Part shown: piece after piece, positions 1-64,000 of the stretch | Position numbering within the stretch: the first letter of the stretch is position 1 | Layout: the number at the start of each line of letters is the position of its first letter | Origin: Eledone cirrhosa | Lineage: Eukaryota | NCBI GenBank assembly: GCA_964016885.1 | Contig: OZ024741.1 | Span: forward strand, 221,526,001 to 221,590,000 | Direction: 5' to 3' | DNA length: 64,000 nucleotides | Program-made: the position numbers and the translations under genes | Notes under the pieces: generated by a model | Told to the model about the DNA's origin: nothing | Databases searched by the model: none | What the model saw: the letters and a program-made list of their open reading frames with translations, nothing else

Positions 1-166
1 TTTTGATAAAAATGGGATGACAGCAAAGAGAAAAATAAGGATAGTTTTGGAATATTTGTTGATAGAAATGTATGTTGTTGGTATTGTTTTGGGAGGGGAG
101 GTGGGGCTCATATTTACTTCCCTACATGTAAACATACATACCACCCATATACATATATATATATAT

Positions 167-223
<57 letters not shown>

Positions 224-234
224 ATGAAGGAAAT

Positions 235-411
235 GTGGTAAGGAACCAGGTGGACCATAACGCACCAAAGTACTCAATACTTAGGGTAGTAGAGTGGGTA
301 ATAGGAACAAGTAAGACCCCGACGGCTGAGCTCAAGCCGTTTCAACGGCTAATTCAGTCCAGAATTAGCCGTCGAAACGGCTTGAGCTCAGCCGTCGGGG
401 TCTTACTTGTT

Positions 412-416
<5 letters not shown>
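235..416 (-). mobile_element. Fold-back element, family A (tail 235-300; inverted arms ~301-355 and ~362-416), PLE pLTR-like
   Basis: Near-perfect inverted repeat ataggaacaagtaagacccc.../...ggggtcttacttgttcctat between TA tracts; related copies at 8357, 12205, 19411 and 34554. Confidence 0.75.
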
Positions 417-507
<91 letters not shown>

Positions 508-725
508 TATAAAATAATAATAATGAAATATTGTGTAAAGTGTTCAGGTGCACTACAACTCATCAAAAAGTGTATGTATAGTACATAGGGTAATGTACAA
601 ACGTCAGGAAAATGAACAGTGCATGAGTCATGATACACACATGTGTGCATGTGTATGGAAGGGGTACATCAGATGTAGTTTTGGCGTATTTCGGGAAGCA
701 TGAGTGTCTTAAAGGATGCAGTGTC

Positions 726-2075
726 TCAGCAGCTAACAACTGACGCAGGCAGTTTGTTCCATGCTTCAGCAACTCTGAGTGTGAAAAAATGTTTACGAAA
801 GTCATGGGAGCTGTGCTGTTTTCTGATTTTGTAGGCATGTCCACGTGTGTTAGACACATGAAGATCAAAAAGGTGCTCAGAGTTGTTGTTGGCGAGATGG
901 TTAATAACTTTGTGGGTATTCACCAAGTCCATTGCCAGACGTCGGAGCTTCAATGAATCCATGCCCAGGGAAGCAAGGCGTTCAGAGTATGGTAGGTGTC
1001 TGATGGAGGGTATGCGCTTGGTTGTACATCTCTGAACAGTTTCCAGGAGGTCAATGTTCTGAGCAAGATAGGGGTTCCAGATAGATGATGTGAATTCCAA
1101 GTGTGGTCGTACCATAGCTGTATACAGTTTTAAATAGATGGCTGGAGAGCGGCTAACAAAGGTCTTGCTGAGTGATACCAAGACACCCTCGGCCTTCTTG
1201 ACAATCTTAGAGAGATGCTTTGTCCAACGCAAATCGCTGCTGACAGTAATGCCCAGGTCACATTCACAAGAGGACTTCTTGATATCGGTGTTGTGGAGGG
1301 AGTATGTGGACGCTGGATTTTTCCTCCCAAAATGCATGGTGGTACACTTGTCCACAGCCAGCTTCAGTTGCCAGTCTGTGATCCATTGCTGCATTGTGTC
1401 CAGGTCTGATTGTAGGAAAGAGTTGTAGATTTCGGGATCAGTCCTTTTGATTTCAAGGTACAGCTTGATGTCATCTGCATATTTCAGTACCGTGGTATTC
1501 TGTAAGTTGGCATCTATGTCATTAATATATGCCACAAACAAAAGGGGACCAAGAACAGATCCCTGTGGTACACTAGATGACATCTCATATGGTGAAGAAT
1601 GCTGTCCTAGAACCGTGACTACCTCTTTTCGGCTGAGAATGAAGGATTTCAACCAGTCGAAAAGATCATCCTTCACACCCATTGCAGAGAGTTTTGCCAT
1701 AAGTCTTTTGTGTGGCACAGAATTAAAAGCCTTAACAAAGTCAAGGTAAACAACATCCACCCATGAGCCGCTGTCAGTGATCCGAGTGATCTCTTCAAGG
1801 AACTCGATAAGCTGATCACAGCAGCTGGAGTTAGGGATAAATCCAAACTGTGAGGGCTGGATGAGGCTGTGAGAGCTCCAGAAGTTCCAAAGTGTTTCTC
1901 TGACACAGGATTCCATCAGTTTGGCCATACAGCTAGTACGACTGACTGGACGATAGTTGACAAGTGACATGCGGTTGCCCTTTTTGAACAGGGGAATGAC
2001 ACTGGCAGTTTTCCACTGCTCCGGAGTAGCATCATTGTTGAGACAGTATTGAAAGAAGAAAGAAAGCTGGCGCAA
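726..2075 (-). pseudogene. LINE ORF2 reverse transcriptase segment
   Basis: 449-aa ORF with QFGF, YLDF.KAF, QGSVLGP and YADD; separated from the upstream ORF2 part by stops/frameshifts. Confidence 0.92.
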
Positions 2076-2513
2076 AAGGAAATACCCACCATGTTTGAGA
2101 AGCAGGTATATAACACCATCAAGACCAGGGGAGGCATAGTTGCGCTTATTCTTAAGGTGACGTCACAACATTGCAGGTGTAAATTCCATAGTTGTTATGG
2201 AATTTGATGTTAGAGATGGTGGAGATGGTACATTCTGGTTTTCAACAGTAAAAATACTTGGATAGCACTCAGCAATGAGTTCTGTGCATTCTTTGGGATC
2301 GTCAGTGATCTGGCTTGTGTGGGGATTGTGAAGAGGACCAACTGGAGAGTGAGATCTCTGCTTTGAATGAACATATTTCCAGAACACCTTACTGTCAGGA
2401 TTGGTTGCTATGCACTGTTCAAATTCAAGCACTGCCTTCTTTGTCACTTGCTTGAGATGGTTAGAAGATTTATTCCGCTTTTTTCTGTTGGCATCTGATT
2501 TATGCAGTTTATA

Positions 2514-3431
2514 TTACCTTTCAGCGTTCCAACGTTCTTTCCTGGCAAGTCGGACTGCTGAAGTTTCCCAAATTGCACTTTTGGGGTGGTTTTTTTTCTG
2601 CTTACGTGGCACCGATGCTGCACACGCTATCCATATTGAGTCCAGGATGCTCTGGAGTATAGTGTTCACATCTCCAGAGTTATACATCTCATGCCAGTTT
2701 GGGCACTGTAGCTCAGTGCAGTACAAGTTCCAATCTGCTTTCTTCCAATCAAAGCAAGCAGATTGGAGATGGCTCTGGTTTTTGTTGCTACCCGCAAGAG
2801 CCAGATTGGCAATGATCATAGCATGATCAGAGTCGCCTAGAGGTTCCTCAGTAGTACAACTGATAACCACTTCAGGAGTAGTGGTGAAGATCAGGTCCAA
2901 AGTGTTGTCACCTCTTGTTGGAGAGGTGACTACTTGTGACCAGTTTGAGTCCAGCACTAGTTCAAGGAAATCGTTTGCACCTTGTGGCCAACGAAAGGTT
3001 TCCCAATCGATCTCAGGATGATTGAAGTCACCTGCAATAAACACATAAGTGGCTGTTTTCTTGGCAGCAACTCTGAGGATATCACAAAGCTGTGTGTCCT
3101 GATGGTAGTTTGGGAGGCGATAAACAACATCAAGCAGAAGTGTTGACATGGTCATATGTATATCACAAAAAAAAACTTCTTGTGATTCGTTCAAATCAAC
3201 ACAAGGATTTACTGAAAGGTTTGAACGAACGTAGACCATCACACCACCACCACGGCGATTAATGCGGTCCTTGTGGAAAAGGTTGTACCCAGTAATGCTG
3301 AAAACCCCATCACAGAGTAAGGAATGTGCCCATGTTTCCGTGACTGTGATGAAGTCAGGGTCGATGCTTCTGACGTAGGAGTCAAACAGATGTATTTTGT
3401 TGCATAAACTGCGAGCATTTAAGGACAACAA
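2514..3431 (-). pseudogene. LINE ORF2 apurinic-like endonuclease segment
   Basis: 305-aa ORF with NARS, TETW, GGGV, GDFN, LDL and SDH motifs. Confidence 0.92.
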
Positions 3432-3975
3432 TTTGTACCCTGCTTGCAGTTTATGATGGTGTGTAGAGGATGGCAGATTGTTCTGGTTTAGTTTCCCAGA
3501 GTTGTTGCAGTTTTTTCATTGGCAGTTATTGTGGCACTCAGACCAGCTGGTATCTCTCTTCCACGTTTCACCATATATATATATACATACACATCTATGA
3601 TACATACACATATCCACACATATATGCACACATATATATAGATATATATATATATATATATATTTACACACATACATGCATATATACATACACATACATG
3701 TATACACATACCTGTACACCTACAGACATACATACATATACATATACATACATACACATCTACACACACATCTACTTAAGTATTTAAGCTCACATATACA
3801 TTCTCCAGGAAAGTTAACCAGGAATCTTTAAATATCTCCCCACCAAAGTTAACAAAGAACTTACTAGATCTACAAAACCAAATTGCAAAATTATGATATT
3901 ATAAAATTAAATTAAAGTGAAGTCGTTCTTTTCCTTTTAAATATACCTAACTGTACCAAGGATTTCACACATTTT

Positions 3976-4056
<81 letters not shown>

Positions 4057-4143
4057 AGTTTGAATGTTTGGTAAAATGGCACTAAGTGTAAAGATAGTAA
4101 TTGTAAGATGGAAATATTTGATAAGACATCAAGAGAAAATAAA

Positions 4144-4460
4144 CTCCCCCTCACCTCCCCTCCCTGCTCTTCCTCCTCCTCTCCTTCCCCTTCCTCCTCC
4201 TCTCTCCCACTTTCTCTCCTCCTCTCCCTTGTCTTTCTCCTCCTCCTCTTCTTCCTCCTCTCCTCCCCTCCCTGTTCCTACTCCTCCTCTCCCTCCTTTT
4301 CTTCCTATCTCTCCTCCTCTCCCTCCTCTTCTTCCTGTTCTTCCTCCTCCTCTTCCTCCTCTCTCTACTCTCTCTCCTCCTCTCCCTCGCCTCCTCCTCC
4401 TCCTCTCCTCCCCTCCCAGCTCCTCCTCCTCCTCTCCCTCCTCTCCCTGCTCTTCTGCTT
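4144..4460. repeat. Polypyrimidine (CCT/CT) low-complexity tract
   Basis: Seen directly. Confidence 0.9.
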
Positions 4461-4883
4461 CTCAACACTTTCAGAACATTCTATAGCTTCCATGCAACAA
4501 TAGTTTTGTTTAAGCCTTGCATCAATCTGAATCTGATTACAGAATTGCTAAAGCAAAGCTGTAGGAGAAATGAGATTTCTGTCATGCAAAATCAGTTAAA
4601 AGACAAAAGTATAGCAAGATTATTTGTATTAAGCAGTTCGAAGCCTTGGAAGAAGCAATTCATGTCTGGAGAAGAAACAACAAGAGTATAAAAAATAAGA
4701 GAGAGAGAGAGAAAAAAAACTCTTTGGCTCAGATGAATCTTTCAAAGCTAGCTAAAGTCTGTTTCTGATCTCTGCTGAAGTGAAAATCAGATCAGTAGAT
4801 CAGGAAGGTCAGAGTTTTAAGATATTTAAAGACTAGTTTTATGTTATACTAAATATTAAGTATTAAATCAGTGGTTCAAATAT

Positions 4884-5100
4884 TGGTTTCTTATATAGGC
4901 ACAAAGCCAGCAATTTTGGGGGAGGGGAAAGTCGATTAAATCAACCCCAGTGCATGACTGGTACTTTATTTTATTGACCCCGTAATGATGAAAGGCAAAG
5001 TTAACCTCGGCGGGATTTGAACTCAGATCATAAAGGGCCGTAACTCTATGTTGCAAAGCATGGTGTCTGACCCTCTACTGATACTGCCAATCGACCGCCT
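4884..5100 (-). mobile_element. tRNA-derived SINE (family 1)
   Basis: Reverse complement shows A-box TGGCAGTATCAG and B-box GAGTTCAAATCCC; flanked by direct repeat tcagtggttcaaatatt (putative TSD, 4868-4884 and 5101-5117). Confidence 0.85.
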
Positions 5101-5157
5101 TCAGTGGTTCAAATATTAGAAATTGAAATAATATCAAAAAGTAGAGTGTGACGAAGA

Positions 5158-5550
5158 TCATCATCATCGTCATCAGCGTTTTACATCCATTTTTAATGCT
5201 AGCATGGGTTAGACGGGTTGTCCTGTTGTGGGCAGTGTCCGGTCGGCTGACCTTTTCTTGCTCATACGGGAACTGATTCTGGCTTGATTTCTACAGATGG
5301 ATGCCCTTCCTAACACCAACCTCATTTACAGTGAGTGCAGGGTGCTTTTTTCCATGGCCCCTACACATCCACTTTACAGTGTGGGCTGGGTGCTTTTTTG
5401 CTGTGGCACCCCCACGACCTCTTTGCAGTGGGAGGGGGTGGGGCCACATTGTCTATATGCTTCAGCTTCGGCTTGTACCCGTGGGGGTTCGGGTCTTCTG
5501 TATTACTGCGTGACGCCAGAGGTCACGGTCATGTGTCATCGCCCTTGAGA
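5158..5550 (-). mobile_element. 5'-truncated RTE LINE 3' end with (GAT)n tail
   Basis: Closely matches 8731-9105, the 3' end of the RTE element. Confidence 0.8.
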
Positions 5551-5708
5551 AGATAACTATAGTTATAATCATCATCATCGACATCATCGACATCATCAGT
5601 TTTACATCATCATCATCGTCATCATCTTCCTCCTCTTCATCATCATCATTTTTACATCATCGTCATCATCATCATCATCATCGTTGTCATTATCATCACC
5701 ATCATCAT

Positions 5709-5900
5709 AGGGCGGTGGATTTGCAGTATCGGTAGAGGGTCGGACGCCATGCTTTGACGTATAGAGTTATGGCCCTTGCCATTCTGAGTTCAAATCCCGC
5801 CGAGGTTAACTTTGCCTTTCATCCTTACGGGGTCGATAAAATAAAGTACCAGTAATGCACTGGGTAATTGCTGGCGTTGTGCCTAAAGTAGAAACAATTA
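5709..5900 (+). mobile_element. tRNA-derived SINE (family 1)
   Basis: gcagtatcggtagag...gagttcaaatcccgccgaggttaactttgcc...aataaagtaccag. Confidence 0.85.
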
Positions 5901-6218
5901 TCATCTCCATCATCGTCATCATCATCATCATCATCATCATCGTTGTCATTATCATCACCATCATCTCCATCATCATCATTATTATCATCATCATCACTAT
6001 CCTCACCATCATAGTGATCATCGTTATTCTCTTCCTCCTCCTCATTATCATCATCGTCATCCCCCCCCCCCCTCCACCTCCATGTTATCAAATGTCATCA
6101 TCATCATCCTCATCATTTTTAAATCACCATTGTCATCATCATTGTTGTCGTTGTCATAACCATCATCCTCATTTTTATATCTGCTTTCAATGATCCACTA
6201 CCTTCCGGTACACTTCAC

Positions 6219-6357
6219 ACCTCTCATCCTCTTCTCAAAAAACATAGGTAAACCTCTCATCCTCTTCTCAAAAAACATAGGTAAACCTCTCATCCTCTTC
6301 TCAAAAAACATAGGTAAACCTCTCATCCTCTTCTCAAAAAACATAGGTAAACCTCTT
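6219..6357. repeat. 33-bp minisatellite, ~4 copies
   Basis: acctctcatcctcttctcaaaaaacataggtaa repeated. Confidence 0.95.
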
Positions 6358-7189
6358 GCTTTCATTTTCCCTTGAGCGCAAACAAGAGCAGCAGCAACAA
6401 ACTCCCCAGCATGGCCACAGCCTGTCGGCTGGAACATGTAATGGAGTAATGCAAACTTCTAGCTTCTTTTCTAGCTATTTGATATTGATCTTTCCAGTCT
6501 CCTTTGGGATCTTTCCAGGGGTCTTTTGGTTGTATGACTTAATCTACAATACAAGAGCTGTTTTGTAAATAGGGTTCTAAATGTGGCACAGCGGAATGAG
6601 TATCCTCCACCTCAAACTTTCTTACACCCTGCCTCTTGGTTCCAGCCGGGGATGGTGAGGGAGACATGCTGCAACAGCCACTCCACTTCATGGGGCTTGC
6701 ATTTGGTGGCATTTGGTGGCAGCCAACTTTGCTCTGATAGCATTAAGTAGGGATGTGGTCCAGGGACCAGGGCCTCCAGGACCCCTTTGGGGTTCGAAGC
6801 AGGCAAAGATTTTTCTCAAAATGGATGTTGCACGGTTGCTGTGAGGCCTTCTTAGCACATGGGCCCTAGAACAAAATACCAGCTGGAACCCCCCCCCCCC
6901 CCTCTTGTAGACCCTGCCAGAGACCAAGAACACTCAAAGTCTCCACTGCTACAGGCTCAACCACAAACCTATCAGAGAGTAGCCAGTACTTGCACAGTTT
7001 GCCCTCTTCAGTCTGATGGGCAGCGAAGTCTTGACTGGTAACCAAACACTCAAGATTGCCTATGACTGTTTGGTACTTGCTCCCACCACAGACCTCCTCA
7101 GTGAACCTAATTAGGTTCTCTCATAGAAACCTTCAATTGTCCTTTATGTCATATGTATCTATCTCCTCTTCCTTCTTGTCCTACACATC

Positions 7190-7968
7190 CCACAGACCCT
7201 CTCTAAACCTATATTAACAGAGCAACCATCACATAAACCCTCTCTAAACCTATATTAACAGAGGAGCAACCATCACATAAACCCTCTCTAAACCTATATT
7301 TAACAGAGCAGACATCACATACAACCCTCTCTAAACCTATATTTAACAGAGCAGACATTACATAAAACCCTCTCTAAACCTATATTTAACATAGCAGCCA
7401 TCACACAGACCCTCTCTAAACCTATATTTAACATAGCAGCCATCCCAGGAGACCCTCTCTAAACCTATATTTAACATAGCAACCATAACACAGACCCTCT
7501 CTAAACCTATATTTAACAGAGCAACCATCATATAAACCCTCTCTAAACCTATATTTAACATAGCAGCCATCACACAGGCGCTCTCTAAACCTATATTTAA
7601 CATAGCAACCATCACACAGACCCTCTCTAAACCTATATTTAACAGAGCAACCATAACATAAACCCTCTCTAAACCTATATTTAACAGAGCAGCCATCACA
7701 TAAACCCTCTCTAAACCTATATTTAACATAGCAGACATCACAGACTCTCTCTAAACCTATATTTAACATAGCAACCATAAGATAGACCCTCTCTAAACTT
7801 ATATTTAACATAGCAGCCATCACAAACCCTCTCTAAACCTATATTTAATATAGCAGCTATCACACAGACCTTCTCTAAACCTATATTTAATATAGCAGCC
7901 ATCACACAGACCCTCTCTAAACCTATATTTAACATAGCAGCCATCACAAACCCCCTCTAAACCTATTT
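7190..7968. repeat. ~42-bp minisatellite, ~19 copies
   Basis: accctctctaaacctatatttaacatagcagccatcacacag repeated. Confidence 0.95.
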
Positions 7969-8356
7969 AGAAGAAGGTCATAAAGAAGATATTGATATAG
8001 ATGGATGTTATGAATGTTAGTATTTGTTTGTGTATTGTATCAGAGAAGTCACTGTTGAAGCAGTCCAAGGGAATGTTGTGGCAAATATCATCATAAGACG
8101 TTACAACGTTCTTTGATAAATAATTTATTTACAAAGATGAGAAGTTGAGTTAGCAGTGAAGACATGTCATAAGAAATGAAACAAAACAAATTAAGATGCT
8201 GTAAAAGAATACGCAGACCGATGGCTGAAGTTAGAAGCCACAGCCGCGGTAATTGTTCGATAGCTACATTTTGGAATGTTTGTTGAGGAACAAAAATCAA
8301 GAGATCTTTAACTTCCGGTGCCGAGATTCAAAGAGAGAGATTTTTGAAGAGAAGCG

Positions 8357-8551
8357 GGAATTTTTCGAGACCCCAACAGCAGAGCTCAAGACGTTTCGAT
8401 GGCTATTTCTGGACTCAGTCCAGAAATAGCCGTTAAAACGGCTTGAGCTCTGCTGTCGGGGTCTCGAACATTTTCCTATTACCCACTCTACTACCCTAAG
8501 TATTGAATACTCTGGTGCGTTATCATCCACCTGGTTCTTTACCACACTTCC
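8357..8551 (+). mobile_element. Fold-back element, family A
   Basis: Arms ~8357-8415 and ~8417-8477, then tail 8478-8551 = reverse complement of 235-300, ending in (TA)n. Confidence 0.75.
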
Positions 8552-8730
8552 ATATATATATGTGTGTGTGTGTGTGTATAAATATATGGATGATAAGAAT
8601 CGATCTTATAACATCTTTTCTCTCAGATCTTCTTAATCTATTGCGCCAGTAGGATTAGTACAAACACACATAATGTGGATACATTTGTCTCAACAATACC
8701 TTACTCTTGCATTTATATATATATAAATAT

Positions 8731-10203
8731 CATCATCATCATCGTCATCACCGTTTTACGTCCGTTCTTCCACGCTAGCATGGGTTAGACGAGTTGTCCT
8801 ATTGTGGGCAGTAGCCGGTCGACTGACCATGTCTTGCTCATACAGGAACTGATTCTGGCTTGATTTCTACAGCTGGATGCCCTTCCTAAGACCAACCACA
8901 TTTACAGTGGTGCCTACACATCCACTTTACAGTGTGGGCTGGGTGCTTTTTTGCTGTGGCACCTCCATGACCCCTTTGCAGTGGGAAGGGGTGGGAGCAT
9001 ATTGTATATATGCTTCAGCTTCAGCTTGTACCCGTGGGGGGTTCGAGTCTTCTGTATTACTGTGTGATGCCAGAGGTCACGGTCATGTGTCATCACCTTT
9101 GAGAGGTGTAATTGGATAAGGTCGGCTTTTATCACCTCATCCCAGGTCTTCTTGGGTCTCCCCACTCCATGGCTTCCATCGACTTCTAGTGCTCTGCACC
9201 TTTTTATGCAGCTGTCATCCTTCATACGCATCACATGTCCATACCAACGCAACCTCCTCTCCTGCACACAGCATTTGATTCCTCTTATGCTCAGTCTCTC
9301 TCTCAATTCGTTTATGCTTTGTTGTTTGCATATATTACTATTATACATCCATCGGAGCATGCAGGCTTCATTTCTTTCTAATCTACGCAAGTCTTCTACA
9401 AACAGTGCCCAGGTCTCACTACCATGTAACATTGCTGTTTGTATACATGCATCATACAGTCTGCCTTTCATTTTGAGGGAAAAGCCTTTTGCAGCTAGCA
9501 GTGGCAGTAGCTCTCTGAACTTCTTCCAACCCGTTCTTACCCTAGTTATTGTACTTTCCGAACACCCACCTCCACTGCTAATTCAGTCACCTAGGTAGCA
9601 GAAGCTGTCTACTGTTTCTACAGAGCTCTCCCAGAGTTTGGTGGTGTTTGTTTCCTGTGGCTGTTTGCTGCTTGCTGTCCCAGCGTGGCTGCTACATATG
9701 AAGCCTACATTCTTAATTAAGCTTGCTGAGATCCCACTACATCTCTAGTGTACCCATTGTTTGCATTTGGGGCAGAGGATGGAGTTCCTACCTACACCTT
9801 TCCTGCATACTGAACAAGGCCATTTTCCTGAGGGGATCTGGGTTCTATTTTCTTGTCTACTTACAAGGACCTTAGTCTTTGTCAGGTTGACTTTGAGACC
9901 CTTTCTTTCTAGTCTCTGCTTCCATGTTTGGAATTTCTTCTCTAGTTCTACCATAGATTCAGCTATAAGTGCAAGGTCATCTGCATACAGGAGTTCCCAT
10001 GGGCATCTGGTCTTAAACTCCTCCGTTATTGCCTGCAAAACTATGATGAACAGGAGAGAGCTAAGAACAGAGCCCTGGTGGACACCAACCTGTATGCTAA
10101 ATTCCTCGCTATAGTCATTGCTAATCCTAACTTTGCTGACTAATCCCCTATACATGGCTTGTACAGCTTTCACAAGCCATTCATCTACTCCTAGTTTTCT
10201 AAG
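8731..10203 (-). mobile_element. RTE-clade LINE, 5'-truncated
   Basis: GVHQGSVLS, LLYADDL, Cys cluster CSVC...CPKCKQWVH (9745-10173); GSETW, RRLRWYGHV, GRPKKTW (8914-9471); (GAT)n tail. Confidence 0.92.
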
Positions 10204-10227
10204 AGCCCACCAGATTATAGCAGATTA

Positions 10228-10580
10228 TAGTGCGTGAACGACCGAGCATGGATGTGTTGAGAGAGAAACTGTGTCTGAGAGGGATAAATTGTAATGTGCG
10301 GGAGAGGAGACTGTGATGGTTTGGACATGTGATGCACATGGAGGATGACTGCTGGGTAAAGAAGTGCCAAGAAATGCCAGTTGAAGGAAATGCAGTAGAG
10401 GAAGACCACAAAAAACATGGGCAGAGGTGGTGAGAGCAGACCTCAGATCGCTGAAGCTCACGGTGGAGATGACGAAGGACCATGACAAGTGGAGAGATGC
10501 TGTGCTGAATAGGACCCATCCCACCCTTGCAAGCAGGGAAAAGCGGATGTAAAATGATGATGATGATAATGATGATGATA
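10228..10580 (+). mobile_element. RTE LINE 3' fragment (second family)
   Basis: Degenerate WFGHV..MEDDCWVKKC...KTWAEVV; matches 60845-61190; (GAT)n tail. Confidence 0.85.
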
Positions 10581-10730
10581 TATACATGCATTTATATATA
10601 TATAATTGGTGTGGGATGCTTAAAACATCCGTATGCAGTAGGTCATTTGAGCACTTGATGCTCTTACAGAGCAGAGTATAATATCACATAAGAAACGGAG
10701 AATCAGTGGTGTGACGAATTAAAATTTATT

Positions 10731-10827
10731 AGACATATTACAATTGTTTCTCTGGTGACCAGCTTGAGGCATGATCGATGCAATGATCGAACCTGACTCT
10801 GAAATCGCAAGATCCTCAGATACGTCT
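10731..10827 (-). ncRNA. Type I hammerhead ribozyme (predicted)
   Basis: Reverse complement: agacgtat CTGAGGA TCTTGCGA...TCACCAGA GAAA CAATTG TA atatgtct; 8-bp stem I, canonical core, palindromic stem III. Confidence 0.75.
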
Positions 10828-10867
10828 CAATCTTTCGAATCTTTGGAAACTCTGCTTCGAACGATTG

Positions 10868-10964
10868 AGACATATCTGAGGATCTTGCGATTTCAGAGTC
10901 AGGTTCGATCATTGCATCGATTGTGCCTCAAGCTGGCTGCCAGAGAAATGATTGTAATATGTCT
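10868..10964 (+). ncRNA. Type I hammerhead ribozyme (predicted)
   Basis: agacatat CTGAGGA TCTTGC...GCCAGA GAAA TGATTG TA atatgtct. Confidence 0.7.
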
Positions 10965-11007
10965 AATAAATTTTAATTCGTTGCACCACTGATTCTCCGT
11001 TTCTTAT

Positions 11008-11054
<47 letters not shown>

Positions 11055-11334
11055 GCAAGCCAATGATTGAACTTCTACACAGTAGCTCAACCAGCCAGGT
11101 CTATTAGAAATGGTAAAACTAGAAAGGGCTAAAGAATAACTGTTTACATGGATCATAGGTGTTGTTCTATGTAGTGTCTGTAGCTAGCATCATACAGAAT
11201 TAATATAGGAAGATTGTTAATGTTACATAAACAGGTCTCAAGAGTTACATTGGATCTTAACTCATTGTCTCAGATTTTGAACAAAATATGTTGGAGGTTT
11301 GATATCTTAAATTTAGGAGCACAAAACAAACAAA

Positions 11335-11730
11335 AGTGTCGGACGCCATGCTTTGCAGCAAAGAGTTACGGCCCTTTATGGTTTGAGTTCAAATCCCGCC
11401 GAGGTTAACTTTGCCTTTCATCCTTACGGGGTCGATAAAATGAGTGTACCAGTAATGCACTAGGATAATTGCTGGCCTTGTACCAAAAGTAGAAATAATT
11501 ATCTGGCAGCAAGTGGATTAGCAGTATCGGTAGAGTGTCGAACAACATGCTTTTGTGGTATAGAGTTACGGCCCTTTAAATTCTGAGCTTTAATCCTGCA
11601 GAGGTTAGCTTTGCCTTTCATCCTTACAGGGTTGATAAAATAAAGTACCAGTAATGCACTGGGGTCAATTTAATTGGCTTTCCCCTCACCCAGATTGTCG
11701 GCTTTGTGCCTAGAATCAGAAACCATTGTC
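11335..11730 (+). mobile_element. Two tandem tRNA-derived SINEs (family 1)
   Basis: B-box gagttcaaatcccgcc and the shared body with 5709-5900. Confidence 0.8.
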
Positions 11731-11734
11731 AGGC

Positions 11735-12055
11735 AGCAAGTTAACAAATATGCTGGCAGACAGGAACCACTCCTTGCAATGGTGTAAAGATGGAAGCTTG
11801 CTTGGTATGGTCATGCATCCTACTCACAACTACTTGGCGAAAACCATCCTTCAGAGCATAGTTGGGAGAGGGTGAAGGAGAGGCAGACAAAGAATATCCT
11901 GGTCCAACAACATCAAAGACGAGACTGGTGACAACACTGAGACACTTCTACTCATGATGGAGAATAGAGACTGGTGGTGATGGCTGACTGTGAAAGTATC
12001 TAGCGTGACACACCAATGACTGGCTGCACCAGTTATTACAGGAACGGGATTGATT
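11735..12055 (+). mobile_element. Degenerate RTE-like LINE 3' fragment
   Basis: Encodes WYGH...KTILQ...RQRISWSNNIKD in shifting frames; similar piece at 13790-13935. Confidence 0.6.
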
Positions 12056-12111
12056 GATATATATAGATATATATATTAAACCCATGCTAGCGTGGAAGAT
12101 AGACGTTAAAC

Positions 12112-12144
<33 letters not shown>

Positions 12145-12169
12145 ATATGTGTATGTGTGTGTGTGTATT

Positions 12170-12204
<35 letters not shown>

Positions 12205-12205
<1 letters not shown>

Positions 12206-12360
12206 ACAAAGAAGGTATGGTAAGATATGGTAAGGACCATAATGCACTAGAGTACTTGATACTTAGGGTAGTAGAGTAGGTAATAGGAAAAGAGTCAGGA
12301 CCCTAACAGCTGAGCTCCGGCCATTTTAACAGCTAGGTCCGAACAGTTCAGATCTAGCTG

Positions 12361-12365
<5 letters not shown>
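12205..12365 (-). mobile_element. Family A element, diverged, short second arm
   Basis: Tail agtacttgatacttagggtagtagag plus cagctgagctc arm, between TA tracts. Confidence 0.65.
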
Positions 12366-12441
<76 letters not shown>

Positions 12442-12495
12442 TGTGTTAAAGTTTGCTGGAAACATAGTGGAATATTAAAAATATTAAAATGACCA

Positions 12496-12570
<75 letters not shown>

Positions 12571-12885
12571 AAAGGTAAACAGAAATAACAACACAATAAC
12601 AACACAATTGGTACAGTATATGGAAGGGATATAGGGGGGGGAGGTTGGAGGAAGCGCTTGAGAGTAAAATGGAGCTGGCGGAGAAAAGATTTGAGATTGA
12701 GTATATTGAAGGTACTAGGGTGGGAGGGAAAAATAGACGGGTGAGAAGAAGAAGGTGGTATAAGAAGATTGTAGTAGAGGAAAAGTGGTAGAGAGTCATG
12801 GAATATTTAAATTTAAGAAGCAAAGAAAATTTCAATGATACAAAAGATTTCCTGGTGGAAGTTCAGGTGTACTCCGGGTTGAATA

Positions 12886-13781
12886 CGAGGTGGGTCAGAA
12901 AAGTTCCAGGACTGATGTCACAAAAGATTTATTTCAAACCCAAACTTCGCACTAAGAGTTTTCTCTTTCAAAGTAATCCCCCTGGAATCTAATGCACTTT
13001 TCCATTCTTTTCTGCCATGTTTGCATGCACTCCTGGAAGGATTCTTCCGGGATCCTCCGCAGTTCCGTCGTCACAGCCTTTTTGATGTCGTCTACGTCTT
13101 CAAAATGGGTCTCCTCCGGATCGTACTCAAAGATCCATGATTCATCACCGGTGATGACTGTCCCTAGCAAGTCTGGTTTGGTTTCAAGACATTCGAGGAT
13201 ATCCTGACACACTTGCATGCGTCGACCCTTCTGGTCATCATTCAGCAGTTTTGGCACCATTTTTGCGCAGACTTTCCGCATGTCCAAATCTTCAGTGAGA
13301 ATCTTCCAGACGCTGTCCCGATTCATGCCCAGCTCATTTGTCATCAGTCAAACAGTCAGCCGACGATCTCTACGCACCATCTGCTTGATGCGCTCAACGT
13401 TGACCTCAGTCCTGGTTGTTGAGGGCCTTCTGCTCCTGGGGTCATCTTCCACGTCCTCACGTCCTTCTTTAAACCTCTTGCACCACTCAAAAACGCATGA
13501 ACGTGACATCGTCTCATCTCCATACACTTGCTGCAGCAATCCCAGTGCTTCTGACGGAGTTTTCAAGTTTGTTTGTTGCTCTGTACTCATTGCTTAACGA
13601 CCTGAAACAGAGGACATGTATATAAAATTATGAAGAAAAAAGTTTGATCGCTGCAGAGAGCTAAGATTACAGTTACATACTCCAGGGGGATTACTTTGAA
13701 GGAGAAAACTCTTAGTGTGAAGTTTGGGTTTGAAATAAATCTTTTGTGACATCAGTCCTGGAACTTTTCTGACCCACCTCA
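12886..13781 (-). mobile_element. Mariner transposon, internally deleted, ~105-bp TIRs, TA target
   Basis: TIR cgaggtgggtcagaaaagttccagg.../...cttttctgacccacctca flanked by TA; transposase HTH (FEWCKRFKEGREDVEDDPR), CAKMVPKLL, TGDESWIFEYDPE, C-terminal GDYFE. Confidence 0.93.
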
Positions 13782-14222
13782 TATATGTATAAAGACTGGA
13801 CTGGTCACAACACCAAGACCTTTCTATGCATGACAAAGAATAGAGACCAGTGGCATCAGTTAACTACAAAAGTATCTAGCATGACACCTCAATGACTGCT
13901 GCAGGAACATAATGAGGATTTAGGAAGACTTGATAAAACAGATATTTACATGGTTTTCATTTATTTCTAAATATCATTTTTTTTTTTTTACTTAATACAA
14001 ATGTTTATAATTTTCTTCATAATTTCAATATTCATGTTGAGTTTGAAATTAAAAATACTTGTAAAAATACATTGAACTTTTGAGTTCGTGGGTATGTGTT
14101 AAATTCTTACTTTTACAACCAAAGTCTTAAGACTGTGAACAAGATACTTAACAGTTTGCCTTCAGTCTCACAAACTGACAAATATGTTTGTTCTAGTGTA
14201 AATTTGAAGAATGTAATATTTA

Positions 14223-14417
14223 CAGACGTGTCAACTCTCCCCATATGATGGTGAGATTTGTAATAATCTTTGGGGTGGGTGAGAGATGTCTTCTCTTGTG
14301 AAAATGGGTATAGCTTTTGTTATGTAAAATCTCCCCATTTTGCCTCATTTCTCCCCGTTTTGAGACACTTTTTTTCATGGTACACCCTGTTTGGGTTTTT
14401 AGAGGTTGGCATGTCTG
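14223..14417. mobile_element. hAT-like MITE with 6-bp TSD
   Basis: TIRs cagacgtgtcaac / gttggcatgtctg; tattta duplicated on both sides. Confidence 0.65.
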
Positions 14418-15179
14418 TATTTAATAACAGCTTCGAACAGACAAATAGCTGTGAAAATAATGATTCCAACAAAATATATTCAAAATGGATGCAAAACGCA
14501 GAAGAAAATATAATCCCTTTAAATTTTGTTGTAATTTTATTTAAATTCTAATTTACTCTATCTAGAATAGATTAAACTAGAGTTTAAAAATATGTATAAT
14601 TTGCTTTAAATTTTTTTTAAATATGATTTATTTATTATTTTTAATTTGCTTTAACTGTATTTTTAAATAATTTATATTGTATTTTAAATTGCTTAAAATT
14701 GTATTTTAATATACTTTGTATTTTATTTTAATTTGCTTTAAATTGTATTTTAAATAATTTTAAATCACATTTTAATTTAATTTTAAATTATATTTCAATG
14801 TATGTTAAATTGTGTTTTAATTTATTCAAAATTATATTTCATTGTTCTTTGAATTATGTTTTCAGTTTCTTTATATTTATTATCTTTGCATTTAGTTTTA
14901 ATAAATTACATTTCATTTTAATTTAATTTAAATTGCATTTTCATTTCATTTAATGTGAATTGTATTTGAATTTAGTTTATTTTGCATTTAAATTTGCTAA
15001 AATCTTTAATCTAATTTAAAAATGCAATTTATTATAATTTTAATTTTAATTCTATTCCAATTCAGTTGAAATTATATTTTAATTTGCTAATTTGCTTCTG
15101 ACCTTCAGTTTGATATCTATGTTTCCATCTTCTGATCATTGCCAGAGCAGAGGGCTGTCTTTATAATTCACACATCACA

Positions 15180-15470
15180 GAACATGACTAACATTGATAA
15201 TGATAACAGATTTTGGTCCTTTATGTCATTGACATTGAGAAGTTAGCTACAGTAGTGACACAACAGAATTTGGTCATTCATGACAACATTGAGATTAGTT
15301 AACTATAGTAGTGACACAACAGAATTTGGTCCTTCATGCCAATATTAAGATGAGTTAAACATGGGAGTGACATAACAGATTTTGGTCCTTCATGTCTTTG
15401 ACATTGAGATAAGTTAGCTACAGTAGTGACACAACAGAATTTGGTCATTCATGTGAACATTGAGAACTTT
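15180..15470. repeat. Degenerate ~60-bp tandem repeat
   Basis: agtagtgacacaacagaatttggtcattcatg...cattgaga repeated ~5 times. Confidence 0.8.
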
Positions 15471-15691
15471 AAACAACAAAAATGACATCAACAACAATGA
15501 CATCAACAACAATGACAATAGTAGACAACTGCAATACCAACACCAACATAATGTGAAAATCCCATGGGTATAAAGAGATGGCCGTCTCTCAGGTAGGAAC
15601 GATCAGTCTAAAATGGAAACAATATTTTCTGAAAACAGAAACAAACATTTACCTTTAATGTTTATTTGAATCTGAGCTGAAAACTTATATC

Positions 15692-16670
15692 TTATATATA
15701 ATATAAACACATTAGACACACACACTCACACTCACCTATATATAGTTGGTGTTGAAAACTATGATTATGTGTACTCAACCTTAACTTGAAAGTGTTGGAA
15801 GTTATGCCAATATAAGCTTTCATAGTGGAGTTGGTCTTTACATTGCACTTGTACACAATGTCCTTGGTGAGACATTGTGCATTTACTGAGCAGGAGTTAG
15901 GATTATGAAAATTAAAAGGGTACCTCAAACCACTCCATGTGTATCTATTCAACTTGGATAACTTTTAGTTAGCTAAGTTCCTAGCAAATTTATAGCAGCC
16001 AAATATGAGACCTAATTTTATTGCTGTTAAGGATGGGATAGTATTTATGCTGTGTGGGGAAGTGTTTCTGTTGTAGTCTCAAAGAGCATCTGGGTATTGA
16101 AGCAGTGACTGTTAGATTAAAGGAGGGGATATACCAGCTGATGTTCCTGCACCTATTTTTCTAGGAGGAGTGTTAAGATAGGTGATTGTTTTCCTCTAAA
16201 ACCTCTTCTAGTTAGGGCATCATTATAATATTGTGCTGAATTGTTGAATATTTCCTCATAAGCCAAAAGATTAGAGATTCTGAAATATATCTTAGCTAGA
16301 TTCTTGCTAACATTTTGAAGGGGATTAAAGTGTATATTAATGTATTGTGGTGGTTAAGGTTAGGGTTGGCTTTGTAGAAAGGAGAGTAGAGCAAGCTAGC
16401 GAGATCAAAAGTAACATCAAGAAAGTAGGCTCAAGTTAACTTGGTTTGGATTGTGATTTAGAGGCCTAAGTTGTTAGAGAAGGGATAGAGGTTCTTTCTA
16501 AACATATTGTGGTTTGAGGAGTAACCTTGTGTAATGTCAAAAGGCTGTCACCATGTTATAGGCCACTATTAATTCCTGTGGAGAATGTTCCTTTTGTGCA
16601 GGATGTAGAGACCAAGAAGATGACTGAACTCCACTGAATCACTTGTGCCCACACTGACATCAAAAGGAGT
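15692..16670 (-). mobile_element. Degenerate Penelope-like element (RT + GIY-YIG remnant)
   Basis: CSVNAQCLTKDIVYKCNV...AYIGITSNTFKLRLSTHNHSF; upstream [12 protein letters not shown] resembles the RT of the 20303 element. Confidence 0.8.
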
Positions 16671-16681
16671 ACAACACAAAT

Positions 16682-16782
<101 letters not shown>

Positions 16783-17219
16783 CATATATATATGTATATA
16801 TATATATATATATATATGAATATATATACATATATATACATATATACATATGTGTGTGTGTATATATATATATATGTATATATACACACTCACACATAGA
16901 GATATATGATAAATGAGACATATACACCTGCAACAACAACATAAGTACAATATATATATATAGACAGACATCAAATTTTTGCCTATTTCACAACCTTTTT
17001 GCTCCTGCTAAATGCGTCACTGCTGTCATATACCAAGCTGAAAAACAACTGTTTCATGTCCTTTGTTACAGAATAGTGTTCAAACCCCTAGCTTTCTCCT
17101 GAAATAATCAGTAAGTCTCTTTACATTTAAACGTTTGTAGCAAAACACACACCTCACCTCTTCTAACTGCAGCTGTGTGTGTGTTTAGATGTTATGTTCT
17201 ATTTCACCTTGCTACCACT

Positions 17220-17610
17220 GCTCTTCTTCTTCTTCTTCTTCTTCTTCTTCTTCTTCTTCTTCTTCTTCTTCTTCTTCTTCTTCTCCTCCTCCTCCCTCTT
17301 TTCTTCTTCTTTCTCTTTCCTCTCTTCTTCTTCTTCTTCTTCTTCCTCCTCCTCTTTCCTCTCCTCTTCTTCTTCCTCTTTCCTCTCTTCTTCTCTTCTT
17401 CTTCTTCTTCCTCCTCCTCCTCCTCTTTCATCTCCTCTTCTTCTTCTTCTTCTTCTTCTTCTTCTTCTTCTTCTTCTTTCCTCTCTTCTTCTTCTTCTTC
17501 TTCTTCTTCTTCTTCTTCTTCTTCTTCTTCTTCTTCCTCCTCTTTTCTCTCTTCTTCTTCTTCTTCTTCTTCCTCTCCTCCTCCTCTTTCTCCTCCTTCT
17601 CTTCTCTTTC
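17220..17610. repeat. (CTT)n/(CCT)n microsatellite
   Basis: Seen directly. Confidence 0.95.
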
Positions 17611-17924
17611 TATCATCTAGCTTCTCCAAGTTCACTATTTCGTTTGTGCATACTTATATATCTATATACACTCACACGCATGTATATATGTGTGTGTATG
17701 TATGTATATTTGTGTGCGTATGTCTCTGTGTATGTATGTAAATGTATATATACACACACATGTGTATGTGTGTGTGTGAATGTGTTTGAAAATACATCAA
17801 GAAATGAATTGTAAGGTAGGAGTCTACAAGGATGCTCAATGAATTGTTTCTGTATTTCCATGTCACTCTCACTCTCTCTCTCCTTCTCTCTCTCTCTCTA
17901 CCATCCTCTCTCTTTTTCTATATT

Positions 17925-17981
<57 letters not shown>

Positions 17982-18057
17982 CTTTCTCTTTCTCTATCCC
18001 CCTCTCTCTCTATCTATCTATCTATCTCTCGCTCTCTCTCTCTCTATCTATCTATCT

Positions 18058-18128
<71 letters not shown>

Positions 18129-18135
18129 TACATAT

Positions 18136-18237
18136 AATTGGTGTGGGATGCTTAAAGCGTCCGTAAGCCAGAAAAACGATTGTAATATGTATAATAAATT
18201 TTATTCGTCGCAACACCGATTCTCCATTTCTTATGGG

Positions 18238-18240
<3 letters not shown>
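18136..18240 (-). mobile_element. Family B element, internally deleted
   Basis: Tail start tggtgtgggatgctt joined directly to the arm end gccagaaaaacgattgtaatatg. Confidence 0.65.
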
Positions 18241-18284
<44 letters not shown>

Positions 18285-18744
18285 TCTCTCTCTCGCTCTC
18301 TCTCTTTCTCTCTCTCTCTCTCTGTCTATCTCTCTCTCCCTCTCTCTCTCTCTATCTATCTCTCTATCTATCTCTATCTCTCTCGCTCTCTTTCTCTCTC
18401 TCTCTATCTATCTATCTATATATCTATCTATCTCTATATACAGCCTGTACCCTCCTCCTCTCACACCTCTCTTCACATAGATGTCTGTACATGGAGTTCA
18501 CATAAGACAATATGATATGCTTTACTAGTAGTTGTAGCATTTGTAGTATCAGTATTATTAGTAGTAGTTGTAGTAGTAGTAGTGTTACCAGAAGTAGCCC
18601 TCCCCCACCATTGTCACTCCACTGTTACACCAAGGTTACATCAGTGTTACACTAAAGATATGGCTTGGTAACCAAGCGATGAAAATATTTACAAGAACAT
18701 TTCATATATTATTTAATATACAACGCCAATCATATATATATATA

Positions 18745-19140
18745 TCTCATAGAGCAGAGTATGATATCACAGAAAAAAGAGAATCAATGTTGCGACAAAT
18801 GGAATTTATTGGACATATTACAATCGTTTCTCTGGCGACCAGCTCGAGGCACGATCGATGTGATGATCGAACCTGACTCTGAAAATCACAAGGTCCTCAG
18901 ATGCGTCTTGATTCTACGAAGCAGATTTTCCTATGTCGATATACTTCGCCTGTCGATGTAAAAGGACATAGAAAAATCTGCTTCGTAGAATCAAGACGCA
19001 TCTGAGGACCTTGCGATTTTCAGAGTCAGGTTCGATCATCACATCGATCATGCCTCGAGCTGGTCGCCAGAGAAACGATTGTAATATGTCCAATAAATTC
19101 CATTCGTCGCAACATTGATTCTCTTTTTTTCTGTGATATA
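18745..19140 (-). mobile_element. Fold-back element, family B, with hammerheads at 18812-18907 (-) and 18995-19090 (+)
   Basis: Arms ~18762-18937 and ~18966-19140; gacgcat CTGAGGA CCTTGCGA...TCGCCAGA GAAA CGATTG TA atatgtc. Confidence 0.8.
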
Positions 19141-19162
19141 TATATATATATAAAGAAGAATG

Positions 19163-19400
19163 TGAAGGCGCATGACTTAGTGGTTAGACCATTGGGCTTG
19201 CAATCAAAAGGTTGTGAATTCAATTCTCGGACCGGGTGATGTGTTGTTTCCTTGAGCTTTATCTCACGTTGCTCTAGTTTACTCAGCTGTAGAAATGAGA
19301 TGATAGGACTGGGGTCCCTATCATTAAATTACCCAAGACACCTCCAATGAGGTATACCTTGGAGGAGGCCAGTGAAGCCTGCATAGGTGTGAGCTGTGAC
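19163..19400 (+). mobile_element. tRNA-derived SINE (family 2)
   Basis: gcatgacttagtggttag...gtgaattcaattctc; inverted copy at 48730-48965. Confidence 0.75.
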
Positions 19401-19410
19401 ACACATTGTA

Positions 19411-19911
<501 letters not shown>

Positions 19912-19981
19912 TCAGGGCCCTACTCGTTCCTATATATATATGTAAAAGTTCTATTTAAATTGTTGGGATACAACAAGCAAA

Positions 19982-20065
<84 letters not shown>

Positions 20066-20084
20066 TATATACATATATATATAC

Positions 20085-20277
<193 letters not shown>

Positions 20278-20317
20278 CACATACACATATACATGCATAT
20301 ATATATTTATTAAAATA

Positions 20318-20393
20318 ACAGATTAAAGTTTAAGCAAAAAATCGCTGCTTTCACCCTTAACGGGATCTTCTGAAACTAAAAAAATCAATCTGT
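20318..20393 (-). ncRNA. Type I hammerhead ribozyme in pLTR (variant core CAGAAGA)
   Basis: Reverse complement: acagattga..agttt CAGAAGA tCCCgttaaGGGt GAAA GCA..TGC TT aaact ttaatctgt; more decayed + copy at 22989-23064. Confidence 0.6.
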
Positions 20394-20606
20394 GAACGCA
20401 GAAGAAAAAAATTTCGAAAAACGTTGCAACCGAAGGAAAACAGGAAGACGATACTTTGGTTCGTGGAGACGTTCCCTGGCAAAGAACGGAAAAAAAGCAA
20501 AGATAATACGTCATTATGTGGACGATGAGAACAATTACAACCAAAGACAAAACTACGTTTATGGTATAAATGAAGTCGTAGACTAATATACTATTTAGGA
20601 AACCGA

Positions 20607-21954
20607 ATCAATTTACCTCTTCTTCTTAGAGCTATCAATTTCGCTAAAACGCTCACGGTGGTTAAGGATTTCGAAGTTGATGTCATCCTAAATGCCCGTA
20701 AGTCGGTGATTAATTTCGACGACTCTGTTTGGATTAAAAAATCTAATAGTACTCCATTCGACGTGAGTATGGGCGCCAGCGATTCCGCGGAGGTTACTGA
20801 TATTATCGGCATTTTTCTTCTTTTCTCTATCAAGGAAGAATTCCCCAATGTGGGCGGTGGTTTGTACCGTGATGACGGTCTTTTGGCCATGACAAAGTGC
20901 GGCCCACGCGCTTGCGACAGGTTCAGAAAAGAACTCACAGCCTTCTTTAAAGGCTTCAACATCTCCATACAGGTTGTAGCCAACCTCTCGGTCGTTAAAT
21001 ACCTCGAGGTTACCCTCAATTTGTCGAATGGCTTGCACTACTCGTATAGAAATGCAAATGATACGCTTAATTACATAAGTAAGCATTCTAACCATCCTGC
21101 CAGCATAACCAAGAACCTGGTAAGAAACGGTTATTTGAGGCTTTCCCGTCTATCTACAAACGAGCATATTTTCACCGACCATTCCACATATTACAATGAA
21201 GCTCTTGCTCGGAGTGGATTTGTCGATAAGGTAGCATATACTGAGTATGAGCATAGACCTAGGAAAAATAGATCCCGACGCATTATATGGTATAACCCAC
21301 TATATAATATGGAGGTGGCCACACCATTAGCTAAGATCTTTCTCTCCCTTATTAAGAATAATTCCCCCCAGCACATAAATATAATAACATTTTTAATAGA
21401 AATACTATTAAAATGTCTTACTCTACGACTCCTAGCCTTGCACATAACTTCACTGCTTCAAATTTAGCTAAATTACCTAGCCGTAGGAACACGTGCAACC
21501 CTGTAGCTAGTAGTACTAACTGTAACTGTAGGAATCGGGTTGACTGCCCCCTAACCGGAAAATGCCTCTCCAGTAACGTTGTCTACAAATGTAAGTTTGA
21601 AACACCTGTAGGGCCTACATGAGGTTAACCGCCAATAGATTCAAGCAGCGTCTTTACATGCACACCCATTCTTTTCTTAACCCTTTAAGAAGGAATATGA
21701 CGTCACTTTCAGCTTATATCTGGAGTCTAAAAGGCAACCACACCCAATATAGGTTACACTGGGAGATCCTAGCTAAGGCTAGATCGTATAACGGAAATAA
21801 AAGATCATGTGACCTCTGTGCCGCTGAAGCCCTGGAAATACTCTACGCCAATGACCACATCTTAAACAAAAAATCTGAGGCAATTTCGGCTTGTAAACAT
21901 AAATTGCATAAAACTTTCCTGTATTACAGCCCCACATTATACCCTAACGGATAG
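20607..21954 (+). pseudogene. PLE RT-GIY-YIG ORF with two frameshifts (~21365, ~21612)
   Basis: ORFs 20658-21467, 21413-21622 and 21619-21954 join into one PLE protein. Confidence 0.9.
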
Positions 21955-23236
21955 TACGAACAATACGCGGATAATTTACGTCTTGATGTGTTAGCTAAGT
22001 ATAATTTATGTTTAATCCATTACTTATTTGTATAGGTAAGTATATATTGCCTGTATGTTTTGTGAAGGTACGTATACTTTCTCGTACGTATATTTGCTTG
22101 TATTTGTTATAGGTGTATATATTATATTATATATACTGATACATGTGTATATGGTTATGTGTACACGTGTATTTTGCGTTTGTGTGTGTATGCGGGTTTG
22201 CACGTATGTAGGGTGTGTATATGTGTACTTTGAATTTTGTTTGACGTACGTTTAGCAAACATATGTGTATTTACCTGTAGGTATGTGTGTGCGTGCGTTA
22301 TATACGCATTTATGTGTGTATATTTATATAGGTTTATATAATTATATGTATACACGTACACACACAAACTTATATATTTTTTTTAATATATTTTTTATGT
22401 GTATTTGGTGTATGCGTTCGTATGTGTGCGGGTACAGGTGTTGCGCGGGTTTTTGTATGTGTGCGCGTGTTTTCGTGTACGTGCTTGCATATGCATACCA
22501 TGGCGGGTGTTTTCGCGTATGCATGTGTATGTACGTATATAGATGCGTGATTGTATATATTTAATTATTGTTAATTTCAATAATCTCTGTAATTTATTTA
22601 CATTATTCTTAACTCTGAAGCCGAGAATCATTCGGTTTCCTAAATAGTATATTAGTCTACGACTTCATTTATACCATAAACGTGGTTTTGTCTTTGCGTG
22701 TAATTGTTCTCATCGGTCCACATAATGACGGATTATCTTCGCTTTTTTCCGTTCATTGCCAGGGAACGTCTCCACGAACCACCTAAATAGAATATTAGTC
22801 TACGACTTAATTTATACCAGAAACGTGGTTTTTTTCTTTGCGTGTAATTATTCTCACCGTACCAAATAATGACGTATTATCTTCGGTTTTTTTTCGTTCT
22901 TTGCTAGGGAACGTTTCCACGAACCAAAGTATCGTCCTCCTGTTTTACTTCGGTTGCAACATTTTTCGAAATATTTACTTCTGCGTTCACAGATTGATTT
23001 TTTTAGTTTCAGAAGATCCCGTTAAGGGTGAAAGAAGCGATTGTTTGTTTAAATTTTAATCTGTTATTTTAATAAATATTTGCTCTATGGTTCTTATATA
23101 TTTGATATATATTTATCCTTATCGAGCCCTCTTTGGATTTTAGTCTTCAAATTTATTATTATTACTATATATATATATATATAGATATATACACATATAC
23201 ATATATATATGTATATATATATATATTACTATATAC

Positions 23237-23324
<88 letters not shown>

Positions 23325-23327
<3 letters not shown>

Positions 23328-23676
23328 AGAGTATTGGAGTTTGCTTGTGTGGAATAATAAGGTAAATTTCTTTAAGTCGTTTGGAAGCCTCGACAATGCA
23401 GATGGGTAAATCTCCGGGTAACAAGATCCGGTGGTGGAGAGAGAGATGTAAGTGGGTGTACGTTGAGATGCGTGGCGTGTATAAGGCGTGTAGAAGAATG
23501 AAGGAAAGAGCGTAAAGGATAAAAATAAAAATAACAACACGAGAGAGTACCTTGGGAGAGATTTAATTGTCCCTATATATTTCGGATTCACATCCACTTA
23601 CATCTCTCTCTCCACCACCGGATCTTGTTACCCGGAGATTTACCCATCTGCATTGTCGAGGCTTCCAAACGACTTT

Positions 23677-23680
<4 letters not shown>
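23325..23680 (-). mobile_element. Fold-back element, family D
   Basis: Arms ~23373-23460 and ~23590-23680, ~130-bp spacer, tail 23325-23372, between TA tracts. Confidence 0.75.
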
Positions 23681-23751
<71 letters not shown>

Positions 23752-23756
<5 letters not shown>

Positions 23757-24193
23757 ATTAACAAATGGAAACTATATATATAAAACCATATTTATTTCAT
23801 TATACATATTTCAAGGACACCAAGTTAAATTATGGTGTGCTTTCATCAAACAAAATATAATATAGATCAGTTTTATAAATAAATATTGACATACCCTTAA
23901 AAAATGCAACCATTACTGTTGGAAGCTCCCGGAGCTTCCAACAGTAATGGTTGCATTTTTTAAGGGTATGTCAATATTTATTTATAAAACTGATCTATAT
24001 TATATTTTGTTTGATGAAAGCACACCATAATTTAACTTGGTGTCCTTGAAATATGTATAATGAAATAAATATGGTTTTATAAATATAGTTTCCATTTGTT
24101 AATATCATATGTTTACTCCAAATACTTGTTGAGTGCTTTATATCAGTTATAAAAATATTTGCTTGTTGTATCCCAACAATTTAAATAGAACTT

Positions 24194-24197
<4 letters not shown>
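23752..24197 (+). mobile_element. Fold-back element, family C (near-perfect palindrome centred ~23930, tail 24110-24197)
   Basis: ~178-bp arms; hammerhead-like TTGATGA (24011)...GAAA (24048). Confidence 0.85.
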
Positions 24198-24228
<31 letters not shown>

Positions 24229-24231
<3 letters not shown>

Positions 24232-25402
24232 AAAGTTTTATTTAAAATTGTTGGGTTACAACAAGTAAATATTTTATAACTGATATAAAGCACTCGACAA
24301 GTTTTGGAGTAGATATACGATATTAAACAAATGGAAACTATATTTATAAAACCATATTTATTTCATTATACATATTTCGGGGATACCATATTAAAAATAT
24401 GGCATGCCTTCTTTTTATAAATAATTTTGACGTACCATAAATATTGAGCAACCTTTATGTAAGAAGCTGGTTTGGTAGTGAGATGTTTATAAATATTTAG
24501 TGTTAAGCACAGTTAAAAAGAAAGACGGAGAAAAAGAAGAAATGTATGTAAAGAAAAACAGAGAGAAATAGAGAGAGATAGGGGAGAGAGAAATAGTGAG
24601 GAGGTGAAAAAAGAGAGCAGCTGAGGCAACAGATGAATAATAATAATTCATCATACAAATTGAGAGATTTAGGAGGGAGGGAGTACTGTAATTATTTAGT
24701 TATAGTGTTAAGGACAGTTGGGGAGGAGACGGGGAGAAATAAAAAATGAAAAGAAAACAGAGAGAGAGAAAGATAGAGGTGGGGGGAAAAAAGAGGTAGA
24801 CCAAATAATAGTTTCTCTCTTATTTCTCTCTTATTTCTCTCTTATTTCTCTCCTATTTCTCTCACCTCCCCATATATAATTATTATTATTTGGTCTACCT
24901 CTTTTTTCCCCCCACCTCTATCTTTCTCTCTCTCTGTTTTCTCTTCATTTTTTATTTTTTATTTCTCTCCGTCTCCTCCCCAACTGTCCTTAACACTATA
25001 ACTAAATAATTACAGTACTCCCTCCTAAATCTCTCAATTTGTATGATGAATTATTATTATTCATCTGTTGCCTCAGCTGCTCTCTTTTTTCACCTCCTCA
25101 CTATTTCTCTCTCCCCTCTCTCTCTATTTCTCTCTGTTTTTCTTTACATACATTTCTTCTTTTTCTCCGTCTTTCTTTTTAACTGTGCTTAACACTAAAT
25201 ATTTATAAACATCTCACTACCAAACCAGCTTCTTACATAAAGGTTGCTCAATATTTATGGTACGTCAAAATTATTTATAAAACTGTTTATATATTGTATT
25301 TTATCTGAAGAAGGCATGCCATATTTTTAATATGGTATCCCCGAAATATGTATAATGAAATAAATATGGTTTTATAAATATAGTTTCCATTTGTTTAATA
25401 TC

Positions 25403-25405
<3 letters not shown>
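24229..25405 (-). mobile_element. Fold-back element, family C, long form (~500-bp arms)
   Basis: Tail 24229-24312; arms ~24315-24810 and ~24885-25405; CTGAAGA (25305)...GAAA (25343). Confidence 0.85.
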
Positions 25406-25489
<84 letters not shown>

Positions 25490-25582
25490 TATACATACAT
25501 GTACATACAATCATAGAAAATGTTTTTTTAATTGAGTGAAATCTTTGGTTATTCATTTAAAAAATGTGTGTGTATATATATC

Positions 25583-25641
<59 letters not shown>

Positions 25642-26358
25642 ATTCCTTTTCTACCTTCCTCTCTGCCTGTCTATTTTTCAAGCTTCTTGACTCTCTCTTT
25701 CACTTACTTATCTGCCTGTCACTATACCTTCCTATCTATTTTCTATATCCAGTTAGTATTACCTTGATAAGGGAGACATGGGGGACATACCATGCCTATG
25801 TTTTCTATTTTATATTTTCATTTGTTTTTTTTTAAATATCTTAATTATTTTTCAAATGATTAATTAAAACAATGTCTTTTGATTGTTATGTGAATAAATG
25901 CATTTTGGTAGAGTCATTTACGAAATTGTGTCATCATGTATTGTGTGTGAAAAGATTGTTACATGATGTTACAACCAAAGAAAAGTCAACAATGAGAAAC
26001 AGCACAGGAGAACAATGATGATAGACATTATAGGAAAATAGTGATGACGTTTCGGACATTAGTCCTTCATTGTAAGGCAAAACGAGAGAGAAAAATAAAT
26101 AGAAATATAGACGAGAGCAAGAAATAAAAGAAAGGGTATTTCTTCCATGAAGAAAACACATGTGTGGTCAGCTATTTTGGACGATTGATATAATCTAATA
26201 ACATGAAAATATAATGAAAGGTCTATAGGAGAGAATTTTGTTTTGTTCTAGAAGTACATGATTGCCAAATACAAACATGTTTCATGTACTTCTAGAACAT
26301 AGAAAAGTCATCTCCACTTTGTTGATTTATGGCTAGGTCTCATCCAGTTACAGTTTAA

Positions 26359-26575
26359 CCCTTTAGCATTTACATTACTTTATATTTACTATTATATTTT
26401 CGTGATAAACGTTCTACTTCACATAATTACCTCACATAATATCGAATCTATGAGATTTTGATATTTATTTTGAGAACAATACCTTAATATTAATGTGAGC
26501 AGCGGTTATGGCTGGTTTGAATAGAAAAAGGTGAGAGAATTCTGGCCGGATACGACCAGTTTAAATGATAAAGGG
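26359..26575. mobile_element. piggyBac-type MITE
   Basis: TTAA|CCCTTTAGCATTTA...TAAATGATAAAGGG|TTAA; second copy at 34026-34204. Confidence 0.8.
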
Positions 26576-27379
26576 TTAAGTTCCTAAATGCATTGCAAAT
26601 ATTATTCTGATAGCTTCTTCCCTTGCACATCTTGCCTTTAGAATTTTCTTCTGGATTCTTGCTTCCCTTGCACATCTCATCTATGGAATTCTTTTCCAGA
26701 TTCTTGCTTTCCTGGCCACAATAATTTTCAAAAAATTCAAAAGCAACATAAATCTTCATCTCTCTCTTTGAATTATGTTCTTTCTGTCTTGTCGTTCTCC
26801 CTTCTTAGTAATCCCTTACATTTTAGTGGCTTTATTGACTTGTTTAGGGTCAGAAAAAAAAGAAGAAAAGGCCAAATATCCAGTTTGAAAAGATCTTCCA
26901 TCCATGTCCCTAATATTATCCCTAAAAATACTTAGAAGGGTCATGAGCATAACCCTACATCCTAAGTGATTAAAATATTCCAGCTAAATGGATTTCAGTG
27001 GAGGAATGATTAAGAAGAATTTAGGGTGTCGATGAGAGGGAGACAAAGTAAGTATGATAGGCTGTCAACTCATTCCTTTAGGAGACAGTTATCCTAATAA
27101 ATTATTCTCATAAATTATCCTAACAAATTATCCCAATAAATTGCAAAAGCATTACCAGTATTCGAGGTTTTTGATGCTCTAATGTGCCCTATAACAAGCC
27201 TATAAATATTTTTTCTGTTTACACAAAGCTTGTATTTGAAAAAAAAATATTTTTTTGTGACTGAAATTTATAGACCTGTTCTGTAGTAGTGAATTATCTT
27301 AACTTTCTTAAATAAAATATCGAAGAGAAGTTTATAAAGACATAGTAAACTTTATAGTATTTAGTTCTGTGTTGTCTAT

Positions 27380-28556
27380 AAGATGCATGGCTTTGTGGTT
27401 AGGTTATTCAGCTCACAATCGCAAAGTTGTGAGTTCGATTCCCGGCAGCGCATTGGTTCCTTGAGCAAGACACTTTATTTCACATTGCTTCAGTCCACTC
27501 AGCTGGCAAAAATAGTTTGTACCTGTAATTCAAAGGGCCAGTACTTTCTAAAAAAAGTAACACAATGGGGTCAATTTAATCGACTACCCGTCCCGCCTCC
27601 TCCCAAAATTGTTGACCTTGTGTCTAAATCAGAAACCTTTTATTATTGTTAAACATTGATCCTAACCATATTCTTAATGAAAGACACTGTTTAGACTTAC
27701 ACTGATTGACCTTGTTCCTAAATCGGAAACCAATATTGTTAAGGGCAATGGAATGGTGGAAATATTAGAGCATTGGAGGGACAAAATGCCTTGCAGTATT
27801 TGTTCCAGCTTTTTATGTTATCAGTTCAAATCCTACTGAGGTAAAATATACTTTTCATCCTTCTGTACTGGAGTCAATGTAATCAGGTGTTCCCTTCCAA
27901 AATATTTCAGGTCTTTGTGTACAAATGCAAGAAATTATTATTATTTTTATTATTATTGTAAAGGGCGATGGATTGGCAGTATCGGTAGAGCGTCAGACAC
28001 CATGCTTTGCAGCATAGTTATGGCCCTTTATGTTCTGAGTTCAAATCTCGCCGGGGTTAACTTTGCTTTTCATCCTTACAGGGTCGATAAAATAAAGTAC
28101 CAGTAATGCACTGGGTAATTGCTGGCCTTGTACCAAAAGTAGAAACAATTATTATTGTAAAGGGTGATGGATTGGCAGTAACCGTTAGAGCGTCGACACA
28201 CATGCTTTGCGACATATAGTTACGGCCCTTTACTTCCTGAGTTCAAATCCCGCCGAGGTTAGCTTTGCTTTTCATCGTCAAAATAAAGTACCAGTAATGC
28301 AATGGGGTCAATTTAATCAACTTTCCCCTCCACCAACATTGCTGGCCTTGCGCCTATATAAGAAACCATTATTATTATTGGTTTGACAGTATCGGTAGAA
28401 CGTCAGACGCCATGCTTTGCTGCATAGGAGTTATGACCCTCGTGCTGAGTTCAAATTCCGCCGAGGTTAACTTTGCCTTTCATCCTTACGGGGTCAATAA
28501 AATAAAGTACCGGTAATGCACTGGAGTAATTGCTGGCCTTGTGCCAAAAGTAGAAA

Positions 28557-28558
<2 letters not shown>
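27380..28558 (+). mobile_element. Cluster of five same-orientation tRNA-derived SINEs
   Basis: B-box-like gagttcgattccc/gagttcaaatc motifs at ~27431, 27824, 28037, 28238 and 28447. Confidence 0.85.
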
Positions 28559-28629
<71 letters not shown>

Positions 28630-28684
28630 ATTGCTGTTGTTTTGATTAATAATATATTTTTTTCCAATTTGTTTTTCCTTCTAG

Positions 28685-28830
28685 TTTGTTCAACACCTTC
28701 AACTGAATTGACTCCTCCTACTTCGGACTCGAAATCATCACTGAAACCCACAACTCCAGATATACAAGCCCCCAATGAAGAAACTAGTAGGGAACAGACA
28801 GAAATGGGTGGAGCTGAACAAAGCTTCTAG
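28685..28830 (+). CDS. Probable terminal coding exon of a host gene (low-complexity S/T/P/E C-terminus)
   Basis: Polypyrimidine acceptor tttttccttctag, then open frame (x)CSTPSTELTPPTSDSKSSLKPTTPDIQAPNEETSREQTEMGGAEQSF*; non-repetitive sequence. Confidence 0.55.
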
Positions 28831-29384
28831 GAAACAGCTGAGTGTAGGAATACAAAAACTCCGCCTTCCCAAATATAGGAGAGAGAGAGAAAACAAAAAA
28901 GCAGCCCAAAAATAAAAAAAAAACCCAAACTAAAACAAAATGGTCTCACAACAAATATATATATTGAAGAAGTGTGTGGGGGGGTGTAGTAGGAAGCAAG
29001 CCAGAGGAATTGGAGTTGTACCTCCCCTATTGTTGTTGTTGATGCTCTCGTGACTACAAATATGGGTGTAGCTAAACAAATACATATGAATGTATATGTA
29101 TATGTGTTGCATGTATGAGTGTGTGTGTCTATATACATGTGTGTGTGTGTGTGTGTGTGTATGTGTGGTGTGTGTGTGTGTGTTAATTTGTTAGTAAATA
29201 AGGGTGCCAAAATCTCAATACTTTCTATTTGAACTTTTCAAAGTTTACTTGATGACACAAAGTCATATAATATATATATATATATATATGTGTCTATGTG
29301 TCTGTATGTGTATATATATATACACCTACACACACGCACACATATATATCTATATATATCTATATATATATATATATATATATA

Positions 29385-29679
29385 TAAGGAAAATAGATGA
29401 AATCGAAAACGCAACTGGAGTCTTTTTTTTAATATATTTATTTGGTTCCTTTACTGGTTTCACAGTTCTTGTGCTTTTCAAAAGTAGAATTGAGATGGAG
29501 GGTTTGTGGTTCTCTACTTTTGAAAAGCACAAGAACTGCGAAACCGGTAAAAAAGGAACCAAATAAATATATTTAAAAAATAAAAGACTCCAGTTGCATT
29601 TTCGATTTTATCTTTTTTCCTTATACTTTCACTCATGCAGGACACCTCGTTTTTTTTTTCATTTAAAAAAAAACCTCAC

Positions 29680-29685
<6 letters not shown>
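29385..29685 (+). mobile_element. Fold-back element, family E, with minimal hammerhead at ~29514-29556
   Basis: Arms ~29385-29488 and ~29513-29624, then tail; TTGAAAA GCA caagaac TGC GAAA CCGG TA. Confidence 0.75.
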
Positions 29686-29744
<59 letters not shown>

Positions 29745-29747
29745 TAT

Positions 29748-29915
29748 AGGGAAACATTAGTGTCCAACAGGTGAGATCATGCCATTACAACAACATGAGC
29801 TCACCTGTTGGACATTAACTTTTCACCATACATACACTCGACTTACACAAGTATCCAGTATTTAGCTGAATATGGTCTTACTAGTCTAAACTAGTAACTC
29901 CCAATCTCAACACAT
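29748..29915 (+). mobile_element. Short fold-back element with tail, family G
   Basis: tgtccaacaggtgagatcatg / catgagctcacctgttggaca, then a ~90-bp tail, between TA tracts. Confidence 0.6.
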
Positions 29916-29925
29916 ACATATATAT

Positions 29926-30052
<127 letters not shown>

Positions 30053-30453
30053 ATACATACATACATGCATGCATACATACATACATACATACATACATAC
30101 ATACATACATACATACATACATACATACATACATACATACATACATACATACATACATACATACATACATACATACATACATACATACATACATGTACAT
30201 TTGAATTCACAAACATGAAGAAAAACTGTTTGATACTAGCTTATGATATATAATATATATTTATTATATAACTGAAATAATTCTTTGTTGCTTCATTGAG
30301 GTCTGTCCTTGCTTGTTGGACCTGTTCTGTGTTCAGCAAGGAATCACAGAGTAGCAACAGAGAGGAATCTCACTTATATAATTAATAAATTTTTATGTGT
30401 GTGTGTGTGTAAATATTTATATATAAATATCTATATTTATATATAAATATCTA

Positions 30454-30526
<73 letters not shown>

Positions 30527-30591
30527 ATATAAGGATATATATAATATACAAGACTAGAACTGTTTCTACCCCCAATTGAACCTGAGATAAA

Positions 30592-30642
<51 letters not shown>

Positions 30643-30811
30643 GTGTGTGCATGGGTGTGTGTGCATACAACTATGTATGTGTATATATATATATATATTA
30701 TATTATATATTTATTCATGAATTATATTATATTCTATGTATATATATTATATTAAATAATATATACATATATTGTATAATATGTACATATATTATATTAT
30801 ATAATATATAC

Positions 30812-30845
<34 letters not shown>

Positions 30846-31045
30846 CTCACATGTGTGTGTATGTGTATGAGTGTATATCTATATATGTATGTTTTTATTC
30901 TTAATATCAGTAAATAAATTACTTATTCTTTGTTTCTGTCTACCTCCTCTCAACAAATTTGTTTATTGTTGTTGTTTTTTTTCGTTGTTTTTATATTTGT
31001 TTAATTTTTCTTTGATTAAAATATTATTTTGTTATTTTTTTTTAA

Positions 31046-31330
31046 CCCTTTGTGAATATGATTTACTATTTTTTGTTTGAGGGTTGGGAACATTTTCGAG
31101 GTGGAGGTAAATATTATTACAAACCTTGATCTATTTCTTATGTCTATTTTGCTGCCATTAAACTACTGTGGTCCCTAACATAACTTAGAAAGGTTCTGGA
31201 CATACAATTATGATGGAAATTTTAAGATAAATATAAATCTCTTAAAATAAACAACTTCATATCATAAAAGATAAGACAACTCCATATCATAAAACCAAGA
31301 CAAGATTCAGCTGGTTTGGTATCAAAAGGG
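31046..31330. mobile_element. piggyBac-type MITE
   Basis: TTAA|CCCTTT...AAAGGG|TTAA. Confidence 0.55.
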
Positions 31331-31499
31331 TTAATACTGGGGTTGGTGTCTCGTTCTACCTCTATCTTACTCTGGAACAAACCCCCTGAGGTTAGGCTCA
31401 AGCCATGATTATGGTAAAAAAAGTTACCCAAGCTACCATGTAATCAAATTGAACCTGGGATCTGTATCAAGGAGTTCTTAACACATATATATATATCGA

Positions 31500-31715
31500 C
31501 AGTCGATTGACTTTCGTCAAATCAGACTTAGGAAACAATGTTTCCACTGGTCTTTCCAAATGCTAATACTATCTATCAGTCGCAACTCCAGGTAGAAGGA
31601 GCAACATGAAATAAAGTGTCTTGCCCAAGGACATAATGCATCGCCTACTCCAGGAATGGAACTCACAATCTCACGATTGCGAATTCAATCTCTTACCACT
31701 CAGCCACGCACCTTT
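31500..31715 (-). mobile_element. tRNA-derived SINE (family 2-like)
   Basis: Reverse complement gcgtggctgagtggtaagag...gtgagttccattcc. Confidence 0.7.
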
Positions 31716-31854
31716 ACTAATATTTATCTCCAAGAGATAAAATGGATATATATATATATATGAGTGGATGCAAAAAGTAAAAAGAAATAACAAAGCAAAT
31801 GACACAGTACAATGAAGAAATATATTAGTTTTACATTAATATGGTAGGGAAAGC

Positions 31855-31892
31855 ATTTTAACGTTTCAGACGCCAGTCCTTCATCAGGAAAC
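31855..31892 (-). ncRNA. Minimal hammerhead ribozyme in a solo pLTR-like repeat (31760-31990)
   Basis: Reverse complement: gtttc CTGATGA a GGAC tggc GTCT GAAA CG TT aaaat; relative at 26041-26078. Confidence 0.65.
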
Positions 31893-32039
31893 AGACTGAG
31901 AAACTAAAGATGAAATAGAAAGATAGAGGAGAGTGAGCTGTGGCAGAAACGAAAAGAAATTTCTTGGAGATAAAACAGGTCTGTTCATATATGTATATAT
32001 ATATATGATAACTGCATCTTCTTTACAGAAGAGGGCCAT

Positions 32040-32250
32040 ATCTTTAACATTGTGCTGAACAGTCATGATCCCATGAATAACTCTGCAAACCCTGCCTCAC
32101 TCCTGCATACCCTTTTACAGTAGGCTTTTGGGTAGTCTAGAATGTAACTTGCCCCTTATGCACTTTCATGTGCTGCTTGAGTCCAGCTGCTGACCTACAA
32201 ACTTTGTCACAAAACTGATAGAAATACCCTGCAGGCCTTTCAGGTGGGAC
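32040..32250 (-). mobile_element. LINE 3' fragment ending in a C2H2-like motif
   Basis: [19 protein letters not shown] between microsatellites. Confidence 0.5.
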
Positions 32251-32325
32251 AGCAATATAATCAGTGTTATATACATATATATATATATAAATATATATAT
32301 CCACACATGCACATATATATATATA

Positions 32326-32376
<51 letters not shown>

Positions 32377-32715
32377 GTGTGTGTGTACACATACATGATG
32401 TTTCATGCTTAGAGTCAGCCCATCATATGTACACATACATATATATTAGCAAATGTATACAGGGAAAATGGGCATAAACAACAAACGAATACAAGCATCT
32501 ACTCCCCTCTTCAGCCACCTCCTGGAAATACAATTTCATGAGCTATGATGGGTTTATATTATTATAGCTAGGTCATACCGTACTTTAATAAATATAAGAC
32601 AACACAACAAAGTAACAGAACAGAAAGTAAACAAATAAACAATACAAGTGAATAGAAACAAGCATGTCAACTGAACAAAAATGCCTGAGTGTTGTGAACT
32701 GTTGAAGATATATAT

Positions 32716-32968
32716 ATCATCATCACCATTTTACGTCCATTCTTCCATGCTAGCATGGGTTAGATGGGTTGTCCTGTTGTGGGCAGTGTCCAGTCGGCTG
32801 ACCTTGTCTTACTCATACAGGAACTGATTTTGGCTTGAATTCTATGGCTGGATGCTCTTCCTAACACCAACCTCATTTACAGTGAGTGCTGGGTGCTTTT
32901 TGTCCGTGGTGCCTACATGATCACTTTGCAGTGGGAGGGGGTAGGTGCATATTGTCTATATGCTTCAG
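32716..32968 (-). mobile_element. RTE 3' UTR fragment
   Basis: Matches 5158-5468. Confidence 0.8.
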
Positions 32969-33236
32969 TATACATACTGTAGTACAAGTTTGGACGACTT
33001 AAGTATAATTTGTTACAACAATGATATATATACAGGTGCTTAAGATTTGTTGGGTTATACACCCCCAACACATTCTGCCTGCTACATATTTTAGAGTTTT
33101 TAGAAAATACTGAACCACCAAACTGAAGCCCAAACTTATGTTGGAATGTCTGAGAGCCAGTTCAAAAGCCAATACCTGAACCACAAAACAACCTTCAAAC
33201 ATCCTGACAAAAAACATGCCACTGTTGTAACTAATT

Positions 33237-33277
<41 letters not shown>

Positions 33278-33414
33278 TATATCTGAGTTATCGATTACAG
33301 AGTTGGGCCCAATCACTACTGGTCGTACCTTGAGCTGATCACTTAGGAAACATGCATCACGTGGGAATAAACATAATGATGTTATAGAGATACTGTGTTC
33401 CTGCTCATTATTGG

Positions 33415-33575
33415 TTGATTGGCAGTATCGGTAGAGCATCAGACACCATGCTTTGCAGCATAGAGTTATGGCCTTTTACCTTCTGAGTTCAAATCCCGCC
33501 GAAGTCAATAAAATAAAGTACCTACCAGTAATGCACTTGAATAATTGCTGGCCTTGTGCCAAAAGTAGAAGCAAT
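33415..33575 (+). mobile_element. tRNA-derived SINE (family 1)
   Basis: tggcagtatcggtagagc...gagttcaaatcccgcc. Confidence 0.8.
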
Positions 33576-34025
33576 TACTATTAATATTATTACCACTCTG
33601 CATTTTAAGGATTCCGACTATGGTGTCATACCAAACATAGAATCCCACCTCGATTGCTGGACCCAAATATTTGGCATTAAGTGCTCAAACTTAACATTGC
33701 ACACCAATACACTATATATATATTTGGTATATTTTCTGTTAGTTAATCAACTAACTAGTATATATATATATATACAATGTATACATGTAGGTCTGAGTAC
33801 TCTGGAGTATTGGTATAACAATGAAGTAGAAGTCAATATGTTAGAATTCACATCATTTTATTGATTATATAATATTTGAGTATGACTCAAATATTGGCCA
33901 CTAGTTAGTCTTAGTAGTAATTCTGAAACAACTGTACAAACATGTGCCATCCATCTATACATATATATTTGAGTATGACACCCGGAAGAGAATTAAAAGT
34001 ATAAGGTTTTTTTTATGACGATTAA

Positions 34026-34204
34026 CCCTTTAAATGTTTTACCTCACATAATTATCTCACATAATATTGAATCTATAAGATTTTCATATTGTTTACTTTG
34101 AGAACAATACCTTAACATCAGTATAAGCAGCTAGTTACAGACAGTTTGAACAGAAAGCAATGAAAGAATTCTGGCTAGATGTGGCCAATTTAAATGCTAA
34201 AGGG
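34026..34204. mobile_element. piggyBac-type MITE
   Basis: TTAA-flanked CCCTTT/AAAGGG; homologous to 26359-26575. Confidence 0.8.
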
Positions 34205-34511
34205 TTAAATATAAAAATTTGTGAGATTTTCCTTGAGAAACATGGCTTTGTGTCCCTGACACCCTATCTCCCTCTTACTCTCTGTATCCAAAATATGTCA
34301 ATTTGCCATTGATCAGTTTCCTTGTAATAAATTATTGATGAAGGGTGACAAGTTGGGTTCAGTAATAACTTTTGTTTTTCTCGTGGACATATTTGAGTTT
34401 ATTTATTTACCTTTTTTAAAATTATTTTATTCTTTTCCTACATCAGTCAAATGGTGACAATAGCCATGGTGTGGAGTGCTGTTTGTTTTTATTTGTTTGT
34501 TTACTTTTGTG

Positions 34512-34558
<47 letters not shown>

Positions 34559-34640
34559 AACCAGTAAGACCCCGACAGCTGAGCTCAAGCCGTTTCGACG
34601 GCTAATTCTGGACTAAAAAAATATATATATATATATATAT

Positions 34641-34833
34641 TGGAAAATGTGTGAGATCCATGATACAGTGAGGTATATGTGAAAAAAAGGAAAAGAATGA
34701 CTTCACTTGTAGTTCTAAATAATTTGATTTAATTTTATAATATTATGAGTTGGTAGATCTACCAACTCATAGTATTATAAAATTAAATCAAATTATTTAG
34801 AACTACAAATGAAGTCATTCTTTTCCTTTTTTT

Positions 34834-34837
<4 letters not shown>
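34641..34837 (-). mobile_element. Fold-back element, family F (spacerless palindrome centred on agatct)
   Basis: Arms ~34680-34758 and ~34759-34836; tail on the left; between TA tracts. Confidence 0.75.
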
Positions 34838-34893
<56 letters not shown>

Positions 34894-35112
34894 GTTGGCT
34901 CAAAAGTCACTAGATTATCTTATATATATTATAATTTAAAATGGTCTAGTTATTTTTCATCTACCCTATATACATACATATATATATATATATGTAGAGG
35001 TTATATTTAATTTGTTGGGATACAACAAGCAAAATATTTTTATAACTGATATAAAGCAATTAACAAATTATTGGAGTAAATATATATATATATATATAAT
35101 CCACCTCATATG

Positions 35113-35153
<41 letters not shown>

Positions 35154-35403
35154 TGGATTCTTGGATATTTCTTGTTGTCTCTTGTATGAGGTTGACATGT
35201 TGTCTTGCTCTCTGTTCACTCTCCGCCCTCTCCTTTCAAAATCGAATAATTAATTAATTGCCACTCTGAAACAATGAATTCATTTCATGCATCATTGAAT
35301 GTTGATCAGACTATTCCAGATAAACCAGCTGGCAAATACAACATCAATGATACCCCTAGTATATATATTCTACCTACCTTAATATAATATAATACATATA
35401 TAT

Positions 35404-35453
<50 letters not shown>

Positions 35454-35620
35454 ATATATATCTATTATATTACTTTAGGGTGGGTAGAATTCCCAAGATC
35501 CATGGATGAGTTCTCTCCAGTGGTCTCTGTCCTTCATCATAGCCACGCATCATTAGGGCATCAGCACATGTCATCCTCAGTCTTTCTCTTCCAGTGTGTT
35601 CATGTATATATATGTGTATA

Positions 35621-35659
<39 letters not shown>

Positions 35660-36894
35660 AGTTTCCATTTTTCTTCTTTGGTATGATTGTGTTTGTATGT
35701 ATGTTATTACATGTACATGTTTATGTATATGTTATTGCTGTTGTTGTTGTTATTGTTGTTACTATTCTGGTTATAATAGTTGTTTTTGTTGTTATTACTG
35801 TTTTTGTTTTAGTTGTTGTTATTGGGTTGTAAAAGGTGTCCCCTGTCCAATCAGGCACACCTTAGCACAGGAAAAGTTCAATCAAATTGTTTAAGTAGTT
35901 GAGCCACAGGTCTTGCCACCATCCTTCAGCCTTGTCTAGAGTTAAACGACCAATGCTCTGCATGTTCAAGGGCATTGGATTGGTAAATCGGTAGAGTGAC
36001 AGAAAAATTGGCATTATGCAGCATTAAGTTATGGACTTCTATGTCCAGAGTCTAACCCTTTCATGACTGCATTTCTAATGGAATACACTCTATTTTAATT
36101 AATTAATGAATAATTTTGACTGATTTACTAAAATTCTTAATAATTTCATTACTAAGATATTAACTTAATGTAATGTTCTTATATAAAACATATGTTGGAA
36201 GATTTTAATTTAAATAGGAATACTTTAACCCTTTCATGGCCACATTTCTAATGAAATGCACTATTTCAATTAATTAATTAATAATTTTGAGAGATTTACT
36301 AAAATTAATAATTATTTCATTGCTAAGATAGTAATCTAATGTTAGGTTCTTATATAAAGTTATTTTGTAAGATTTTAATATAAATTGGAAACTTTTAATG
36401 GGTGATTTTATTTCATAGATCCAGGGCCAGGTTGGTAACTAAAGAGTTAAATCTGACTGAAGTGTTTTTGGTTTTTTTTATTTTCATCTATAACCAGGAG
36501 TTGATCAAATAATTTACCATTTGAGTATTTGTCAATACTATATATAATTATCCCAACTTTGGAAATTGGTAGAATTGTTCAAACAACATTTAAACTATCT
36601 TGCAGTATTCGTTCCAGTTCTCAGCAAGCTAGGTTTAAATCCCACCAAGGTCAACTATGTCTTTCATCTCTTCAGGGTCAATAAAAATAACACCAGTCCA
36701 GTACAAGAGTTTATTTTGCTGTGGTCAAACCTGGAGCAGTGTATAGGTTTTGTCAGGTTTAGATGCCTAAGACATGTCATATACCATCATAGTACTCTTA
36801 CAACTCCAGCAGGACTAGAGGTCTCAGAGATAGAAGGGAGTAAGTAACCCATACGTCTACAAGTTCAAACCTAGTGTCTGATATAAATCAGTTT

Positions 36895-37750
36895 GCTATA
36901 CAATAACATGACCTTTGATCTTCAATGAGGTTATAACATGAACTTTGAACTTTAAATTAAGTATAACATGACCTTTGATCTTCAAAGTGGATATGACATG
37001 ACCTTTGACCTTCAAAGTGGATATAACATGACCTTTGACCTTCAATGTGGATATGACATGACCTTTGACCTTCAAAGTAGATATAACATGACATGACCTT
37101 TGACGTTCCATTTAAATACATGACTTTTGACCTTCAAATTGGATATGATATGACCTTTGACCTTCAAATTGGATATAACACGACTTTTGACCTTCAATGT
37201 CGATATGACATGACCTTTGACCTTTAAAGTGGAAGTAACATAACCTTTGACCTTCAAATTAGATATAACATGTCCTTTCATCTTCAAAGTGGATATAAAA
37301 TGAACTTTGTCCTTCAAATTGGATATAACATGACCTTTGACCTTCAATGTGGATATGACATGACCTTTGACCTTCAAAGTAGATATAACATGACATGACC
37401 TTTGACGTTCCATTTAGATACATGACTTTTGACCTTCAAATTGGATATGATATGACCTTTGACCTTCAAATTGGATATAACACGACTTTTGACCTTCAAT
37501 GTCGATATGACATGACCTTTGACCTTTAAAGTGGAAGTAACATAACCTTTGACCTTCAAATTAGATATAACATGTCCTTTCATCTTCAAAGTGGATATAA
37601 AATGAACTTTGTCCTTCAAATTGGATATAACATGATGTTTGGCCTTCAAAGTGGATATAACATGACTTTTGACCTTCAAAGTGGATATATGACATTTGAC
37701 CTTCAAAATGGATATAGTATGACCTTTGACTTTCAAATTTCATATAACAT
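36895..37750. repeat. 30-bp minisatellite with a ~300-bp higher-order duplication
   Basis: ggatataacatgacctttgaccttcaaagt; marker gacgttccattta at ~37102 and ~37403. Confidence 0.95.
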
Positions 37751-38064
37751 TACAGAATAGTTCATAAGTTTATTTGGCAGTCATTAGGTCAGGAATTTAT
37801 TCTACTGTGTGATATCTTAGGCAAGTGTCCTTCATCTTTGTTTTAAGTAGACATAACACATGTATGTGAAATTGTATGGAAATCAGTCAGATGGACAGGA
37901 CCTAGAAATGAAAGGGTTGGTGTCATGACACAATGTGTAATGCTGATTCTCCCTGAGAATTATATTAAAAGTTTACTACACAACAGTGATTTGCAGTGTA
38001 TTATGACAAAGTACCAGTAATGCACTGGGTAATTGCTGGCCTTGTGCCTAATGTAGAAACAATT

Positions 38065-38340
38065 ATGACAGTCATAGTATATATAGTTAACATATCTTAT
38101 GACAACCACATTGTATTGTTAATATATCTTATGACAGCCACAGTATATAATTGACAGTCACAGTATATAGTTAACATATGTTATGACAGTCATATTATAT
38201 AGTTAATATGTGTTATTATAGTCACAGTATATAGTTAAAATATGACTGTCAGAGTATAGAGTTAACTTATGACTGTCAGAGTATATAGTTAACATATCTT
38301 ATGACTGTCACAGTATATATATGGTTAATATGTCATAGCA
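38065..38340. repeat. Degenerate ~32-bp tandem repeat
   Basis: ttatgacagtcacagtatatagttaacatat units. Confidence 0.75.
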
Positions 38341-38828
38341 GAAAGGTAATATATAAACACAATACTAACATCAAGGGCCTCCATTCTATAATGAAGATCT
38401 CAGTGTGAAATATGAGACATTTCCTCTCCATACACAGATCTATGTAAAGTACCAGTAATGCACTGGGGCAATTTAATTGACTTTTTGACTTTCTCTTCCC
38501 CAAAAATTGTTGGTCTTGAGCCTGAATCAGAAAACTATTATATATATATGTATGTATGCAGATTGGTAGGTATGTATATATCCATGTATGTATGTAGATT
38601 TCTGTATTCATGTGCATGCTTGCATGTAAACCGGGATAAGCACCACCCTGATGAGCCTACCGGGCTTGTGAAAGACTTTAGACTTTCGACATATATGGGT
38701 GAGTAGTGTGTGTTTGTGTCTCTGTGTCTGTGTGTGTGTGTGTGTGTCTTTTGTTTCTACATATGTTAAGGTAGCAATGTTAAACATAACATGTAACAAC
38801 AAATTCAAATATTAAAACAAATTTACAA

Positions 38829-38891
<63 letters not shown>

Positions 38892-40328
38892 CTTTCTTTA
38901 TTAATAATAATAATAATAATGATAATAATAACACCTAGTTTATTTAGTGAACATGCTGTGTTTGTTTACTGAACACAGTGTGAATGTACAGTGAACAGCT
39001 GGGTTTTTTACAGGGATCATTCCTTTCAGAATATATATGTGTGTATGTATGTATGTGTGTGTATGTATGTGTATTTGTGAGTGTGTATGTGTGTGTATGT
39101 GTGTATGTGTAAGTTTGTATATGTATATGTATATATATATATATATGTGTGTATACAAGTGTGTATATGTGTGTGTATATGTGTATATGTGTGTGTCTGT
39201 ATATGTGTGTGTGTGTGTTTGTATGTGTCTATATGTGTTTATATGTGTGTATATGTGTGTTCTTATGTTGTTTAATATTTTTTAATGAATATCTTAATAT
39301 TTATTGTTCAGTGAACATTAGAAGAATTTTATTAAGGAAACAGCCAGGACTTAGCTTAGTAAACAGACATTGAAATTTGTTGAGCAAACACCCATATTTT
39401 GTGACGTGAGCACAACAACGTAGAGAAGGTATGTAGGTTGTGATGTTGTGTTGATATAAACAACACCACTTCACAACCACCAACCCCTCCACACACACCT
39501 ACACGGAATATCATATAAAAAGAAACAAGACAAGAAAAGAAAACAACAAACAAAGTGAATGAGATGTTCTACATGGAGAGAAATAATAATAATAATAATA
39601 TTAATAATAATAATAATAATTATAATTATAATTGTAATCATAATAATTAATATTTCAAAAATATGATGAAGAAAGAAAGAAAAGGAGGAGTGGGAAGTAG
39701 TGGAGAAGAAAAAAAGAGGAAAAGAAGATGAAAAGAAAAAGAAAGAGAAATGAAAAAGGTTCACAATTTTTTTTTTTTTCAAAAAAGAAATGAAATCATG
39801 CTTTTTTTTGTGTTTGTTTGTTTTTGCATTATGACGATAATGTTGATGATGATGATGATGGTGATGATGATATGGAGACTGATGATTATAAAAAAGACTG
39901 AAGAAGATGAAGACAATGATGGTGACCATCAACAAGATCATGATCATGATGATGATCATGATGATAGTGATGGTGATGATGATGGTGATGATGATGGTGG
40001 TGGTGGTGGTGGTGATGGCGGTGGTGGTGATAATCAGCATGATCATGATGATGGTCATGATGATGATGATGATGATGCTGATGATGATGATGATGATGAT
40101 GATTCAAAACAGGAGATATCAGGTAATTCAGGGTATGGTTTAGCTGATGAGTAAAAATGAGGTAGGTGGTTGAAGTGGGGTGGAAGGTAATTTTACCAGA
40201 AATACATAGAAATTAAATAAAAATTAATATATATATAATAATTCTTATTTAATTACTATGTATATATTTAGATATGAACATACATACATGTATGTGTGTA
40301 TGTGTGCATATATGTATATATACACACA

Positions 40329-40404
<76 letters not shown>

Positions 40405-40471
40405 CAGCACTAACTAGATTTGTTTGAGTGATTGATTTTCGTTTATTGAATAATCTATATCTTCATATATA

Positions 40472-40560
<89 letters not shown>

Positions 40561-40594
40561 AAATACTTACATTTATATATACATACATTTATAT

Positions 40595-40659
<65 letters not shown>

Positions 40660-40959
40660 CATATTTGTGTATATATACATATTTTTATATATATATACAT
40701 ATTTGTATATATATGTATATATATATATATATATATATACATATTTCTTCCAATCTTCATACAATCAACACCATCCATACTCACCAGCAACACCCACATA
40801 CTCTGAATATACACACATGCACATACATGCAAAATGAAAAATGTTTTATATATATATAAATATGTTTATATGTATCATATAGATATGATATACATATATA
40901 TATCATATATCAATATATATATATTATATGATATCATATATATATATATCATATAACAT

Positions 40960-41001
<42 letters not shown>

Positions 41002-41120
41002 TATATATATATATATTATATATATATGATATATGTATATATTTATGTATGATATATATATGATATATAATATACATATATATATATATCTTATATATAT
41101 GTATATCATATATATATATA

Positions 41121-41540
41121 AGCAGAAGGGATATTCAATTTGTTGGTAATTCAACAAATATAAATGTTTATAACTGATTCAGAGCACTCAGCAGGTTTTC
41201 TGGAGTATAATATTCAATGATATTAAATAAATGGAAACTATATTTATAAAACAATATTTATTCTATTATATATATTTCAAGGGTACCAAAATTTTGGTAC
41301 GCTATCATCAGATAAAATACGAAGTGTCTTTTATAAATTTTGACATAACCAAGGAAAATACACCTTAACTATCCAAGGAAAACTTGAATCAGTAAGGTAT
41401 ATTTTCCTTGGTTTTGTCAAAATTTATAAAACACACTTCGCATTTTATCTGATGATAGCGTACCCAAATTTTGGTACCCTTGAAATATATATAATAGAAT
41501 AAATACGGTTTTATAAATATAATTTCCATTTATTTAATAT

Positions 41541-41547
<7 letters not shown>
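41121..41547 (-). mobile_element. Fold-back element, family C (diverged subfamily), with canonical hammerhead cores in both arms
   Basis: Tail 41121-41212; arms ~41215-41365 and ~41394-41547; CTGATGA (41449) tagcGTACC..GGTACcctt GAAA (41482) TATA TA. Confidence 0.85.
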
Positions 41548-41600
<53 letters not shown>

Positions 41601-41620
41601 ATAAATATATATATGATATG

Positions 41621-41658
<38 letters not shown>

Positions 41659-41837
41659 TATGATATATATATATATATCATATATATATAGTGTCCAAAG
41701 CATGACTGTGGTGTGAAGTAGGAGGCCAAAGACTTCACCAGTTGGTGCTAATGATTTAAACAAGGCCTGGGGCAACACTGGGCTGAAACATATCAAAGTT
41801 ATATGACCTTGAAAAATTAAAGGTGTATATATATATA

Positions 41838-41918
<81 letters not shown>

Positions 41919-42149
41919 GTATGTATATACACATTCTTTTGTATATATGTGTGCAAGCATGTGCATGTGCATATGCATATATATACATAGACACATATAT
42001 GAGGAATTCAATTATAAATTACATTTATATATTTATATATCTGTATGTATACACATATATAAAAAGATAGAGTGAGCGAGAAAGGAGATTTCTATGTATG
42101 TGTGTGTGAGTGCAGATACATATGTTGGGCACTGCTTGGATAATTTTGC

Positions 42150-42233
<84 letters not shown>

Positions 42234-42316
42234 GTACACATATGTATACATATATATTTATATATATATATACAGATGTGTATATATATATACATGTTTA
42301 TACATATACATATGTG

Positions 42317-42350
<34 letters not shown>

Positions 42351-42389
42351 CATATGTGTATATATATATATATATATTTATATATATAC

Positions 42390-42430
<41 letters not shown>

Positions 42431-42783
42431 GTACGATTTATCAAAATAAGAACAAAAGAACTGATCACCAAAGGAAACGTTTACAAATCTGTAAAATACA
42501 GTTTGACATGTGTGCATCCCAAACGCAAATATTCATAATAATAGTTGATCCCTATAAATAATAGTTGTGAAAACTCAAGTAAAGTCGTCACCCCCCCCCC
42601 TCCCCACTTCCCAGGAGACAGGCAGAAGTAGAGAGAGGTGTCTCTGTCCACAATATTTACATTAATCACAGTGTTTTAAAGAACTATGATGTGTAGAAGA
42701 GGAATCATTTATAAATAACAATCAAAGTGTTGAATTGTCTTAGTGAAAGTTGTAATAATCATTTTGAATATAAGTGATTTATG

Positions 42784-42816
<33 letters not shown>

Positions 42817-42833
42817 ATATATATATATGTATA

Positions 42834-42905
<72 letters not shown>

Positions 42906-42906
42906 C

Positions 42907-42954
<48 letters not shown>

Positions 42955-43342
42955 ATATATATACATATATATGGATATATGCATATATATACATATATAT
43001 ATACATATATATGCATAAATATGCATATATATGCATATATATACGATTAAATAGCCATAAAGAAAGAAAGAAAAAAAAGAAAAGAAAGAACAAAGAATGC
43101 ATATATATACATACATATATATATATACATATGCATATATATGCATATATATATATATATATGCATATATATACATATCTATCTATCTATTTATCTGTTC
43201 ATAAATAGATGGATAGATATAGATATATAGTTATATAGATGAATATATATATGTGAGTGTGTATTTATATATGCATGTATATATACACACACGAATATAT
43301 ATGCATATATCCCTAAATATTTATATATGCACACACACAGAG

Positions 43343-43383
<41 letters not shown>

Positions 43384-43398
43384 CACATATATATATAC

Positions 43399-43474
<76 letters not shown>

Positions 43475-44190
43475 TAATGAATATTATGTAACTACATTCC
43501 ATATTTCAAAAACGAAAAAAAAAAACGATTAAATAGCCATAAAGAAAGAAAGAAAAAAAAGAAAAGAAAGAACAAAGAATGAGACAGAGAGAGAGAGATG
43601 GAAGGACATAGAGATTGATAGAGAGTGAAGGGTAGAGTGATAGACAGATAGATAGAGAGAGAATGGGAGAGAGCAAGATGAAACAGTTGAGGAAGTGAAA
43701 GAAAGAAAAAAGACAAAGAGAAAGAATGCGAGATGGAAAAGGGTCGGGAGGGGGGTGTAGGGGTTGAAATGTAGATGGAAAAGTAGGGGGGTGAAGAGAA
43801 GAAAAGAGAGAAACATTTGAATGTTGAATGAAAAGAAAGGAGAAAAAAAAAACAAAGAAAAGAATTTGAGATAAATTTGAGGTTGGATAAAATAAAGAAA
43901 AGGTAAAGAAAAGAGGAAGGAATTGGTAGAAGAAAGAGGAAGAGAAGGAAGAAGACAGAATGTGGAAAGAGGTTGATGATGAAGAAGAAAATAAAGAGCA
44001 TTTTATGCTGAGACATTCTATGTGAAATGACTATATGTTTTTGTTTGTTTGTTTATTCAATGTTTTTTTTTTTATTTTTGGTTATTAATTTATTTTCTAA
44101 TTAATATTATCATTATTATTATTATTATTATTATTAAATCAAATGAAAAACATTGTTGTCTCTGATCGAGACGAAGCGAGTGTGTATTTG

Positions 44191-47100
44191 AATACATATA
44201 AAAATGAGAAAACTCATTTCTTTAGAACAGCGGTTAAAACAGACAAATGTTGTCAAAAACAGCGATGCAGAAAGATGGTCAACAGAGAGACAATCTACAA
44301 GGTCATCCATCTTGTAGATTGTCTCTCTGTCGACAACTGGTCAGTGATCTCTGTCCTCTGAAGCAGACCTCACAGGTTGTCTCTCTGTCGACAACTGGTC
44401 ACTGATCTCTGTCCTCTGAAGCAGACCTCACAGGTTGTCTCTCTGTCGACAACTGGTCAGTGGTCTCTGTCCTCTGAAGCAGACCTCGTAGATTGTCTCT
44501 CTGTCGACAACTGGTCACTGATCTCTGTCCTCTGAAGCAGACCTCATAGGTTGTCTCTCTGTCAACAACTGGTCAGTGGTCTCTGTCCTCTGAAGCAGAC
44601 CTCGTAGGTTGTCTCTCTGTCAACAACTGGTCACTGATCTCTGTCCTCTGAAGCAGACCTCATAGGTTGTCTCTCTGTCGACAACTGGTCACTGATCTCT
44701 GTCCTCTGAGGCAGACCTCGTAGGTTGTCTCTCTGTCGACAACTGGTCACTGATCTCTGTCCTCTGAAGCAGACCTCGTAGGTTGTCTCTCTGTCGACAA
44801 CTGGTCACTGATCTCTGTCCTCTGAAGCAGACCTCACAGGTTGTCTCTCTGTCAACAACTGGTCACTGGTCTCTGTCCTCTGAAGCAGACCTCGTAGGTT
44901 GTCTCTCTGTCGACAACTGGTCACTGATCTCTGTCCTCTGAAGCAGACCTCGTAGGTTGTCTCTCTGTCAACAACTGGTCACTGGTCTCTGTCCTCTGAA
45001 GCAGACCTCACAGGTTGTCTCTCTGTCAACAACTGGTCACTGGTCTCTGTCCTCTGAAGCAGACCTCACAGGTTGTCTCTCTGTCAACAACTGGTCACTG
45101 GTCTCTGTCCTCTGAAGCAGACCTCGTAGGTTGTCTCTCTGTCAACAACTGGTCAGTGGTCTCTGTCCTCTGAAGCAGACCTCGTAGGTTGTCTCTCTGT
45201 CAACAACTGGTCAGTGGTCTCTGTCCTCTGAAGCAGACCTCGTAGGTTGTCTCTCTGTCAACAACTGGTCAGTGGTCTCTGTCCTCTGAAGCAGACCTCG
45301 TAGGTTGTCTCTCTGTCGACAACTGGTCACTGATCTCTGTCCTCTGAAGCAGACCTCATAGGTTGTCTCTCTGTCGACAACTGGTCACTGATCTCTGTCC
45401 TCTGAGGCAGACCTCGTAGGTTGTCTCTCTGTCAACAACTGGTCAGTGGTCTCTGTCCTCTGAAGCAGACCTCGTAGGTTGTCTCTCTGTCAACAACTGG
45501 TCAGTGGTCTCTGTCCTCTGAAGCAGACCTCGTAGGTTGTCTCTCTGTCAACAACTGGTCAGTGGTCTCTGTCCTCTGAAGCAGACCTCGTAGGTTGTCT
45601 CTCTGTCAACAACTGGTCACTGATCTCTGTCCTCTGAAGCAGACCTCATAGGTTGTCTCTCTGTCGACAACTGGTCACTGATCTCTGTCCTCTGAAGCAG
45701 ACCTCATAGGTTGTCTCTCTGTCGACAACTGGTCACTGATCTCTGTCCTCTGAGGCAGACCTCGTAGGTTGTCTCTCTGTCGACAACTGGTCACTGATCT
45801 CTGTCCTCTGAGGCAGACCTCGTAGGTTGTCTCTCTGTCGACAACTGGTCACTGATCTCTGTCCTCTGAGGCAGACCTCGTAGGTTGTCTCTCTGTCGAC
45901 AACTGGTCACTGATCTCTGTCCTCTGAAGCAGACCTCGTAGGTTGTCTCTCTGTCAACAACTGGTCACTGATCTCTGTCCTCTGAAGCAGACCTCACAGG
46001 TTGTCTCTCTGTCGACAACTGGTCACTGATCTCTGTCCTCTGAAGCAGACCTCGTAGGTTGTCTCTCTGTCGACAACTGGTCACTGATCTCTGTCCTCTG
46101 AAGCAGACCTCGTAGGTTGTCTCTCTGTCAACAACTGGTCACTGATCTCTGTCCTCTGAAGCAGACCTCGTAGGTTGTCTCTCTGTCGACAACTGGTCAC
46201 TGATCTCTGTCCTCTGAAGCAGACCTCACAGGTTGTCTCTCTGTCGACAACTGGTCACTGGTCTCTGTCCTCTGAAGCAGACCTCGTAGGTTGTCTCTCT
46301 GTCAACAACTGGTCACTGATCTCTGTCCTCTGAAGCAGACCTCGTAGGTTGTCTCTCTGTCGACAACTGGTCACTGGTCTCTGTCCTCTGAAGCAGACAT
46401 CGTAGGTTGTCTCTCTGTTGACAACTGGTCACTGATCTCTGTCCTCTGAAGCAGACCTCGTAGGTTGTCTCTCTGTCAACAACTGGTCACTGATCTCTGT
46501 CCTCTGAGGCAGACCTCACAGGTTGTCTCTCTGTCAACAACTGGTCAGTGGTCTCTGTCCTCTGAAGCAGACCTCGTAGGTTGTCTCTCTGTCAACAACT
46601 GGTCACTGATCTCTGTCCTCTGAAGCAGACCTCGTAGGTTGTCTCTCTGTCAACAACTGGTCACTGATCTCTGTCCTCTGAAGCAGACCTCGTAGGTTGT
46701 CTCTCTGTCAACAACTGGTCACTGATCTCTGTCCTCTGAAGCAGACCTCGTAGGTTGTCTCTCTGTCAACAACTGGTCACTGATCTCTGTCCTCTGAAGC
46801 AGACCTCGTAGGTTGTCTCTCTGTCAACAACTGGTCACTGATCTCTGTCCTCTGAAGCAGACCTCACAGGTTGTCTCTCTGTCAACAACTGGTCACTGAT
46901 CTCTGTCCTCTGAAGCAGACCTCGTAGGTTGTCTCTCTGTCGACAAATGGTCACTGATCTCTGTCCTCTGAAGCAGACCTCGTAGGTTGTCTCTCTGTCG
47001 ACAACTGGTCAGTGGTCTCTGTCCTCTGAAGCAGACCTCGTAGGTTGTCTCTCTGTCGACAACTGGTCAGTGGTCTCTGTCCTCTGAAGCAGACCTCGTA

Positions 47101-47406
47101 GGTTGTCTCTCTGTCGACAACTGGTCAGTGGTCTCTGTCCTCTGAAGCAGACCTCGTAGGTTGTCTCTCTGACGACAACTGGTCACTGATCTCTGTCCTC
47201 TGAAGCAGACCTCGTAGGTTGTCTCTCTGTCGACAACTGGTCAGTGGTCTCTGTCCTCTGAAGCAGACCTCGTAGGTTGTCTCTCTGTTGACAACTGGTC
47301 ACTGATCTCTGTCCTCTGAGGCAATTTTACCCATTGCTGTCTTTGACAGTATTTGGCTGTTTTAATGGTTGTTCTAGTGATGAGTTTTCTCATTTTTATA
47401 TGAATT
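44191..47406. mobile_element. Inverted-repeat-bounded element carrying a 58-bp satellite
   Basis: catataaaaatgagaaaactcat..tagaac..ttaaaacag..tgtcaaa..acagcgatg (44195-44267) mirrors 47332-47402. Confidence 0.7.
44310..47320. repeat. 58-bp tandem satellite, ~52 copies
   Basis: ttgtctctctgtcgacaactggtcactgatctctgtcctctgaagcagacctcgtagg. Confidence 0.97.
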
Positions 47407-47589
47407 ATTATTATTGATTAAAATATTAGAATTTCCCTTGCAAAACAGAGACAAACACCTTACTTGAATATTGTCTGAAAAACAAAAAAGTTTAAAAATC
47501 AAAAAAAAAAAATTTAAATTACTGAAGTGGGCCAAAGAAATAAACTAACTCAACCAAAACAAACATATTTTGTTGTTTATTTATTGTTA

Positions 47590-48657
47590 CTGATGATGAT
47601 GGTGGTGGTGGTGGTGTGGTGATGGTGGGGGGTGATGATGATGATAATGGTGGTGGTAGTGATGGTGATGGTGATGGTGGAGATGGTGAAGATGGTGATG
47701 GAGGAGGTGGTGATGATGGTGATGGTGGTGATGATGATGGCGAGAAACACAACAATGACGACAGCACCAATGATTGGTGAAGATTGTGATGAAGGTTGTG
47801 TTGGTGAGGGTAACGGTGATGATGGTGATTGTAGTGGTGGTGGTGATGATGATGGTGGTGGTGGTGCTGATGGTGATGGTGATAGTGGATGTGGTGATGA
47901 TGGTGATGGTGATGGTGCAGATGGTGGTGATGACGGTTGGGTTGGTGATGGTGATGATGGTGATATTGTGGTAGTGATGAGGATGGTGGTGGTGATGATG
48001 ATGATGGTGACGATGATGATGATGTGAACAAATGACGACAACATCAGCGACAATGATTGTGATGATGATGATGATGATGAAAAATTGTGACAATGTCGAT
48101 ATTTCACCATGACAATCTTATATTTATTGTTATTGCTGTTATTGCTACTGTTGTTATTGCTGTTGTTGTTATTGCTGTTGTTGTTGCTATTGCTGTTGTT
48201 GCTATTGTTGCTGTTGTTGTTGCTGTTGTTGCTATTGTTGCTGTTGTTGCTATTTCTGTTGTTGCTATTGCTGTTGTTGTTGCTATTGCTGTTGTTGCTA
48301 CTGTTGTTATTGCTGTTGTTGTTATTGCTGTTGTTGTTATTGTTGCTGTTGTTGCTATTGCTGTTGTTGCTATTGCTGTTGTTGCTATTGTTGCTGTTGT
48401 TGCTATTGCTGTTGTTGCTATTGCTGTTGTTGCTATTGTTGCTGTTGTTGCTATTGCTGTTGTTGCTATTGTTGTTATTGCTGTTGTTGCTATTGTTGCT
48501 GTTGTTGCTATTGCTGTTGTTGCTATTGTTGCTGTTATTGCTATTGCTGTTGCTATTACTGTTGTTGTTATTGTTGTTGTTGCTATTGCTATTGCTGTTG
48601 CTATTGCTATTGCTGTTGTTGCTATTGCTGTTGTTGCTATTGTTGCTGTTGTTGTTT
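47590..48657. repeat. (GAT/GGT)n and (TTG/CTG/CTA)n trinucleotide tracts
   Basis: Seen directly. Confidence 0.9.
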
Positions 48658-48729
48658 AGCTCAAGGTTGGTCCAGTAGAAGAGAAAACATCTTCAAGCCT
48701 CTGTGATTTGAGATGTTGTTGTTGTGACA

Positions 48730-48965
48730 GCTCACACCTATGCAGGTTTAGCTGGCCTCCTCCAAGGTATATCTCGTTGGAGGTGTCTTGGGTAATTTAA
48801 CGATAGGGACCCCAGTCCTATCATCTCATTTCTACAGCTGAGTAAACTGGAGCAACGTGAAATAAAGTGTCTTGGTCAAAGAAACAGCACATCACCCGGT
48901 CCGAGAATTGAACTCACAACTTTTTTATTGTAAGCCCAATGCTCTAACCACTAAGCCCTGCGCCT
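48730..48965 (-). mobile_element. tRNA-derived SINE (family 2)
   Basis: Reverse complement of 19163-19400. Confidence 0.8.
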
Positions 48966-49514
48966 TGATTTGAGAATGAGGGAGATGTGGTTGTTATTTT
49001 TAGTAAGTGAAACAAATATGTAGAATCTTCCAAGTAACCAGTCTAGATAACTCTGGTGAACTTTGATGGAGCAGCGCAGTGATGACAAACATACCAGTAA
49101 CAACCCTCCTCCCATCCATACGCCCCCACCCACCTCACGACACCACCACCACCATACCAGTAATAACCCTCCTGTCTTCCATACACGCCCACCCTACCCT
49201 ACCCTACCACCACCACCACCACCATACCAGTAATAACCATCCTGTTTTCCATACACCACCACCACCACCCCCTCACATACCAGTAATAACCCCCCTGCCT
49301 TCCACAAAACCACTACACACCACACATGAACACCACCACCTTGAATTCAGAATCAAATTATATCTAATGTATACTTCATTTTTCTTAAACATTGCTGTGA
49401 GATTTAAGGGAGAATTGGCTGATGTTTCTAAAAGCCTGTGTGACGATATAGAGGCTATTGTAATTCAAACTCTTTGGTGTTGGTGTTGTTGGGAGGAACT
49501 TTCAATCATTGATT

Positions 49515-52500
49515 TGGATTTAATATGGTTGACTGGGTTTCAATATGATTGGCTGGGTCTCAATATAGTCAACTGGGTCTTAATATGGTTGTCTAGGTCT
49601 TAATATTGTTGGGTCATAATATGGTTGACAGGGTCTTAATATGGTTGACTAGGTCTTAATAGCGTTGGGTCTTAATATGGTTGACTAGGTCAAAATAGGG
49701 TTGGGTCTTAATATGGTTGAGAGGGTCTTAATAAGATTGACTAGGTCTTAATATGGTTGAGAGGGTCTTAATGTGATTGACAAGGTCTTAATGGGGTTGG
49801 TTGGGTCTTAATGTGGATGAGTGAGTCTTTATGGTTGACTAAGTCTTAAAATGGTGGACAGGGTCGTAATATGGTTGACTAGGTCTTAATATGGTTGGTT
49901 GGTCTTAATATGGTTGACTAGGTCTTAATAGGGTTGAGTCTTAATAAGGTTGGGTCTGAATATGGTTGGGTTTTAATATGGTTCTCTGGGTCTTAAGATG
50001 GTTGACTGGGTCTTAATATGGTTGGGTCTCAATATGGTTGAGTGAATCTTAATATGGTTGACTAAGTCTTAATATGGTTGACAGGGTCGTAATATGGTTG
50101 ACTGGGTCTTAATATGGTTCGTTGGGTCTTAATATGGTTGACTAGGTCTTAATATGGTTGGTTGGGTGTTAATCTGGTTGACTGGGTCTTAATCTGGTTC
50201 GTTGGGTCTTAATATGGTTGACTAGGTCTTAATATGGTTGGTTGGGTGTTAATCTGGTTGACTGGGTCTTAATCTGGTTCGCTGGGTCTTAATATGGTTT
50301 GCTGGGTCTTAATATGGTTGGTTGGGTCTTAATATGGTTGGCTGGGTCTTAATATAGTTGTTTGGGTCTTAATATGGATGACCGAATCTTAATATGGTTG
50401 GCTGGGTCTTAATATGGTTGACTGGATCTTAATATGGTTGATTGGGTCTTAATATGGTTCACCTCCTCTTAATATGGTTGGTTGGGTCTTAATATCGTTG
50501 ACTGGGTCATAATATGGTTGGTTGGGTCTTAATATGGTTGACTGGGTATTAATATAGTTGGTTGGGTTTTAATATTGTTGACTGGATATTAATATGGTTG
50601 GTTGGGTCTTAATATGGTTGACTACGTCTTAATATGGTTGACTAGGTCTTAATATGATTGACTAGATCTTAATATGGTTGTGTCTTAATATGGTTGGTTG
50701 GGTCTTAATATGGTTGACTACGTCTTAATATGGTTGACTAGGTCTTAATATGATTGACTAGATCTTAATATGGTTGTGTCTTAATATGGTTGGCTGGGTC
50801 TTAATATGGTTGAATGGGTTTTAATATGGTTGACTAGGTCTTAATATGGTTGGTTGGGACTTAATATGGTTGGGTTTTCATAGGGTTGACTGAGTCTTAA
50901 TATGGTTGGGTCTTAATATGGTTGACTGGGTCTTAATATGGTTAGCTGGGTCTTAATATGGTGGACTGGGTCTTAATATGGTTGACTAGGTATTAATATG
51001 GTTGACTGCATTGAAATATGGTTGACTGGGGCTTAATATGGTTCGTTAGGTCTTAATATAGTTGGCTGTGTCTTCATATGGGTGACAAGGTCTTAACGTG
51101 GTTGGCTGGGTCTTAATATGGTTGACTAGGTCTTAATATGGTTGGTTGGGTCTTAATATGATTGACTGGGTCTTAATATGATTGACTGGGTCTTAATATG
51201 GTTGGGTCTTAATATGGTTGGCTGGATCTTAATATGGTTGAATGGGTCTCAATAAGGTTGACTAGGTTTTAATATGGTTGGGTGGGCCTTAATATGGTTG
51301 TGTCTTCATATGGTTTACTCAGTGGTTGGGTCTTAATATGGTTGGGTCTTAATATACTTGGATCGTAATATGGTTGGCTGGGTCTTAAAGGGTTTAGGTC
51401 TTAATATGGCTGACTGGGTCTTAATATGGTTGAGTAAGTCTTAATATGGTTGGGTCATAATATGGTTAGCTTGGTCTTAATATGGGTGACTAGGTCTTAA
51501 TAGGGTTGGGTCTTAATATGGTTGGCTGGGTCCTAATATGGTTGACTGGGTCATAATATGGTTGGGTGGGTCTGAATATGGTTGGGTGGGTCTTAATATG
51601 GTTGGGTCTAAATATGGTTGACTGGGTCTTAATATGGTTGGTTGAATCTTAATATGGTTTACTAGGCCTTAATCTGACTGAGTCTTAATCTGGTTGACTG
51701 GGTCTTAATATGGTTGACTGGGTCGTAATATGGTTGACTGGGTCTTAATATGGTTGACTAGGTATTAATATGGTTGGGTGTGTCTTAATATGGTTGACTG
51801 GGTCTTAATATGGTTGGGTCTTAATATGGTTGGTTGCATCTTGATATGGTTTACTAGGCCTTAATCTGACTGAGTCTTAATCTGGTTGACTGGGTCTTAA
51901 TATGGTTGACTGGGTCGTAATATGGTTGAATGGGTCTTAATATGGTTGACTAGGACTTCATATGGTTGGTTGGGTCTTAATATAGTTGACTGGGTTGAAA
52001 TATGGTTGACAGCGTCTTAATATGGTTGACTAGATCTTAATATGGTTGGTTCGGTCTTAATATGGTTGTGTCTTAATATGGTTGAGTGATTCTTAATATG
52101 GTTGACTACAACTTAATATCGTCAACTGTGTACTAATATGGTTGACTAGGTCTTAATATGGTTGACTGGGTCTTAATAGGGATGGTTGGCTCTTAATATG
52201 GTTGGGTGGGTCTGAATACGGTTGGGTGGGTCTTAATATGGTTGGGTATTAATATGGTTGACTGGGTCTTAATAGGGATGGTTGTCTCTTAATATGGTTG
52301 AGTGGGTCTGAATACGGTTGGGAGGGTCTTAATATGGTTGGGTCTTAATATGGTTGACTGGGTCTTAATATGGTTGACTAGGTCTTAATATGGCTGACTG
52401 GGCCTTAATATGGTTGAGTAGGTCTTAATATGGTTGACAAGGTCTTAATATGGTTGACTGGGTTGAAATAATGTTCGTTGGGTCTTAATATGTTTGGGTC

Positions 52501-55500
52501 TTAATATGGTTAGCTGTGTCTTGATATGGGTGACTATGTCTTAATAGGGTTGGGTTTTCATATGGTTGGCTGGGTCTTAATATGGTCGACTAGGTCTTAA
52601 TATGGTTGAGTGAGTCTTAATATTGTTGACTACGTTTTAATATCTTCGACTGGGTACTAATATGGTTGGGTCTTAATATGGTTGGCTTGGTCTTAATGTG
52701 TTTGGGTTTTAATATGGTTGACTGGGTCTAAATATGGTTGGGTGGGTCTTAATATGGTTGGGTGGGTCATAATATGGTTGGGCCTTGATATGGTTTACTG
52801 GGTCTTTATATGGTTGACTGTGTCTTAATATGGTTCACTTGGTCTTAATATGGGTGGTTGGGACTTAATATGGTTGGGTCTTAATATGGTTGACTGAGTC
52901 TTAATATGGTTGACTAGGTCTTAATAGGGTTAGGTCTTAATATGGCTGACTGGGACTTAATATGTTTGAGTGAGTCTTAATATGGTTGACTAGGTCTTAA
53001 TATGGTTGACTGGGTTAAAATATGGTTGACTGAGTCTTAATATGGTTCGTTGGGTCTTAATATGGTTGGCTGTGTCTTAATATGGGTGACTCCGTCTTAG
53101 TAAGGTTGGGTCTTAATATGGTTAGGTCTTAATATGGTTGACTGGGTCTGAAAAGGTTGAGTGAGTCTTAATATGGTTGACTACGAATTAATATCATCGA
53201 CTGGGTACCACTATGGTTGACTAGGTCTTAATATGGTTGACTGGGTCTTAATATGTTTGGGTTTTAATATGGTTGACTGGGTCTTAATAGGGATGGTTGG
53301 GTCTTAATATGGTTGGGTGGGTCTGAATATGGTTGGGTGGGTATTAATATGGTTGGGTCTTAATATGGTTGACTGGGTCTTAATATGGTTGACTAGGTCT
53401 TAATATGGTTGGTTGGCTCTTAATATGGTTGATTGGGTCTTAATATGTTTGGGTCTTCATATGGTTGACTGGGTCTCAATATGGTTGGTTGGTTCTTAAT
53501 ATGGTTGTGTGGGTCTGAATATGGTTCACTGGGTCTTAATATGGTTGACTGGTTCTTAGTAGGGTTAAATGGGTCTTCATATGGTTTACTAGGTCTTAAT
53601 CTGGTTGGGTGGGTCTTAATATGGTTGGCTAGGTCATAATATGTTTGAATAGGTCTTGACTGGGTCTTAATATTGTTTGGTCTTAATATGGTTGGGTGGG
53701 TCTTAATATGGTTGACTCGGTCAAAATGTGATTGACTGGGTCTTCATTTGATTGACTGGGTCTTAATATGGTTGGGTTTTAATATGGTTGACTGCGTATT
53801 AATATGGCTGGGTCGTAATATGGTTGACTGGGTCTTAATATGGTTGACTAGGTCTTAATATGGTTGACTGGGTCTTAATATGGTTCACTAGGTCTTAATA
53901 TGGTTGGGTCTTATTATGGTTGGCTGGGTCTTAATATGGCTGGGTCTTGATATGTTTGACTAAGTCTCAATATGGTTGTTTGGGTCTTAATATGGTTGGT
54001 TGGTTGGATCTTAATATGGTTGGTTGTGTCTTAATATCGTTGACTGGGTCTTAATATAGTGTGGTATTAATATGGTTGGCCGGGTCTTATTATAGTTGGT
54101 TCGGTCTTAATATGGTTGGGTCTCAAAATGGTTGGCTGGGTCTTAATATGGTTTGGTCTTAATATGGTTTTGACTAGGTCTTAATAGGGTTGGGTCTTAA
54201 TATGGTTGGCTCTTAATATGTTTGACTGGGTCTTAATATGGTTGACTGTGTCTTAATATGGTTGACTAGGTCTTAATATGGTTTGGTCTTAATATGGTTT
54301 TGAGTAGGTCTTAATAGGGTTGGGTCTTAATATAGTCGGGTCTTAATATGGTTGACTGGGTCTTAATATGGTTGACTATGTCTTAATATGGTTGGTTGGG
54401 TCTTAATATGTTTGGGTCATATTATGGGTGACTGGGTCTGAATATGGTAGACTGGATCTTAATATTTTGGCTCTTAATATGGTTGGCTGGACCTTAATAT
54501 GTATGGATCTTAATATGGTTGGCTAATTCTTAATACGGTTGACTGCGTCGTACCATGGTTGGCTGGGTTTTAATATGGTTGGGTCGTAATATCGTTGACT
54601 GGGTCTTAATATGATTGACTGGGTATAAATATGTTTGGTTGGGTCTTAATATGGTTGGGTTTTAATATGGTTGACTGGGTCTTAATATGGTTGGCTGGGT
54701 CTTCATAAGGTTGGGTTTTAATATGGTTGACTTGGTCTTAATATAGTTGGCTGTGTCTTTATATGGTTGGTTGGTTCTTTATATAATTGGTTGGGTCTTC
54801 ATATTGTTCACTAGGTCTTAATATGGTTGGCTGGGTCTTAATATGGTTGGTTGGGTCTTAATATGTTTGACTAGGTCTTAATATATTTAACTAGGTCTTA
54901 ATATGTTTGACTAGGTCTTAATATGGTTGGGTCTTAATATGGTTGGTTGAGTCTTAATATGGTTGTATGGGTCTTAAGATGGCTGACTGGGTCTTAATAT
55001 GGTTGGTTGGGTCTTAATATGTTTGGTTGGGTCTTAATATATTTGACTCTGTCTTGATATGCTTGGTTGTATCTTAATATGTTTGATTGGGTCTTAATAT
55101 GTTTGGCTGAGTCTTAATATGTTTGACTGGATCTTAATATGGTTGATTGGGTCTTAATATGGTTCACCTCGTCTTAATATCGTTGACTTCGTCTTAATAT
55201 GTTTGGTTGGGTCTTAATATGGTTGACTGGGTCTTAATATGGTTGGTTGGGTCTTAATATGGTTGACTGGGTATTAATATAGTTGGTTGGGTCTTCATAT
55301 GGTTCACTAGGGCCTAATATGGTTGGCTGGGTCTTAATATGGTTGGTTGGGTCTTAATATGGTTGAGTAGGTCTTAATATGTTTGACTAAGTCTTAATAT
55401 GGTTGGTTGGGTCTTAATATTGTTGACTGGGTCATAATGTGATTGACGAGGTCTTAATATGGTTGACTGGGTCTTAATATGGTTGGGTCTTAATACGGTT

Positions 55501-58500
55501 GAATGGGTCTTAATATTGTTAGCTGGGTCTTAATATGGTTGGCTGGGTCTTAAAATGGTTGACTAGGTCTTAATATGGTTGACTGGGTCTTAATATGTTT
55601 GACTAGGTCTTAATATGGTTGGTTGGGTCTTAATATTGTTGACTGGGTCATAATGTGATTGACGATGTCTTAATATGGTTGACTGGGTCTTAATATGGTT
55701 GGGTCTTAATACGGTTGAATGGGTCTTAATATTGTTAGCTGGGTCTTAATATGGTTGGCTGAGTCTTAAAATGGTTGACTAGGTCTTAATATGGTTGACT
55801 GGGTCTTAATATGGTTGACTAGGTCTTAATATGGTTGGATCTTAATATGGTTGGGTCTTAATATGGTTGGCTGGGTCGTAATATGGTTGGCTATGTCTTA
55901 ATATGGTTAGGTCTTAATATGGTTGACTGGGTCCCAATTTGATTGACTAGGTCTTAATATGGTTGACTAGGTCTTAATATGGTTGGCTGGGTCTTAATAT
56001 GGTTGAATGGGTCTTAATATGGTTGACTAGGTATTAATATGGTTGGTTGTATCTTAATATGCTTGGGTCTTCATATGGTTGACTGAGTCTTAATATGGTT
56101 GGGTCTTAATATTGTTGACTGCATCTTAATATGGTTGACATGGTCTTAATATGGTTGCCTACGTCTTCATATGGTTGGTTGGGTCTCAATATGGTTGACT
56201 GTGTCTTAATATGGTTGACAAGGTCTTAATATGGTTGGTTGGGTCTTAATATGGTTGGTTGGGGTCTTAATAGGGTTGGTTGGGTCTTAATATGGTTGGG
56301 TGGGTCGTAATATGGTTGGGTTTTAATATGGTTGACTGGGTCTTAATATGGTTGACTGGGTCTTAATATAGTTGACTGGGTTTTCATATGGTTGACTGGT
56401 TCTTAATATGGTTGGTTGGGCTCTTAATAGGGTTGGTTGGCTCTTAATATGGTTGGGTGGGTTTGAATATGGTTGGGTGGATCGTAATATGGTTGGGTCT
56501 TAATATGATTGACTGGGTCTTAATATGGTTGGCTGGGTCTTAATATAGTTGACTGTGTCTTAATATGGTTGGTTGGTTGGTTCGATCTTAATATGATTGG
56601 TTGGGTCTTAATATGGTCTACTAGGCCTTAGTATCGTTAGTTGGGTCTTAATATGGTTGGTTGTGTCTTAATATGTTTGACTGGGTCTTAATATAGTGGT
56701 GTCTTAATATGGTTGGCTGGGTCTTATTATAGTTGGTTGGGTCTTAATATGATTGAGTCTTAATATGGTTGGGTCTCAATATGGTTGGTTGGGACTTAAT
56801 GTGGTTTGGTCTTAATATGGTTTTGACTAGGTCTTAATAGGCTTGGATCTTAATATGGTTGGCTCTTAATATGGTTGACTGTGTCTTAATATGGTTGAAT
56901 AGGTCTTAATATGATTGACTGGGTCTTAATACGGTTGACTGTGTCTTAATATGGTTGACTAGGTCTTAATATGGTTGACTAGGTCTTAATATAGTTGGGT
57001 CTTAATATGGTTGACTGGGTCTTAATATAGTTGACTATATCTTAATATGATTGGTTGGGTCTTAATATGTTTGGGTCATAATATGGTTGACTGGGTCTTA
57101 ATATGGTTGGCTGGGTCTTAATATGGTTGGCTCGTTCTTAATATGTATGGGTCTTAATATGGTTGGCTAGTTCTTAATATGGTTGACTGCTCTTAACATG
57201 GTTGGTTGGGTCTTAACATGGTTGGGTCTTAATATGGTTGAGTGGGTCTTAATATGGTTGGTTGGGTCTTAAAACGTTTGGTTGGGTCTTAATATGGTTG
57301 ACCTGGTCTTAATATGGTTGGCTGGGTCTTCATATGGTTGGGTCTTAATATGGTTGACTTGGTCTTAATACGGTTGACTGTGTCTTTATATGGTTGGTTG
57401 GTTCTTTATATAGTTGGTTGGGTCTTCATATTGTTCACTAGGGCCTAATATGGTTGGCTTGGTCTTAATATGGTTGGTTGGGTCTTAATATGGTTGAGTA
57501 GGTCTTAATATGTTTGACTAGGTCTTAATATGGTTGGGTCTTAATATGGTTGGTTGAGTCTTAATATGGTTGCCTGGGTCTTAATATGGTTGACTGGGTC
57601 TTAATCTGGTTGGTTGGGTCTTAATATGTTTGGTTGGGTCTTAATATATTTGACTGTGTCTTAATATGGTTGGTTGGGTCTTAATATGTTTGGTTGTGTC
57701 TTTATATATTTGACTGTGTCTTGATATGGTTGGTTCGGTCTTAATATGTTTGGTTGGGTCTTAATATGGTTGGCTCGTTCTTAATATGTATGGGTCTTAA
57801 TATGGTTGGCTAGTTCTTAATATGGTTGACTGCTCTTAACATGGTTGGTTGGGTCTTAACATGGTTGGGTCTTAATATGGTTGAGTGGGTCTTAATATGG
57901 TTGGTTGGGTCTTAAAATGTTTGGTTGGGTCTTAATAAGGTTGACCTGGTCTTAATGTGGTTGGCTGGGTCTTCATATGTTTGGGTCTTAATATGGTTGA
58001 CTTGGTCTTAATATGGTTGACTGTGTCTTTATATGGTTGGTTGGTTCTTTATATAGTTGGTTGCGTCTTCATATTGTTCACCAGGGCCTAATATGGTTGG
58101 CTGGGTCTTAATATGGTTGGTTGCGTCTTAATATGGTTGAGTAGTTCTTAATATGTTTGACTAGGTCTTAATATGGTTGGGTCTTAATATGGTTGGTTGA
58201 GTCTTAATATGGTTGCCTGGGTCTTAATATGGTTGACTGGGTCTTAATATGGTCGACTGGGTCTTAATATGATTGGTTGGGTCTTAATATGGTTGACTAG
58301 GTCTTATTATGGTTGACTATGTCTTAATATGTTTGACTATGTCTTAATATGGTTGGGTCTTAATATGGTTGGTTGAGTCTTAATATGGTTGCCTGGGTCT
58401 TAATATGGTTGACTGGGTCTTAATCTGGTTGGTTGGGTCTTAATATGTTTGGTTGGGTCTTAATATATTTGACTGTGTCTTAATATGGTTGGTTGGGTCT

Positions 58501-59432
58501 TAATATGTTTGGTTGTGTCTTTATATATTTGACTGTGTCTTGATATGGTTGGTTGGGTCTTAATATGTTTGGTTGGGTCTTAATATGGTTGGCTCGTTCT
58601 TAATATGTATGGGTCTTAATATGGTTGGCTAGTTCTTAATATGGTTGACTGCTCTTAACATGGTTGGTTGGGTCTTAACATGGTTGGGTCTTAATATGGT
58701 TGAGTGGGTCTTAATATGGTTGGTTGGGTCTTAAAATGTTTGGTTGGGTCTTAATATGGTTGACCTGGTCTTAATATGGTTGGCTGGGTCTTCATATGTT
58801 TGGGTCTTAATATGGTTGACTTGGTCTTAATATGGTTGACTGTGTCTTTATATGGTTGGTTGGTTCTTTATATAGTTGGTTGCGTCTTCATATTGTTCAC
58901 CAGGGCCTAATATGGTTGGCTGGGTCTTAATATGGTTGGTTGCATCTTAATATGGTTGAGTAGTTCTTAATATGTTTGACTAGGTCTTAATATGGTTGGG
59001 TCTTAATATGGTTGGTTGAGTCTTAATATGGTTGCCTGGGTCTTAATATGGTTGACTGTGTCGTAATATGGTTGACTGGGTCTTAATATGGTTGACTAGG
59101 TCTTAATATGGTTGGGTGGGTCTTAATATGGTTGGGTCTTAATATGGTTGGTTGAGTCTTAATATGGTTGCCTTGGTCTTAATATGGTTGACTGGGTCTT
59201 AATCTGGTTGGTTGGGTCTTAATATGTTTGGTTGGGTCTTAATATATTTGACTGTGTCTTAATATGGTTGGTTGGGTCTTAATATGTTTGGTTGTGTCTT
59301 TATATATTTGACTGTGTCTTGATATGGTTGGTTGGGTCTTAATATGTTTGGTTGGGTCTTAATATCTTTGGCTGAGTCTTAATATGGTTGACTCGGTCTT
59401 TATATGGATTGTTGGGTCTATATTTGGTTGGC
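49515..59432. repeat. ~10-kb 20-bp (with 16-bp variant) satellite
   Basis: ggtcttaatatggttgactg repeated roughly 500 times. Confidence 0.97.
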
Positions 59433-60323
59433 TGTTGTTTGTTGTTTATTTATTATTTGTTGTTTAACCCTATGTAGGTTTGCAACTGGTAGATAGTATC
59501 AGCAATAGAAAAGACCAACAGAAATATTTTTCTTTGGTTCAATTTGATGAGTTAAACCCCACTCGGTAAGTGAAGGGGGTCTGAAATCTTGCTGATGAAT
59601 TCCCCTTAGTTTTAACTGAGCAGAGATATGATCAAAGACATTCCAGATGTGATTACACCACCTATATTCTTTGTGCAAGTAATCTCTGTTCTTTTCTAAA
59701 ACAGAACATGCTTTGAGGGAGTCTTCACTGCTATTTCTCACACGTCAAGCACCCACATTGATAATTTTCCTTAATTGCTATATTGTTTTCACAGACTACT
59801 GAAAATTTTTAGAGACAGTTGTATAGTTTTCTTAATTCTTAAATGATTTTAGAAGTAACTGTATAATTTTGAAAATTGTTCTACAATTTTAGAAATAGTT
59901 TTAGAATCTTTTTATATGGTGGTACAAATGGTTGTATAATTTTTTGTATTGTTAAATAATTTTATAAGTGGCTATAAAATTTTAGAAATGGTTGAATAAA
60001 TGTTTATATAGTTAAATAATTTTAGAGACAGTTGTAAATTCTTTAAATAGTTAAATATTTTTAGAAGTAACTATATAATTGTAAAATGGTTGTAAATATT
60101 TTTATATGGTTAAATAGTTTTAGAATTAACTATATAATTTTAGAAGATATGATCAATGAACTGGCAGTTATGAATTCAAGTCTTAAAATAACAACCCATG
60201 TTGCTGACATTTAGTTTTTTAACCAAGGACAAGGTACATAACTCTGCATACCTCAGTCTGCCTGATTAACAGAATTGCTTCTTTCATTCCTTTAGTGTTG
60301 AAGGGACAGCAGTAAGAAGAGCA

Positions 60324-60493
<170 letters not shown>

Positions 60494-60626
60494 CATTTAA
60501 TGTTGGTGGATCACTACTGGATAGAACTGGTCATTCCATAGTTAATCATCATGTATCATATAAAAAGCACTCAACGTTATGCATCTCATCCATCATTGAT
60601 GTTGAATCCTGTTGGTGGTGCAGGAA

Positions 60627-60691
<65 letters not shown>

Positions 60692-60764
60692 ATATAGCTA
60701 GGGAATGTAATGTCCAGTTACTGTAGGTTCCCTTGAGTGAGCACTCGATGTGTAGTTTCCACCT

Positions 60765-61192
60765 GGTATACAGGTGTAGAAGTAAGCAGAGTGGAACTGG
60801 AGAGAAATGAGGCAAGCATGCTCCGTTGGATGTGCAATGTCAAAGTGCGTGAACGACGCAGCATGAATGTGTCGAGAGAGAAACTGTGTCTGAGAAGGAT
60901 AGAATGTAGTGTGCAAGAGAGGAGACTGAGGTGGTATGGACATGTGATGCGCATGGAGGATAACCGATGGGTGAAGAAGTGCCAGGAAATGCCAGTTGAA
61001 GAAAGATGTGGTAGAGGTAGACCACGAAAAACATGGGCGGAGGTGGTGAGAACAGACCTCAGATCGCTGAAGCTCACGGTGGAGATGACAAAGGACCGTG
61101 ACAAGTGGAGAGATGCTGTGCTGAATAGGACCCGTCCCACCCTTGCAAGCAGGGAAAAGCGGACATAAAATAATGATGATGATGATGATGAT
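60765..61192 (+). mobile_element. RTE LINE 3' fragment
   Basis: LERNEASMLRWMC...RRLRWYGHVMRM...GRGRPRKTW; (GAT)n tail. Confidence 0.88.
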
Positions 61193-61337
61193 AGACATAT
61201 TACAATCATTTCTCTGGTGACCAGCTCGAGGTACGATCGATGAGATGATCGAACCTGATATTATACTCTGCTCTGTAAGAGCATCGAATGCTCAAACGCG
61301 ATACTGCATATGGATGCTTTAAGCATCCCACACCAAA
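61192..61337 (+). mobile_element. Family B remnant (partial inverted arm + tail)
   Basis: agacatattacaatc...gaacctga joined to the tail ...gcatcccacaccaa. Confidence 0.65.
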
Positions 61338-62034
61338 TATCATCATCATCATCAGCATCATCACCGTTTTACGTCCGTTCTTCCATGCTAGCATGGGTTA
61401 GATGGGTTGTCCTGTTGTGGACAGTGTCTGGTTGGCTGACCTAAATACATATATATATATATATATATCATCACATATATATATATATCATCACACATAT
61501 ATATTCATCATCATCATCATATTAATATTTTACTCCACTTCCCCCGTCAGCAAGGATTGCATGGGTCAACAGAGACCAAATCAGTACTGAAATGGTACTA
61601 CTGACCTTCCAGTCTGGCCCAGAGATGGGGAGAGGTCTGCACCTCGTGTATGGGGATATGTTCTATCAAGTGCATAGGGAGGTTATCATGTCTTTGACAC
61701 AACTAAGGGGTCCTCCCCACCCTTTGTTTGGCACACTTTCTACAGCTAGATGCTCTTCTTAACACCAACCACTTTACAGAGTGTACTGGGTGCATTTATT
61801 GTGTAGATCACCAACACTAGGGAGGTTGTCATGTACTTGACATGACTAAAGGGTCCTCCCAACCCTTTGTTTGGTAAGCTTTCTATGGTTGGATGCCCTT
61901 CCTATCACCAACAACTTTACTGCATGTATGGGTGCATTTATCATGTAAATTACCAATATTAGAAAAGATGTCGCATTGTGTCATGACTCAACCCCTTCCT
62001 TCCTCCTATTTTTATAGGCATCATTTCTACAGCT

Positions 62035-64000
62035 ATGGATGTGGCTCATTATAAGGTGGGCCACATAGGATGTGGCTCATTATAAGGTGGACCACATAGG
62101 ATGTGACTCATTATAAGGTGGACCACATAGGATGTAGTTCATTATAAGGTGGACCACATAGGATGTAGTTCATTATAAGGTGGGCCACATAGGATGTGGC
62201 TCATTATAAGGTGGGCCACATAGGATGTGGCTCATTATAAGGTGGACCACATAGGATGTGGCTCATTATAAGGTGGGTCACATAGGATGTGACTCATTAT
62301 AAGGTGGACCACATAGGATGTGACTCATTATAAGGTGGGCCACATAGGATGTGGCACATTATAAGGTGGACCACATAGGATGTGACTCATTATAAGGTGG
62401 GCCACATAGGATGTGGCTCATTATAAGGTGGACCACATAGGATGTGGCTCATTATAAGGTGGGCCACATAGGATGTGGTTCATTATAAGGTGGGCCACAT
62501 AGGATGTGGCTCATTATAAGGTGGACCACATAGGATGTGGCTCATTATAAGGTGGGCCACATAGGATGTAGTTCATTATAAGGTGGGCCACATAGGATGT
62601 GGTTCATTATAAGGTGGGCCACATAGGATGTGGCTCATTATAAGGTGGGCCACATAGGATGTAGTTCATTATAAGGTGGGCCACATAGGATGTAGTTCAT
62701 TATAAGGTGGGCCACATAGGATGTGACTCATTATAAGGTGGGACACATAGGATGTGACTCATTATAAGGTGGGACACATAGGATGTGACTCATTATAAGG
62801 TGGGACACATAGGATGTGGCTCATTATAAGGTGGACCACATAGGATGTGGATCATTATAAGGTGGGCCACATAGGATGTAGTTCATTATAAGGTGGTCCA
62901 CATAGGATGTAGTTCATTATAAGGTGGGCCACATAGGATGTGACTCATTATAAGGCAGGTCACATAGGATGTGGCTCATTATAAGGTGGACCACATAGGA
63001 TGTGGATCATTAAAATGTGGGCCACATAGGATGTGGCTCATTATAAGGTGGGCCACATAGGATGTGGCTCATTATAAGGTGGGCCACATAGGATGTGGCT
63101 CATTATAAGGTGGGCCACATAGGATGTGGGTCATTATAAGGTGGGCCACATAGGATGTGGGTCATTATAAGGTGGACCACATAGGATGTGGCTCATTATA
63201 AGGTGGGCCACATAAGATATGACTCATTATAAGGTGGGCCACATAGGATGTGGCTCATTATAAGGTGGACCACATAGGATGTGGCTCATTATAAGGTGGG
63301 CCACATAGGATATGGCTCATTATAAGGTGGACCACATAGGATGTGGCTCATTATAAGGTGGACCACATAGGATGTGACTCATTATAAGGCAGGCCACATA
63401 GGATGTAGTTCATTATAAGGTGGGCCACATAAGATATGGCTCATTATAAGGTGGGCCACATAGGATGTGGTTCATTATAAGGTGGGCCACATAGGATGTG
63501 GTTCATTATAAGGTGGGCCACATAGGATGTGGTTCATTATAAGGTGGACCACATAGGATGTGGCTCATTATAAGGTGGGCCACATAGGATATGGCTCATT
63601 ATAAGGTGGACCACATAGGATGTGACTCATTATAAGGCAGGCCACATAGGATGTAGTTCATTATAAGGTGGGCCACATAGGATGTGGCTCATTATAAGGT
63701 GGGCCACATAGGATGTGACTCATTATAAGGCAGGCCACATAGGATGTAGTTCATTATAATGTGGGCCACATAGCATGTGACTCATTATAAGGTGGGCCAC
63801 ATAGGATGTGACTCATTATAAGGTGGGCCACATAAGATATGGCTCATTATAAGGTGGGCCACATAGGATGTGGCTCATTATAAGGTGGGCCACATAGGAT
63901 GTGGCTCATTATAAGGTGGACCACATAGGATATGGCTCATTATAAGGTGGGACACATAGGATGTGGCTCATTATAAGGTGGACCACATAGGATGTGGTTC
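62035..64000. repeat. 31-bp satellite, >60 copies, runs off the window
   Basis: ggatgtggctcattataaggtgggccacata. Confidence 0.97.

Follow-up and report, generated by a model that had tools for sequence, protein, structure and literature searches.

The question raised by this locus is why two hammerhead ribozyme motifs should lie opposed to one another on the two DNA strands, and whether such an arrangement is a regulatory device or a by-product of the way in which a mobile element inserts. The window, by which we mean the whole 64,000-nucleotide stretch of Eledone cirrhosa DNA that was analysed, contains two type I hammerhead motifs on opposite strands, each with a 62-nt stem II domain, inside a 410-bp head-to-head insertion (10603–11012) in (TA)n. 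The preliminary description placed two opposed hammerheads at 10731–10964, and both motifs are found there; a hammerhead descriptor gave 5 matches in the window compared with 0–1 per shuffle in 30 dinucleotide shuffles, and with an 8-bp stem I required it gave 4 matches in the window and none in 30 such shuffles. The opposed arms were thus correctly described, but the insertion is larger than was supposed, extending over 10603–11012, and its minus arm carries an 80-nt tail. We give a probability of roughly 80% to the reading that two ends of a Hydra-clade Penelope-like element (PLE), each with a type I hammerhead motif, lie here head to head as a dead pair, and that their inversion likely stems from integration and not from a role as regulator. 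Direct support exists for the parentage, for two fixed 3' ends with one of each per pair, for a pile-up of 5' ends and for conservation of the fold between subfamilies. The features to which the text refers are as follows.

10603–11012, unstranded: the complete insertion, a head-to-head pair of 5'-short pLTR ends from a Hydra-clade Penelope-like element (from the repeat search, arm comparison and parents)
10603–10839, minus strand: tail-bearing arm, about −101 to +136 relative to the predicted cut
10603–10682, minus strand: 80-nt PLE tail between the fixed 3' ends +56 and +136; 5' UTR in the full-length parents
10731–10827, minus strand: type I hammerhead motif of the minus arm; predicted cut after 10739; stem III ACAAUUGU
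10842–11012, plus strand: short-ended arm, −115 to +56, beginning at the family's 5'-end pile-up (predicted transcription start −116)
10868–10964, plus strand: type I hammerhead motif of the plus arm, with cleavage predicted after 10956 and a C15.2-to-U change that weakens stem III
10868–10875, plus strand: 5' strand of stem I, coinciding with a DPE-like motif at +28 from the predicted start (putative function); AGACGTAT in the family, with one CpG change here
10883–10944, plus strand: 62-nt stem II domain, made up of an outer 8-bp helix, a 3-bp helix, an invariant internal loop (GAGUC opposite YGAGCU) and a 10-bp hairpin
10987–10993, plus strand: invariant CTGAY, then a pyrimidine-rich AG-free stretch; branch-point-like candidate
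11013–11050, unstranded: (TA)n right flank (the left flank is 10593–10602)
10580–10590, plus strand: candidate 11-bp target duplication seen in the sequence, with its repeat at 11047–11057 outside the (TA)n runs; possibly a chance match in low-complexity DNA
18745–19137, unstranded: second head-to-head insertion, sister subfamily S2
18135–18239, unstranded: short head-to-head fragment of the same family, without a whole ribozyme
61192–61339, unstranded: short head-to-head fragment of the same family, without a whole ribozyme

The fold ascribed to each arm, a type I hammerhead with an 8-bp stem I, CUGAGGA, a long stem II and GAAA, is borne out on both strands. In the plus arm, 10868–10875 pairs with 10957–10964 to form the 8 pairs of stem I, enclosing CUGAGGA (10876–10882), the stem II domain, GAAA (10945–10948) and stem III (10948–10955), and cleavage is predicted after A10956; in the minus arm the core runs from 10819 and stem I ends at 10731. 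The order is the same in both, namely 8-bp stem I, CUGAGGA, 62-nt stem II domain, GAAA, a 2-bp stem III with a 4-nt loop, GUA and stem I. The two arms differ at 11 of 151 compared bases, 9 of these at CpG sites. Relative to the predicted cut the plus arm starts at −115 and the minus arm at −101, giving the plus arm 14 extra 5' bases, and the 80-nt tail of the minus arm is absent from the plus arm.

The copy at 18.8 kb had been described as a diverged one that keeps the fold. It is indeed an opposed pair of the same family, but it belongs to a sister and younger subfamily (its copies are 97–98% alike) and in both arms has C-A mismatches in stem I and at pair 10.1–11.1, with which it was missed by the hammerhead descriptor. 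Two rare changes are common to its arms, one of them breaking stem I, and its tail arm ends about 20 nt into the tail, not at +136. Elsewhere in the window, the motifs at 25305 (+), 41449 (+) and 41311 (−) are type I hammerheads of different families, whose stem II domains measure 31 nt and 26 nt; the 26-nt family also forms an opposed pair. Further near-perfect hairpins with sub-threshold miRNA matches are present at 23894–23966, 24744–24951 and 29431–29573, and are probably inverted stumps of other repeats. The 10 kb at 50000–60000 have a GC skew of about +0.5 and an AT skew of about −0.35, and are probably a tandem repeat tract.

The host genome is 3.0 Gb in size and rich in (TA)n. A genome search with the plus arm returned 2276 candidates, of which 40 were scored, and all 54 matches were 91–100% identical. 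In longer copies about 2.2 kb of non-coding DNA separates the arm from a GIY-YIG frame that lies upstream of it and which as a query returned 40,785 candidates, related families included. Two loci, L095 and L096, are near-full-length parents with the order pLTR, tail, ORF, 3' UTR and pLTR, in which the pLTRs are direct, not opposed, and the ORFs are broken by stops and frameshifts. In one ORF between the pLTRs their protein carries an RWK-type N-terminal motif in the form RMRWRA (R for K), SDKT (DKT replacing DKG), the RT motifs, CxCx5C and, C-terminal to RT, a GIY-YIG domain (GVVY..YIG) without CCHH and with CxxC-E and N..CxH. The CxCX5C linker, the CCHH-free GIY-YIG and the CxxC/CxH around E/N occur together in L095, L096, L098, L100, L104 and L062 among 10 long loci scanned. 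The Pfam GIY-YIG match to the parents is weak (E 0.01–0.014), a 123-aa EN fragment has no Pfam match, and a homologue search with the EN region among longer proteins, weak evidence in itself, found nothing. TA or CA repeats follow most arm ends across 54 loci, in keeping with the (TA)n insertion of Hydra-clade PLEs. The likely ATG lies about 50 nt past the tail and the hammerhead about 190 nt upstream of it, which places the ribozyme in the 5' UTR.

By these protein motifs, with RT compared by eye with published alignments, the insertion consists of the pLTR ends of a Hydra-clade Penelope-like retrotransposon, the motifs matching the Hydra-clade criteria in section 11 of Craig et al. 2021 (PMC8557442). 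The hallmarks of the protein, the (TA)n targeting, the canonical type I hammerhead in the pLTR, and the inverted 5'-short copy with a one-sided tail are all as described there for Hydra-clade PLEs, which include Hydra-1_Obim and Penelope-13_HM, and the latter likewise has a hammerhead on each strand. A Hydra family is listed for Octopus bimaculoides (Hydra-1_Obim) in the PMC8557442 supplement; its N-terminal, DKT and RT motifs are alike by eye, yet in the same visual comparison differ enough that the present element is a new Hydra family. It also departs from the clade as outlined in PMC8557442 in its tail (80 nt versus the usual 30–40), its 3' UTR of about 2 kb and its length of about 5 kb, compared with less than 3 kb.

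Three other identities were considered and set aside. The Neptune clade does not fit, the CX2-5CxxC linker and CCHH being absent and the protein motifs agreeing with Hydra instead; a MITE or DNA transposon is contradicted by arm lengths that vary freely, by two ends that differ and by the lack of constant-length terminal inverted repeats. Non-LTR retrozymes likewise contain a type I hammerhead and are PLE-related, but they consist of tandem 150–300-bp repeats, whereas copies in the 54 loci are dispersed, single or head-to-head units, not tandem head-to-tail, and are tied to an ORF-bearing parent. At L095:3-1325 (+), a different PLE frame (the end of RT and GIY-YIG, with a CxxxxCxxC linker) adjoins the Hydra copy. 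In two other organisms, three contigs each match parts of the element at 90–95%, and the family may therefore be common to several species.

The positions at which copies end give information on the RNA that was copied. Among 27 tail-anchored copies, including the window minus arm, 12 end between −6 and −102, 14 between −107 and −117 and one at −359; thus 14 of the 15 copies extending as far as −107 go no further than −117 (P 3e-17 if truncation were constant). No 5' start falls within 5 nt of the cut site in these 27 copies, although such copies would have scored fully, which argues that the templates were uncut or re-ligated. The same pile-up is seen in S2 (6/13), S3 (9/13) and S4 (6/13), in sets limited by the query end, despite different upstream sequence; S5 and S6 are without good long references for 5' ends. 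Position −116 is the A of CATTT, and AGACGT is present at +28 from it (background 3.6e-4 per site), a match to Inr and DPE that was noticed after the pile-up. The Inr, DPE (except RGACGTGY) and branch-point patterns applied here are general consensus forms. The DPE-like motif lies at +28 in S1, S4 and S5 and at +27 in S2 and S3; neither S6 nor the other hammerhead families have it. Overlap of a DPE with stem I as a general trait was accordingly rejected, since it does not hold in the other hammerhead families of the same loci. The arrangement resembles the TATA-less internal promoter of Drosophila virilis Penelope, with an Inr and the DPE RGACGTGY inside the pLTR (Schostak et al. 2008, PMC2377424); here the promoter is deduced from end positions and motif spacing, and the DPE-like motif is the 5' strand of stem I. 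The short arms would then be run-off copies of the RNA 5' end. Longer elements, with a 5' pLTR extending beyond −116, need a tandem or circular template, and cleavage and ligation could act there, as proposed in PMC4209133.

A possible intron overlaps the same region. At 10987–11012, and in L007, L197, L173, L147, L151, L169, L164, L126 and L129, covering all six subfamilies, CTGAY or CTAAC is followed by a pyrimidine tract that is AG-free for 37–41 nt, resembling a 3' splice site near +75, with acceptors that are mostly non-YAG. A G/GT donor-like site lies at −54 inside stem II in five subfamilies, and putative splicing from −54 to about +75 would delete half the ribozyme as well as the +56 RT start. 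No processed (spliced) copies were seen; there were 2 same-strand skips among 187 loci with matches, neither from the −54 donor.

Pair architecture was tabulated for 54 S1 loci, 28 of them selected with the arm and 26 with the stretch that follows the cut, leaving out the window locus and three duplicates. These are the best-scoring 14–30 of 40 scored from 1757–2800 candidates per search, and the counts are thus not genome-wide and favour little-decayed copies. An inverted partner was present at 34 of the 54 loci and absent from 20, and the length of the partner arm was arbitrary. In 31 of the 34 pairs a short arm ending at +56 was combined with a tail arm ending at +136; one pair was tail with tail, none was short with short, and two were tiny fold-backs. 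This excess over a 50:50 draw gives p values of 3e-5 and 1e-4. In 15 of these 31 pairs the 5' end of the short arm lies beyond that of the tail arm by more than 10 nt, and in 3 the arms do not overlap at all; these non-nested arms, the non-overlapping pairs among them, point to two primings. Partner arms also have rare variants in common: in 18 pairs, 56 of 163 non-CpG variants were common to both arms compared with 756 of 10456 for unrelated copies, an enrichment of about 5-fold, which argues that one source gave rise to both.

A mechanism can be proposed from these patterns. An internal promoter of the Inr and DPE type in the pLTR would start an RNA about 116 nt before the hammerhead cut site. 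The element protein would nick both strands of the (TA)n target, and each nicked end would prime RT at its own position within the RNA, one at +136 and the other at +56. In the simplest form of this, twin priming, both would act on one uncleaved RNA, and strands would be displaced wherever the two cDNA copies overlap. Each cDNA may stop early or run off the RNA 5' end, and joining of the cDNA ends would leave a head-to-head pair with one tail. In the RNA of the active element the ribozyme may cut weakly and in dependence on a dimer or a protein, probably in order to process unit-length RNA or make it circular, and no activity is predicted for it in the stumps. The one-of-each rule, the common variants and the non-overlapping pairs would all follow if one RNA was primed twice.

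The nearest experimental parallel is the Poseidon element PAc of Anolis (Frangieh et al. 2024, PMC11167929), where two internal RT starts bound the tail, matching +56 and +136 here, and where in vitro, as proposed here, AT-rich targets are used, both strands are cleaved and extended, and uncleaved RNA serves as template. PAc belongs to a different clade and its hammerhead overlaps the start codon, unlike the upstream position found here; its RT start has no strand bias in vitro, whereas the genomic pairs described here use one site per side.

The strongest alternative replaces the single RNA with two, joined by the stem III palindrome or by a protein dimer and giving one cDNA each; on this model −116 would mark either where a short non-autonomous master ends or where RT halts at the base of the extended stem I, and would not be a promoter start. 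The full self-complementarity of stem III in 105 of 121 long-stem matches, with a majority duplex of −5.8 kcal/mol, is compatible with such a complex, as are the predicted dimer of the PLE protein (PMC11167929) and the extended stem I pairings that appear near the pile-up in constrained folds. Two equal RNAs should, however, also yield short with short and tail with tail pairs, of which 1 in 32 was seen, unless the complex is asymmetric, and the recurrence of the pile-up in S1–S4 despite differing upstream sequence also speaks against this model. The two-RNA model is possible but rather unlikely; the DNA would fit either one RNA or two, and twin priming on one uncleaved RNA is preferred as the simplest.

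The conserved features of the fold bear on what the ribozyme does. Core positions C3–A9, G12–A15.1, U16.1 and H17 of the type I hammerhead are present in both arms and invariant in six subfamilies, and the stem II domain is 58–63 nt long across the family, compared with 26 nt or less in the 26 Hydra rows that we counted in File S2 of PMC8557442, in which two non-Hydra plant entries have a stem II of about 50 nt. The internal tcgat/atcga hairpin of the preliminary description does exist as an inner hairpin, but that register is 80.9% paired, as against 85.9% over 10 pairs for the conserved one, GAUC/GAUC closed by AGG/CCU, in which GG/CC and UC/GA are never broken. There is no terminal loop at the usual distance for a contact between loop II and stem I; that role could fall to the invariant internal loop or to an AAUAAA loop next to stem I. 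A kink-turn reading of the invariant internal loop was rejected, inspection by eye giving no fit to the kink-turn consensus. Stem III is only 2 bp long. In the minus copy it had been called palindromic in the manner of dimer-acting PLE hammerheads, and it is self-complementary; the perfect palindrome ACAATTGT, though, is a CpG-decayed form of the family majority ACGATTGT (66/121 long-stem matches), which is self-complementary with two G-U pairs. Full self-complementarity is also found in 63 of 78 other matches, and a palindromic stem III is a known sign of dimer action (PMC3088659, PMC7761336, PMC4209133). The stem III dimer of the plus arm is predicted to be weak (−0.8 versus −6.4 kcal/mol), and in either window arm the hammerhead fold is predicted to lie about 5 kcal/mol above the best fold.

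The PLE hammerheads of Cervera and De la Peña 2014 (PMC4209133) are of the same type I, with a weak palindromic helix III and an irregular helix II base, and include opposed hammerheads in Schistosoma lying 100–700 bp apart on opposite strands, as here; they have a helix II of 4–8 bp with a simple loop in place of the three-helix extension with its invariant internal loop. With E values up to 10 allowed, the plus arm had no match in Rfam, for which the length of stem II is the likely reason; nor was there a hammerhead family among 150 of 204 Rfam matches listed for the whole window, where the miRNA matches are below gathering scores and reflect hairpins. The descriptor found 199 distinct matches in 231 sources, with stem II classes of 12–15, 26–36, 49–63 and 116 nt, nearly all with a palindromic stem III; stem II in the other hammerhead families of the same loci is mostly 12–53 nt, placing this family at the long end of the range. 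In L125–L144 (S6), the outer stem II is near-identical to that of Hydra-1_Obim and encloses about 42 nt versus 8, suggesting that the extension grew inside loop II.

Alignment of genomic copies suggests that this fold was under selection. Six subfamilies were compared, with 14–28 loci each and majority sequences 54–92% alike, and the core columns were invariant in 12 of 12 cases compared with 51 of 145 others (Fisher p 9e-6), while N7 varies. Within a subfamily (116 copies) the core changes at 28/1166 positions (2.4%), non-CpG flanks at 486/13144 (3.7%) and CpG sites at 246/2560 (9.6%); the copies being dead, core and flanks differ only slightly at this level, and the comparison belongs between subfamilies. 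The preliminary description would have been undermined by a core no more conserved than its flanks, a difference that is thus small within a subfamily and clear between subfamilies. In 22 real copies, being the three closest to each subfamily majority and the four window arms, 86.8% of cells were paired and 22 cells, at 8 pairs, had changed on both sides; none of 500 shuffles reached 86.8% pairing or 22 double changes, 11 of 500 reached 8 pairs, and slid controls paired at 25–40%. RNAalifold recovered stems I, II and III from the six majority sequences, and only the stem II domain, not stems I and III, from the 22 real copies. The long stem II is thus retained, with covarying stems and an invariant core between subfamilies, as the preliminary description had anticipated for aligned genomic copies. 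The distant subfamily S6 contributes most of the double changes, and the shuffle control takes no account of how the copies are related; the covariation is therefore supportive rather than strong. Judged from these alignments, the fold was likely selected in active elements.

Another reading is that the motif is a hammerhead-like scaffold without catalytic activity, retained because it binds protein or serves as a promoter. Pair 10.1–11.1 is mismatched in 54 of 121 long-stem matches, as it is in several published Hydra motifs (PMC8557442 File S2), and this, together with the 2-bp stem III, the poor predicted monomer fold and the lack of an end pile-up at the cut site, would suit a dead scaffold, as would two published in vitro findings, the weak cleavage by PLE hammerheads (PMC4209133) and insertion that does not need them (PMC11167929). 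Against this, the 12 core positions that are invariant while N7 varies include the cleavage triplet, and in PLE hammerheads A9 is usually followed by a base that is extra or unpaired (PMC4209133 and PMC8557442 File S2). We regard a dead scaffold as improbable.

A bolder extension of the twin-priming reading can be entertained tentatively, although it is unlikely as a whole. The family may represent a structurally new class of PLE hammerhead, its loop II having expanded into a conserved three-helix domain that would dock on stem I or bind the element protein and so gate cleavage. The same 250 nt would serve as promoter (with stem I as DPE), as a 5'-UTR intron and as two RT starts, one per strand, and the stumps, in their thousands, would record obligate twin priming on uncleaved RNA.

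The inverted arm could instead have arisen by fold-back self-priming, in which a single cDNA or antisense copy serves as its own template, as proposed by Arkhipova et al. 2013 (PMC3846280). Short fold-back pieces do occur at some junctions (L007, L210 and L212), and the private variants common to partner arms would fit this model as well. A fold-back copy cannot exceed its template, however, and each arm has sequence missing from the other in the 15 of 31 non-nested pairs, with no overlap in 3, while in the window copy each arm similarly holds sequence that the other lacks; fold-back is therefore quite improbable as the general origin.

The preliminary description held that a transcript, whichever strand it comes from, carries one ribozyme and also an antisense inhibitor of it. 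For the whole hairpin the folding energy is −265 kcal/mol (z = −38, with 0 of 100 shuffles as good), and a read-through RNA, with the antisense arm first, would in this predicted fold trap the ribozyme core in a near-perfect hairpin, as a consequence of the layout and not a selected function. Because the arms point away from each other, RNA begun at the predicted start of the element itself would not include the antisense arm. At 10683–11012, four CpG sites have changed from C to T on the plus strand in both arms, which keeps G-U pairing in the plus transcript and counsels some caution; this TG/CA pattern is found at 7 of 255 site pairs in all, 4 of the 7 being in the window locus. That the pair was selected as such a device is highly improbable, for although the read-through hairpin and these four changes would suit it, partners are missing from 20 of 54 loci, both ribozymes are whole in only 6 of 34 pairs, decay falls mainly on CpG sites, the TG/CA pattern is largely confined to one locus, and the full-length parents have direct pLTRs.

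The opposed layout is ordinary and already known for Penelope-like elements: inverted 5'-short copies with a one-sided tail are standard (PMC8557442, PMC3846280), and opposed hammerheads from inverted pLTRs have been published (PMC4209133, and Penelope-13_HM in File S2 of PMC8557442). For the strict pairing of short and tail arms, for this family and for a 60-nt stem II in Hydra elements, no paper was found in the literature searched, which mostly lay outside subscription papers and Repbase/Dfam; the long-helix variant could appear in the supplements of PMC4209133, and the accessible portions of bioRxiv 10.64898/2026.07.22.740005 and PMC13282606 do not mention hammerheads or Hydra. What is less ordinary is the conserved long stem II and the integration signature, not the opposed arrangement.

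PMC8557442 leaves open by what route the head-to-head PLE insertions with a tail on one side arise and whether the ribozyme has to cut first; the strict pairing of short and tail arms, the non-nested arms and the 5'-end pile-up yield sharp predictions for an in vitro system. A conserved long stem II that is missed by Rfam means that standard descriptors likely undercount PLE hammerheads, and the invariant internal loop is a candidate tertiary or protein contact. For the host, a transcript across such an insertion would form about 150 bp of dsRNA, which may be a substrate for editing or Dicer.
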